Shown: positions 1 to 64,000 of the stretch, in pieces
Layout: each line of letters starts with the position of its first letter
Numbering within the stretch: the first letter of the stretch is position 1
NCBI GenBank assembly: GCA_964057225.1
Contig: CAXKVF010000094.1
Location: 62,001-126,000, forward strand
Length of the DNA stretch: 64,000 bases
Direction: 5' to 3'
Source: Auanema rhodensis
Lineage: Eukaryota; Animalia; Nematoda
Made by a program: the position numbers and the translations under genes
The notes under the pieces: model-generated
Seen by the model: the letters and a program-made list of their open reading frames with translations, nothing else
Databases searched by the model: none
Told to the model about the DNA's origin: nothing

Positions 1-3000
1 TATCTTTCACGTGAAGCGAGTTACATACCAAGTGCACATCACGTGTACATTAAATTAGCATAAATTAAAGTTCACGAAAATTTCAAAGTCATGGTTACCA
101 TGCACCAATATCAATTAAAATTTGTTTTTAGACTAATATGGACATGGGGAATCTAATTTTGTAAACCGCATCTCTTTATCTTTCACGTGAAGCGAGTTAC
201 ATACCAAGTGCACATCACGTGTACATTTAATTAGCATAAATTAAAGTTCACGTAAATTTCAAAGTCATGGTTACCATGCACCAATATCAATAAAAATTTG
301 TTTTTAGACTAATATGGACATGGGGAATCTAATTTTGAAAACCGCATCTCTTTATCTTTCACGTGAAGCGAGTTACATACCAAGTGCACATCACGTGTAC
401 ATTTAATTAGCATAAATTAAAGTTCACATAAATTTCAAAGTCATGGTTACCATGAACCAATATCAATAAAAATTTGTTTTTAGACTAATATGGACATGGG
501 GAATCTAATTTTGAAAACCGCATCTCTTTATCTTTCACGTGAAGCGAGTTACATACCAAGTGCACATCACGTGTACATTTAATTAGCATAAATTAAAGTT
601 CACGTAAATTTCAAAGTCATGGTTACCATGCACCAATATCAATAAAAATTTGTTTTTAGACTAATATGGACATGGGGAATCTAATTTTGAAAACCGCATC
701 TCTTTATCTTTCACGTGAAGCGAGTTACATACCAAGTGCACATCACGTGTACATTTAATTAGCATAAATTAAAGTTCACGTAAATTTCAAAGTCATGGTT
801 ACCATGAAGCAATATCAATAAAAATTTGTTTTTAGACTAATATGGACATGGGGAATCTAATTTTGAAAACCGCATCTCTTTATCTTTCACGTGAAGCGAG
901 TTACATACCAAGTGCACATCACGTGTACATTAAATTAGCATAAATTAAAGTTCACGAAAATTTCAAAGTCATGGTTACCATGCACCAATATCAATTAAAA
1001 TTTGTTTTTAGACTAATATGGACATGGGGAATCTAATTTTGTAAACCGCATCTCTTTATCTTTCACGTGAAGCGAGTTACATACCAAGTGCACATCACGT
1101 GTACATTTAATTAGCATAAATTAAAGTTCACGTAAATTTCAAAGTCATGGTTACCATGCACCAATATCAATAAAAATTTGTTTTTAGACTAATATGGACA
1201 TGGGGAATCTAATTTTGAAAACCGCATCTCTTTATCTTTCACGTGAAGCGAGTTACATACCAAGTGCACATCACGTGTACATTTAATTAGCATAAATTAA
1301 AGTTCACGTAAATTTCAAAGTCATGGTTACCATGAAGCAATATCAATAAAAATTTGTTTTTAGACTAATATGGACATGGGGAATCTAATTTTGAAAACCG
1401 CATCTCTTTATCTTTCACGTGAAGCGAGTTACATACCAAGTGCACATCACGTGTACATTTAATTAGCATAAATTAAAGTTCACGTAAATTTCAAAGTCAT
1501 GGTTACCATGCACCAATATCAATTAAAATTTGTTTTTAGACTAATATGGACATGGGGAATCTAATTTTGTAAACCGCATCTCTTTATCTTTCACGTGAAG
1601 CGAGTTACATACCAAGTGCACATCACGTGTACATTTAATTAGCATAAATTAAAGTTCACGTAAATTTCAAAGTCATGGTTACCATGCACCAATATCAATA
1701 AAAATTGGTTTTTAGACTAATATGGACATGGGGAATCTAATTTTGAAAACCGCATCTCTTTATCTTTCACGTGAAGCGAGTTACATACCAAGTGCACATC
1801 ACGTGTACATTTAATTAGCATAAATTAAAGTTCACGTAAATTTCAAAGTCATGGTTACCATGCACCAATATCAATAAAAATTTGTTTTTAGACTAATATG
1901 GACATGGGGAATCTAATTTTGAAAACCGCATCTCTTTATCTTTCACGTGAAGCGAGTTACATACCAAGTGCACATCACGTGTACATTTAATTAGCATAAA
2001 TTAAAGTTCACGTAAATTTCAAAGTCATGGTTACCATGAACCAATATCAATAAAAATTTGTTTTTAGACTAATATGGACATGGGGAATCTAATTTTGAAA
2101 ACCGCATCTCTTTATCTTTCACGTGAAGCGAGTTACATACCAAGTGCACATCACGTGTACATTTAATTAGCATAAATTAAAGTTCACGAAAATTTCAAAG
2201 TCGTGGTTACCATGCACCAATATCAATAAAAATTCGTTTTTAGACTAATATGGACATGGGGAATCTAATTTTGAAAACCGCATCTCTTTATCTTTCACGT
2301 GAAGCGAGTTACATACCAAGTGCACATCACGTGTACATTTAATTAGCATAAATTAAAGTTCACGTAAATTTCAAAGTCATGGTTACCATGAACCAATATC
2401 AATTAAAATTTGTTTTTAGACTAATATGGACATGGGCAATCTAATTTTGAAAACCGCATCTCTTTATCTTTCACGTGAAGCGAGTTACATACCAAGTGCA
2501 CATCACGTGTACATTTAATTAGCATAAATTAAAGTTCACGTAAATTTCAAAGTCATGGTTACCATGCACCAATATCAATAAAAATTTGTTTTTAGACTAA
2601 TATGGACATGGGGAATCTAATTTTGAAAACCGCATCTCTTTATCTTTCACGTGAAGCGAGTTACATTCCAAGTGCACATCACGTGTACATTTAATTAGCA
2701 TACATTAAAGTTCACGTAAATTTCAAAGTCATGGTTACCATGCACCAATATCAATAAAAATTTGTTTTTAGACTAATATGGACATGGGGAATCTAATTTT
2801 AAAAACCGCATCTCTTTATCTTTCACGTGAAGCGAGTTACATACCAAGTGCACATCACGTGTACATTTAATTAGCATAAATTAAAGTTCACGTAAATTTC
2901 AAAGTCATGGTTACCATGAACCAATATCAATAAAAATTTGTTTTTAGACTAATATGGACATGGGGAATCTAATTTTGAAAACCGCATATCTTTATCTTTC

Positions 3001-6000
3001 ACGTGAAGCGAGTTACATACCAAGTGCACATCACGTGTACATTTAATTAGCATAAATTAAAGTTCACGTAAATTTCAAAGTCATGGTTACCATGAACCAA
3101 TATCAATTAAAATTTGTTTTTAGACTAATATGGACATGGGCAATCTAATTTTGAAAACCGCATCTCTTTATCTTTCACGTGAAGCGAGTTACATACCAAG
3201 TGCACATCACGTGTACATTTAATTAGCATAAATTAAAGTTCACGTAAATTTCAAAGTCATGGTTACCATGCACCAATATCAATAAAAATTTGTTTTTAGA
3301 CTAATATGGACATGGGGAATCTAATTTTGAAAACCGCATATCTTTATCTTTCACGTGAAGCGAGTTACATACCAAGTGCACATCACGTGTACATTTAATT
3401 AGCATAAATTAAAGTTCACGTAAATTTCAAAGTCATGGTTACCATGAACCAATATCAATTAAAATTTGTTTTTAGACTAATATGGACATGGGCAATCTAA
3501 TTTTGAAAACCGCATCTCTTTATCTTTCACGTGAAGCGAGTTACATACCAAGTGCACATCACGTGTACATTTAATTAGCATAAATTAAAGTTCACGTAAA
3601 TTTCAAAGTCATGGTTACCATGCACCAATATCAATAAAAATTTGTTTTTAGACTAATATGGACATGGGGAATCTAATTTTGAAAACCGCATCTCTTTATC
3701 TTTCACGTGAAGCGAGTTACATTCCAAGTGCACATCACGTGTACATTTAATTAGCATACATTAAAGTTCACGTAAATTTCAAAGTCATGGTTACCATGCA
3801 CCAATATCAATAAAAATTTGTTTTTAGACTAATATGGACATGGGGAATCTAATTTTGAAAACCGCATCTCTTCATCTTTCACGTGAAGCGAGTTACATAC
3901 CAAGTGCACATCACGTGTACATTTAATTAGCATAAATTAAAGTTCACGTAAATTTCAAAGTCATGGTTACCATGCACCAATATCAATAAAAATTTGTTTT
4001 TAGACTAATATGGACATGGGGAATCTAATTTTGAAAACCGCATCTCTTTATCTTTCACGTGAAGCGAGTTACATACCAAGTGCACATCACGTGTACATTT
4101 AATTAGCATAAATTAAAGTTCACGTAAATTTCAAAGTCATGGTTACCATGAACCAATATCAATAAAAATTTGTTTTTAGACTAATATGGACATGGGGAAT
4201 CTAATTTTGAAAACCGCATATCTTTATCTTTCACGTGAAGCGAGTTACATACCAAGTGCACATCACGTGTACATTTAATTAGCATAAATTAAAGTTCACG
4301 TAAATTTCAAAGTCGTGGTTACCATGCACCAATATCAATAAAAATTCGTTTTTAGACTAATATGGACATGGGGAATCTAATTTTGAAAACCGCATCTCTT
4401 TATCTTTCACGTGAAGCGAGTTACATACCAAGTGCACATCACGTGTACATTTAATTAGCATAAATTAAAGTTCACGTAAATTTCAAAGTCATGGTTACCA
4501 TGCACCAATATCAATAAAAATTTGTTTTTAGACTAATATGGACATGGGGAATCTAATTTTGAAAACCGCATCTCTTTATCTTTCACGTGAAGCGAGTTAC
4601 ATACCAAGTGCACATCACGTGTACATTTAATTAGCATAAATTAAAGTTCACGTAAATTTCAAAGTCATGGTTACCATGAACCAATATCAATTAAAATTTG
4701 TTTTTAGACTAATATGGACATGGGGAATCTAATTTTGAAAACCGCATCTCTTTATCTTTCACGTGAAGCGAGTTACATACCAAGTGCACATCACGTGTAC
4801 ATTTAATTAGCATAAATTAAAGTTCACGTAAATTTCAAAGTCATGGTTACCATGAACCAATATCAATAAAAATTTGTTTTTAGACTAATATGGACATGGG
4901 GAATCTAATTTTGAAAACCGCATCTCTTTATCTTTCACGTGAAGCGAGTTACATACCAAGTGCACATCACGTGTACATTTAATTAGCATAAATTAAAGTT
5001 CACGTAAATTTCAAAGTCGTGGTTACCATGCACCAATATCAATAAAAATTCGTTTTTAGACTAATATGGACATGGGGAATCTAATTTTGAAAACCGCATC
5101 TCTTTATCTTTCACGTGAAGCGAGTTACATACCAAGTGCACATCACGTCTAAATTTAATTAGCATAAATTAAAGTTCACGAAAATTTCAAAGTCATGGTT
5201 ACCATGAACCAATATCAATAAAAATTTGTTTTTAGACTAATATGGACATGGGCAATCTAATTTTGAAAACCGCATCTCTTTATCTTTCACGTGAAGCGAG
5301 TTACATACCAAGTGCACATCACGTGTACATTTAATTAGCATAAATTAAAGTTCACGTAAATTTCAAAGTCATGGTTACCATGCACCAATATCAATAAAAA
5401 TTTGTTTTTAGACTAATATGGACATGGGGAATCTAATTTTGAAAACCGCATCTCTTCATCTTTCACGTGAAGCGAGTTACATACCAAGTGCACATCACGT
5501 GTACATTTAATTAGCATTAATTAAAGTTCACGTAAATTTCAAAGTCATGGTTACCATGAACCAATATCAATAAAAATTTGTTTTTAGACTAATATGGACA
5601 TGGGGAATCTAATTTTAAAAACCGCATCTCTTTATCTTTCACGTGAAGCGAGTTACATACCAAGTGCACATCACGTGTACATTTAATTAGCATAAATTAA
5701 AGTTCACGTAAATTTCAAAGTCATGGTTACCATGCACCAATATCAATAAAAATTTGTTTTTAGACTAATATGGACATGGGGAATCTAATTTTGAAAACCG
5801 CATCTCTTCATATTTCACGTGAAGCGAGTTACATACCAAGTGCACATCACGTCTAAATTTAATTAGCATAAATTAAAGTTCACGAAAATTTCAAAGTCAT
5901 GGTTACCATGAACCAATATCAATAAAAATTTGTTTTTAGACTAATATGGACATGGGCAATCTAATTTTGAAAACCGCATCTCTTTATCTTTCACGTGAAG

Positions 6001-9000
6001 CGAGTTACATACCAAGTGCACATCACGTGTACATTTAATTAGCATAAATTAAAGTTCACGTAAATTTCAAAGTCATGGTTACCATGCACCAATATCAATA
6101 AAAATTTGTTTTTAGACTAATATGGACATGGGGAATCTAATTTTGAAAACCGCATCTCTTCATCTTTCACGTGAAGCGAGTTACATACCAAGTGCACATC
6201 ACGTGTACATTTAATTAGCATAAATTAAAGTTCACGTAAATTTCAAAGTCATGGTTACCATGAACCAATATCAATAAAAATTTGTTTTTAGACTAATATG
6301 GACATGGGGAATCTAATTTTAAAAACCGCATCTCTTTATCTTTCACGTGAAGCGAGTTACATACCAAGTGCACATCACGTGTACATTTAATTAGCATAAA
6401 TTAAAGTTCACGTAAAATTCAAAGTCATGGTTACCATGCACCAATATCAATAAAAATTTGTTTTTAGACTAATATGGACATGGGGAATCTAATTTTGAAA
6501 ACCGCATCTCTTTATCTTTCACGTGAAGCGAGTTACATACCAAGTGCACATCACGTGTACATTTAATTAGCATAAATTAAAGTTCACGTAAATTTCAAAG
6601 TCATGGTTACCATGCACCAATATCAATAAAAATTTGTTTTTAGACTAATATGGACATGGGGAATCTAATTTTGAAAACCGCATCTCTTTATCTTTCACGT
6701 GAAGCGAGTTACATACCAAGTGCACATCACGTGTACATTTAATTAGCATAAATTAAAGTTCACGTAAATTTCAAAGTCATGGTTACCATGAAGCAATATC
6801 AATAAAAATTTGTTTTTAGACTAATATGGACATGGGGAATCTAATTTTGAAAACCGCATCTCTTTATCTTTCACGTGAAGCGAGTTACATACCAAGTGCA
6901 CATCACGTGTACATTTAATTAGCATAAATTAAAGTTCACGTAAATTTCAAAGTCATGGTTACCATGAACCAATATCAATAAAAATTTGTTTTTAGACTAA
7001 TATGGACATGGGGAATCTAATTTTGAAAACCGCATCTCTTTATCTTTCACGTGAAGCGAGTTACATACCAAGTGCACATCACGTGTACATTTAATTAGCA
7101 TAAATTAAAGTTCACGTAAATTTCAAAGTCATGGTTACCATGCACCAATATCAATAAAAATTTGTTTTTAGACTAATATGGACATGGGGAATCTAATTTT
7201 GAAAACCGCATCTCTTTATCTTTCACGTGAAGCGAGTTACATACCAAGTGCACATCACGTGTACATTTAATTAGCATAAATTAAAGTTCACGTAAATTTC
7301 AAAGTCATGGTTACCATGCACCAATATCAATAAAAATTTGTTTTTAGACTAATATGGACATGGGGAATCTAATTTTGAAAACCGCATCTCTTTATCTTTC
7401 ACGTGAAGCGAGTTACATACCAAGTGCACATCACGTGTACATTTAATTAGCATAAATTAAAGTTCACGTAAATTTCAAAGTCATGGTTACCATGAAGCAA
7501 TATCAATAAAAATTTGTTTTTAGACTAATATGGACATGGGGAATCTAATTTTGAAAACCGCATCTCTTTATCTTTTACGTGAAGCGAGTTACATACCAAG
7601 TGCACATCACGTGTACATTTAATTAGCATAAATTAAAGTTCACGTAAATTTCAAAGTCATGGTTACCATGCACCAATATCAATAAAAATTTGTTTTTAGA
7701 CTAATATGGACATGGGGAATCTAATTTTGAAAACCGCATCTCTTTATCTTTCACGTGAAGCGAGTTACATACCAAGTGCACATCACGTGTACATTTAATT
7801 AGCATAAATTAAAGTTCACGTAAATTTCAAAGTCATGGTTACCATGAACCAATATCAATAAAAATTTGTTTTTAGACTAATATGGACATGGGGAATCTAA
7901 TTTTGAAAACCGCATCTCTTTATCTTTCACGTGAAGCGAGTTACATACCAAGTGCACATCACGTGTACATTTAATTAGCATAAATTAAAGTTCACGTAAA
8001 ATTCAAAGTCATGGTTACCATGCACCAATATCAATAAAAATTTGTTTTTAGACTAATATGGACATGGGGAATCTAATTTTGAAAACCGCATCTCTTTATC
8101 TTTTACGTGAAGCGAGTTACATACCAAGTGCACATCACGTGTACATTTAATTAGCATAAATTAAAGTTCACGTAAATTTCAAAGTCATGGTTACCATGAA
8201 CCAATATCAATAAAAATTTGTTTTTAGACTAATATGGACATGGGGAATCTAATTTTGAAAACCGCATCTCTTTATCTTTCACGTGAAGCGAGTTACATAC
8301 CAAGTGCACATCACGTGTACATTTAATTAGCATAAATTAAAGTTCACGTAAATTTCAAAGTCATGGTTACCATGAACCAATATCAATAAAAATTTGTTTT
8401 TAGACTAATATGGACATGGGGAATCTAATTTTGAAAACCGCATCTCTTTATCTTTCACGTGAAGCGAGTTACATACCAAGTGCACATCACGTGTACATTT
8501 AATTAGCATAAATTAAAGTTCACGTAAATTTCAAAGTCATGGTTACCATGAAGCAATATCAATAAAAATTTGTTTTTAGACTAATATGGACATGTGGAAT
8601 CTAATTTTGAAAACCGCATCTCTTTATCTTTCACGTGAAGCGAGTTACATACCAAGTGCACATCACGTGTACATTTAATTAGCATAAATTAAAGTTCACG
8701 TAAAATTCAAAGTCATGGTTACCATGAACCAATATCAATAAAAATTTGTTTTTAGACTAATATGGACATGGGGAATCTAATTTTGAAAACCGCATCTCTT
8801 TATCTTTCACGTGAAGCGAGTTACATACCAAGTGCACATCACGTGTACATTTAATTAGCATAAATTAAAGTTCACGTAAATTTCAAAGTCATGGTTACCA
8901 TGAACCAATATCAATAAAAATTTGTTTTTAGACTAATATGGACATGGGGAATCTAATTTTGAAAACCGCATCTCTTTATCTTTCACGTGAAGCGAGTTAC

Positions 9001-12000
9001 ATACCAAGTGCACATCACGTGTACATTTAATTAGCATAAATTAAAGTTCACGTAAATTTCAAAGTCATGGTTACCATGAACCAATATCAATAAAAATTTG
9101 TTTTTAGACTAATATGGACATGGGGAATCTAATTTTGAAAACCGCATCTCTTTATCTTTCACGTGAAGCGAGTTACATACCAAGTGCACATCACGTGTAC
9201 ATTTAATTAGCATAAATTAAAGTTCACGTAAATTTCAAAGTCATGGTTACCATGAACCAATATCAATAAAAATTTGTTTTTAGACTAATATGGACATGGG
9301 GAATCTAATTTTGAAAACCGCATCTCTTTATCTTTCACGTGAAGCGAGTTACATACCAAGTGCACATCACGTGTACATTTAATTAGCATAAATTAAAGTT
9401 CACGTAAATTTCAAAGTCATGGTTACCATGCACCAATATCAATAAAAATTTGTTTTTAGACTAATATGGACATGGGGAATCTAATTTTGAAAACCGCATC
9501 TCTTTATCTTTCACGTGAAGCGAGTTACATACCAAGTGCACATCACGTGTACATTTAATTAGCATAAATTAAAGTTCACGTAAATTTCAAAGTCATGGTT
9601 ACCATGAAGCAATATCAATAAAAATTTGTTTTTAGACTAATATGGAAATGGGGAATCTAATTTTGAAAACCGCATCTCTTTATCTTTCACGTGAAGCGAG
9701 TTACATACCAAGTGCACATCACGTGTACATTTAATTAGCATAAATTAAAGTTCACGTAAATTTCAAAGTCATGGTTACCATGCACCAATATCAATAAAAA
9801 TTTGTTTTTAGACTAATATGGACATGGGGAATCTAATTTTGTAAACCGCATCTCTTTATCTTTCACGTGAAGCGAGTTACATACCAAGTGCACATCACGT
9901 GTACATTTAATTAGCATAAATTAAAGTTCACGTAAATTTCAAAGTCATGGTTACCATGCACCAATATCAATAAAAATTGGTTTTTAGACTAATATGGACA
10001 TGGGGAATCTAATTTTGAAAACCGCATCTCTTTATCTTTCACGTGAAGCGAGTTACATACCAAGTGCACATCACGTGTACATTTAATTAGCATAAATTAA
10101 AGTTCACGTAAATTTCAAAGTCATGGTTACCATGCACCAATATCAATAAAAATTTGTTTTTAGACTAATATGGACATGGGGAATCTAATTGTGAAAACCG
10201 CATCTCTTTATCTTTCACGTGAAGCGAGTTACATACCAAGTGCACATCACGTGTACATTTAATTAGCATAAATTAAAGTTCACGTAAATTTCAAAGTCAT
10301 GGTTACCATGCACCAATATCAATAAAAATTTGTTTTTAGACTAATATGGACATGGGGAATCTAATTGTGAAAACCGCATCTCTTTATCTTTCACGTGAAG
10401 CGAGTTACATACCAAGTGCACATCACGTGTACATTTAATTAGCATAAATTAAAGTTCACGTAAATTTCAAAGTCATGGTTACCATGAACCAATATCAATA
10501 AAAATTTGTTTTTAGACTAATATGGACATGGGGAATCTAATTTTGAAAACCGCATCTCTTTATCTTTCACGTGAAGCGAGTTACATACCAAGTGCACATC
10601 ACGTGTACATTTAATTAGCATAAATTAAAGTTCACGTAAATTTCAAAGTCATGGTTACCATGAAGCAATATCAATAAAAATTTGTTTTTAGACTAATATG
10701 GACATGGGGAATCTAATTTTGAAAACCGCATCTCTTTATCTTTCACGTGAAGCGAGTTACATACCAAGTGCACATCACGTGTACATTTAATTAGCATAAA
10801 TTAAAGTTCACGTAAATTTCAAAGTCATGGTTACCATGCACCAATATCAATAAAAATTTGTTTTTAGACTAATATGGACATGGGGAATCTAATTTTGAAA
10901 ACCGCATCTCTTTATCTTTCACGTGAAGCGAGTTACATACCAAGTGCACATCACGTGTACATTTAATTAGCATAAATTAAAGTTCACGAAAATTTCAAAG
11001 TCGTGGTTACCATGCACCAATATCAATAAAAATTCGTTTTTAGACTAATATGGACATGGGGAATCTAATTTTGAAAACCGCATCTCTTTATCTTTCACGT
11101 GAAGCGAGTTACATACCAAGTGCACATCACGTGTACATTTAATTAGCATAAATTAAAGTTCACGTAAATTTCAAAGTCATGGTTACCATGAACCAATATC
11201 AATAAAAATTTGTTTTTAGACTAATATGGACATGGGGAATCTAATTTTGAAAACCGCATCTCTTTATCTTTCACGTGAAGCGAGTTACATACCAAGTGCA
11301 CATCACGTGTACATTAAATTAGCATAAATTAAAGTTCACGTAAATTTCAAAGTCATGGTTACCATGAACCAATATCAATAAAAATTTGTTTTTAGACTAA
11401 TATGGACATGGGGAATCTAATTTTGAAAACCGCATCTCTTTATCTTTCACGTGAAGCGAGTTACATACCAAGTGCACATCACGTGTACATTTAATTAGCA
11501 TAAATTAAAGTTCACGTAAATTTCAAAGTCATGGTTACCATGCACCAATATCAATAAAAATTTGTTTTTAGACTAATATGGACATGGGGAATCTAATTTT
11601 GAAAACCGCATCTCTTTATCTTTCACGTGAAGCGAGTTACATACCAAGTGCACATCACGTGTACATTTAATTAGCATAAATTAAAGTTCACGTAAATTTC
11701 AAAGTCATGGTTACCATGAACCAATATCAATAAAAATTTGTTTTTAGACTAATATGGACATGGGGAATCTAATTTTGGAAACCGCATCTCTTTATCTTTC
11801 ACGTGAAGCGAGTTACATACCAAGTGCACATCACGTATACATTTAATTAGCATAAATTAAAGTTCACGTAAATTTCAAAGTCATGGTTACCATGAACCAA
11901 TATCAATAAAAATTTGTTTTTAGACTAATATGGACATGGGGAATCTAATTTTGAAAACCCCATCTCTTTATCTTTCACGTGAAGCGAGTTACATACCAAG

Positions 12001-15000
12001 TGCACATCACGTATACATTTAATTAGCATAAATTAAAGTTCACGTAAATTTCAAAGTCATGGTTACCATGAACCAATATCAATAAAAATTTGTTTTTAGA
12101 CTAATATGGACATGGGGAATCTAATTTTGAAAACCGCATCTCTTTATCTTTCACGTGAAGCGAGTTACATACCAAGTGCACATCACGTGTACATTTAATT
12201 AGCATAAATTAAAGTTCACGTAAATTTCAAAGTCATGGTTACCATGAACCAATATCAATAAAAATTTGTTTTTAGACTAATATGGACATGGGGAATCTAA
12301 TTTTGAAAACCGCATCTCTTTATCTTTCACGTGAAGCGAGTTACATACCAAGTGCACATCACGTGTACATTTAATTAGCATAAATTAAAGTTCACATAAA
12401 TTTCAAAGTCATGGTTACCATGAACCAATATCAATAAAAATTTGTTTTTAGACTAATATGGACATGGGGAATCTAATTTTGAAAACCGCATCTCTTTATC
12501 TTTCACGTGAAGCGAGTTACATACCAAGTGCACATCACGTGTACATTTAATTAGCATAAATTAAAGTTCACGTAAATTTCAAAGTCATGGTTACCATGCA
12601 CCAATATCAATAAAAATTTGTTTTTAGACTAATATGGACATGGGGAATCTAATTTTGAAAACCGCATCTCTTTATCTTTCACGTGAAGCGAGTTACATAC
12701 CAAGTGCACATCACGTGTACATTTAATTAGCATAAATTAAAGTTCACGTAAATTTCAAAGTCATGGTTACCATGAAGCAATATCAATAAAAATTTGTTTT
12801 TAGACTAATATGGACATGGGGAATCTAATTTTGAAAACCGCATCTCTTTATCTTTCACGTGAAGCGAGTTACATACCAAGTGCACATCACGTGTACATTA
12901 AATTAGCATAAATTAAAGTTCACGTAAATTTCAAAGTCATGGTTACCATGCACCAATATCAATAAAAATTTGTTTTTAGACTAATATGGACATGGGGGAT
13001 CTAATTTTGAAAACCGCATCTCTTTATCTTTTACGTGAAGCGAGTTACATACCAAGTGCACATCACGTGTACATTTAATTAGCATAAATTAAAGTTCACG
13101 TAAATTTCAAAGTCATGGTTACCATGAACCAATATCAATAAAAATTTGTTTTTAGACTAATATGGACATGGGGAATCTAATTTTGAAAACCGCATCTCTT
13201 TATCTTTCACGTGAAGCGAGTTACATACCAAGTGCACATCACGTGTACATTTAATTAGCATAAATTAAAGTTCACGTAAATTTCAAAGTCATGGTTACCA
13301 TGCACCAATATCAATAAAAATTTGTTTTTAGACTAATATGGACATGGGGAATCTAATTTTGTAAACCGCATCTCTTTATCTTTCACGTGAAGCGAGTTAC
13401 ATACCAAGTGCACATCACGTGTACATTTAATTAGCATAAATTAAAGTTCACGTAAATTTCAAAGTCATGGTTACCATGCACCAATATCAATAAAAATTGG
13501 TTTTTAGACTAATATGGACATGGGGAATCTAATTTTGAAAACCGCATCTCTTTATCTTTCACGTGAAGCGAGTTACATACCAAGTGCACATCACGTGTAC
13601 ATTTAATTAGCATAAATTAAAGTTCACGTAAATTTCAAAGTCATGGTTACCATGCACCAATATCAATAAAAATTTGTTTTTAGACTAATATGGACATGGG
13701 GAATCTAATTTTGAAAACCGCATCTCTTTATCTTTCACGTGAAGCGAGTTACATACCAAGTGCACATCACGTGTACATTTAATTAGCATAAATTAAAGTT
13801 CACGTAAATTTCAAAGTCATGGTTACCATGAACCAATATCAATAAAAATTTGTTTTTAGACTAATATGGACATGGGGAATCTAATTTTGAAAACCGCATC
13901 TCTTTATCTTTCACGTGAAGCGAGTTACATACCAAGTGCACATCACGTGTACATTTAATTAGCATAAATTAAAGTTCACGAAAATTTCAAAGTCGTGGTT
14001 ACCATGCACCAATATCAATAAAAATTCGTTTTTAGACTAATATGGACATGGGGAATCTAATTTTGAAAACCGCATCTCTTTATCTTTCACGTGAAGCGAG
14101 TTACATACCAAGTGCACATCACGTGTACATTTAATTAGCATAAATTAAAGTTCACGTAAATTTCAAAGTCATGGTTACCATGAACCAATATCAATTAAAA
14201 TTTGTTTTTAGACTAATATGGACATGGGCAATCTAATTTTGAAAACCGCATCTCTTTATCTTTCACGTGAAGCGAGTTACATACCAAGTGCACATCACGT
14301 GTACATTTAATTAGCATAAATTAAAGTTCACGTAAATTTCAAAGTCATGGTTACCATGCACCAATATCAATAAAAATTTGTTTTTAGACTAATATGGACA
14401 TGGGGAATCTAATTTTGAAAACCGCATCTCTTTATCTTTCACGTGAAGCGAGTTACATTCCAAGTGCACATCACGTGTACATTTAATTAGCATACATTAA
14501 AGTTCACGTAAATTTCAAAGTCATGGTTACCATGCACCAATATCAATAAAAATTTGTTTTTAGACTAATATGGACATGGGGAATCTAATTTTGAAAACCG
14601 CATCTCTTCATCTTTCACGTGAAGCGAGTTACATACCAAGTGCACATCACGTGTACATTTAATTAGCATAAATTAAAGTTCACGTAAATTTCAAAGTCAT
14701 GGTTACCATGCACCAATATCAATAAAAATTTGTTTTTAGACTAATATGGACATGGGGAATCTAATTTTAAAAACCGCATCTCTTTATCTTTCACGTGAAG
14801 CGAGTTACATACCAAGTGCACATCACGTGTACATTTAATTAGCATAAATTAAAGTTCACGTAAATTTCAAAGTCATGGTTACCATGAACCAATATCAATA
14901 AAAATTTGTTTTTAGACTAATATGGACATGGGGAATCTAATTTTGAAAACCGCATATCTTTATCTTTCACGTGAAGCGAGTTACATACCAAGTGCACATC

Positions 15001-18000
15001 ACGTGTACATTTAATTAGCATAAATTAAAGTTCACGTAAATTTCAAAGTCATGGTTACCATGAACCAATATCAATTAAAATTTGTTTTTAGACTAATATG
15101 GACATGGGCAATCTAATTTTGAAAACCGCATCTCTTTATCTTTCACGTGAAGCGAGTTACATACCAAGTGCACATCACGTGTACATTTAATTAGCATAAA
15201 TTAAAGTTCACGTAAATTTCAAAGTCATGGTTACCATGCACCAATATCAATAAAAATTTGTTTTTAGACTAATATGGACATGGGGAATCTAATTTTGAAA
15301 ACCGCATATCTTTATCTTTCACGTGAAGCGAGTTACATACCAAGTGCACATCACGTGTACATTTAATTAGCATAAAATAAAGTTCACGTAAATTTCAAAG
15401 TCATGGTTACCATGAACCAATATCAATTAAAATTTGTTTTTAGACTAATATGGACATGGGCAATCTAATTTTGAAAACCGCATCTCTTTATCTTTCACGT
15501 GAAGCGAGTTACATACCAAGTGCACATCACGTGTACATTTAATTAGCATAAATTAAAGTTCACGTAAATTTCAAAGTCATGGTTACCATGCACCAATATC
15601 AATAAAAATTTGTTTTTAGACTAATATGGACATGGGGAATCTAATTTTGAAAACCGCATCTCTTTATCTTTCACGTGAAGCGAGTTACATTCCAAGTGCA
15701 CATCACGTGTACATTTAATTAGCATACATTAAAGTTCACGTAAATTTCAAAGTCATGGTTACCATGCACCAATATCAATAAAAATTTGTTTTTAGACTAA
15801 TATGGACATGGGGAATCTAATTTTGAAAACCGCATCTCTTCATCTTTCACGTGAAGCGAGTTACATACCAAGTGCACATCACGTGTACATTTAATTAGCA
15901 TAAATTAAAGTTCACGTAAATTTCAAAGTCATGGTTACCATGCACCAATATCAATAAAAATTTGTTTTTAGACTAATATGGACATGGGGAATCTAATTTT
16001 GAAAACCGCATCTCTTTATCTTTCACGTGAAGCGAGTTACATACCAAGTGCACATCACGTGTACATTTAATTAGCATAAATTAAAGTTCACGTAAATTTC
16101 AAAGTCATGGTTACCATGAACCAATATCAATAAAAATTTGTTTTTAGACTAATATGGACATGGGGAATCTAATTTTGAAAACCGCATATCTTTATCTTTC
16201 ACGTGAAGCGAGTTACATACCAAGTGCACATCACGTGTACATTTAATTAGCATAAATTAAAGTTCACGTAAATTTCAAAGTCGTGGTTACCATGCACCAA
16301 TATCAATAAAAATTCGTTTTTAGACTAATATGGACATGGGGAATCTAATTTTGAAAACCGCATCTCTTTATCTTTCACGTGAAGCGAGTTACATACCAAG
16401 TGCACATCACGTGTACATTTAATTAGCATAAATTAAAGTTCACGTAAATTTCAAAGTCATGGTTACCATGCACCAATATCAATAAAAATTTGTTTTTAGA
16501 CTAATATGGACATGGGGAATCTAATTTTGAAAACCGCATCTCTTTATCTTTCACGTGAAGCGAGTTACATACCAAGTGCACATCACGTGTACATTTAATT
16601 AGCATAAATTAAAGTTCACGTAAATTTCAAAGTCATGGTTACCATGAACCAATATCAATAAAAATTTGTTTTTAGACTAATATGGACATGGGGAATCTAA
16701 TTTTGAAAACCGCATCTCTTTATCTTTCACGTGAAGCGAGTTACATACCAAGTGCACATCACGTGTACATTTAATTAGCATAAATTAAAGTTCACGTAAA
16801 TTTCAAAGTCGTGGTTACCATGCACCAATATCAATAAAAATTCGTTTTTAGACTAATATGGACATGGGGAATCTAATTTTGAAAACCGCATCTCTTTATC
16901 TTTCACGTGAAGCGAGTTACATACCAAGTGCACATCACGTCTAAATTTAATTAGCATAAATTAAAGTTCACGAAAATTTCAAAGTCATGGTTACCATGAA
17001 CCAATATCAATAAAAATTTGTTTTTAGACTAATATGGACATGGGCAATCTAATTTTGAAAACCGCATCTCTTTATCTTTCACGTGAAGCGAGTTACATAC
17101 CAAGTGCACATCACGTGTACATTTAATTAGCATAAATTAAAGTTCACGTAAATTTCAAAGTCATGGTTACCATGCACCAATATCAATAAAAATTTGTTTT
17201 TAGACTAATATGGACATGGGGAATCTAATTTTGAAAACCGCATCTCTTCATCTTTCACGTGAAGCGAGTTACATACCAAGTGCACATCACGTGTACATTT
17301 AATTAGCATTAATTAAAGTTCACGTAAATTTCAAAGTCATGGTTACCATGAACCAATATCAATAAAAATTTGTTTTTAGACTAATATGGACATGGGGAAT
17401 CTAATTTTAAAAACCGCATCTCTTTATCTTTCACGTGAAGCGAGTTACATACCAAGTGCACATCACGTGTACATTTAATTAGCATAAATTAAAGTTCACG
17501 TAAATTTCAAAGTCATGGTTACCATGCACCAATATCAATAAAAATTTGTTTTTAGACTAATATGGACATGGGGAATCTAATTTTGAAAACCGCATCTCTT
17601 CATATTTCACGTGAAGCGAGTTACATACCAAGTGCACATCACGTCTAAATTTAATTAGCATAAATTAAAGTTCACGAAAATTTCAAAGTCATGGTTACCA
17701 TGAACCAATATCAATAAAAATTTGTTTTTAGACTAATATGGACATGGGCAATCTAATTTTGAAAACCGCATCTCTTTATCTTTCACGTGAAGCGAGTTAC
17801 ATACCAAGTGCACATCACGTGTACATTTAATTAGCATAAATTAAAGTTCACGTAAATTTCAAAGTCATGGTTACCATGCACCAATATCAATAAAAATTTG
17901 TTTTTAGACTAATATGGACATGGGGAATCTAATTTTGAAAACCGCATCTCTTCATCTTTCACGTGAAGCGAGTTACATACCAAGTGCACATCACGTGTAC

Positions 18001-21000
18001 ATTTAATTAGCATAAATTAAAGTTCACGTAAATTTCAAAGTCATGGTTACCATGAACCAATATCAATAAAAATTTGTTTTTAGACTAATATGGACATGGG
18101 GAATCTAATTTTAAAAACCGCATCTCTTTATCTTTCACGTGAAGCGAGTTACATACCAAGTGCACATCACGTGTACATTTAATTAGCATAAATTAAAGTT
18201 CACGTAAAATTCAAAGTCATGGTTACCATGCACCAATATCAATAAAAATTTGTTTTTAGACTAATATGGACATGGGGAATCTAATTTTGAAAACCGCATC
18301 TCTTTATCTTTCACGTGAAGCGAGTTACATACCAAGTGCACATCACGTGTACATTTAATTAGCATAAATTAAAGTTCACGTAAATTTCAAAGTCATGGTT
18401 ACCATGCACCAATATCAATAAAAATTTGTTTTTAGACTAATATGGACATGGGGAATCTAATTTTGAAAACCGCATCTCTTTATCTTTCACGTGAAGCGAG
18501 TTACATACCAAGTGCACATCACGTGTACATTTAATTAGCATAAATTAAAGTTCACGTAAATTTCAAAGTCATGGTTACCATGAAGCAATATCAATAAAAA
18601 TTTGTTTTTAGACTAATATGGACATGGGGAATCTAATTTTGAAAACCGCATCTCTTTATCTTTCACGTGAAGCGAGTTACATACCAAGTGCACATCACGT
18701 GTACATTTAATTAGCATAAATTAAAGTTCACGTAAATTTCAAAGTCATGGTTACCATGAACCAATATCAATAAAAATTTGTTTTTAGACTAATATGGACA
18801 TGGGGAATCTAATTTTGAAAACCGCATCTCTTTATCTTTCACGTGAAGCGAGTTACATACCAAGTGCACATCACGTGTACATTTAATTAGCATAAATTAA
18901 AGTTCACGTAAATTTCAAAGTCATGGTTACCATGCACCAATATCAATAAAAATTTGTTTTTAGACTAATATGGACATGGGGAATCTAATTTTGAAAACCG
19001 CATCTCTTTATCTTTCACGTGAAGCGAGTTACATACCAAGTGCACATCACGTGTACATTTAATTAGCATAAATTAAAGTTCACGTAAATTTCAAAGTCAT
19101 GGTTACCATGCACCAATATCAATAAAAATTTGTTTTTAGACTAATATGGACATGGGGAATCTAATTTTGAAAACCGCATCTCTTTATCTTTCACGTGAAG
19201 CGAGTTACATACCAAGTGCACATCACGTGTACATTTAATTAGCATAAATTAAAGTTCACGTAAATTTCAAAGTCATGGTTACCACGAAGCAATATCAATA
19301 AAAATTTGTTTTTAGACTAATATGGACATGGGGAATCTAATTTTGAAAACCGCATCTCTTTATCTTTTACGTGAAGCGAGTTACATACCAAGTGCACATC
19401 ACGTGTACATTTAATTAGCATAAATTAAAGTTCACGTAAATTTCAAAGTCATGGTTACCATGCACCAATATCAATAAAAATTTGTTTTTAGACTAATATG
19501 GACATGGGGAATCTAATTTTGAAAACCGCATCTCTTTATCTTTCACGTGAAGCGAGTTACATACCAAGTGCACATCACGTGTACATTTAATTAGCATAAA
19601 TTAAAGTTCACGTAAATTTCAAAGTCATGGTTACCATGAACCAATATCAATAAAAATTTGTTTTTAGACTAATATGGACATGGGGAATCTAATTTTGAAA
19701 ACCGCATCTCTTTATCTTTCACGTGAAGCGAGTTACATACCAAGTGCACATCACGTGTACATTTAATTAGCATAAATTAAAGTTCACGTAAAATTCAAAG
19801 TCATGGTTACCATGCACCAATATCAATAAAAATTTGTTTTTAGACTAACATGGACATGGGGAATCTAATTTTGAAAACCGCATCTCTTTATCTTTTACGT
19901 GAAGCGAGTTACATACCAAGTGCACATCACGTGTACATTTAATTAGCATAAATTAAAGTTCACGTAAATTTCAAAGTCATGGTTACCATGAACCAATATC
20001 AATAAAAATTTGTTTTTAGACTAATATGGACATGGGGAATCTAATTTTGAAAACCGCATCTCTTTATCTTTCACGTGAAGCGAGTTACATACCAAGTGCA
20101 CATCACGTGTACATTTAATTAGCATAAATTAAAGTTCACGTAAATTTCAAAGTCATGGTTACCATGAACCAATATCAATAAAAATTTGTTTTTAGACTAA
20201 TATGGACATGGGGAATCTAATTTTGAAAACCGCATCTCTTTATCTTTCACGTGAAGCGAGTTACATACCAAGTGCACATCACGTGTACATTTAATTAGCA
20301 TAAATTAAAGTTCACGTAAATTTCAAAGTCATGGTTACCATGAAGCAATATCAATAAAAATTTGTTTTTAGACTAATATGGACATGTGGAATCTAATTTT
20401 GAAAACCGCATCTCTTTATCTTTCACGTGAAGCGAGTTACATACCAAGTGCACATCACGTGTACATTTAATTAGCATAAATTAAAGTTCACGTAAAATTC
20501 AAAGTCATGGTTACCATGAACCAATATCAATAAAAATTTGTTTTTAGACTAATATGGACATGGGGAATCTAATTTTGAAAACCGCATCTCTTTATCTTTC
20601 ACGTGAAGCGAGTTACATACCAAGTGCACATCACGTGTACATTTAATTAGCATAAATTAAAGTTCACGTAAATTTCAAAGTCATGGTTACCATGAACCAA
20701 TATCAATAAAAATTTGTTTTTAGACTAATATGGACATGGGGAATCTAATTTTGAAAACCGCATCTCTTTATCTTTCACGTGAAGCGAGTTACATACCAAG
20801 TGCACATCACGTGTACATTTAATTAGCATAAATTAAAGTTCACGTAAATTTCAAAGTCATGGTTACCATGAACCAATATCAATAAAAATTTGTTTTTAGA
20901 CTAATATGGACATGGGGAATCTAATTTTGAAAACCGCATCTCTTTATCTTTCACGTGAAGCGAGTTACATACCAAGTGCACATCACGTGTACATTTAATT

Positions 21001-24000
21001 AGCATAAATTAAAGTTCACGTAAATTTCAAAGTCATGGTTACCATGAACCAATATCAATAAAAATTTGTTTTTAGACTAATATGGACATGGGGAATCTAA
21101 TTTTGAAAACCGCATCTCTTTATCTTTCACGTGAAGCGAGTTACATACCAAGTGCACATCACGTGTACATTTAATTAGCATAAATTAAAGTTCACGTAAA
21201 TTTCAAAGTCATGGTTACCATGCACCAATATCAATAAAAATTTGTTTTTAGACTAATATGGACATGGGGAATCTAATTTTGAAAACCGCATCTCTTTATC
21301 TTTCACGTGAAGCGAGTTACATACCAAGTGCACATCACGTGTACATTTAATTAGCATAAATTAAAGTTCACGTAAATTTCAAAGTCATGGTTACCATGAA
21401 GCAATATCAATAAAAATTTGTTTTTAGACTAATATGGAAATGGGGAATCTAATTTTGAAAACCGCATCTCTTTATCTTTCACGTGAAGCGAGTTACATAC
21501 CAAGTGCACATCACGTGTACATTTAATTAGCATAAATTAAAGTTCACGTAAATTTCAAAGTCATGGTTACCATGAACCAATATCAATAAAAATTTGTTTT
21601 TAGACTAATATGGACATGGGGAATCTAATTTTGAAAACCGCATCTCTTTATCTTTCACGTGAAGCGAGTTACATACCAAGTGCACATCACGTGTACATTT
21701 AATTAGCATAAATTAAAGTTCACTTAAATTTCAAAGTCATGGTTACCATGAACCAATATCAATAAAAATTTGTTTTTAGACTAATATGGACATGGGGAAT
21801 CTAATTTTGGAAACCGCATCTCTTTATCTTTCACGTGAAGCGAGTTACATACCAAGTGCACATCACGTGTACATTTAATTAGCATAAATTAAAGTTCACG
21901 TAAATTTCAAAGTCATGGTTACCATGCACCAATATCAATAAAAATTTGTTTTTAGACTAATATGGACATGGGGAATCTAATTTTGAAAACCGCATCTCTT
22001 TATCTTTCACGTGAAGCGAGTTACATACCAAGTGCACATCACGTGTACATTTAATTAGCATAAATTAAAGTTCACGTAAATTTCAAAGTCATGGTTACCA
22101 TGCACCAATATCAATAAAAATTTGTTTTTAGACTAATATGGACATGGGGAATCTAATTTTGAAAACCGCATCTCTTTATCTTTCACGTGAAGCGAGTTAC
22201 ATACCAAGTGCACATCACGTGTACATTTAATTAGCATAAATTAAAGTTCACGTAAATTTCAAAGTCATGGTTACCATGCACCAATATCAATAAAAATTTG
22301 TTTTTAGACTAATATGGACATGGGGAATCTAATTTTGAAAACCGCATCTCTTTATCTTTCACGTGAAGCGAGTTACATACCAAGTGCACATCACGTGTAC
22401 ATTTAATTAGCATAAATTAAAGTTCACGTAAATTTCAAAGTCATGGTTACCATGAAGCAATATCAATAAAAATTTGTTTTTAGACTAATATGGACATGGG
22501 GAATCTAATTTTGAAAACCGCATCTCTTTATCTTTTACGTGAAGCGAGTTACATACCAAGTGCACATCACGTGTACATTTAATTAGCATAAATTAAAGTT
22601 CACGTAAATTTCAAAGTCATGGTTACCATGCACCAATATCAATAAAAATTTGTTTTTAGACTAATATGGACATGGGGAATCTAATTTTGAAAACCGCATC
22701 TCTTTATCTTTCACGTGAAGCGAGTTACATACCAAGTGCACATCACGTGTACATTTAATTAGCATAAATTAAAGTTCACGTAAATTTCAAAGTCATGGTT
22801 ACCATGCACCAATATCAATAAAAATTTGTTTTTAGACTAATATGGACATGGGGAATCTAATTTTGAAAACCGCATCTCTTTATCTTTTACGTGAAGCGAG
22901 TTACATACCAAGTGCACATCACGTGTACATTTAATTAGCATAAATTAAAGTTCACGTAAATTTCAAAGTCATGGTTACCATGAACCAATATCAATAAAAA
23001 TTTGTTTTTAGACTAATATGGACATGGGGAATCTAATTTTGAAAACCGCATCTCTTTATCTTTCACGTGAAGCGAGTTACATACCAAGTGCACATCACGT
23101 GTACATTTAATTAGCATAAATTAAAGTTCACGTAAATTTCAAAGTCATGGTTACCATGCACCAATATCAATAAAAATTTGTTTTTAGACTAATATGGACA
23201 TGGGGAATCTAATTTTGAAAACCGCATCTCTTTATCTTTTACGTGAAGCGAGTTACATACCAAGTGCACATCACGTGTACATTTAATTAGCATAAATTAA
23301 AGTTCACGTAAATTTCAAAGTCATGGTTACCATGAACCAATATCAATAAAAATTTGTTTTTAGACTAATATGGACATGGGGAATCTAATTTTGAAAACCG
23401 CATCTCTTTATCTTTCACGTGAAGCGAGTTACATACCAAGTGCACATCACGTGTACATTTAATTAGCATAAATTAAAGTTCACGTAAATTTCAAAGTCAT
23501 GGTTACCATGCACCAATATCAATAAAAATTTGTTTTTAGACTAATATGGACATGGGGAATCTAATTTTGAAAACCGCATCTCTTTATCTTTTACGTGAAG
23601 CGAGTTACATACCAAGTGCACATCACGTGTACATTTAATTAGCATAAATTAAAGTTCACGTAAATTTCAAAGTCATGGTTACCATGAACCAATATCAATA
23701 AAAATTTGTTTTTAGACTAATATGGACATGGGGAATCTAATTTTGAAAACCGCATCTCTTTATCTTTCACGTGAAGCGAGTTACATACCAAGTGCACATC
23801 ACGTGTACATTTAATTAGCATAAATTAAAGTTCACGTAAATTTCAAAGTCATGGTTACCATGCACCAATATCAATAAAAATTTGTTTTTAGACTAATATG
23901 GACATGGGGAATCTAATTTTGAAAACCGCATCTCTTTATCTTTTACGTGAAGCGAGTTACATACCAAGTGCACATCACGTGTACATTTAATTAGCATAAA

Positions 24001-24707
24001 TTAAAGTTCACGTAAATTTCAAAGTCATGGTTACCATGCACCAATATCAATAAAAATTTGTTTTTAGACTAATATGGACATGGGGAATCTAATTTTGAAA
24101 ACCGCATCTCTTTATCTTTCACGTGAAGCGAGTTACATACCAAGTGCACATCACGTGTACATTTAATTAGCATAAATTAAAGTTCACGTAAATTTCAAAG
24201 TCATGGTTACCATGAAGCAATATCAATAAAAATTTGTTTTTAGACTAATATGGACATGTGGAATCTAATTTTGAAAACCGCATCTCTTCATCTTTCACGT
24301 GAAGCGAGTTACATACCAAGTGCACATCACGTGTACATTTAATTAGCATAAATTAAAGTTCACGTAAAATTCAAAGTCATGGTTACCATGAACCAATATC
24401 AATAAAAATTTGTTTTTAGACTAATATGGACATGGGGAATCTAATTTTGAAAACCGCATCTCTTTATCTTTCACGTGAAGCGAGTTACATACCAAGTGCA
24501 CATCACGTGTACATTTAATTAGCATAAATTAAAGTTCACGTAAATTTCAAAGTCATGGTTACCATGAAGCAATATCAATAAAAATTTGTTTTTAGACTAA
24601 TATGGACATGGGGAATCTAATTTTGAAAACCGCATCTCTTTATCTTTTACGTGAAGCGAGTTACATACCAAGTGCACATCACGTGTACATTTAATTAGCA
24701 TAAATTA
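1..24707. repeat. 176-bp tandem satellite array, left block (~140 monomers)
   Basis: The opening sequence tatctttcacgtgaagcgag recurs every 176 bp (1, 177, ... 881, 1761, 2641). Monomers differ by only a few SNPs. The array stops at ...agcataaatta (24707). Confidence 0.99.
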
Positions 24708-24712
24708 GTCAA

Positions 24713-24741
24713 GGTTTATTGTTCTTTATCACAGGTTATAA
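24713..24741 (-). other. Conserved 3'-terminal motif/stem-loop of element 1 (TTATAACCTGTGAT-N3-GAACAATAAACC)
   Basis: Identical to 53937-53964 of element 2 apart from the N3 spacer. Can fold with an AACCU loop and contains AATAAA. Confidence 0.75.
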
Positions 24742-24928
24742 CAATAGCAGTTTTGAAAAAAGAAAGTGGATAAAAGAAGTTCCTTACAATATGAACATGA
24801 TTATATAAATTGATTGACATGAAAACATTAATTGTATAGAGATAAGAATAATTATTGAATCAATTATGTCAGTAGAAAATATATATTCTAAACAAGTAAA
24901 TCTATGTGTCATAGTTGTCAACCCATCC

Positions 24929-25112
24929 TTGATAAACAAGGGATTTGTTCAGTTCAAAAAATATGACCTGACCTCATTTTTACTTTTACCAGGTGCGGTG
25001 GAACTTAGAGAAAAAGTCGAGCCCGTTCTGGTAATCAGAGGTAACTATCACCAGATTCGTATGGCTAATGCCTATAGAGTCCATGGTGCAGTAACATTGT
25101 AGCAAAGGGAAC
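24929..25112 (-). other. Conserved structured RNA element in the element 1 3' UTR
   Basis: Colinear conserved blocks with 53568-53755, and stems with compensatory changes between the two elements. Confidence 0.75.
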
Positions 25113-25248
25113 AAGGATGTGGTTGAAAACAAAAAATGATACATGAAGAACATAGTTTGCATAGATATTTGTAGAAGACATATTGAAATAATAATTAGAG
25201 AACAAAATATCATAAGCAGACGAAAAACATTAATAATGAAAGTGCAAG

Positions 25249-28113
25249 CTAATCGCTAAGGAAAAGTTGAAGATGTTTGCGAAATTTGGGAGCTTTTTCA
25301 AGACTCACAATGTTTGATGGTATTGAATTCCAGAGTTCTATGGCTCTGTACTCGATACCTCTTCTAGTTTGAGTCTTCTGGACGTTTGGAAAATCCACAG
25401 TCCATTCGTGACGCCTTAGTGAGTGTGTGAATTTTTTGAGCTTAAAAATTTTCAAAGTATTCTCTGAAATTGGTTGTTTTATTTGGTTAAAATAAAAAAT
25501 TAAATCGAAAACTAGTCTTCTGAAAAATAACTTTTGCCCCCCTAGCAAAGACAGTTGATCTTCATAGCTCATTTTAGATCCTGAGCGCATGAAAACTGCG
25601 CGCAGAAACTTTTTTTGAACATTTTCAATCCGGTCTTTGTCTTTAGAATCTTGTGGGGACCAGATAATAGAAGCATATTCCAATATTGGTCTTATGTAAG
25701 TACAGAATAAGTTGTACATAAGAGAAGGCGATTTAGAGTAGAAACAACGTAAAATTATTTTACATTTTTTTGCTGCTTCACTTGTGATTTTGTTTATGTG
25801 GTTTGAGAAGGAGAGATTGTAATCTGTGAATACTCCAAGATCTTTGTAACAATCTACTGAAGATAGGTTAAAGTTACCAAAAGTGAAAGCGAAGTTTTCA
25901 GGATTACTAATTGGTTTATTTGACATAACCATTATTTTAGATTTAGAGATGTTAACGGCCATCCCGTTTGAGTCGCACCATAATTTTAATTGATCAAGGG
26001 CCCGCTGTAAACTAGTAGGGTTTTTGCTGTAGAGCTTCAAATCATCTGCATAGAGAATGGAGCTGACATCATTAGGAAAATCGGATGTTATGTCATTTAT
26101 GTAAAATAAAAACAACAGAGGACCAAGAACTGTACCTTGTGGTACACCACAAGTGAGTTGTTTAGGTGGTGATAAGGAATTATTGACCATAACTGAAAAA
26201 AACCTACCAGAGATGAAACTTTGGAGAAAGGAATGAAGTGGGCCTTGAATACCAATGGACTTGAGTTTTGAAAAAAGAGTAGAATGTTGTATAAGATCGA
26301 AGGCTTTTGAAAAGTCGATATAAGCTACAAAAACCGGAGTATTACAGTCCAATGATGATCTGAAAGAGATGTGGCTACTGAGAATTGCAGAAACAGTGCT
26401 TCTTTTAGGAAGGAAGGCGTGTTGATTTTGAGATATGGCACCATTGGAAATACCAAAATTAAGAAGTGGAGTACGTATTATACGTTCAAAGATTTTTGAG
26501 AGACTGGAAGTGAGTGAAATTGGGCGGTAGTTACTTGGATTTTCAGGTCGGCCCGTTTTGAAAATGGGACGAATCCAGGCTAACTTCCAATCAGGAGGAC
26601 AAGTTGAGGTAACTAACAAATTGTGAAAAATAAAAGCTAATGGATTAGCCAGAGTAAAAGCACATTGTTTAAGAAAGTAATATGGAATACCATCCGGAGA
26701 TGTGGATACCCTGAGTGGAAGACTATGAAGAGTTTTGTAGACCAATTCAGGTGTTATATCCATGAAATCAATGGTATGACTGGAAGAAGAAGAGACGGAA
26801 ACATGAGTGTTTTCCTGAGAGACAAGAGGAGAAAGAGGAGAAACCGTGAAAACCTCGGCAAATGCTGACACTTTATCAATATCTGAAGAAACTGACACAT
26901 TGTTGACAGTGAGGTTTGGAATGTCAGATGTTTTACCATTTAATCGGGCCTTACAAAAACGATAAAAAAGTTTGGAGTTTTTTAAGGCAGCAATACGCTC
27001 TTCCTCTAAAGCACAATTGATTTTTATTAGCTTGTCCAATTTTACTGAAAGATTTTTACGGCGAATCTCGTCAGATAGATATAAAGAGCAACTTAGCCTG
27101 TTAATTTGATTTCTGAGTTTTGCAATGTTACGATCCGCTTTTTTATTTTTCCTCGGTTGTTTTTTAGGAACATAAATGTCAATGATTGAATGTAGAATAG
27201 AGATAAACTTTGAATACGATTGGAGTGGAGTAAGACCTGAAAGTTCAGAACAGAAGTCGATGTTGACCAGTTGCCTATTGATACGTTCATAATCAGCCAA
27301 AAGGAAATTGCGGTCTGATAACATGGAGAGAGATGTGGGTTCAGCACTATGTAAATCTTGTAGATGAAAATTTTCAGATTTTGAAAGTATATGAAAGGTG
27401 ATGGAAAAATGATCCGAAGCCCCAAGTGGACCAGATCGCTTGATATTGTTGACACAACGAACGTTATTTGTAATTATATAGTCAAGAATATTTTCACCTC
27501 TAGTAGGAAAATTTACTAGCTGGTTTAGACAATTGTGATTGAGAAATTGGAGTAGAATTCTACTAGAAGGAGTAGGTTGAGAACATATACCAAGATCCCA
27601 GTTTATTTTAGGGAAATTAAGATCACCAGTGAGATAGAGAGACCGATTAACTAAATGATTTTGTAGATCACAAAGATAGTTTGAGAAATCTAAGCTAGAT
27701 GATGATGGAGAACGGTAACAAACAGAAAAAATAGAATTGGAAGATGTGATGAGAATATTTATAAACTGTATGGTAGATGAATTACAAGAGCAGGAAAGAA
27801 GACGAAAAGTAATATGTTTTTTGATGAAAAGTAGTACACCACCACCCCGTGATGAACATCTATCAGCCCTGAGGATATTATAGATGTCACCTAACGGAAG
27901 AAGATTAGTGTTAAATTGGGGGTAAAGCCAGGACTCTGATATAGCAATTATATCAGGAGAATTGGGAGAGATGATAACTGGGAGAAGATGAAGTTTGGTG
28001 AGAATTGAGCGTGCATTGTAACAGTGAACAGAAATGTAAGTGTGGTTAGAGACGAGAACAGGTGTTGACGATAACATTGGATCAACGAAAGGACCCGTTA
28101 TTGGACAAAACAA
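25249..28113 (-). CDS. ORF2: apurinic-like endonuclease + reverse transcriptase, intact reading frame
   Basis: EN motifs NARS, IAISESWL, RGGGV, YRSP, GDLNFP, LDY, SDH. RT motifs NYRPISLTS, QHAF, DFSKAFD, GVPQGTVLGPLLF, YADD, YKDLGV. The true N-terminus is uncertain: first ATG at 28077, or a +1 frameshift fusion at ~28088. Confidence 0.97.
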   Translation of the reverse strand: MFCPITGPFVDPMLSSTPVLVSNHTYISVHCYNARSILTKLHLLPVIISPNSPDIIAISESWLYPQFNTNLLPLGDIYNILRADRCSSRGGGVLLFIKKHITFRLLSCSCNSSTIQFINILITSSNSIFSVCYRSPSSSSLDFSNYLCDLQNHLVNRSLYLTGDLNFPKINWDLGICSQPTPSSRILLQFLNHNCLNQLVNFPTRGENILDYIITNNVRCVNNIKRSGPLGASDHFSITFHILSKSENFHLQDLHSAEPTSLSMLSDRNFLLADYERINRQLVNIDFCSELSGLTPLQSYSKFISILHSIIDIYVPKKQPRKNKKADRNIAKLRNQINRLSCSLYLSDEIRRKNLSVKLDKLIKINCALEEERIAALKNSKLFYRFCKARLNGKTSDIPNLTVNNVSVSSDIDKVSAFAEVFTVSPLSPLVSQENTHVSVSSSSSHTIDFMDITPELVYKTLHSLPLRVSTSPDGIPYYFLKQCAFTLANPLAFIFHNLLVTSTCPPDWKLAWIRPIFKTGRPENPSNYRPISLTSSLSKIFERIIRTPLLNFGISNGAISQNQHAFLPKRSTVSAILSSHISFRSSLDCNTPVFVAYIDFSKAFDLIQHSTLFSKLKSIGIQGPLHSFLQSFISGRFFSVMVNNSLSPPKQLTCGVPQGTVLGPLLFLFYINDITSDFPNDVSSILYADDLKLYSKNPTSLQRALDQLKLWCDSNGMAVNISKSKIMVMSNKPISNPENFAFTFGNFNLSSVDCYKDLGVFTDYNLSFSNHINKITSEAAKKCKIILRCFYSKSPSLMYNLFCTYIRPILEYASIIWSPQDSKDKDRIENVQKKFLRAVFMRSGSKMSYEDQLSLLGGQKLFFRRLVFDLIFYFNQIKQPISENTLKIFKLKKFTHSLRRHEWTVDFPNVQKTQTRRGIEYRAIELWNSIPSNIVSLEKAPKFRKHLQLFLSD
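28082..28093 (-). promoter_or_regulatory. Putative +1 ribosomal frameshift site UCC_UUU_CGU_UGA at the ORF1/ORF2 junction
   Basis: In ORF1 frame; ORF2 is open in the +1 frame across it; the same 9 nt are conserved in element 2. Confidence 0.7.
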
Positions 28114-29151
28114 CAGAAGATGATGCAGAAGGACTACTCATAGATCTGGTATTAGGTCCAGTTGGTTTAACTACCCGAGGCGGATTTTTTCTCCTTCTTG
28201 GGCTTATTGAATGATTTTTATCTGTTGGTACAGACACCTGCCTATTGTTAGACCGACTGGGTCTACCAGATTTACGAGGGGGGCTGGAGATGAGAGAAGA
28301 AATTGGTTTTAAGATTGAACTGCAAACGGCATCAACTACTGAAGGGGTTTCAGCTGGTTGAGTGTCCACAGTGACAGAGAGAGTGTTGATGGCATGCGAA
28401 GTAACATTGGTAGATTTACGGGGGACTTCAATAATTTTGAGATCCCGTACAAGAAAAGTCTTTTCAGTGTTATTTTCATTCTTGATTTTTGCTTCTTTTC
28501 GCAAGTTTTTCTCCAGTTCAATTTCGAAGGGGAGATAATCTCGTCGCAAAAACGTTTTTGAGAGGAAATCGAAGCATTTTGATTTATTGAATTTAATAAC
28601 TTGAATAATCTTGTCACGTAAATCTACCGATGGACACGTAATTATGAGAGGGCCAGGGGAATTAGATTTGAGAGTTGAACGTGCAATAGTAATTTGATTG
28701 CTATCGATCAAAGAAGACAAAGTGGTGTCCTGAGATTTCTCGATAATAAGATAATAAGTTTTAGTAACAACAGAGGTTCAGTTGGAAATTCTGTTGACTT
28801 TAATGGCACTCGAAACCAAAGGGCTCTTTTGGCACGGTAGAGGTACTTTGTCTCCTCTGATCGTAATTTTTGAAAATGACATGCTACATTGAGTGGGGAA
28901 AAAGTTGGAACACAGGTAGAATTAGTGTTGCTAGTGGTTTGAAATGAGTTAAAAGTTTGCTCTAACTTATCTAAGCGGGATTTGAAATCCGTTTCGATAG
29001 TTTTTAAGCGAGCCTCGTGCGACGTGATACTAATTTTCATACAGTTAAGCTCATTTTTTATATCATTTGACAATTTTGAAAAAGAGTTCTCGAGAGACTT
29101 TGAGAAATTTTGAAGAGCATTTGTAAGAAAATCATTAGTCACGAAAGACAT
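28082..29151 (-). pseudogene. ORF1 (coiled-coil + RRM/CTD-like + basic Ser/Arg-rich tail), frameshifted by an 8-bp duplication
   Basis: Track ORFs 28708-29205 and 28082-28720 join into one 353-aa frame from ATG 29151 if one copy of ataataag (28743-28750/28751-28758) is removed (...LKLIIEKSQDTTLSSLIDS...). The C-terminal half is homologous to element 2 (YLPFEI-LE-NLR-EAK, VRDL, SSPP-KSGR, SPRRRKNPPR, SFR*). Confidence 0.85.
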
Positions 29152-29366
29152 ATTGAAAAACGAGGGAGTAAAAGAAGGGAAGTAAGAAAGAATAAGAATA
29201 AACACTGAAGTGGAAAATAAAAAAGAAACAAATACGAGAGAAAGGAAATAATGATAAAACTAAAATGCGATACGAAAGAGAGCGCACCTTGACAAAGCCA
29301 GTCCGACGAAAATTTCCTTGACAGAAACGGATCCGGATCCAAACAGCGGAAGTCAACTGACGAGTG
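29152..29366 (-). other. 5' UTR of element 1 (presumed internal promoter region)
   Basis: Lies between the ORF1 ATG and the array, T/C-rich on the sense strand, and begins CACTCGTCAGTTGACTTCC. Promoter function is inferred from LINE biology only. Confidence 0.6.
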
Positions 29367-29971
29367 GGAGGTCAACTGACGAGTGTGGAGGTCAACTGAC
29401 GAGTGAGGAGGTCAACTGACGAGTGGGAGGTCAACTGACGAGTGTGGAGGTCAACTGACGAGTGGGAGGTCAACTGACGAGTGGGGAGGTCAACTGACGA
29501 GTGGGAGGTCAACTGACGAGTGAGGAGGTCAACTGACGAGTGGGAGGTCAACTGACGAGTGAGGAGGTCAACTGACGAGTGAGAGGTCAACTGACGAGTG
29601 GGGAGGTCAACTGACGAGTGGGGAGGTCAACTGACGAGTGGGAGGTCAACTGACGAGTGGGAGGTCAACTGACGAGTGAGGAGGTCAACTGACGAGTGGG
29701 AGGTCAACTGACGAGTGGGAGGTCAACTGACGAGTGTGGAGGTCAACTGACGAGTGGGAGGTCAACTGACGAGTGGGAGGTCAACTGACGAGTGGGAGGT
29801 CAACTGACGAGTGGGAGGTCAACTGACGACTGGGAGGTCAACTGACGAGTGAGGACGTCAACTGACGAGTGAGGAGGTCAACTGACGAGTGAGGAGGTCA
29901 ACTGACGAGTGAGGAGGTCAACTGACGAGTGAGGAGGTCAACTGACGAGTGAGGAGGTCAACTGACGAGTG
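29348..29971. repeat. 19/20-bp tandem array (GGAGGTCAACTGACGAGTG plus 0-1 extra nt), 32 units including the element-proximal one
   Basis: Counted directly: proximal unit ggaAgtcaactgacgagtg at 29348-29366, followed by 31 copies ending at 29971. Confidence 0.97.
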
Positions 29972-30000
29972 TTCACGTAAATTTCAAAATTTTAAATTTC
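29972..30000. other. Junction filler built from pieces of the adjacent satellite target
   Basis: (g)ttcacgtaaatttcaaa + attt + taaatttc precedes the resumed satellite aaattaaagttcacgtaaatttcaaagtc. Confidence 0.85.
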
Positions 30001-33000
30001 AAATTAAAGTTCACGTAAATTTCAAAGTCATGGTTACCATGAAGCAATATCAATAAAAATTTGTTTTTAGACTAATATGGACATGGGGAATCTAATTTTG
30101 AAAACCGCATCTCTTTATCTTTTACGTGAAGCGAGTTACATACCAAGTGCACATCACGTGTACATTTAATTAGCATAAATTAAAGTTCACGTAAATTTCA
30201 AAGTCATGGTTACCATGAACCAATATCAATAAAAATTTGTTTTTAGACTAATATGGACATGGGGAATCTAATTTTGAAAACCGCATCTCTTTATCTTTCA
30301 CGTGAAGCGAGTTACATACCAAGTGCACATCACGTGTACATTTAATTAGCATAAATTAAAGTTCACGTAAATTTCAAAGTCATGGTTACCATGAAGCAAT
30401 ATCAATAAAAATTTGTTTTTAGACTAATATGGACATGTGGAATCTAATTTTGAAAACCGCATCTCTTTATCTTTCACGTGAAGCGAGTTACATACCAAGT
30501 GCACATCACGTGTACATTTAATTAGCATAAATTAAAGTTCACGTAAAATTCAAAGTCATGGTTACCATGAACCAATATCAATAAAAATTTGTTTTTAGAC
30601 TAATATGGACATGGGGAATCTAATTTTGAAAACCGCATCTCTTTATCTTTCACGTGAAGCGAGTTACATACCAAGTGCACATCACGTGTACATTTAATTA
30701 GCATAAATTAAAGTTCACGTAAATTTCAAAGTCATGGTTACCATGAACCAATATCAACAAAAATTTGTTTTTAGACTAATATGGACATGGGGAATCTAAT
30801 TTTGGAAACCGCATCTCTTTATCTTTCACGTGAAGCGAGTTACATACCAAGTGCACATCACGTGTACATTTAATTAGCATAAATTAAAGTTCACGTAAAT
30901 TTCAAAGTCATGGTTACCATGCACCAATATCAATAAAAATTTGTTTTTAGACTAATATGGACATGGGGAATCTAATTTTGAAAACCGCATCTCTTTATCT
31001 TTTACGTGAAGCGAGTTACATACCAAGTGCACATCACGTGTACATTTAATTAGCATAAATTAAAGTTCACGTAAATTTCAAAGTCATGGTTACCATGAAG
31101 CAATATCAATAAAAATTTGTTTTTAGACTAATATGGACATGGGGAATCTAATTTTGAAAACCGCATCTCTTTATCTTTCACGTGAAGCGAGTTACATACC
31201 AAGTGCACATCACGTGTACATTTAATTAGCATAAATTAAAGTTCACGTAAATTTCAAAGTCATGGTTACCATGAACCAATATCAATAAAAATTTGTTTTT
31301 AGACTAATATGGACATGGGGAATCTAATTTTGAAAACCGCATCTCTTTATCTTTCACGTGAAGCGAGTTACATACCAAGTGCACATCACGTGTACATTTA
31401 ATTAGCATAAATTAAAGTTCACGTAAATTTCAAAGTCATGGTTACCATGCACCAATATCAATAAAAATTTGTTTTTAGACTAATATGGACATGGGGAATC
31501 TAATTTTGAAAACCGCATCTCTTTATCTTTCACGTGAAGCGAGTTACATACCAAGTGCACATCACGTGTACATTTAATTAGCATAAATTAAAGTTCACGT
31601 AAATTTCAAAGTCATGGTTACCATGCACCAATATCAATAAAAATTTGTTTTTAGACTAATATGGACATGGGGAATCTAATTTTGAAAACCGCATCTCTTT
31701 ATCTTTCACGTGAAGCGAGTTACATACCAAGTGCACATCACGTGTACATTTAATTAGCATAAATTAAAGTTCACGTAAATTTCAAAGTCATGGTTACCAT
31801 GCACCAATATCAATAAAAATTTGTTTTTAGACTAATATGGACATGGGGAATCTAATTTTGAAAACCGCATCTCTTTATCTTTCACGTGAAGCGAGTTACA
31901 TACCAAGTGCACATCACGTGTACATTTAATTAGCATAAATTAAAGTTCACGTAAATTTCAAAGTCATGGTTACCATGAAGCAATATCAATAAAAATTTGT
32001 TTTTAGACTAATATGGACATGGGGAATCTAATTTTGAAAACCGCATCTCTTTATCTTTCACGTGAAGCGAGTTACATACCAAGTGCACATCACGTGTACA
32101 TTTAATTAGCATAAATTAAAGTTCACGTAAATTTCAAAGTCATGGTTACCATGCACCAATATCAATAAAAATTTGTTTTTAGACTAATATGGACATGGGG
32201 AATCTAATTTTGAAAACCGCATCTCTTTATCTTTCACGTGAAGCGAGTTACATACCAAGTGCACATCACGTGTACATTTAATTAGCATAAATTAAAGTTC
32301 ACGTAAATTTCAAAGTCATGGTTACCATGCACCAATATCAATAAAAATTTGTTTTTAGACTAATATGGACATGGGGAATCTAATTTTGAAAACCGCATCT
32401 CTTTATCTTTCACGTGAAGCGAGTTACATACCAAGTGCACATCACGTGTACATTTAATTAGCATAAATTAAAGTTCACGTAAATTTCAAAGTCATGGTTA
32501 CCATGAAGCAATATCAATAAAAATTTGTTTTTAGACTAATATGGAAATGGGGAATCTAATTTTGAAAACCGCATCTCTTTATCTTTCACGTGAAGCGAGT
32601 TACATACCAAGTGCACATCACGTGTACATTTAATTAGCATAAATTAAAGTTCACGTAAATTTCAAAGTCATGGTTACCATGAACCAATATCAATAAAAAT
32701 TTGTTTTTAGACTAATATGGACATGGGGAATCTAATTTTGAAAACCGCATCTCTTTATCTTTCACGTGAAGCGAGTTACATACCAAGTGCACATCACGTG
32801 TACATTTAATTAGCATAAATTAAAGTTCACGTAAATTTCAAAGTCATGGTTACCATGAAGCAATATCAATAAAAATTTGTTTTTAGACTAATATGGACAT
32901 GTGGAATCTAATTTTGAAAACCGCATCTCTTTATCTTTCACGTGAAGCGAGTTACATACCAAGTGCACATCACGTGTACATTTAATTAGCATAAATTAAA

Positions 33001-36000
33001 GTTCACGTAAAATTCAAAGTCATGGTTACCATGAACCAATATCAATAAAAATTTGTTTTTAGACTAATATGGACATGGGGAATCTAATTTTGAAAACCGC
33101 ATCTCTTTATCTTTCACGTGAAGCGAGTTACATACCAAGTGCACATCACGTGTACATTTAATTAGCATAAATTAAAGTTCACGTAAATTTCAAAGTCATG
33201 GTTACCATGAACCAATATCAATAAAAATTTGTTTTTAGACTAATATGGACATGGGGAATCTAATTTTGAAAACCGCATCTCTTTATCTTTTACGTGAAGC
33301 GAGTTACATACCAAGTGCACATCACGTGTACATTTAATTAGCATAAATTAAAGTTCACGTAAATTTCAAAGTCATGGTTACCATGCACCAATATCAATAA
33401 AAATTTGTTTTTAGACTAATATGGACATGGGGAATCTAATTTTGAAAACCGCATCTCTTTATCTTTCACGTGAAGCGAGTTACATACCAAGTGCACATCA
33501 CGTGTACATTTAATTAGCATAAATTAAAGTTCACGTAAATTTCAAAGTCATGGTTACCATGCACCAATATCAATAAAAATTTGTTTTTAGACTAATATGG
33601 ACATGGGGAATCTAATTTTGAAAACCGCATCTCTTTATCTTTCACGTGAAGCGAGTTACATACCAAGTGCACATCACGTGTACATTTAATTAGCATAAAT
33701 TAAAGTTCACGTAAATTTCAAAGTCATGGTTACCATGAAGCAATATCAATAAAAATTTGTTTTTAGACTAATATGGAAATGGGGAATCTAATTTTGAAAA
33801 CCGCATCTCTTTATCTTTCACGTGAAGCGAGTTACATACCAAGTGCACATCACGTGTACATTTAATTAGCATAAATTAAAGTTCACGTAAATTTCAAAGT
33901 CATGGTTACCATGAACCAATATCAATAAAAATTTGTTTTTAGACTAATATGGACATGGGGAATCTAATTTTGAAAACCGCATCTCTTTATCTTTCACGTG
34001 AAGCGAGTTACATACCAAGTGCACATCACGTGTACATTTAATTAGCATAAATTAAAGTTCACGTAAAATTCAAAGTCATGGTTACCATGCACCAATATCA
34101 ATAAAAATTTGTTTTTAGACTAATATGGACATGGGGAATCTAATTTTGAAAACCGCATCTCTTTATCTTTTACGTGAAGCGAGTTACATACCAAGTGCAC
34201 ATCACGTGTACATTTAATTAGCATAAATTAAAGTTCACGTAAATTTCAAAGTCATGGTTACCATGCACCAATATCAATAAAAATTTGTTTTTAGACTAAT
34301 ATGGACATGGGGAATCTAATTTTGAAAACCGCATCTCTTTATCTTTCACGTGAAGCGAGTTACATACCAAGTGCACATCACGTGTACATTTAATTAGCAT
34401 AAATTAAAGTTCACGTAAATTTCAAAGTCATGGTTACCATGAACCAATATCAATAAAAATTTGTTTTTAGACTAATATGGACATGGGGAATCTAATTTTG
34501 AAAACCGCATCTCTTTATCTTTCACGTGAAGCGAGTTACATACCAAGTGCACATCACGTGTACATTTAATTAGCATAAATTAAAGTTCACGTAAATTTCA
34601 AAGTCATGGTTACCATGAACCAATATCAATAAAAATTTGTTTTTAGACTAATATGGACATGGGGAATCTAATTTTGAAAACCGCATCTCTTTATCTTTCA
34701 CGTGAAGCGAGTTACATACCAAGTGCACATCACGTGTACATTTAATTAGCATAAATTAAAGTTCACGTAAATTTCAAAGTCATGGTTACCATGCACCAAT
34801 ATCAATAAAAATTTGTTTTTAGACTAATATGGACATGGGGAATCTAATTTTGAAAACCGCATCTCTTTATCTTTCACGTGAAGCGAGTTACATACCAAGT
34901 GCACATCACGTGTACATTTAATTAGCATAAATTAAAGTTCACGTAAATTTCAAAGTCATGGTTACCATGCACCAATATCAATAAAAATTTGTTTTTAGAC
35001 TAATATGGACATGGGGAATCTAATTTTGAAAACCGCATCTCTTTATCTTTCACGTGAAGCGAGTTACATACCAAGTGCACATCACGTGTACATTTAATTA
35101 GCATAAATTAAAGTTCACGTAAATTTCAAAGTCATGGTTACCATGCACCAATATCAATAAAAATTTGTTTTTAGACTAATATGGACATGGGGAATCTAAT
35201 TTTGAAAACCGCATCTCTTTATCTTTCACGTGAAGCGAGTTACATACCAAGTGCACATCACGTGTACATTTAATTAGCATAAATTAAAGTTCACGTAAAT
35301 TTCAAAGTCATGGTTACCATGCACCAATATCAATAAAAATTTGTTTTTAGACTAATATGGACATGGGGAATCTAATTTTGAAAACCGCATCTCTTTATCT
35401 TTTACGTGAAGCGAGTTACATACCAAGTGCACATCACGTGTACATTTAATTAGCATAAATTAAAGTTCACGTAAATTTCAAAGTCATGGTTACCATGAAG
35501 CAATATCAATAAAAATTTGTTTTTAGACTAATATGGACATGGGGAATCTAATTTTGAAAACCGCATCTCTTTATCTTTCACGTGAAGCGAGTTACATACC
35601 AAGTGCACATCACGTGTACATTTAATTAGCATAAATTAAAGTTCACGTAAATTTCAAAGTCATGGTTACCATGCACCAATATCAATAAAAATTTGTTTTT
35701 AGACTAATATGGACATGGGGAATCTAATTTTGAAAACCGCATCTCTTTATCTTTCACGTGAAGCGAGTTACATACCAAGTGCACATCACGTGTACATTTA
35801 ATTAGCATAAATTAAAGTTCACGTAAATTTCAAAGTCATGGTTACCATGCACCAATATCAATAAAAATTTGTTTTTAGACTAATATGGACATGGGGAATC
35901 TAATTTTGAAAACCGCATCTCTTTATCTTTCACGTGAAGCGAGTTACATACCAAGTGCACATCACGTGTACATTTAATTAGCATAAATTAAAGTTCACGT

Positions 36001-39000
36001 AAATTTCAAAGTCATGGTTACCATGAACCAATATCAATAAAAATTTGTTTTTAGACTAATATGGACATGGGGAATCTAATTTTGAAAACCGCATCTCTTT
36101 ATCTTTCACGTGAAGCGAGTTACATACCAAGTGCACATCACGTGTACATTTAATTAGCATAAATTAAAGTTCACGTAAATTTCAAAGTCATGGTTACCAT
36201 GCACCAATATCAATAAAAATTTGTTTTTAGACTAATATGGACATGGGGAATCTAATTTTGAAAACCGCATCTCTTTATCTTTCACGTGAAGCGAGTTACA
36301 TACCAAGTGCACATCACGTGTACATTTAATTAGCATAAATTAAAGTTCACGTAAATTTCAAAGTCATGGTTACCATGCACCAATATCAATAAAAATTTGT
36401 TTTTAGACTAATATGGACATGGGGAATCTAATTTTGAAAACCGCATCTCTTTATCTTTCACGTGAAGCGAGTTACATACCAAGTGCACATCACGTGTACA
36501 TTTAATTAGCATAAATTAAAGTTCACGTAAATTTCAAAGTCATGGTTACCATGCACCAATATCAATAAAAATTTGTTTTTAGACTAATATGGACATGGGG
36601 AATCTAATTTTGAAAACCGCATCTCTTTATCTTTCACGTGAAGCGAGTTACATACCAAGTGCACATCACGTGTACATTTAATTAGCATAAATTAAAGTTC
36701 ACGTAAATTTCAAAGTCATGGTTACCATGAAGCAATATCAATAAAAATTTGTTTTTAGACTAATATGGACATGGGGAATCTAATTTTGAAAACCGCATCT
36801 CTTTATCTTTCACGTGAAGCGAGTTACATACCAAGTGCACATCACGTGTACATTTAATTAGCATAAATTAAAGTTCACGTAAATTTCAAAGTCATGGTTA
36901 CCATGAACCAATATCAATAAAAATTTGTTTTTAGACTAATATGGACATGGGGAATCTAATTTTGAAAACCGCATCTCTTTATCTTTCACGTGAAGCGAGT
37001 TACATACCAAGTGCACATCACGTGTACATTTAATTAGCATAAATTAAAGTTCACGTAAATTTCAAAGTCATGGTTACCATGAAGCAATATCAATAAAAAT
37101 TTGTTTTTAGACTAATATGAACATGGGGAATCTAATTTTGAAAACCGCATCTCTTTATCTTTCACGTGAAGCGAGTTACATACCAAGTGCACATCACGTG
37201 TACATTTAATTAGCATAAATTAAAGTTCACGTAAATTTCAAAGTCATGGTTACCATGAACCAATATCAATAAAAATTTGTTTTTAGACTAATATGGACAT
37301 GGGGAATCTAATTTTGAAAACCGCATCTCTTTATCTTTCACGTGAAGCGAGTTACATACCAAGTGCACATCACGTGTACATTTAATTAGCATAAATTAAA
37401 GTTCACGTAAATTTCAAAGTCATGGTTACCATGAACCAATATCAATAAAAATTTGTTTTTAGACTAATATGGACATGGGGAATCTAATTTTGAAAACCGC
37501 ATCTCTTTATCTTTCACGTGAAGCGAGTTACATACCAAGTGCACATCACGTGTACATTTAATTAGCATAAATTAAAGTTCACGTAAATTTCAAAGTCATG
37601 GTTACCATGCACCAATATCAATAAAAATTTGTTTTTAGACTAATATGGACATGGGGAATCTAATTTTGAAAACCGCATCTCTTTATCTTTCACGTGAAGC
37701 GAGTTACATACCAAGTGCACATCACGTGTACATTTAATTAGCATAAATTAAAGTTCACGTAAATTTCAAAGTCATGGTTACCATGCACCAATATCAATAA
37801 AAATTTGTTTTTAGACTAATATGGACATGGGGAATCTAATTTTGAAAACCGCATCTCTTTATCTTTCACGTGAAGCGAGTTACATACCAAGTGCACATCA
37901 CGTGTACATTTAATTAGCATAAATTAAAGTTCACGTAAATTTCAAAGTCATGGTTACCATGAAGCAATATCAATAAAAATTTGTTTTTAGACTAATATGG
38001 ACATGGGGAATCTAATTTTGAAAACCGCATCTCTTTATCTTTCACGTGAAGCGAGTTACATACCAAGTGCACATCACGTGTACATTTAATTAGCATAAAT
38101 TAAAGTTCACGTAAATTTCAAAGTCATGGTTACCATGAACCAATATCAATAAAAATTTGTTTTTAGACTAATATGGACATGGGGAATCTAATTTTGAAAA
38201 CCGCATCTCTTTATCTTTCACGTGAAGCGAGTTACATACCAAGTGCACATCACGTGTACATTTAATTAGCATAAATTAAAGTTCACGTAAATTTCAAAGT
38301 CATGGTTACCATGAAGCAATATCAATAAAAATTTGTTTTTAGACTAATATGAACATGGGGAATCTAATTTTGAAAACCGCATCTCTTTATCTTTCACGTG
38401 AAGCGAGTTACATACCAAGTGCACATCACGTGTACATTTAATTAGCATAAATTAAAGTTCACGTAAATTTCAAAGTCATGGTTACCATGAACCAATATCA
38501 ATAAAAATTTGTTTTTAGACTAATATGGACATGGGGAATCTAATTTTGAAAACCGCATCTCTTTATCTTTCACGTGAAGCGAGTTACATACCAAGTGCAC
38601 ATCACGTGTACATTTAATTAGCATAAATTAAAGTTCACGTAAATTTCAAAGTCATGGTTACCATGCACCAATATCAATAAAAATTTGTTTTTAGACTAAT
38701 ATGGACATGGGGAATCTAATTTTGAAAACCGCATCTCTTTATCTTTCACGTGAAGCGAGTTACATACCAAGTGCACATCACGTGTACATTTAATTAGCAT
38801 AAATTAAAGTTCACGTAAATTTCAAAGTCATGGTTACCATGAACCAATATCAATAAAAATTTGTTTTTAGACTAATATGGACATGGGGAATCTAATTTTG
38901 AAAACCGCATCTCTTTATCTTTCACGTGAAGCGAGTTACATACCAAGTGCACATCACGTGTACATTTAATTAGCATAAATTAAAGTTCACGTAAATTTCA

Positions 39001-42000
39001 AAGTCATGGTTACCATGCACCAATATCAATAACAATTTGTTTTTAGACTAATATGGACATGGGGAATCTAATTTTGAAAACCGCATCTCTTTATCTTTCA
39101 CGTGAAGCGAGTTACATACCAAGTGCACATCACGTGTACATTTAATTAGCATAAATTAAAGTTCACGTAAATTTCAAAGTCATGGTTACCATGCACCAAT
39201 ATCAATAAAAATTTGTTTTTAGACTAATATGGACATGGGGAATCTAATTTTGAAAACCGCATCTCTTTATCTTTCACGTGAAGCGAGTTACATACCAAGT
39301 GCACATCACGTGTACATTTAATTAGCATAAATTAAAGTTCACGTAAATTTCAAAGTCATGGTTACCATGAAGCAATATCAATAAAAATTTGTTTTTAGAC
39401 TAATATGGACATGGGGAATCTAATTTTGAAAACCGCATCTCTTTATCTTTTACGTGAAGCGAGTTACATACCAAGTGCACATCACGTGTACATTTAATTA
39501 GCATAAATTAAAGTTCACGTAAATTTCAAAGTCATGGTTACCATGCACCAATATCAATAAAAATTTGTTTTTAGACTAATATGGACATGGGGAATCTAAT
39601 TTTGAAAACCGCATCTCTTTATCTTTCACGTGAAGCGAGTTACATACCAAGTGCACATCACGTGTACATTTAATTAGCATAAATTAAAGTTCACGTAAAT
39701 TTCAAAGTCATGGTTACCATGAACCAATATCAATAAAAATTTGTTTTTAGACTAATATGGACATGGGGAATCTAATTTTGAAAACCGCATCTCTTTATCT
39801 TTCACGTGAAGCGAGTTACATACCAAGTGCACATCACGTGTACATTTAATTAGCATAAATTAAAGTTCACGTAAATTTCAAAGTCATGGTTACCATGAAG
39901 CAATATCAATAAAAATTTGTTTTTAGACTAATATGGACATGGGGAATCTAATTTTGAAAACCGCATCTCTTTATCTTTCACGTGAAGCGAGTTACATACC
40001 AAGTGCACATCACGTGTACATTTAATTAGCATAAATTAAAGTTCACGTAAATTTCAAAGTCATGGTTACCATGCACCAATATCAATAAAAATTTGTTTTT
40101 AGACTAATATGGACATGGGGAATCTAATTTTGAAAACCGCATCTCTTTATCTTTTACGTGAAGCGAGTTACATACCAAGTGCACATCACGTGTACATTTA
40201 ATTAGCATAAATTAAAGTTCACGTAAAATTCAAAGTCATGGTTACCATGCACCAATATCAATAAAAATTTGTTTTTAGACTAATATGGACATGGGGAATC
40301 TAATTTTGAAAACCGCATCTCTTTATCTTTTACGTGAAGCGAGTTACATACCGAGTGCACATCACGTGTACATTTAATTAGCATAAATTAAAGTTCACGT
40401 AAATTTCAAAGTCATGGTTACCATGCACCAATATCAATAAAAATTTGTTTTTAGACTAATATGGACATGGGGAATCTAATTTTGAAAACCGCATCTCTTT
40501 ATCTTTCACGTGAAGCGAGTTACATACCAAGTGCACATCACGTGTACATTTAATTAGCATAAATTAAAGTTCACGTAAATTTCAAAGTCATGGTTACCAT
40601 GCACCAATATCAATAAAAATTTGTTTTTAGACTAATATGGACATGGGGAATCTAATTTTGAAAACCGCATCTCTTTATCTTTCACGTGAAGCGAGTTACA
40701 TACCAACATCACGTGTACATTTAATTAGCATAAATTAAAGTTCACGTAAATTTCAAAGTCGTGGTTACCATGCACCAATATCAATAAAAATTCGTTTTTA
40801 GACTAATATGGACATGGGGAATCTAATTTTGAAAACCGCATCTCTTTATCTTTCACGTGAAGCGAGTTACATACCAAGTGCACATCACGTGTACATTTAA
40901 TTAGCATAAATTAAAGTTCACGTAAATTTCAAAGTCATGGTTACCATGCACCAATATCAATAAAAATTTGTTTTTAGACTAATATGGACATGGGGAATCT
41001 AATTTTGAAAACCGCATCTCTTTATCTTTCACGTGAAGCGAGTTACATACCAAGTGCACATCACGTGTACATTTAATTAGCATAAATTAAAGTTCACGTA
41101 AAATTCAAAGTCATGGTTACCATGAACCAATATCAATAAAAATTTGTTTTTAGACTAATATGGACATGGGGAATCTAATTTTAAAAACCGCATCTCTTTA
41201 TCTTTCACGTGAAGCGAGTTACATACCAAGTGCACATCACGTGTACATTTAATTAGCATAAATTAAAGTTCACGTAAATTTCAAAGTCATGGTTACCATG
41301 CACCAATATCAATAAAAATTTGTTTTTAGACTAATATGGACATGGGGAATCTAATTTTGAAAACCGCATCTCTTTATCTTTCACGTGAAGCGAGTTACAT
41401 ACCAAGTGCACATCACGTGTACATTTAATTAGCATAAATTAAAGTTCACGTAAATTTCAAAGTCATGGTTACCATGCACCAATATCAATAAAAATTTGTT
41501 TTTAGACTAATATGGACATGGGGAATCTAATTTTGAAAACCGCATCTCTTTATCTTTCACGTGAAGCGAGTTACATACCAAGTGCACATCACGTGTACAT
41601 TTAATTAGCATAAATTAAAGTTCACGTAAATTTCAAAGTCATGGTTACCATGAAGCAATATCAATAAAAATTTGTTTTTAGATTAATATGGACATGGGGA
41701 ATCTAATTTTGAAAACCGCATCTCTTTATCTTTCTCGTGAAGCGAGTTACATACCAAGTGCACATCACGTGTACATTTAATTAGCATAAATTAAAGTTCA
41801 CGTAAATTTCAAAGTCATGGTTACCATGAACCAATATCAATAAAAATTTGTTTTTAGACTAATATGGACATGGGGAATCTAATTTTGAAAACCGCATCTC
41901 TTTATCTTTCACGTGAAGCGAGTTACATACCAAGTGCACATCACGTGTACATTTAATTAGCATAAATTAAAGTTCACGTAAATTTCAAAGTCATGGTTAC

Positions 42001-45000
42001 CATGCACCAATATCAATAAAAATTTGTTTTTAGACTAATATGGACATGGGGAATCTAATTTTGAAAACCGCATCTCTTTATCTTTCACGTGAAGCGAGTT
42101 ACATACCAAGTGCACATCACGTGTACATTTAATTAGCATAAATTAAAGTTCACGTAAAATTCAAAGTCATGGTTACCATGAACCAATATCAATAAAAATT
42201 TGTTTTTAGACTAATATGGACATGGGGAATCTAATTTTAAAAACCGCATCTCTTTATCTTTCACGTGAAGCGAGTTACATACCAAGTGCACATCACGTGT
42301 ACATTTAATTAGCATAAATTAAAGTTCACGTAAATTTCAAAGTCATGGTTACCATGCACCAATATCAATAAAAATTTGTTTTTAGACTAATATGGACATG
42401 GGGAATCTAATTTTGAAAACCGCATCTCTTTATCTTTCACGTGAAGCGAGTTACATACCAAGTGCACATCACGTGTACATTTAATTAGCATAAATTAAAG
42501 TTCACGTAAATTTCAAAGTCATGGTTACCATGCACCAATATCAATAAAAATTTGTTTTTAGACTAATATGGACATGGGGAATCTAATTTTGAAAACCGCA
42601 TCTCTTTATCTTTCACGTGAAGCGAGTTACATACCAACATCACGTGTACATTTAATTAGCATAATTTAAAGTTCACGTAAATTTCAAAGTCGTGGTTACC
42701 ATGCACCAATATCAATAAAAATTCGTTTTTAGACTAATATGGACATGGGGAATCTAATTTTGAAAACCGCATCTCTTTATCTTTCACGTGAAGCGAGTTA
42801 CATACCAAGTGCACATCACGTGTACATTTAATTAGCATAAATTAAAGTTCACGTAAATTTCAAAGTCATGGTTACCATGCACCAATATCAATAAAAATTT
42901 GTTTTTAGACTAATATGGACATGGGGAATCTAATTTTGAAAACCGCATCTCTTTATCTTTCACGTGAAGCGAGTTACATACCAAGTGCACATCACGTGTA
43001 CATTTAATTAGCATAAATTAAAGTTCACGTAAAATTCAAAGTCATGGTTACCATGAACCAATATCAATAAAAATTTGTTTTTAGACTAATATGGACATGG
43101 GGAATCTAATTTTAAAAACCGCATCTCTTTATCTTTCACGTGAAGCGAGTTACATACCAAGTGCACATCACGTGTACATTTAATTAGCATAAATTAAAGT
43201 TCACGTAAATTTCAAAGTCATGGTTACCATGCACCAATATCAATAAAAATTTGTTTTTAGACTAATATGGACATGGGGAATCTAATTTTGAAAACCGCAT
43301 CTCTTTATCTTTCACGTGAAGCGAGTTACATACCAAGTGCACATCACGTGTACATTTAATTAGCATAAATTAAAGTTCACGTAAATTTCAAAGTCATGGT
43401 TACCATGCACCAATATCAATAAAAATTTGTTTTTAGACTAATATGGACATGGGGAATCTAATTTTGAAAACCGCATCTCTTTATCTTTCACGTGAAGCGA
43501 GTTACATACCAAGTGCACATCACGTGTACATTTAATTAGCATAAATTAAAGTTCACGTAAATTTCAAAGTCATGGTTACCATGAAGCAATATCAATAAAA
43601 ATTTGTTTTTAGATTAATATGGACATGGGGAATCTAATTTTGAAAACCGCATCTCTTTATCTTTCACGTGAAGCGAGTTACATACCAAGTGCACATCACG
43701 TGTACATTTAATTAGCATAAATTAAAGTTCACGTAAATTTCAAAGTCATGGTTACCATGAACCAATATCAATAAAAATTTGTTTTTAGACTAATATGGAC
43801 ATGGGGAATCTAATTTTGAAAACCGCATCTCTTTATCTTTCACGTGAAGCGAGTTACATACCAAGTGCACATCACGTGTACATTTAATTAGCATAAATTA
43901 AAGTTCACGTAAATTTCAAAGTCATGGTTACCATGCACCAATATCAATAAAAATTTGTTTTTAGACTAATATGGACATGGGGAATCTAATTTTGAAAACC
44001 GCATCTCTTTATCTTTCACGTGAAGCGAGTTACATACCAAGTGCACATCACGTGTACATTTAATTAGCATAAATTAAAGTTCACGTAAAATTCAAAGTCA
44101 TGGTTACCATGAACCAATATCAATAAAAATTTGTTTTTAGACTAATATGGACATGGGGAATCTAATTTTAAAAACCGCATCTCTTTATCTTTCACGTGAA
44201 GCGAGTTACATACCAAGTGCACATCACGTGTACATTTAATTAGCATAAATTAAAGTTCACGTAAATTTCAAAGTCATGGTTACCATGCACCAATATCAAT
44301 AAAAATTTGTTTTTAGACTAATATGGACATGGGGAATCTAATTTTGAAAACCGCATCTCTTTATCTTTCACGTGAAGCGAGTTACATACCAAGTGCACAT
44401 CACGTGTACATTTAATTAGCATAAATTAAAGTTCACGTAAATTTCAAAGTCATGGTTACCATGCACCAATATCAATAAAAATTTGTTTTTAGACTAATAT
44501 GGACATGGGGAATCTAATTTTGAAAACCGCATCTCTTTATCTTTCACGTGAAGCGAGTTACATACCAAGTGCACATCACGTGTACATTTAATTAGCATAA
44601 ATTAAAGTTCACGTAAATTTCAAAGTCATGGTTACCATGAAGCAATATCAATAAAAATTTGTTTTTAGACTAATATGGAAATGGGGAATCTAATTTTGAA
44701 AACCGCATCTCTTTATCTTTCACGTGAAGCGAGTTACATACCAAGTGCACATCACGTGTACATTTAATTAGCATAAATTAAAGTTCACGTAAATTTCAAA
44801 GTCATGGTTACCATGAAGCAATATCAATAAAAATTTGTTTTTAGACTAATATGGACATGGAAAATCTAATTTTGAAAACCGCATCTCTTTATCTTTCACG
44901 TGAAGCGAGTTACATACCAAGTGCACATCACGTGTACATTTAATTAGCATAAATTAAAGTTCACGTAAATTTCAAAGTCATGGTTACCATGAACCAATAT

Positions 45001-48000
45001 CAATAAAAATTTGTTTTTAGACTAATATGGACATGGGGAATCTAATTTTGAAAACCGCATCTCTTTATCTTTCACGTGAAGCGAGTTACATACCAAGTGC
45101 ACATCACGTGTACATTTAATTAGCATAAATTAAAGTTCACGTAAATTTCAAAGTCATGGTTACCATGAACCAATATCAATAAAAATTTGTTTTTAGACTA
45201 ATATGGACATGGGGAATCTAATTTTGAAAACCGCATCTCTTTATCTTTCACGTGAAGCGAGTTACATACCAAGTGCACATCACGTGTACATTTAATTAGC
45301 ATAAATTAAAGTTCACGTAAATTTCAAAGTCATGGTTACCATGCACCAATATCAATAAAAATTTGTTTTTAGACTAATATGGACATGGGGAATCTAATTT
45401 TGAAAACCGCATCTCTTTATCTTTCACGTGAAGCGAGTTACATACCAAGTGCACATCACGTGTACATTTAATTAGCATAAATTAAAGTTCACGTAAATTT
45501 CAAAGTCATGGTTACCATGAACCAATATCAATAAAAATTTGTTTTTAGACTAATATGGACATGGGGAATCTAATTTTAAAAACCGCATCTCTTTATCTTT
45601 CACGTGAAGCGAGTTACATACCAAGTGCACATCACGTGTACATTTAATTAGCATAAATTAAAGTTCACGTAAATTTCAAAGTCATGGTTACCATGCACCA
45701 ATATCAATAAAAATTTGTTTTTAGACTAATATGGACATGGGGAATCTAATTTTGAAAACCGCATCTCTTTATCTTTCACGTGAAGCGAGTTACATACCAA
45801 GTGCACATCACGTGTACATTTAATTAGCATAAATTAAAGTTCACGTAAATTTCAAAGTCATGGTTACCATGCACCAATATCAATAAAAATTTGTTTTTAG
45901 ACTAATATGGACATGGGGAATCTAATTTTGAAAACCGCATCTCTTTATCTTTCACGTGAAGCGAGTTACATACCAAGTGCACATCACGTGTACATTTAAT
46001 TAGCATAAATTAAAGTTCACGTAAATTTCAAAGTCATGGTTACCATGAAGCAATATCAATAAAAATTTGTTTTTAGACTAATATGGAAATGGGGAATCTA
46101 ATTTTGAAAACCGCATCTCTTTATCTTTCACGTGAAGCGAGTTACATACCAAGTGCACATCACGTGTACATTTAATTAGCATAAATTAAAGTTCACGTAA
46201 ATTTCAAAGTCATGGTTACCATGAAGCAATATCAATAAAAATTTGTTTTTAGACTAATATGGACATGGAAAATCTAATTTTGAAAACCGCATCTCTTTAT
46301 CTTTCACGTGAAGCGAGTTACATACCAAGTGCACATCACGTGTACATTTAATTAGCATAAATTAAAGTTCACGTAAATTTCAAAGTCATGGTTACCATGA
46401 ACCAATATCAATAAAAATTTGTTTTTAGACTAATATGGACATGGGGAATCTAATTTTGAAAACCGCATCTCTTTATCTTTCACGTGAAGCGAGTTACATA
46501 CCAAGTGCACATCACGTGTACATTTAATTAGCATAAATTAAAGTTCACGTAAATTTCAAAGTCATGGTTACCATGAAGCAATATCAATAAAAATTTGTTT
46601 TTAGACTAATATGGACATGGGGAATCTAATTTTGAAAACCGCATCTCTTTATCTTTCACGTGAAGCGAGTTACATACCAAGTGCACATCACGTGTACATT
46701 TAATTAGCATAAATTAAAGTTCACGTAAAATTCAAAGTCATGGTTACCATGAACCAATATCAATAAAAATTTGTTTTTAGACTAATATGGACATGGGGAA
46801 TCTAATTTTAAAAACCGCATCTCTTTATCTTTCACGTGAAGCGAGTTACATACCAAGTGCACATCACGTGTACATTTAATTAGCATAAATTAAAGTTCAC
46901 GTAAATTTCAAAGTCATGGTTACCATGCACCAATATCAATAAAAATTTGTTTTTAGACTAATATGGACATGGGGAATCTAATTTTGAAAACCGCATCTCT
47001 TTATCTTTCACGTGAAGCGAGTTACATACCAAGTGCACATCACGTGTACATTTAATTAGCATAAATTAAAGTTCACGTAAATTTCAAAGTCATGGTTACC
47101 ATGCACCAATATCAATAAAAATTTGTTTTTAGACTAATATGGACATGGGGAATCTAATTTTGAAAACCGCATCTCTTTATCTTTCACGTGAAGCGAGTTA
47201 CATACCAAGTGCACATCACGTGTACATTTAATTAGCATAAATTAAAGTTCACGTAAATTTCAAAGTCATGGTTACCATGAAGCAATATCAATAAAAATTT
47301 GTTTTTAGACTAATATGGAAATGGGGAATCTAATTTTGAAAACCGCATCTCTTTATCTTTCACGTGAAGCGAGTTACATACCAAGTGCACATCACGTGTA
47401 CATTTAATTAGCATAAATTAAAGTTCACGTAAATTTCAAAGTCATGGTTACCATGAAGCAATATCAATAAAAATTTGTTTTTAGACTAATATGGACATGG
47501 AAAATCTAATTTTGAAAACCGCATCTCTTTATCTTTCACGTGAAGCGAGTTACATACCAAGTGCACATCACGTGTACATTTAATTAGCATAAATTAAAGT
47601 TCACGTAAATTTCAAAGTCATGGTTACCATGAACCAATATCAATAAAAATTTGTTTTTAGACTAATATGGACATGGGGAATCTAATTTTGAAAACCGCAT
47701 CTCTTTATCTTTCACGTGAAGCGAGTTACATACCAAGTGCACATCACGTGTACATTTAATTAGCATAAATTAAAGTTCACGTAAATTTCAAAGTCATGGT
47801 TACCATGAACCAATATCAATAAAAATTTGTTTTTAGACTAATATGGACATGGGGAATCTAATTTTGAAAACCGCATCTCTTTATCTTTCACGTGAAGCGA
47901 GTTACATACCAAGTGCACATCACGTGTACATTTAATTAGCATAAATTAAAGTTCACGTAAATTTCAAAGTCATGGTTACCATGCACCAATATCAATAAAA

Positions 48001-50037
48001 ATTTGTTTTTAGACTAATATGGACATGGGGAATCTAATTTTGAAAACCGCATCTCTTTATCTTTCACGTGAAGCGAGTTACATACCAAGTGCACATCACG
48101 TGTACATTTAATTAGCATAAATTAAAGTTCACGTAAATTTCAAAGTCATGGTTACCATGAACCAATATCAATAAAAATTTGTTTTTAGACTAATATGGAC
48201 ATGGGGAATCTAATTTTAAAAACCGCATCTCTTTATCTTTCACGTGAAGCGAGTTACATACCAAGTGCACATCACGTGTACATTTAATTAGCATAAATTA
48301 AAGTTCACGTAAATTTCAAAGTCATGGTTACCATGCACCAATATCAATAAAAATTTGTTTTTAGACTAATATGGACATGGGGAATCTAATTTTGAAAACC
48401 GCATCTCTTTATCTTTCACGTGAAGCGAGTTACATACCAAGTGCACATCACGTGTACATTTAATTAGCATAAATTAAAGTTCACGTAAATTTCAAAGTCA
48501 TGGTTACCATGCACCAATATCAATAAAAATTTGTTTTTAGACTAATATGGACATGGGGAATCTAATTTTGAAAACCGCATCTCTTTATCTTTCACGTGAA
48601 GCGAGTTACATACCAAGTGCACATCACGTGTACATTTAATTAGCATAAATTAAAGTTCACGTAAATTTCAAAGTCATGGTTACCATGAAGCAATATCAAT
48701 AAAAATTTGTTTTTAGACTAATATGGAAATGGGGAATCTAATTTTGAAAACCGCATCTCTTTATCTTTCACGTGAAGCGAGTTACATACCAAGTGCACAT
48801 CACGTGTACATTTAATTAGCATAAATTAAAGTTCACGTAAATTTCAAAGTCATGGTTACCATGAAGCAATATCAATAAAAATTTGTTTTTAGACTAATAT
48901 GGACATGGAAAATCTAATTTTGAAAACCGCATCTCTTTATCTTTCACGTGAAGCGAGTTACATACCAAGTGCACATCACGTGTACATTTAATTAGCATAA
49001 ATTAAAGTTCACGTAAATTTCAAAGTCATGGTTACCATGAACCAATATCAATAAAAATTTGTTTTTAGACTAATATGGACATGGGGAATCTAATTTTGAA
49101 AACCGCATCTCTTTATCTTTCACGTGAAGCGAGTTACATACCAAGTGCACATCACGTGTACATTTAATTAGCATAAATTAAAGTTCACGTAAATTTCAAA
49201 GTCATGGTTACCATGCACCAATATCAATAAAAATTTGTTTTTAGACTAATATGGACATGGGGAATCTAATTTTGAAAACCGCATCTCTTTATCTTTCACG
49301 TGAAGCGAGTTACATACCAAGTGCACATCACGTGTACATTTAATTAGCATAAATTAAAGTTCACGTAAAATTCAAATTCATGGTTACCATGCACCAATAT
49401 CAATAAAAATTTGTTTTTAGACTAATATGGACATGGGGAATCTAATTTTGAAAACCGCATCTCTTTATCTTTTACGTGAAGCGAGTTACATACCAAGTGC
49501 ACATCACGTGTACATTTAATTAGCATAAATTAAAGTTCACGTAAATTTCAAAGTCATGGTTACCATGCACCAATATCAATAAAAATTTGTTTTTAGACTA
49601 ATATGGACATGGGGAATCTAATTTTGAAAACCGCATCTCTTTATCTTTCACGTGAAGCGAGTTACATACCAAGTGCACATCACGTGTACATTTAATTAGC
49701 ATAAATTAAAGTTCACGTAAATTTCAAAGTCATGGTTACCATGCACCAATATCAATAAAAATTTGTTTTTAGACTAATATGGACATGGGGAATCTAATTT
49801 TGAAAACCGCATCTCTTTATCTTTCACGTGAAGCGAGTTACATACCAAGTGCACATCACGTGTACATTTAATTAGCATAAATTAAAGTTCACGTAAATTT
49901 CAAAGTCATGGTTACCATGAAGCAATATCAATAAAAATTTGTTTTTAGACTAATATGGAAATGGGGAATCTAATTTTGAAAACCGCATCTCTTTATCTTT
50001 CACGTGAAGCGGGTTACATACCAAGTGCACATCACGT
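30001..50037. repeat. 176-bp satellite array, middle block (~114 monomers)
   Basis: Same monomer and orientation. Two monomers carry a 5-bp deletion (~40706 and ~42637). Confidence 0.99.
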
Positions 50038-50040
50038 CAC

Positions 50041-50209
50041 GAATTATCTTCCTTTTGAAATTATCTTCCTTTTGAATTGATCTTCCTTTTGAAATTATCT
50101 TCCTTTTGAATTGATCTTCCTTTTGAAATTATCTTCCTTTTGAAATTATCTTCCTTTTGAAATTATCTTCCTTTTGAAATTATCTTCCTTTTGAAATTAT
50201 CTTCCTTTT
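50041..50209. repeat. 17-bp tandem array GAAATTATCTTCCTTTT x10, derived from ORF1 coding sequence (YLPFEI)
   Basis: Counted directly. The first unit is 16 nt and units 3 and 5 read gaattgat. The last unit runs in frame into TAT CTT CCT TTT GAA ATT CAA CTG. Confidence 0.97.
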
Positions 50210-50656
50210 GAAATTCAACTGGAAAACAACCTTCGCGAGGAAGCAAAAGAAAAAAACAAAAACAACACTAAGTCTGTCTTTTTGGTACGAGATCTTCGAC
50301 TTATTGAAGTTTCCCGCAATCCAGCCGATCCTCCAAACCCTCAAATAGCTCCCACTTCTTCTTGTAATCAAACTCCTAAAATACCATCTATTCACAACGT
50401 TCCATTACCAACACTCCATTCTCAAACTCTCACATCCCCAACTCTTTTTTCTAGCCCCCCTTGTAAATCTGGTAGAATGAGCCGGTCGAAGGAAAGACAG
50501 AACCGCACGTCAAAAGACAAGCGTTCTTCTGTTAGCCCAAGACGTCGCAAAAATCCACCACGATCCGCAAAATTAACCACAGATCAAATTACCAGATCTG
50601 TTAGCATGAACAATACATCTCAACGTCTCACGTCTGACAAAATGTCCTTTCGTTAA
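50198..50656 (+). pseudogene. C-terminal fragment of ORF1 of element 2
   Basis: YLPFEIQLENNLREEAK...VRDLRLIEV...SSPPCKSGR...SPRRRKNPPR...SFR* aligns with element 1 ORF1. The N-terminal part is lost to 5' truncation. Confidence 0.9.
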
Positions 50657-53477
50657 CACTGTCACGTCTTCAACCCCCCCTGTCTCACATCCTACCAGCC
50701 TCTCAGTTCAGTGTCTTAATGCACGTTCTATTCTTAACAAACTTCATATACTATCCCACGTTATTTCTTTATCCACTCCTGATATAATTGCAATATCAGA
50801 ATCATGGCTTTTTCCTGAGTTCGATACCCACCTACTCCCATGTAAACATACTTACACTATTTTTAGAGCCGATAGGTGTCTCTCACGTGGTGGTGGTGTT
50901 GTCCTCTATATTAAAAGTCATATCAAACCTTTTCTTCTTTCCTGTTCTTCTCCTCAATCTTCTATACAATTCATTAACTTACTCATACCTTCACTTAATG
51001 CTGTTTTCTCACTTTGTTATCGTCCTCCAACAGCTTCTCATTCAGATTTCATTTCGTTTCTTTCTGATCTACGTAAACAAATTTCCAAACGATCGTTCTT
51101 CCTAACGGGCGATCTTAATTTTCCTAAAATCAACTGGGACCTCGGTATTTGCTCTCAACCATGCTCCTCTAGTAGATCTATTCTTCAATTTCTTAACGAT
51201 AGCTGTTCTCATCAGTTGGTAAAGTTCCCTACCAGAGGCAAGAACATTCTTGATTATGTTATCACTGATAACATATCCAGTGTAGGCAACATATCCCGTT
51301 CTTCCCCCCTCGGCTCCTCGGATCACCATTCTGTGGTTTTCCAAATTGTTTCAGACTCTTTTCAGTTAGCTAATACAATCAGCTCTTCTAATACTTTGTC
51401 TCCGGTAGCATTACCTATGTTTTCTGATCGCAATTTTCAAGCTGCTGACTACAATCTCATCAATCATAGACTAGCCAAAATTGATTTCGCTAATCATCTC
51501 TCCGGTCTCACTCCTTTAGATTCTTACTCTAAACTTGTTCACATTCTTCACTCGGTCATTGATAGCTGCGTTCCCAAAAAACAAGAAAGAAGAAAAAAGA
51601 AGATTGACCGAGATATTTTAAAACTCTCATCTCATATAAAAAAACTCAGTTGTTCTTATCATCATCATGATGAATCTCGTCGTAAAAAACTTTCACATTC
51701 TCTTGATAAACTTATCAAGAATAGATTGGCTTTGGAAGAGGAACGTATTGCCAACTATAATAATTCAAAACTTCTTTACCGCTTTTGCAGAACCCGTTTG
51801 GGTGGCAGCACTTCAGATATCCCAAATCTCAAAATAGATAATGATTCTGTTTCGTCTGATTCTGACAAAGCTTCTATCTTTGCTACTACCTTCTCTGTTC
51901 GCCCCCTTCCTATCTCTCTACCACATGCTCCTCATTCCTTTTCTTCTACTATTATCGACTTTATTGATGTCTCCCCTCTCAACGTTCACAAAATTCTCTG
52001 TCAGTTACCTCTTCGGGTATCAACATCCCCAGACGGAATCCCTTATTTCTTCCTAAAAAATTGTGCTTCTACTCTCTCTCAGCCTCTGGCCTTTGTTTTC
52101 CACAATCTACTTGTTTCCTCCTCTTGCCCTCCTGACTGGAAAACAGCTTGGATTCGTCCCGTTCATAAATCAGGACTTTCTTCTAACCCGGCTAATTATC
52201 GTCCTATTTCTCTCACATCCAGTCTATCTAAAGTTTTTGAACGTCTCCTTCGTTCACCTCTTCTTGACTTTGGTATTTCCTCCGGCTTTATTTCTCCTAA
52301 TCAGTTTGCTTTTCTTCCAAAACGCAATACTGTATCAGCAATTCTTAGTAGTCATGTTCTCTGGAGATCTGCTGTAGACAAGAAAAAACCTGTTTATGTT
52401 GCCTTTATTGACTTTTCTAAGGTTTTTGATCTCATAAATCATTCCGTTCTGTTAGCTAAATTAAAATCAATTGGCATTGCCGGCTGTATTCTCACTTTTC
52501 TCAAAAACTTCATTACTAATAGATCTTTCTCTGTATTAGTTAATTACTCTCTATCCGTCACAAATTCTTTGCCCTGTGGAGTTCCACAGGGGACAGTACT
52601 GGGTCCTCTTCTTTTTTTATTTTATATAAATGATATTACATCAAATTTACCTGATGATGTACATCCAACTCTTTATGCAGACGATCTTAAACTAAGCAGC
52701 ACAAATCCGGTAAGTTTACAACTAGCTTTGAATATTCTCAAAAACTGGTGTCTATCTAACGGTATGAAAGTTAATACTTCCAAATCCAAAGTTATGATTA
52801 TATCGAGTACCACTACACCAAGAACAAACACAATTTTCAAATTTGGAGACATTTCTTTAGCTACAGTATCATCATATAAAGATCTAGGTGTGTGTACAGA
52901 CTATAATCTCTCTTTTAACAGTCATATAGACAGAATTTCTAACATTGCTGCTCACAAATGTCGTGTTATTTTGCGTTGTTTTTACTCAAGATCACCAACT
53001 TTGATGTTCAAACTTTTTTGCTGCTATATCCGACCAATTTTAGAATATGCTTCAGTTGTATGGTCTCCTCAGAATAACAAAGATAAAGCGCGCATTGAGT
53101 CTGTCCAAAAAAAGTTTTTAAACGCTATTTTTAAGAGAGCCGAAATAGCTTTGGATTACAAGAACCAGCTATTGTTTCTTGGAGCCGAGGAGCTAACGTT
53201 TAGAAGACTACTAATTGATCTCGTTTTTTATCATAATCAGATTACTAAAAATGTTCCAGAAAACAACCTTAACTTTTTTACTACCAAGCACTATGCTCAT
53301 TCACTACGTAGACATCTATGGAATGTTGAATACCCTGATCTTTGGAAGAGCGAAACAAGAACTGGAATAGAATACAGAGCTATTCAAATCTGGAACACAC
53401 TCCCTGAAAACATCGTTCAACTAAGAAACACTTCCAGCTTCAGAAAACATCTTTCTATTAATCTTAACAATATTTAA
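50610..53477 (+). CDS. ORF2 of element 2: APE endonuclease + reverse transcriptase (stop-to-stop frame; the track start at 51216 is an internal TTG)
   Basis: Manual translation upstream of 51216 is stop-free back to TGA 50607-50609 and gives CLNARSIL...IIAISESWL...RGGGV...CYRPP...GDLNFP. RT motifs GVPQGTVLGPLLF and YADD are present. Confidence 0.95.
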   Translation, partial: TIHLNVSRLTKCPFVNTVTSSTPPVSHPTSLSVQCLNARSILNKLHILSHVISLSTPDIIAISESWLFPEFDTHLLPCKHTYTIFRADRCLSRGGGVVLYIKSHIKPFLLSCSSPQSSIQFINLLIPSLNAVFSLCYRPPTASHSDFISFLSDLRKQISKRSFFLTGDLNFPKINWDLGICSQPCSSSRSILQFLNDSCSHQLVKFPTRGKNILDYVITDNISSVGNISRSSPLGSSDHHSVVFQIVSDSFQLANTISSSNTLSPVALPMFSDRNFQAADYNLINHRLAKIDFANHLSGLTPLDSYSKLVHILHSVIDSCVPKKQERRKKKIDRDILKLSSHIKKLSCSYHHHDESRRKKLSHSLDKLIKNRLALEEERIANYNNSKLLYRFCRTRLGGSTSDIPNLKIDNDSVSSDSDKASIFATTFSVRPLPISLPHAPHSFSSTIIDFIDVSPLNVHKILCQLPLRVSTSPDGIPYFFLKNCASTLSQPLAFVFHNLLVSSSCPPDWKTAWIRPVHKSGLSSNPANYRPISLTSSLSKVFERLLRSPLLDFGISSGFISPNQFAFLPKRNTVSAILSSHVLWRSAVDKKKPVYVAFIDFSKVFDLINHSVLLAKLKSIGIAGCILTFLKNFITNRSFSVLVNYSLSVTNSLPCGVPQGTVLGPLLFLFYINDITSNLPDDVHPTLYADDLKLSSTNPVSLQLALNILKNWCLSNGMKVNTSKSKVMIISSTTTPRTNTIFKFGDISLATVSSYKDLGVCTDYNLSFNSHIDRISNIAAHKCRVILRCFYSRSPTLMFKLFCCYIRPILEYASVVWSPQNNKDKARIESVQKKFLNAIFKRAEIALDYKNQLLFLGAEELTFRRLLIDLVFYHNQITKNVPENNLNFFTTKHYAHSLRRHLWNVEYPDLWKSETRTGIEYRAIQIWNTLPENIVQLRNTSSFRKHLSINLNNI
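50645..50656 (+). promoter_or_regulatory. Putative +1 ribosomal frameshift site UCC_UUU_CGU_UAA
   Basis: In ORF1 frame; ORF2 is open in the +1 frame from 50610 and has no ATG before the end of the EN domain. Confidence 0.7.
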
Positions 53478-53567
53478 CCTTTCTCTGTTATTGTAACTTG
53501 AAATCTTGTTTATGTATATTCTTCTATTTACAAGCATTTAAGCCTCAAGCTATGTTAAAGTTAGACA

Positions 53568-53755
53568 GTTCCCTAGTTTACCTCTGAGACCTGTTACTAC
53601 GTATTTTATCCTATAGACATTAGTCATACGGATAGAACGATAGTTACCTCTTGCTGTCAGAACGGGCTTGACTCACATCAAGAGTTCCACCGTACCTGTC
53701 AGAATACTATAGAGGTCAGTGATCTACACTGAACAAATCAACTCTTCTTTATCAA
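53568..53755 (+). other. Conserved structured RNA element in the element 2 3' UTR
   Basis: Homologous to 24929-25112 (minus), with covarying stems. Confidence 0.75.
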
Positions 53756-53936
53756 ACTAGAACTGTTTCGAAACCTTAACAAACAAGTAGTGCTGCTCGC
53801 TATCATTGTAAAAGAAAATATGCTGAACCTGTTTCTTGTACATATATTTTTTTAGTCAATTATTACAAGTATGTTTGTATTGTAAGGTTCTTTTGAATAT
53901 CTGCAATTTTCCCGATTTATTAACCTTGTTTTCCGA

Positions 53937-53964
53937 TTATAACCTGTGATTCGAACAATAAACC
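53937..53964 (+). other. Conserved 3'-terminal motif/stem-loop of element 2
   Basis: TTATAACCTGTGATTCGAACAATAAACC, matching the element 1 3' end. Confidence 0.75.
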
Positions 53965-53971
53965 CGTTCAA

Positions 53972-56900
53972 ACGTGTACATTTAATTAGCATAAATTAAA
54001 GTTCACGTAAATTTCAAAGTCATGGTTACCATGAACCAATATCAATAAAAATTTGTTTTTAGACTAATATGGACATGGGGAATCTAATTTTGAAAACCGC
54101 ATCTCTTTATCTTTCACGTGAAGCGAGTTACATACCAAGTGCACATCACGTGTACATTTAATTAGCATAAATTAAAGTTCACGTAAAATTCAAAGTCATG
54201 GTTACCATGCACCAATATCAATAAAAATTTGTTTTTAGACTAATATGGACATTGGGAATCTAATTTTGAAAACCGCATCTCTTTATCTTTTACGTGAAGC
54301 GAGTTACATACCAAGTGCACATCACGTGTACATTTAATTAGCATAAATTAAAGTTCACGTAAATTTCAAAGTCATGGTTACCATGCACCAATATCATTAA
54401 AAATTTGTTTTTAGACTAATATGGACATGGGGAATCTAATTTTGAAAACCGCATCTCTTTATCTTTCACGTGAAGCGAGTTACATACCAAGTGCACATCA
54501 CGTGTACATTTAATTAGCATAAATTAAAGTTCACGTAAATTTCAAAGTCATGGTTACCATGAACCAATATCAATAAAAATTTGTTTTTAGACTAATATGG
54601 ACATGGGGAATCTAATTTTGAAAACCGCATCTCTTTATCTTTCACGTGAAGCGAGTTACATACCAAGTGCACATCACGTGTACATTTAATTAGCATAAAT
54701 TAAAGTTCACGTAAATTTCAAAGTCGTGGTTACCATGCACCAATATCAATAAAAATTCGTTTTTAGACTAATATGGACATGGGGAATCTAATTTTGAAAA
54801 CCGCATCTCTTTATCTTTCACGTGAAGCGAGTTACATACCAAGTGCACATCACGTGTACATTTAATTAGCATAAATTAAAGTTCACGTAAATTTCAAAGT
54901 CATGGTTACCATGAACCAATATCAATTAAAATTTGTTTTTAGACTAATATGGACATGGGGAATCTAATTTTGAAAACCGTATCTCTTTATCTTTCACGTG
55001 AAGCGAGTTACATACCAAGTGCACATCACGTGTACATTTAATTAGCATAAATTAAAGTTCACGTAAATTTCAAAGTCATGGTTACCATGAACCAATATCA
55101 ATAAAAATTTGTTTTTAGACTAATATGGACATGGGCAATCTAATTTTGAAAACCGCATCTCTTTATCTTTCACGTGAAGCGAGTTACATACCAAGTGCAC
55201 ATCACGTGTACATTTAATTAGCATAAATTAAAGTTCACGTAAATTTCAAAGTCATGGTTACCATGCACCAATATCAATAAAAATTTGTTTTTAGACTAAT
55301 ATGGACATAGGGAATCTAATTTTGAAAACCGCATCTCTTCATCTTTCACGTGAAGCGAGTTACATACCAAGTGCACATCACGTCTAAATTTAATTAGCAT
55401 AAATTAAAGTTCACGAAAATTTCAAAGTCATGGTTACCATGAACCAATATCAATAAAAATTTGTTTTTAGACTAATATGGACATGGGCAATCTAATTTTG
55501 AAAACCGCATCTCTTTATCTTTCACGTGAAGCGAGTTACATACCAAGTGCACATCACGTGTACATTTAATTAGCATAAATTAAAGTTCACGTAAATTTCA
55601 AAGTCATGGTTACCATGCACCAATATCAATAAAAATTTGTTTTTAGACTAATATGGACATGGGGAATCTAATTTTGAAAACCGCATCTCTTCATCTTTCA
55701 CGTGAAGCGAGTTACATACCAAGTGCACATCACGTGTACATTTAATTAGCATAAATTAAAGTTCACGTAAATTTCAAAGTCATGGTTACCATGAACCAAT
55801 ATCAATAAAAATTTGTTTTTAGACTAATATGGACATGGGGAATCTCATTTTAAAAACCGCATCTCTTTATCTTTCACGTGAAGCGAGTTACATACCAAGT
55901 GCACATCACGTGTACATTTAATTAGCATAAATTAAAGTTCACGTAAATTTCAAAGTCATGGTTACCATGCACCAATATCAATAAAAATTTGTTTTTAGAC
56001 TAATATGGACATGGGGAATCTAATTTTGAAAACCGCATCTCTTTATCTTTCACGTGAAGCGAGTTACATACCAAGTGCACCTCACGTGTACATTTAATTA
56101 GCATAAATCAAAGTTCACGTAAATTTCAAAGTCATGGTTACCATGCACCAATATCAATAAAAATTTGTTTTTAGACTAATATGGACATGGGGAATCTAAT
56201 TTTGAAAACCGCATCTCTTTATCTTTCACGTGAAGCGAGTTACATACCAAGTGCACATCACGTGTACATTTAATTAGCATAAATTAAAGTTCACGTAAAT
56301 TTCAAAGTCATGGTTACCATGAACCAATATCAATAAAAATTTGTTTTTAGACAAATATGGACATGGGGAATCTAATTTTGAAAACCGCATCTCTTTATCT
56401 TTCACGTGAAGCGAGTTACATACCAAGTGCACATCACGTGTACATTTAATTAGCATAAATTAAAGTTCACGTAAATTTCAAAGTCATGGTTACCATGCAC
56501 CAATATCAATAAAAATTTGTTTTTAGACTAATATGGACATGGGGAATCTAATTTTGAAAACCGCATCTCTTTATCTTTCACGTGAAGCGAGTTACATACC
56601 AAGTGCACATCACGTGTACATTTAATTAGCATAAATTAAAGTTCACGTAAATTTCAAAGTCATGGTTACCATGCACCAATATCAATAAAAATTTGTTTTT
56701 AGACTAATATGGACATGGGGAATCTAATTTTGAAAACCGCATCTCTTCATCTTTCACGTGAAGCGAGTTACATACCAAGTGCACATCAAGTGTACATTTA
56801 ATTAGCATAAATTAAAGTTCACGTAAATTTCAAAGTCATGGTTACCATGCACCAATATCAATAAAAATTTGTTTTTAGACTAATATGGACATGGGGAATC

Positions 56901-59900
56901 TAATTTTGAAAACCGCATCTCTTTATCTTTCACGTGAAGCGAGTTACATACCAAGTGCACATCACGTGTACATTTAATTAGCATAAATTAAAGTTCACGT
57001 AAATTTCAAAGTCATGGTTACCATGAAGCAATATCAATAAAAATTTGTTTTTAGACTAATATGGAAATGGGGAATCTAATTTTGAAAACCGCATCTCTTT
57101 ATCTTTCACGTGAAGCGAGTTACATACCAAGTGCACATCACGTGTACATTTAATTAGCATAAATTTAAGTTCACGTAAATTTCAAAGTCATGGTTACCAT
57201 GAACCAATATCAATAAAAATTTGTTTTTAGACTAATATGGACATGGGGAATCTAATTTTGAAAACCGCATCTCTTTATCTTTCACGTGAAGCGAGTTACA
57301 TACCAAGTGCACATCACGTGTACATTTAATTAGCATAAATTAAAGTTCACGTAAATTTCAAAGTCATGGTTACCATGCACCAATATCAATAAAAATTTGT
57401 TTTTAGACTAATATGGACATGGGGAATCTAATTTTGAAAACCGCATCTCTTTATCTTTCACGTGAAGCGAGTTACATACCAAGTGCACATCAAGTGTACA
57501 TTTAATTAGCATAAATTAAAGTTCACGTAAATTTCAAAGTCATGGTTACCATGCACCAATATCAATAAAAATTTGTTTTTAGACTAATATGGACATGGGG
57601 AATCTAATTTTGAAAACCGCATCTCTTTATCTTTCACGTGAAGCGAGTTACATACCAAGTGCACATCACGTGTACATTTAATTAGCATAAATTAAAGTTC
57701 ACGTAAATTTCAAAGTCATGGTTACCATGCACCAATATCAATAAAAATTTGTTTTTAGACTAATATGGACATGGGGAATCTAATTTTGAAAACCGCATCT
57801 CCTTATCTTTCACGTGAAGCGAGTTACATACCAAGTGCACATCACGTGTACATTTAATTAGCATAAATTAAAGTTCACGTAAATTTCAAAGTCATGCTTA
57901 CCATGCACCAATATCAATAAAAATTTGTTTTTAGACTAATATGGACATGGGGAATCTAATTTTGAAAACCGCATCTCTTTATCTTTCACGTGAAGCGAGT
58001 TACATACCAAGTGCACATCACGTGTACATTTAATTAGCATAAATTAAAGTTCACGTAAATTTCAAAGTCATGGTTACCATGCACCAATATCAATAAAAAT
58101 TTGTTTTTAGACTAATATGGACATGGGGAATCTAATGTTGAAAACCGCATCTCTTCATCTTTCACGTGAAGCGAGTTACATACCAAGTGCACATCACGTG
58201 TACATTTAATTAGCATAAATTAAAGTTCACGTAAATTTCAAAGTCATGGTTACCATGAAGCAATATCAATAAAAATTTGTTTTTAGACTAATATGGAAAT
58301 GGGGAATCTAATTTTGAAAACCGCATCTCTTCATCTTTCACGTGAAGCGAGTTACATACCAAGTGCACATCACGTGTACATTTAATTAGCATAAATTAAA
58401 GTTCACGTAAATTTCAAAGTCATGGTTACCATGCACCAATATCAATAAAAATTTGTTTTTAGACTAATATGGACATGGGGAATCTAATTTTGAAAACCGC
58501 ATCTCTTCATCTTTCACGTGAAGCGAGTTACATACCAAGTGCACATCACGTGTACATTTAATTAGCATAAATTAAAGTTCACGTAAATTTCAAAGTCATG
58601 GTTACCATGCACCAATATCAATAAAAATTTGTTTTTAGACTAATATGGACATGGGGAATCTAATTTTGAAAACCGCATCTCTTTATCTTTCACGTGAAGC
58701 GAGTTACATACCAAGTGCACATCACGTGTACATTTAATTAGCATAAATTAAAGTTCACGTAAATTTCAAAGTCATGGTTACCATGAACCAATATCAATAA
58801 AAATTTGTTTTTAGACTAATATGGACATGGGGAATCTAATTTTGAAAACCGCATCTCTTTATCTTTCACGTGAAGCGAGTTACATACCAAGTGCACATCA
58901 CGTGTACATTTAATTAGCATAAATTAAAGTTCACGTAAATTTCAAAGTCATGGTTACCATGCACCAATATCAATAAAAATTTGTTTTTAGACTAATATGG
59001 ACATGGGGAATCTAATTTTGAAAACCGCATCTCCTTATCTTTCACGTGAAGCGAGTTACATACCAAGTGCACATCACGTGTACATTTAATTAGCATAAAT
59101 TAAAGTTCACGTAAATTTCAAAGTCATGGTTACCATGCACCAATATCAATAAAAATTTGTTTTTAGACTAATATGGACATGGGGAATCTAATTTTGAAAA
59201 CCGCATCTCTTTATCTTTCACGTGAAGCGAGTTACATACCAAGTGCACATCACGTGTACATTTAATTAGCATAAATTAAAGTTCACGTAAATTTCAAAGT
59301 CATGGTTACCATGCACCAATATCAATAAAAATTTGTTTTTAGACTAATATGGACATGGGGAATCTAATTTTGAAAACCGCATCTCTTCATCTTTCACGTG
59401 AAGCGAGTTACATACCAAGTGCACATCACGTGTACATTTAATTAGCATAAATTAAAGTTCACGTAAATTTCAAAGTCATGGTTACCATGAACCAATATCA
59501 ATAAAAATTTGTTTTTAGACTAATATGGACATGGGGAATCTAATTTTGAAAACCGCATCTCTTTATCTTTCACGTGAAGCGAGTTACATACCAAGTGCAC
59601 ATCACGTGTACATTTAATTAGCATAAATTAAAGTTCACGTAAATTTCAAAGTCATGGTTACCATGCACCAATATCAATAAAAATTTGTTTTTAGACTAAT
59701 ATGGACATGGGAAATCTAATTTTGAAAACCGCATCTCTTTATCTTTCACGTGAAGCGAGTTACATACCAAGTGCACATCACGTGTACATTTAATTTGCAT
59801 AAATTAAAGTTCACGTAAATTTCAAAGTCATGGTTACCATGCACCAATATCAATAAAAATTTGTTTTTAGACTAATATGGACATGGGGAATCTAATTTTG

Positions 59901-62900
59901 AAAACCGCATCTCTTTATCTTTCACGTGAAGCGAGTTACATACCAAGTGCACATCACGTGTACATTTAATTAGCATAAATTAAAGTTCACGTAAATTTCA
60001 AAGTCATGGTTACCATGAACCAATATCAATGAAAATTTGTTTTTAGACTAATATGGACATGGGGAATCTAATTTTGAAAACCGCATCTCTTTATCTTTCA
60101 CGTGAAGCGAGTTACATACCAAGTGCACATCACGTGTACATTTAATTAGCATAAATTAAAGTTCACGTAAATTTCAAAGTCATGGTTACCATGCACCAAT
60201 ATCAATAAAAATTTGTTTTTAGACTAATATGGACATGGGGAATCTAATTTTGAAAACCGCATCTCTTTATCTTTCACGTGAAGCGAGTTACATACCAAGT
60301 GCACATCACGTGTACATTTAATTAGCATAAATTAAAGTTCACGTAAATTTCAAAGTCATGGTTACCATGAACCAATATCAATTAAAATTTGTTTTTAGAC
60401 TAATATGGACATGGACAATCTAATTTTGAAAACCGCATCTCTGTATCTTTCACGTGAAGCGAGTTACATACCAAGTGCACATCACGTGTACATTTAATTA
60501 GCATAAATTAAAGTTCACGTAAATTTCAAAGTCACGGTTACCATGCACCAATATCAATAAAAATTTGTTTTTAGACTAATATGGACATGGGGAATCTAAT
60601 TTTGAAAACCGTATCTCTTTATCTTTCACGTGAAGCGAGTTACATACCAAGTGCACATCACGTGTACATTTAATTAGCATAAATTAAAGTTCACGTAAAT
60701 TTCAAAGTCATGGTTACCATGAACCAATATCAATAACAATTTGTTTTTAGACTAATATGGACATGGGCAATCTAATTTTGAAAACCGCATCTCTTTATCT
60801 TTCACGTGAAGCGAGTTACATACCAAGTGCACATCACGTGTACATTTAATTAGCATAAATTAAAGTTCACGTAAATTTCAAAGTCATGGTTACCATGCAC
60901 CAATATCAATAAAAATTTGTTTTTAGACTAATATGAAAATGGGGAATCTAATTTTGAAAACCGCATCTCTTTATCTTTCACGTGAAGCGAGTTACATACC
61001 AAGTGCACATCACGTGTACATTTAATTAGCATAAATTAAAGTTCACGTAAATTTCAAAGTCATGGTTACCATGCACCAATATCAATAAAAATTTGTTTTT
61101 AGACTAATATGAAAATGGGGAATCTAATTTTGAAAACCGCATCTCTTTATCTTTCACGTGAAGCGAGTTACATACCAAGTGCACATCACGTGTACATTTA
61201 ATTAGCATAAATTAAAGTTCACGTAAATTTCAAAGTCGTGGTTACCATGCACCAATATCAATAAAAATTCGTTTTTAGACTAATATGGACATGGGGAATC
61301 TAATTTTGAAAACCGCATCTCTTTATCTTTCACGTGAAGCGAGTTACATACCAAGTGCACATCACGTGTACATTTAATTAGCATAAATTAAAGTTCACGT
61401 AAATTTCAAAGTCATGGTTACCATGCACCAATATCAATAAAAATTTGTTTTTAGACTAATATGGACATGGGGAATCTAATTTTGAAAACCGCATCTCTTT
61501 ATCTTTCACGTGAAGCGAGTTACATACCAAGTGCACATCACGTGTACATTTAATTAGCATAAATTAAAGTTCACGTAAATTTCAAAGTCATGGTTACCAT
61601 GAACCAATATCAATTAAAATTTGTTTTTAGACTAATATGGACATGGGCAATCTAATTTTGAAAACCGCATCTCTTTATCTTTCACGTGAAGCGAGTTACA
61701 TACCAAGTGCACATCACGTGTACATTTAATTAGCATAAATTAAAGTTCACGTAAATTTCAAAGTCACGGTTACCATGCACCAATATCAATAAAAATTTGT
61801 TTTTAGACTAATATGGACATGGAGAATCTAATTTTGAAAACCGTATCTCTTTATCTTTCACGTGAAGCGAGTTACATACCAAGTGCACATCACGTGTACA
61901 TTTAATTAGCATAAATTAAAGTTCACGTAAATTTCAAAGTCATGGTTACCATGAACCAATATCAATAACAATTTGTTTTTAGACTAATATGGACATGGGC
62001 AATCTAATTTTGAAAACCGCATCTCTTTATCTTTCACGTGAAGCGAGTTACATACCAAGTGCACATCACGTGTACATTTAATTAGCATAAATTAAAGTTC
62101 ACGTAAATTTCAAAGTCATGGTTACCATGCACCAATATCAATAAAAATTTGTTTTTAGACTAATATGGACATGAGGAATCTAATTTTGAAAACCGCATCT
62201 CTTTATCTTTCACGTGAAGCGAGTTACATACCGAGTGCACATCACGTGTACATTTAATTAGCATAAATTAAAGTTCACGTAAATTTCAAAGTCATGGTTA
62301 CCATGCACCAATATCAATAAAAATTTGTTTTTAGACTAATATGGACATGGGGAATCTAATTTTGAAAACCGCATCTCTTCATCTTTCACGTGAAGCGAGT
62401 TACATACCAAGTGCACATCACGTCTAAATTTAATTAGCATAAATTAAAGTTCACGAAAATTTCAAAGTCATGGTTACCATGAACCAATATCAATAAAAAT
62501 TTGTTTTTAGACTAATATGGACATGGGCAATCTAATTTTGAAAACCGCATCTCTTCATCTTTCACGTGAAGCGAGTTACATACCAAGTGCACATCACGTG
62601 TACATTTAATTAGCATAAATTAAAGTTCACGTAAATTTCAAAGTCATGGTTACCATGCACCAATATCAATAAAAATTTGTTTTTAGACTAATATGGACAT
62701 GGGGAATCTAATTTTGAAAACCGCATCTCTTCATCTTTCACGTGAAGCGAGTTACATACCAAGTGCACATCACGTGTACATTTAATTAGCATAAATTAAA
62801 GTTCACGTAAATTTCAAAGTCATGGTTACCATGAACCAATATCAATAAAAATTTGTTTTTAGACTAATATGGACATGGGGAATCTAATGTTGAAAACCGC

Positions 62901-64000
62901 ATCTCTTTATCTTTCACGTGAAGCGAGTTACATACCAAGTGCACATCACGTTTACAATTAATTAGCATAAATTAAAGTTCACGTAAATTTCAAAGTCATG
63001 GTTACCATGAACCAATATCAATAAAAATTTGTTTTTAGACTAATATGGACATGGGGAATCTAATGTTGAAAACCGTATCTCTTTATCTTTCACGTGAAGC
63101 GAGTTACATACCAAGTGCACATCACGTGTACATTTAATTAGCATAAATTAAAGTTCACGTAAATTTCAAAGTCATGGTTACCATGAACCAATATCAATAA
63201 AAATTTGTTTTTAGACTAATATGGACATGGGGAATCAAATTTTGAAAACCGCATCTCTTTATCTTTCACGTGAAGCGAGTTACATACCAAGTGCACATCA
63301 CGTGTACATTTAATCAGCATAAATTAAAGTTCACGTAAATTTCAAAGTCATGGTTACCATGAACCAATATCAATACAAATTTGTTTTTAGACTAATATGG
63401 ACATGGGGAATCTAATTTTGAAAACCGCATCTCTTCATCTTTCACGTGAAGCGAGTTACATACCAAGTGCACATCACGTCTAAATTTAATTAGCATAAAT
63501 TAAAGTTCACGAAAATTTCAAAGTCATGGTTACCATGAACCAATATCAATAAAAATTTGTTTTTAGACTAATATGGACATGGGCAATCTAATTTTGAAAA
63601 CCGCATCTCTTCATCTTTCACGTGAAGCGAGTTACATACCAAGTGCACATCACGTGTACATTTAATTAGCATAAATTAAAGTTCACGTAAATTTCAAAGT
63701 CATGGTTACCATGCACCAATATCAATAAAAATTTGTTTTTAGACTAATATGGACATGGGGAATCTAATTTTGAAAACCGCATCTCTTCATCTTTCACGTG
63801 AAGCGAGTTACATACCAAGTGCACATCACGTGTACATTTAATTAGCATAAATTAAAGTTCACGTAAATTTCAAAGTCATGGTTACCATGCACCAATATCA
63901 ATAAAAATTTGTTTTTAGACTAATATGGACATGGGGAATCAAATTTTGAAAACCGCATCTCTTTATCTTTCACGTGAAGCGAGTTACATACCAAGTGCAC
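53972..64000. repeat. 176-bp satellite array, right block (~57 monomers, more heterogeneous)
   Basis: Same monomer resumes in phase after the TSD, with visibly more private SNPs. Confidence 0.99.

Follow-up and report, generated by a model that had tools for sequence, protein, structure and literature searches.

Tandem arrays of terminal sequence at the 5′ ends of a satellite-inserted nematode LINE suggest outward reiteration at the insertion junction

A LINE inserted in satellite DNA of the nematode Auanema rhodensis begins with 32 tandem units of 19 or 20 nt, and arrays of short units also stand at the 5′ ends of its full-length relatives and of some copies that are truncated within coding sequence. 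From the comparison of these copies, we consider it somewhat probable that the array of this LINE, here called element A, is the layered product of an outward reiteration that acts across the family, is partly inherited and is changed after insertion; which polymerase carries out that reiteration, on which template (RNA or DNA) and when is what we infer. The original prediction for this DNA was that a LINE had written a repeat of its own 5′ terminus during integration. For the family, this idea is supported by the arrays at truncated ends, by the outer blocks of variant units and by the position of the unit at LINE 5′ ends, while for the array of element A itself, taken as the product of a single event, it is not. 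The genome surveyed comprises 181 Mb in 112 contigs, and the window, meaning the whole 64,000-nt stretch that was analysed, corresponds to C101:62001-126000.

Element A, its target site and its array

A 176-bp satellite makes up nearly all of the window (positions 1-24707 and 30001-64000), and the LINE interrupts it between these, with its 5′ end at 29971 and its 3′ end at 24708. The features of this insertion are the following:

24702..24707, target-site duplication AAATTA, left copy
24708..29971, minus strand, LINE element A, 5,264 bp, delimited by the satellite interruption, minus-strand ORFs, Pfam domains and the same ends in other copies
25249..28113, minus strand, ORF2, with an APE-type endonuclease and a reverse transcriptase (Pfam)
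28082..29151, minus strand, ORF1, in two frames in element A
29152..29347, minus strand, unique portion of the 5′ UTR, from the array to the ORF1 ATG
29348..29971, minus strand, 5′-terminal array of 32 units, each CACTCGTCAGTTGACCTCC in the sense direction with one junction base or none
29348..29366, minus strand, innermost unit, a family-diagnostic variant (sense GACTTCC versus GACCTCC) shared by L001-L006
29838..29971, minus strand, outer homogeneous block of six 20-nt units plus the terminal unit, which the duplicate L002 has unchanged
29972..30000, 29-nt filler at the 5′ junction of element A, a patchwork of the satellite just beside it
30001..30006, target-site duplication AAATTA, right copy

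Element A is an APE-type non-LTR retrotransposon, as its ORF2 holds an AP-endonuclease-like domain (at about residues 47-238) followed by a reverse transcriptase domain (residues 526-731), and its family displays the LINE hallmarks of target-site duplication, a fixed 3′ end and variable 5′ truncation. The Pfam matches of ORF2 are RVT_1 (E = 5e-34), Exo_endo_phos_2 (E = 9e-8) and Exo_endo_phos (E = 4e-5), and Pfam detected no RNase H domain in it. The reverse transcriptase aligns with the human L1 ORF2p and R2 structures (E ~1e-12), and the best matches among ORF2 homologues are unnamed metagenomic proteins with at most 35% identity. The frame of ORF1 is split by an 8-bp tandem duplication (CTTATTAT twice) at about 28750-28770 of the window (minus strand), which is also present in L002, a copy on contig C95, and absent from five other young copies.

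The element A family is site-specific, in that independent insertions have the same target at the 3′ junction: in about 17 of them, the satellite sequence TAATTTATGCTAATTAA follows that junction directly, while four independent insertions of the family fall outside this site. One off-target insertion has a TAAAAAC duplication elsewhere in the satellite monomer. Element A is flanked by a 6-bp duplication, AAATTA, and its 3′ terminus, ...CCTTGAC without poly(A), is common to all the copies compared. In L048/L049 (G000:C86:561176-565481), an extra TGAC stands at the 3′ end (...CCTTGAC TGAC) before the target, forming a small tandem repeat where reverse transcription starts. At the 5′ junction of element A, the source of the filler is the satellite 10-40 nt further on; for instance, 29972-29988 resembles 30010-30026.

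The array makes up the first 624 nt of element A. TRF reports a single array over 29348-29971 (period 20, 32.0 copies, 95% matches, score 1076), together with a 39-nt period, and the 14-nt core of the unit occurs 32 times, compared with 0.01 expected from shuffles. The 32 units first counted were recovered in the assembled sequence both by an independent parse and by TRF, and the tally of the bases that follow ...GAGTG on the plus strand was exact for all 31 junctions (none at 14, A at 11, T at three, G at three and C at none). The two substitutions originally noted in unit bodies are likewise present, both G>C, in units 25 and 26, but there is a third, GGAAG for GGAGG, in the innermost unit.

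Variation in this array concentrates at the junction between units. The irregular order of junction bases that had been described holds for the inner 20 junctions, which are compatible with a random order (p = 0.36), but not for the outer 11, which form two blocks: the outermost six (29852-29952) all have A, and the next five all have no extra base. A run of six equal junctions has a permutation p of ~0.013, and adjacency across all junctions gives p = 0.125. The junction base of the outer block is A on the plus strand, and T on the sense strand, in all six units, and the outermost unit of the array is complete and abuts the 29-nt filler.

Arrays in full-length and truncated copies

The 5′ UTR of element A has 29 matches in the genome, and all full-length copies of the element A LINE group have an array at their 5′ end, with unit numbers of 32, 27, 27, 19, 11, 8.6 (twice, in a duplicate pair), 2.8 and ~1.4. 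A subfamily that is 75% identical has 3-6 units per array, and subfamilies that are 66-70% identical, which include the lineage of a second LINE, element B, and insert at another site of the satellite monomer, have other units of 17-20 nt, numbering from less than one to at least 76 per array. For instance, the array of L020 (G000:C4:448047-451389), which is a full-length copy from the diverged lineage, comprises at least 76 18-nt units (1.4 kb), of which the inner 58 are identical and are followed further out by C>T variant blocks. In another region, G000:C3:10138127-10148627, partial and inverted element A copies form a cluster outside the satellite (L007-L009, L038), and two of them are duplicates in mirror orientation that have the same 8.6-unit array and the same flanks.

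Across the group, the units of full-length arrays measure 17-23 nt and have a TGACCT core in common. Subfamily units that are otherwise unlike retain TGACCT(C/A), with the most variable spot right after it; in the diverged subfamilies, this spot directly follows the TGACCTC core, at the border between the array and unique sequence. On the opposite strand the core reads AGGTCA, the classical nuclear-receptor half-site, and it may be a transcription-factor site that the array multiplies. A TCAGTT within the unit was also considered as an arthropod-type initiator and set aside as weak, since the genome is that of a nematode.

The 16-nt core of the element A unit has 111 exact matches in the genome, compared with 0 for the reversed control, and element A-type arrays occur at about 15 loci. 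Among the matches listed (100 of the 111), the core always lies at the 5′ end of an element A LINE. With every listed match at a LINE 5′ end, the unit cannot be counted as a free-standing minisatellite, and it differs from an ordinary genomic minisatellite, whose locus is independent of the end of a mobile element.

Irregular junction bases between units are seen in the array of element A and in L003, where their confinement to the junction fits an imprecise re-engagement at unit ends. Most arrays, in contrast, show no junction variation (L008, the inner 58 units of L020, L024 and L033), with uniform runs of up to 58, and also of 20, identical units in a row. As most arrays have such uniform junctions, the irregular addition of non-templated bases is probably not a routine step, and as variants are usually propagated in blocks, those once made are copied and do not arise afresh in each round. 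Both points weaken the earlier view of the junction bases of element A as non-templated additions.

Arrays also stand at the ends of some copies that are truncated within coding sequence. For element B, which is diverged from element A, the features are the following:

~50042-53972, plus strand, element B, a second, diverged LINE, truncated in ORF1
50042..50215, plus strand, terminal array of element B, 17 nt x 10.2

The 17-nt repeat of element B encodes part of ORF1. In a copy of the young subfamily (L033, 99.7% identical), the element starts at position 3848, inside the reverse transcriptase domain, and its own first 19 nt are present there 9.3 times in all, in an array that directly abuts the satellite. 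A further copy, L041, has about two copies (2.1) of its terminal ~19-20 nt plus an A-run, and in L047 a complex patchwork makes up the 5′ end. Truncation occurred at element positions 3848, 4198, 4205, 4228, 4629, 4858, 4876, 4959, 5047 and 5141. Overall, reiteration is found in three or four of about 13 independent truncated insertions, and the remaining ones are clean or have a short A/T-rich filler; three more truncated boundaries that were inspected, L061-L063, have no array. Element B lies in the same satellite monomer as element A but at another site, CACATCACGT^GTAC, which surrounds a CACGTG palindrome and is also used by the full-length relatives L020-L029.

At truncated ends, the step of the array is 17-20 nt whatever the sequence, and the array sits exactly at the junction. 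Because their source is coding sequence, these arrays were not inherited as repeats; the tagging of truncated copies with their own end sequence therefore points to synthesis at the 5′ junction and not to inheritance. The pattern is telomerase-like in the sense that a short template is copied in tandem whatever its sequence. The likeness extends to the pattern only, since there is no re-alignment through a defined complementary region: the homology between the start of the unit and the sequence after it amounts to 4 nt in element B, 0-1 in L033, 2 in L041 and 0 in element A.

Run-length maps of the units allowed the layout of the full-length arrays to be compared. In L004, L005, L020, L022, L025, L026 and L028, the unit type shared by the subfamily adjoins the unique 5′ UTR, with a homogeneous block of private variants on its outer side. 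For example, L004 has 11 outer units with a 3-nt deletion and four canonical ones inside, and L005 has four outer variant units and six canonical ones inside. Private blocks at one edge would be expected from the outward re-copying of the terminal unit and not from unequal exchange. Thus, integration seems to be the step at which the arrays are extended outward from the 5′ junction, given the self-derived arrays of truncated copies, the outer position of private blocks and the restriction of the unit to LINE 5′ ends.

Inheritance nevertheless contributes. In six young copies (L001-L006, of which L001 is element A), a T stands in the innermost unit where each of the outer units has C, including that of L006, which is only partial. 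This means that the element's own innermost unit did not serve as template for the outer ones, and since the innermost unit differs, at least part of an outer unit arrived via RNA. Both this T versus C difference and the nature of the arrays as a heritable family trait speak against the claim of some 31 cycles in one event. When the junction orders of L001, L003, L004 and L005 are compared, only one to four plain units beside the innermost are shared, and an odd unit, CCTCT, common to L001/L002 and L003 may be homologous or recurrent.

The single copy with a junction order similar to that of element A is L002, which is the same insertion, with an identical 870-nt 5′ flank, filler and ORF1 duplication and three point differences in 3.9 kb of the element. 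The two arrays differ by indels of six, two and one units (32 units in L001, 27 in L002); hence arrays change after insertion, unless one of the two assemblies is wrong, and a change in unit number between copies of one locus is a trait of minisatellites. It had been argued that ordinary expansion, unlike this array, would give blocks of variants; blocks do exist at its outer end, and L002 differs from it by three unit-indel events. Independent insertions bearing one array in one junction order would have spoken for pure inheritance, and the original prediction survives this comparison, because they share the unit but differ in both copy number and order. Turnover at the L001/L002 rate could alone, however, scramble the arrays of insertions that are 0.5-1% diverged, so that differences between insertions do not prove de novo synthesis.

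Proposed mechanism and alternative explanations

In the mechanism that we favour, first-strand cDNA synthesis would reach the 5′ end of the RNA, the polymerase would re-engage ~19 nt back and the terminal stretch would be copied again many times, with the array extending outward before the cDNA joins the target. This re-engagement would need little or no homology and would usually be exact, and occasional slips or extra junction bases would create variants that are copied in later rounds. In full-length elements, part of the array would be transcribed, inherited and re-extended in the next generation, and after insertion arrays would gain and lose units. The 32 units of element A would then comprise an inherited inner part with irregular junctions, an outer block added last and some later change. 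The six identical 20-nt outer units are probably the best candidate for the last addition. The array is not demonstrably the outcome of 31 cycles of one event. As for the ~19-nt ruler, our guess is that a terminal piece of RNA of footprint length might be reused through end-to-end jumps.

Several observations sit poorly with outward reiteration. It is seen in only three or four of about 13 independent truncated insertions, it leaves its ~19-nt ruler unexplained, ORF2 has no detected RNase H domain, and exact block copying leaves the irregular inner 20 junctions of element A unaccounted for. A stronger form of the same reading holds that the LINE reverse transcriptase itself has a repeat-addition activity, with a ~19-nt ruler and free of homology, and that full-length elements rebuild a promoter array of TGACCT-bearing units at each insertion, the conservation of that core across subfamilies being the sole hint at promoter activity. 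We put this forward tentatively, as something possible but doubtful.

An alternative is that the array is an inherited 5′-UTR minisatellite made of promoter monomers, which changes only through DNA slippage or unequal exchange, with nothing being written at integration. We initially favoured this with some confidence, after other copies proved to have arrays of 1-32 units. In its favour, arrays are present in all full-length copies, the TGACCT core is kept across subfamilies with 66-100% identity, variant blocks occur and the two copies of one insertion have 32 and 27 units. It was dropped as the sole explanation because truncated copies have self-derived arrays: inheritance fails to explain why arrays of the same period, built from unrelated coding sequences, sit exactly where a 5′ end is truncated, why the outer side is consistently the place of private variants and why the unit, among the matches listed, is restricted to LINE 5′ ends. 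In this pure form, we regard it as unlikely.

It is also conceivable that a host repair polymerase, acting in polymerase-theta-type end joining, reiterates the sequence while the cDNA end joins the upstream target. Polymerase-theta-type end joining makes templated insertions, and both the fillers at 5′ junctions, which are patchworks of the nearby flank (29972-30000 and L047), and the 0-4 nt of homology that suffice for re-engagement are in keeping with such an activity. Nevertheless, the arrays are always templated by the element end, and only short fillers by the target, and we know of no report in which theta-type repair repeats a fixed 17-20-nt step exactly and in tandem tens of times. We therefore judge a host enzyme to be quite an unlikely author of the arrays.

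The strict single-event reading, in which a fixed 19-nt terminus of the RNA was the template for all 31 extra units and every junction base was added independently and without a template, has several observations on its side: the variation is confined to junctions and favours A on the cDNA strand, the inner 20 junctions could be in random order, a complete unit abuts the filler at the outer end, and truncated ends show reiteration. What makes it decidedly improbable is the T of the innermost unit versus the C of outer units in six copies, the two blocks formed by the outer 11 junctions, the lack of junction additions in most arrays, including those with 58 and 20 identical units, and the presence of arrays in every subfamily.

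The read evidence consists of short-read contigs from four public runs under three organism labels, and no RNA run is among those that contain this DNA. The inner boundary (29230-29373) is matched in all four runs with 0-1 differences, two runs have an 82-84-nt contig that covers both substituted units (29803-29886) without a difference, and the bins at the outer boundary have coverage in three. No contig spanning the whole array was found among the short-read contigs of the four runs, and 32 is thus the count in the assembly. An assembly artefact, in which the array or its junction variants are long-read consensus errors, might draw on this and on the G junctions, which extend a G run, a typical error site, but it is very unlikely, as about 15 loci have arrays of the same unit and the contigs of independent runs match the inner boundary (0-1 differences) and the substituted 82-84-nt stretch (exactly). 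The runs labelled as three organisms contain the element 5′ UTR at ~80% of sampled words and also cover the outer junction of the element A insertion; the LINE family, and perhaps this very insertion, is common to close strains or species.

Relation to known systems and meaning

Tandem repeats written at template ends have precedents. In LINEs of the I, CR1 and L2 types, repeats in the 3′ tail arise from slippage at the initiation of reverse transcription. The likeness to the element A array is that the element's polymerase would write a short tandem repeat where a template ends; the difference is that the units of those tails measure 3-8 nt, whereas the element A array has a unit of ~19 nt and lies at the opposite end of the template. 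With telomerase, the shared feature would be that a growing DNA 3′ end is extended by copying one short stretch of template again and again and re-aligning after each round. Unlike telomerase, however, there would be no dedicated RNA or fixed alignment region, the template being whatever lies at the 5′ end of the RNA and the unit ~19 nt long, and the likeness serves as a working analogy of outcome only, not as a claim of membership.

The nearest structural analogue of the element A array is the array of 5′-UTR monomers of mouse L1, which is thought to offset 5′ truncation and for which extension at the upstream end is among the proposals, the mechanism being called unclear (PMC6454616). As in mouse L1, the tandem units of the element A LINE stand at the 5′ end and their number varies between copies. 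In contrast, mouse L1 units are ~200 bp long and those of the element A group 17-23 nt, and here truncated copies form arrays of arbitrary coding sequence, which is not reported for L1.

R2-type reverse transcriptases are reported to add non-templated bases on run-off, and the 5′ junctions of R1 and R2 are clean or have microhomology, extra bases or duplicated patches of the target (PMC2718515). The element A LINE is similarly site-specific, with a fixed 3′ junction and variable 5′ junctions, and its filler at 29972-30000 resembles the “insertion site rearrangements” of R1 (PMC2718515). Nevertheless, what the R1/R2 survey documents is a handful of added bases or 16-27 nt from the target and not tens of tandem copies of the element's own terminus (PMC2718515), and the endonuclease of element A is of the APE type, while that of R2 is restriction-like. 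The bacterial DRT2 reverse transcriptase makes concatemeric cDNA by returning repeatedly to the start of its template region (PMC12039810). A tandem repeat made by repeated return to the template start is a resemblance in outcome only, as DRT2 is a prokaryotic defence system that uses a structured non-coding RNA as its template and has no link to integration. A full-text literature search found no account of 5′-terminal reiteration in LINEs, a blank that is not proof of novelty.

The 5′ reiteration described here would be a case of slippage or jumping at a template end by a retroelement polymerase, which is a known kind of behaviour. LINEs have to keep their 5′ end functional although their copying is prone to truncation, and this LINE family offers a natural record that bears on how they may do so, in which truncated copies are tagged with tandem copies of their own end sequence; the constant step of ~19 nt asks for a structural explanation. 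If the LINE enzyme is responsible, the behaviour of R2 at template ends in vitro would be extended to a repeat-adding mode in vivo, and one route by which short tandem repeats are born would come into view. If, moreover, the repeat addition is intrinsic to the reverse transcriptase, these elements would have a self-renewing front end and would constitute a living functional parallel between LINE enzymes and telomerase. As the family is a low-copy, young and site-specific one in a roundworm, these possibilities are experimentally testable.

Follow-up and report, generated by a model that had tools for sequence, protein, structure and literature searches.

The window, a 64-kb stretch of Auanema rhodensis DNA (positions 1-64000), is a satellite array (unstranded) in which two LINEs are inserted. 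The satellite consists of about 360 copies of a 176-bp unit, with 32% G+C and 86% matched. Element 1 lies on the minus strand (24708-29972, approximate extent) and carries a 5' tandem array, a 5' UTR, ORF1, ORF2 and a 3' UTR. Element 2 lies on the plus strand (50042-53972, also approximate) and is a 5'-truncated copy with a tandem array at the truncation, the tail of ORF1, ORF2 and a 3' UTR of about 490 nt. The same CACGTGTACATT segment of the satellite unit adjoins both LINEs, in opposite orientations, and it is possible that this shared insertion neighbourhood reflects a target preference of both.

The 5' array of element 1 has 32 copies of a 19-20-nt unit ahead of the 5' UTR (29352-29971, minus strand), and that of element 2 has ten copies of a 17-nt unit that copies ORF1 sequence at the truncation point (50042-50215, plus strand). 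These arrays suggest either repeated template slippage during 5' integration or later amplification within the satellite. At the other end, the two 3' UTRs have a common block that is about 70% identical (53605-53740, plus strand; 24950-25085, minus strand) and is predicted to fold as two stems, with 4 of the 27 predicted pairs changed on both sides in a comparison of just two sequences. Rfam gave no match for the 3' UTR; the predicted two-stem block is likely to be a recognition structure for the reverse transcriptase (RT). A shared terminal motif, TTATAACCTGTGAT...AACAATAAAC, closes both elements.

Both ORF2s have Pfam matches to Exo_endo_phos, Exo_endo_phos_2 and RVT_1, giving the order endonuclease (APE) then RT of an APE-type LINE, and the best match among solved structures is L1 ORF2p (E 4e-17). 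Neither element has LTRs, element 2 starts inside ORF1 as expected of 5' truncation, and the 3' end is common to both. At 571 of 915 aligned residues the two ORF2 proteins agree (62% identity), and their synonymous sites are close to saturation. In element 2 the ORF2 frame (50610-53477, plus strand) has 955 open codons, with endonuclease motifs NARS (50718), GDLN (51108) and SDH (51318) and the RT motif YADD (52674); in element 1 it has 962 (25249-28137, minus strand). Both elements are termed CR1-like on architecture and motifs. Nematode CR1 elements include Sam and Frodo.

ORF1 of element 1 (28082-29151, minus strand) has about 356 codons from an ATG at 29151, with one frame change near 28777. 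Just within the RRM (28708-28790, minus strand), reading passes to the -1 frame at a place where the close relatives P0005-P0007 described below are continuous, and the change is likely to be damage or an assembly error of this copy. An in-frame TTT CGA in this ORF1 was rejected as the cause, since the break goes in the other direction. Element 2 retains only the C-terminal 153 codons of ORF1 (50195-50656, plus strand), namely the end of the CTD and a Ser/Pro/Arg-rich tail. A structure model of the relative P0006 has an N-terminal helix (residues 3-66), an RRM-like core, a CTD and a disordered tail, and its top Foldseek matches are human L1 ORF1p (E 2.7e-5). Element 1 ORF1 would by inference from this relative comprise a coiled coil, an RRM and a CTD, an assignment that runs through the P0006 model, with the window's own ORF1 entering only by alignment. 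This is the type II (L1-like) ORF1 that is found in CR1-group LINEs (PMC4120745).

The sequence TCC TTT CGT occurs exactly twice in the window, at 50645-50653 (plus strand) and 28093-28085 (minus strand). The count alone is unremarkable, with 0.33 matches expected and at least two found in 6 of 100 shuffles. The placement is specific: both matches are the final three codons of ORF1, followed by TAA in element 2 (50645-50656) and TGA in element 1 (28082-28093), so that ORF1 of element 2 ends Ser-Phe-Arg-stop. ORF2 is open across the site in the +1 frame in both elements, reading Pro-Phe-Val-Asn in element 2 and Pro-Phe-Val-Asp in element 1, and continues from the Val for 941 and 945 codons, respectively. 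Both sites have the zero-frame form UCC_UUU_CGN with the CC_UUU_C core, as exact UCC UUU CGU, and are candidate shift sites. Three further in-frame TTT CGN pairs were found within ORFs, none of them with TCC. The preliminary description had given these ORF1 ends, the +1 phase of ORF2 and the identity of UCC_UUU_CGU with the +1 site of influenza PA-X, and each of these points was borne out, the last by PMC3498833.

The same description placed the first in-frame ATG of element 2 at 51417, after the endonuclease, and this too is correct: the Pfam endonuclease match covers residues 44-239, and the ATG is codon 270, past all catalytic motifs. The wider claim that ORF2 lacks an AUG stands for element 2 and for the sister lineage described below, but not for element 1, which has an in-frame ATG at 28077-28075, 4 nt past the ORF1 stop (TGA TCCA ATG). 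Near-cognate codons are present in all three. An AAA ATG just upstream of the motif in element 2 was discounted as an entry to ORF2; it belongs to the ORF1 frame, and element 1 does not have it. No 3' stimulatory structure was detected downstream of the motif, where folds are no better than those of shuffled sequences (z -0.41 and +1.12), and upstream only the element 1 fold beats its shuffles (5/200). A variable linker with an open ORF2 frame (50657-50717, plus strand) separates the ORF1 stop from the endonuclease; element 1 and the sister lineage each have 3 nt more here.

The motif has the same codons in two diverged elements. Only 45 of 116 fourfold sites in ORF2 are identical between the elements, and exact codon identity is therefore not inherited by default. 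At conserved ORF2 residues the same codon is kept for Ser in 23 of 69 cases, for Phe in 20 of 39 and for Arg in 15 of 36, and these rates give a chance of about 0.07 for three matching codons. TCC makes up 16% of the Ser codons in these elements; for two ORF1s that both encode Ser-Phe-Arg here, the exact nonamer TCC TTT CGT would be expected in the pair with a chance of about 0.002. The codons are identical in all three lineages in which they can be read (element 1, element 2 and the sister), two of which are about 87% alike, the three further relatives being known as protein only. The motif was earlier said to be identical while its flanks had diverged. It does lie in an identity run of 11 nt. 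The tail and linker (369 columns, 55% identical), however, hold six runs of at least 8 nt, the longest being 14 nt, so that such identity is not unique to the motif and its run is not the longest.

A sister lineage of element 2 was recovered from sequencing runs. Nine of the 13 runs listed contain at least half of element 2's words, and four of the nine were compared; no RNA runs were among the listed runs matching these words. Each of the four runs has one near-identical contig and one sister contig that differs at 18 of 158 letters (13 of 112 in the shorter contig of run X7). All four sister contigs have no listed change in 50631-50658 (for run X2, 13 of the 18 differences are listed, those near the end lying outside the list), although at the sister's divergence an unchanged 12-nt stretch has, by our own arithmetic, a chance of about 0.2 and is weak alone. 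The listed differences create no new in-frame ATG and keep the +1 phase, and the sister, like element 2, has no ATG there. The in-frame 3-nt linker insertion is present in three of the four runs, and the contig of the fourth ends before it. Of the 27 variant rows in the endonuclease, 19 are third-position changes (p=9e-5; taken from 40 of 173 difference rows, on contigs not all linked to the junction), and this concentration points to an endonuclease that is under selection with no preceding AUG.

Upstream of the motif, where the two ORFs overlap, the sister differs from element 2 in a way that leans toward the ORF2 frame. Of the four changed codons, three are synonymous when read in the ORF2 frame and none when read in the ORF1 frame; 4 of 5 changes are at ORF2 third positions (p=0.045, uncorrected). 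One of the codons involved, at 50613-50615 (plus strand), is a candidate near-cognate start: element 2 has ATA here, the sister has CTG, and a CTG of element 1 aligns with it. With five changes and an uncertain alignment the pattern may be noise, or a weak hint of ORF2-frame constraint upstream of the motif. A pure frameshift model does not predict the lean, which would favour reinitiation at a near-cognate codon.

Relatives of ORF1 were sought with 120 residues of the ORF1 domain, leaving out the tail, against 1.84 billion representatives. Three of the nine matches have E<=1e-10 and are 39-40% identical, and all three are from Auanema sp. JU1783 (P0005-P0007; CAI4220742.1, CAI4221027.1 and CAI4220829.1). 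These proteins end TSFRK, NSFR and STFRK, that is, [S/T]FR(K) in 3/3, in tails that are 20-24% identical to those of the window and in which Phe is less than 1% of residues. The background chance of [ST]FR within the last two registers is about 3e-4 per protein. The three come from one genome and their tails are related (32-33% identical to one another), so they perhaps amount to one independent observation. The variation at their ends fits a nucleotide motif: Ser and Thr both have NCC codons, so that the CC_UUU_C core could stay, and NAA/NGA would account for either Lys or a stop as the codon that follows Arg. If nothing but the +1 peptide were constrained, [ST]FR would be expected 11% of the time per lineage.

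Outside this lineage the motif was not seen in the relatives compared. Five more distant ORF1 matches (P0009-P0013, 29-35% identical) lack an [S/T]FR(K) ending, though the ends of P0011 and P0013 say little, since both models are partial and that of P0013 is fused. P0008, a protein of 969 aa with ten repeats, was judged a repeat artefact and left uncounted. A metagenome scan gave 26 distant loci (23-45% identity), and TTTCG was at the junction in 0 of 23 of them and in 0 of 20 in a further check. CCTTTC in loci L005 and L016 was set aside because it sits within the start of the endonuclease and not at the ORF1 end, and the one viral match to the motif-plus-endonuclease pattern (L027) was put down to chance (tblastn E 0.4). 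No close-relative DNA was found in the prokaryote genomes or viral contigs searched. A word-indexed protein search with the ORF1 part gave nothing among 643 candidates; with the endonuclease region it gave four distant proteins (30-34% identical) that are uninformative on the junction. An ORF1 profile search recovered only the three known relatives among 7,920 candidates, and an Atlas search named no useful family.

Four of the distant CR1-like loci (L001:2058-2180, L012:3363-3500, L015:3390-3530 and L020:1513-1650) have no AUG before the endonuclease and an ORF2 that overlaps ORF1 in the -1 phase. A common GGGCTRTAAGGG-like stretch is present at the overlap in these loci and is a candidate for a separate recoding site. 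The AUG-less ORF2s of these four, together with the lack of the motif in P0009-P0013 and in the distant loci, indicate from the sequences compared that the motif marks one lineage and that a missing AUG is by itself common in such elements.

The junction motif is thus a real, lineage-conserved feature on the sequence evidence, and its most probable role is that of a PA-X-type +1 shift site for the LINE. The motif, its place, the +1 phase and an intact, selected endonuclease with no prior AUG in element 2 are directly supported. Since each element has an exact PA-X site at the one position from which a +1 shift would connect ORF1 to ORF2, +1 slippage at UCC UUU CGU probably makes a low-level ORF1p-ORF2p fusion; the slippage, its rate and the fusion protein are what we infer from these features. 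Most ribosomes would release ORF1p at the stop directly after the motif, and about 1% would shift +1, translating a linker of about 20 residues and then the endonuclease. The resulting fusion would be about 1,300 residues long and joined at SF|V (predicted MSF|VNTVTSS in element 2 and NGSF|VDPMLSS in element 1), and the shift would set a high ORF1p:ORF2p ratio, as in Gag/Gag-Pol. In element 1 the AUG may simply encode a Met of the linker, or it may offer a second way into ORF2. More speculatively, the fusion could enter ORF1p trimers by way of its coiled coil and remain with the RNA that encoded it. The ORF1-ORF2 fusion by +1 shift put forward in the preliminary description thus gains from the ends of the three close relatives and from the motif, phase and lack of an ATG kept in the sister, but element 1's own ATG and the synonymous lean upstream count against it. 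A broader proposal is that the whole nematode CR1-like lineage makes its RT only as a covalent ORF1p-ORF2p fusion through a PA-X-type +1 shift, as a Gag-Pol strategy, with the fused coiled coil placing the enzyme in an RNP on its own RNA and so explaining cis preference. This is distinctly more tentative, and we put its chances a little below even.

The rival with the most in its favour, though we consider it unlikely, is termination-reinitiation, in which ORF2 would restart near the ORF1 stop, at the AUG in element 1 and in element 2 at a near-cognate ATA/CTG about 40 nt upstream or an ACG downstream. ORF2p would then be a free protein and the motif would reflect dual coding or termination context. 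Reinitiation has been reported for SART1 and proposed for L1, with non-AUG codons tolerated (PMC5972666, PMC3894237). It would suit the TGA TCCA ATG of element 1, the ORF2-frame lean in the overlap with a near-cognate codon at an aligned place in three lineages, and the four distant loci that have AUG-less ORF2s in the -1 phase and lack the motif. Reinitiation does not, however, predict the exact PA-X nonamer, nor Phe and Arg in 5/5 ORF1 ends, for which the +1 peptide alone would give 0.11 per lineage, and the element 1 AUG is not kept in element 2 or the sister. The ORF2-frame overlap peptides of the two elements are also unlike each other except for PFV, although the overlap is uncertainly aligned. 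The UGGGA core of a TURBS is absent from the 150 nt before both ORF1 stops, and neither element has the overlapping UAAUG stop-start of SART1-type coupling or a downstream fold better than shuffles.

Selection on the ORF1 protein itself would give a different account of the conserved end, with [S/T]FR(K) as a C-terminal motif of ORF1p, perhaps a short binding motif at the end of the disordered tail, the PA-X codons coincidental and ORF2 reached in some other way. The tail does keep other short motifs (KSGR, SPRRRKNPPR and RSxS) that likewise give exact nucleotide runs, and what the three relatives contribute is all at the protein level; in the P0006 model the last four residues have pLDDT <50, which neither shows nor excludes a binding motif. 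This account, however, needs the uncommon TCC twice, at the chance of about 0.002 given above for the exact nonamer in both; the terminal residue varies between Arg and Lys, and the AUG-less yet selected endonuclease of element 2 is left unexplained. We regard it as improbable, more so than reinitiation. Chance, whereby shared ancestry and base composition left a functionless look-alike of the PA-X site, could draw on the shuffles and on the other TTT CGN pairs inside ORFs. It is very improbable given that both exact matches are the last codons of ORF1 and that all three close relatives, found with the tail left out, end in [S/T]FR.

The preferred reading, +1 slippage at the motif, has its closest parallel in influenza A PA-X. 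At UCC_UUU_CGU of influenza A a +1 shift was established by mass spectrometry, with the join SF|V and an efficiency of about 0.7-1.3%, and the favoured mechanism is slippage of tRNA-Phe from UUU to UUC (PMC3498833). The site here is identical, the predicted join is SF|V as in GLWDSFVSPR, there is no 3' stimulator, none being known for PA-X either, and a rate of about 1% would suit a polymerase product. In contrast to PA-X, the zero-frame stop here comes at once, the +1 frame encodes an essential enzyme and the carrier is a LINE. Similar +1 sites have been predicted to serve polymerase expression in other viruses (PMC3498833), and a preprint on PLEKHM2 reports that UCC_UUU_CGG shifts at about 1% in human cells and that the core CC_UUU_C is conserved. 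The other UUU_CGN sites have the same core, and in amalgaviruses and the bee viruses the shift is predicted to give the polymerase; their carriers, however, are RNA viruses or cellular genes and not retrotransposons. In nematodes related to C. elegans, UUU-UGA is found at the antizyme +1 site (PMC1874602). If the reading is correct, retrotransposons and nematode ribosomes would join RNA viruses and one proven human gene as settings for the PA-X class of +1 sites. Annotators would also have a reason why such elements look AUG-less, and the natural variants (Ser or Thr before Phe, and Lys or a stop following Arg) would be material for work on the E-site and A-site rules of PA-X.

Among LINEs, the CR1-group elements with type II ORF1 (PMC4120745) have the same ORF1 coiled coil, RRM and CTD and the same APE and RT in ORF2, but of the relatives compared it is the present lineage to which TCC TTT CGT is limited. 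The open-access literature searched yielded no description of a LINE that carries it; supplements, repeat-library notes and subscription papers may hold a mention. A +1 frameshift or reinitiation has been suggested for Paramecium LINE groups 1 and 2, in which ORF2 is likewise in another frame (PMC5405496), and a -1 frameshift for Dictyostelium TRE5-A/TRE3-A, opposite to the +1 direction here (PMC5911963). These LINEs belong to other clades and hosts, and no shift motif is named in the passages that discuss their frames (PMC5405496, PMC5911963). How LINE ORF2 is translated is an open question (PMC3894237), and the worked cases point to reinitiation and free ORF2p. A nine-base slippery site would offer a different answer, an ORF1p-ORF2p fusion. 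SART1 (UAAUG) and mammalian L1 resemble the present elements in their bicistronic ORF1-ORF2 RNA, low ORF2 output and tolerance of a missing AUG (PMC5972666, PMC3894237, PMC5009743), but they make free ORF2p with no slippery motif, and L1 has a 63-nt spacer in place of the overlap.

Follow-up and report, generated by a model that had tools for sequence, protein, structure and literature searches.

A four-way-junction RNA domain kept by compensatory change in the 3' UTR of APE-type LINEs from the nematode Auanema rhodensis

The 3' UTRs of two LINEs in the Auanema rhodensis genome share a block of about 150 nt that folds as a four-way junction, and the evidence supports its being a structured RNA kept by compensatory change above a phylogeny-aware null. 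Our preferred reading, held with moderate confidence, is that the block acts in cis as a structured domain of the LINE transcript, most likely as a binding site for the element's own protein. The window, which is the whole stretch of 64,000 nucleotides that was analysed, holds two non-LTR retrotransposons on opposite strands, each embedded in satellite. Their main features are as follows.

51216..53477, + strand: ORF2 of the family A element (reverse transcriptase part as listed; Pfam RVT_1, E 9.9e-33)
53592..53739, + strand: four-way-junction RNA domain, family A, 148 nt (covariance model R1, 166.2 bits)
53871..53963, + strand: second conserved island at the element's end, AUGUUY.UAUUGUAAGG ... 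AACCUGUGAU..GAACAAUAAAC (64-74% identity between deep families)
25249..28113, - strand: ORF2 of the family F element, with APE endonuclease and reverse transcriptase (Pfam Exo_endo_phos_2 and RVT_1)
24942..25096, - strand: four-way-junction RNA domain, family F, 155 nt (covariance model R1, 161.1 bits)
24714..24798, - strand: the same terminal island in the family F element, from the alignment of element ends

In the genome search, the + strand ORF2 (51216..53477) belongs to an open frame of 955 aa, and its stop codon lies 114 nt ahead of the domain. The corresponding distance for the - strand ORF2 (25249..28113) is 152 nt. The two ORF2 proteins are 61% identical to each other. No Pfam domain was found in ORF1, which returned just weak coiled-coil-like matches. 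BLAST searches of the 180.9-Mb assembly (112 contigs, none with signs of human contamination), with both domain copies as queries, recovered seven families, here called A to G, whose ORF2 parts are 61-93% identical to those of the window elements. Families A-D and E-G form two deep clades. Within families, identity between copies is mostly 98-100%, and an open ORF2 of about 955 aa is retained in many of them, which implies that the elements are young.

A sequence-only reading of the window had proposed that the two UTRs do not align except for one multi-helix block of about 185 nt (188 nt in one element, 184 nt in the other), located some 210 nt upstream of the 3' end. The shared block is real, and every shared motif listed for it is present in both window copies, as judged by direct reading and by alignment. 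The unit itself is shorter, however, at 148 and 155 nt, and the first 24 nt of the block as proposed are kept in close families only. Boundaries drawn from the added copies place its start at UGUUACU and its end at CUGAACAA. The UTRs are indeed unalignable elsewhere in the alignment, apart from the second island at the 3' end. The position of the domain is internal to the UTR, as claimed, but its end was measured at 224-228 nt ahead of the conserved element end ...GAACAAUAAAC, and the true 3' end of the element lies about 6-8 nt further on. The domain is also larger than a terminal stem-loop, again as had been suggested, forming a closed junction of about 150 nt. A protein-coding origin for the block was considered and rejected: no stop-free frame is common to all seven families on either strand, and the lengths across families (148-155 nt) differ by amounts that are not multiples of three.

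The fold was derived from a sequence-only MAFFT alignment, A2, of 21 distinct domain sequences from the seven families. The RNAalifold consensus of this alignment is a four-way junction of 42 pairs, in which a closing helix, P1, and three arms surround the junction together with one unpaired U. Coordinates below are those of the family A copy.

53592..53595, + strand: P1 5' strand, UGUU, with its partner AACA at 53732-53735; closes the junction and is invariant in 21 of 21 sequences
53596..53644, + strand: Arm I (A2 columns 5-54), with five pairs showing compensatory change
53646..53716, + strand: Arm II (A2 columns 56-129), with four pairs showing compensatory change
53717..53731, + strand: Arm III (A2 columns 130-150), a CAG/CUG stem and a variable, covarying hairpin, with two pairs showing compensatory change

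Arm I begins with an invariant ACU/AGU and continues through a covarying helix (found as CGU/ACG, CGUC/GACG, CACC(A)/(U)GGUG and UGC/GCG) and an internal loop to the hairpin UAU-GRC AUUA GYC-AUA. Arm II is longer, and runs from an invariant ACCUC/GAGGU through a covarying 7-bp helix, an invariant AA/YAC loop and CGG/CCG to a distal part, where an invariant GCU.../...CCA loop is followed by the hairpin GACUY/RAGUU with its variable loop. The majority of the invariant unpaired bases are in Arm II. Over the alignment, 55 of the 84 paired columns and 17 of the 74 unpaired columns are invariant, and the invariant set comprises the junction core and the Arm II internal loops, together with the AUU in the loop of Arm I. 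The helix pairs noted previously are all present in both copies; the closing UGUU/AACA helix was missing from that list. Folding of single sequences gives similar results. The family A copy in the window has an MFE of -42.6 kcal/mol (z -3.4), the MFE fold of the family F copy has the same architecture, and in five of the seven families the single-sequence MFE structure is close to the consensus architecture.

Differences between the two window copies had been described beforehand as mostly pair-preserving, and this holds. From one copy to the other, GAC/GUC replaces GGC/GCC around the AUUA loop, CGU/ACG replaces CACCA/UGGUG, UAUCC/GGAUA replaces GAcUC/GAaUC, GACUC/GAGUU replaces GACUU/AAGUU, and CUGUCAG/CUGUCAG, with a central U-U, replaces UUACCAG/CUGGUAA. 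ACCUC/GAGGU is invariant, and the CAG...CUG hairpin occurs in both. The deeper alignment of 21 sequences from seven families likewise shows covariation, both in RNAalifold and under two controls. RNAalifold reports compensatory changes in 11 of the 42 pairs of A2. Of the 882 cells, 97.6% are standard pairs; shifting the 3' partners by 1-3 columns lowers this share to 27.6-38.7%. A free pairwise covariation scan was discarded, since the deep split between A-D and E-G makes many unrelated columns appear to covary; per-pair covariation statistics are not trustworthy given two deep clades. A tree-aware null was therefore used instead, in which the 134 substitutions inferred by parsimony were re-dealt, branch by branch, to random columns carrying the same base, in 1000 simulations. 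The null yielded 73.3 +/- 2.6% paired cells (maximum 82.0) against the 97.6% observed, 3.0 +/- 1.7 compensatory pairs (maximum 10) against 11, and 10.9 +/- 7.2 compensatory cells (maximum 41) against 74. None of the 1000 simulations attained the observed value for paired cells or for compensatory pairs.

Inspection of the alignment shows that the compensatory changes are spread over several branches. Columns 10/48, 27/34 and 85/93 changed at the deep split, 20/41 and 67/111 on the branch leading to F and G, 69/109 together with the Arm III pairs on the branch to D, and 65/113 on the branch to A-C. Even within the young family A, columns 11/47 occur as U-A, C.A and C-G. The folded strand is the sense RNA, as follows from the 32 G-U cells found against only 3 A-C cells. 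Folding energy was not decisive for the strand, the antisense fold being slightly better (-34.0 vs -30.1 kcal/mol), and the call was made on the G-U and A-C counts.

Conservation was measured as global identity between deep families, region by region, with the following outcome.

Last 900 nt of ORF2: 64-69%
UTR spacer ahead of the domain: 50-59%
Domain: 66-82%
UTR spacer past the domain: 47-58%
Terminal island: 64-74%

The two spacers, at around 50%, are at the level of random identity, whereas the domain and the terminal island match or exceed the conservation of the coding sequence. The grouping of families in a tree of the domain is the same as the grouping by ORF2 identities, which implies that the block was inherited with the element and was not recently exchanged. 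The terminal island was found in all seven families. Complementarity between the two halves of the island, AUGUUY.UAUUG..AGG and CCU.GUGAU..GAACAAU, would give a long-range stem with a short 3' tail beyond it, and RNAalifold pairs the two blocks. RNAalifold detects no covariation in this pairing, so the terminal stem is a putative one. Both the junction domain and the terminal island are closed by UGUU.../...GAACAA.

A search of the genome with covariance model R1, for which A2 served as the input alignment, gave at least 149 full-length matches, with scores from 167.8 to 54.9 bits and all E-values at most 4e-8. Linkage to ORF2 was assessed by searching the genome with the last 299 aa of that protein. 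Among the matches listed, which form at least 17 score groups, every group but one has an ORF2 end on the same strand, 100-300 nt upstream, and the linked groups include ORF2 ends that are 45-47% identical (60-78 bits) and 62-63% identical (65-70 bits). The domain is therefore a constant part of the elements in a broad LINE lineage, comprising well over a dozen families. The exception consists of about 33 full-length matches (75-92 bits), among those listed, that have no ORF2 C-terminus of the LINE lineage upstream. Examples in the A. rhodensis assembly (G000) are C1:7512582 and 17253714; C5:9478289 and 9483046; C6:14665337/14671885/14677570; and C4:18813559 and 18824966, with some 25 more. 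These matches are scattered inside chromosomes, several of them as same-strand pairs 3.4-6.5 kb apart. Integrase (rve) matches, scored for 150 of 406 candidates, show no constant offset to them.

The flanks of the elements display a pattern of their own. Families A, B, C and E adjoin satellite in one orientation, beside ACGTGTACATTT; for families F and G the orientation is the opposite one, beside TAATTTATGC. Between ...AAUAAAC and the satellite are 6-8 variable bases (window positions 24600-24713 and 53964-54100; loci L002, L032 and L058). One family D copy, L020, has non-satellite flanking DNA, and about 25-100 nt past its 3' end is a sequence, GGCCGGTTAGTAGTTGG...GGGGAATCCCGGGTGGCG, with a faint resemblance to tRNA, where ARAGORN predicts no gene. 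Family D copies truncated 136 nt ahead of the domain recur every 1351-1703 bp (L027-L029, G000:C4:2668339-2674499), and longer copies recur every 3.3-3.5 kb (G000:C3:10704578-10714751). These recurring copies are LINE tails amplified within tandem repeats.

Searches against known RNAs returned no assignment. With Rfam 15, the window as a whole had no match at gathering scores, and the surroundings of the two copies, searched at E up to 10, had matches at chance level only, so that neither copy was assigned to a family catalogued there. The R2 3' UTR model (R2_retro_el) failed to match in either of these searches. The initial impression that the block contains no hammerhead or HDV core is borne out, as the hammerhead, HDV-like, twister, twister-sister, hatchet, pistol, hairpin, VS and xrRNA models all fail to match either copy at E up to 10. 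A tRNA or tRNA-like identity was rejected after ARAGORN found no tRNA-like gene in four domain-bearing loci (L002, L032, L020 and L030). Two exact-pattern scans of metagenome contigs were blank; the first means little because its pattern was too strict, matching only the closest families within the genome itself. In these collections, which exclude this genome and close ones, the nearest protein relatives of ORF2 do not exceed 35% identity. Two distant LINEs (28-30% ORF2 identity) have 3' flanks of 600 nt or more, and both lack the domain; the other relatives have 54-156 nt of flank or no DNA. A literature search found no paper describing such a domain.

The reading that we favour takes the four-way junction, with its invariant core and covarying outer helices, as a protein-binding domain, inherited vertically with ORF2 across a whole APE-type LINE lineage in this genome. 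ORF2p, perhaps together with ORF1p, would bind the domain in its own RNA, the invariant junction and loops probably serving as the contact surface and the covarying outer helices as scaffolding. Domain and terminal island may then jointly pick out the RNA and set it in place as the template of target-primed reverse transcription (TPRT), with the terminal island presenting the 3' end to the active site. This reading is drawn from analogy with R2 and with zebrafish L2. R2 selects and positions its TPRT template through a structured 3' UTR, upstream of the 3' end, to which its protein binds selectively (PMC11194090, PMC10499050), and the ORF2 of zebrafish L2 binds the stem-loop of its cognate 3' tail (PMC4176376). 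Against a handle for the element's own protein are the location of the domain, which is about 225 nt from the 3' end rather than at it, the invariance of the core and internal loops across ORF2s only 61% identical, which fits a conserved host partner equally well, and the matches, about 33 among those listed, that lack an ORF2 C-terminus of the lineage upstream.

The last two of these points are also what would be expected of a portable module read by a host protein, which might serve the nuclear export, stability or germline localisation of an intronless transcript, or help it to evade silencing. Such a module would resemble in its action the constitutive transport elements known from simple retroviruses, and unrelated retroelements could have it in common. 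The junction core and 17 unpaired bases are indeed invariant while ORF2 has diverged to 61%, the fold is kept down to 45% ORF2 identity, and the roughly 33 full-length matches without a lineage ORF2 end, among the matches listed, could be read in the same way. The domain tree nevertheless follows ORF2, with no sign of swapping among the seven families, and conserved parts of ORF2p explain the invariance equally well; we regard a host-read module as possible but unlikely. A similarly tentative standing goes to the wider proposal that unrelated retroelements (LINEs together with an LTR element, or a non-coding rider) have the fold in common as a portable RNA module, which would be either read by a host factor or used as a nuclease stop that gives a short, retrotransposable 3' RNA from the 5' edge. 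If true, retroelements would share an RNA signal of a new class, in a genome from which two thirds of the germline DNA is eliminated. That the domain might process itself or stall a nuclease, as a new ribozyme or an exoribonuclease-resistant fold releasing a short RNA from its 5' edge, is suggested by the positions of some truncated copies. About 16 independent 5' truncations fall within 1450 nt, and two of them are at the 5' edge of the domain. The family G copies L054:1509-1662(-), L055 and L056 (G000:C79) start exactly at UGUUACU, directly against satellite, and the family F copy L036:1514-1668(-) (G000:C6) starts at -17 after an A-run, with the segment from -17 to +4 copied twice. Edge truncations of this kind have a chance of about 2% under uniform truncation, counted post hoc, and the unpaired bases of the internal loops are highly conserved. 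The argument, though, is built on just two events noticed post hoc, the other truncations are scattered, with at least one inside the domain (L057), and the searches at E up to 10 gave no match to any known ribozyme or xrRNA model. We consider this explanation improbable.

We would give only a slim chance to an origin of the block by capture of a cellular non-coding RNA or of a SINE core, or to its being an element that works as DNA, such as an internal promoter or a protein-binding site. Its sequence motifs are long and invariant, and the antisense strand folds about equally well by energy (-34.0 vs -30.1 kcal/mol). No Rfam family or tRNA matches it, however, the compensatory changes preserve a pairing that a site in duplex DNA would not need, and the 32 G-U against 3 A-C cells favour a sense RNA. 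Near-identical copies within families, lying in satellite arrays that homogenise, could also be taken to mean that the similarity reflects nothing but recent recombination or gene conversion between LINE families, with no function attached. This is very improbable, in that outer helices and loops have diverged between families with pairing retained, and the domain tree reproduces the ORF2 grouping while the adjacent UTR is at random-level identity.

Several known systems bear comparison with the domain. The 3' UTR RNA of R2, a site-specific non-LTR element, in Bombyx and in birds (PMC11194090, PMC10499050) is, like the domain, a multi-helix RNA located upstream of the very 3' end, and in both cases the outer helices keep structure more than sequence. 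R2, however, has a restriction-like endonuclease and a pseudoknotted fold, whereas the elements described here have an APE endonuclease and a four-way junction. The hosts are distinct in kind as well: an R2-type host would have the restriction-like endonuclease and an insertion in 28S rDNA, and here ORF2 carries Exo_endo_phos_2 (APE-type) and the flanks are satellite. Protein binding has been shown for R2, and for the present domain we infer it. The stringent 3' tails of the L2 clade, exemplified by eel UnaL2 and zebrafish ZfL2 (PMC4176376), resemble the candidate handle in being cis-acting 3' UTR RNAs of APE-type LINEs, which the cognate ORF2 recognises without dependence on poly(A). Each of those tails consists of one short stem-loop at the extreme 3' end with short repeats after it, in contrast to a 150-nt junction with three arms about 225 nt upstream. 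No terminal tandem repeats were seen at the element ends in A. rhodensis. The terminal island may be the direct counterpart of the L2-clade 3' stem-loop.

Constitutive transport elements and RNA transport elements, known from retroviruses and IAP retroelements, are, like the domain, structured RNAs in the 3' part of unspliced transcripts, with a size of 150-230 nt and invariant internal-loop bases. In these transport elements a protein reads the bases, and host export factors are bound. Their fold differs from that of the domain, and there is no similarity in sequence or model, such that the analogy is a functional one only. The central domains of SINE superfamilies (PMC11481361) are, like the domain, conserved non-coding blocks of retroposons that persist across long divergence with function unknown. 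SINE central domains are defined in SINEs and across phyla, whereas the present domain sits behind the ORF2 of autonomous LINEs, is known from a single genome and has explicit covariation.

The domain is best read as an uncatalogued addition to the structured 3' UTR handles of non-LTR retrotransposons, with a probable function suggested by these analogies. To our knowledge, defined RNA handles exist for few non-LTR retrotransposons only, namely R2, L2-type elements and SART1. Known handles now serve to steer RNA-templated gene insertion. The candidate handle is a compact and well-delimited domain of 150 nt, with an explicit fold and natural compensatory variants from many families. Its host elements are young and apparently site-specific LINEs of the APE type, which makes template recognition directly testable in a large LINE group, and the covariance model can be used to annotate such elements along with the riders that borrow them.
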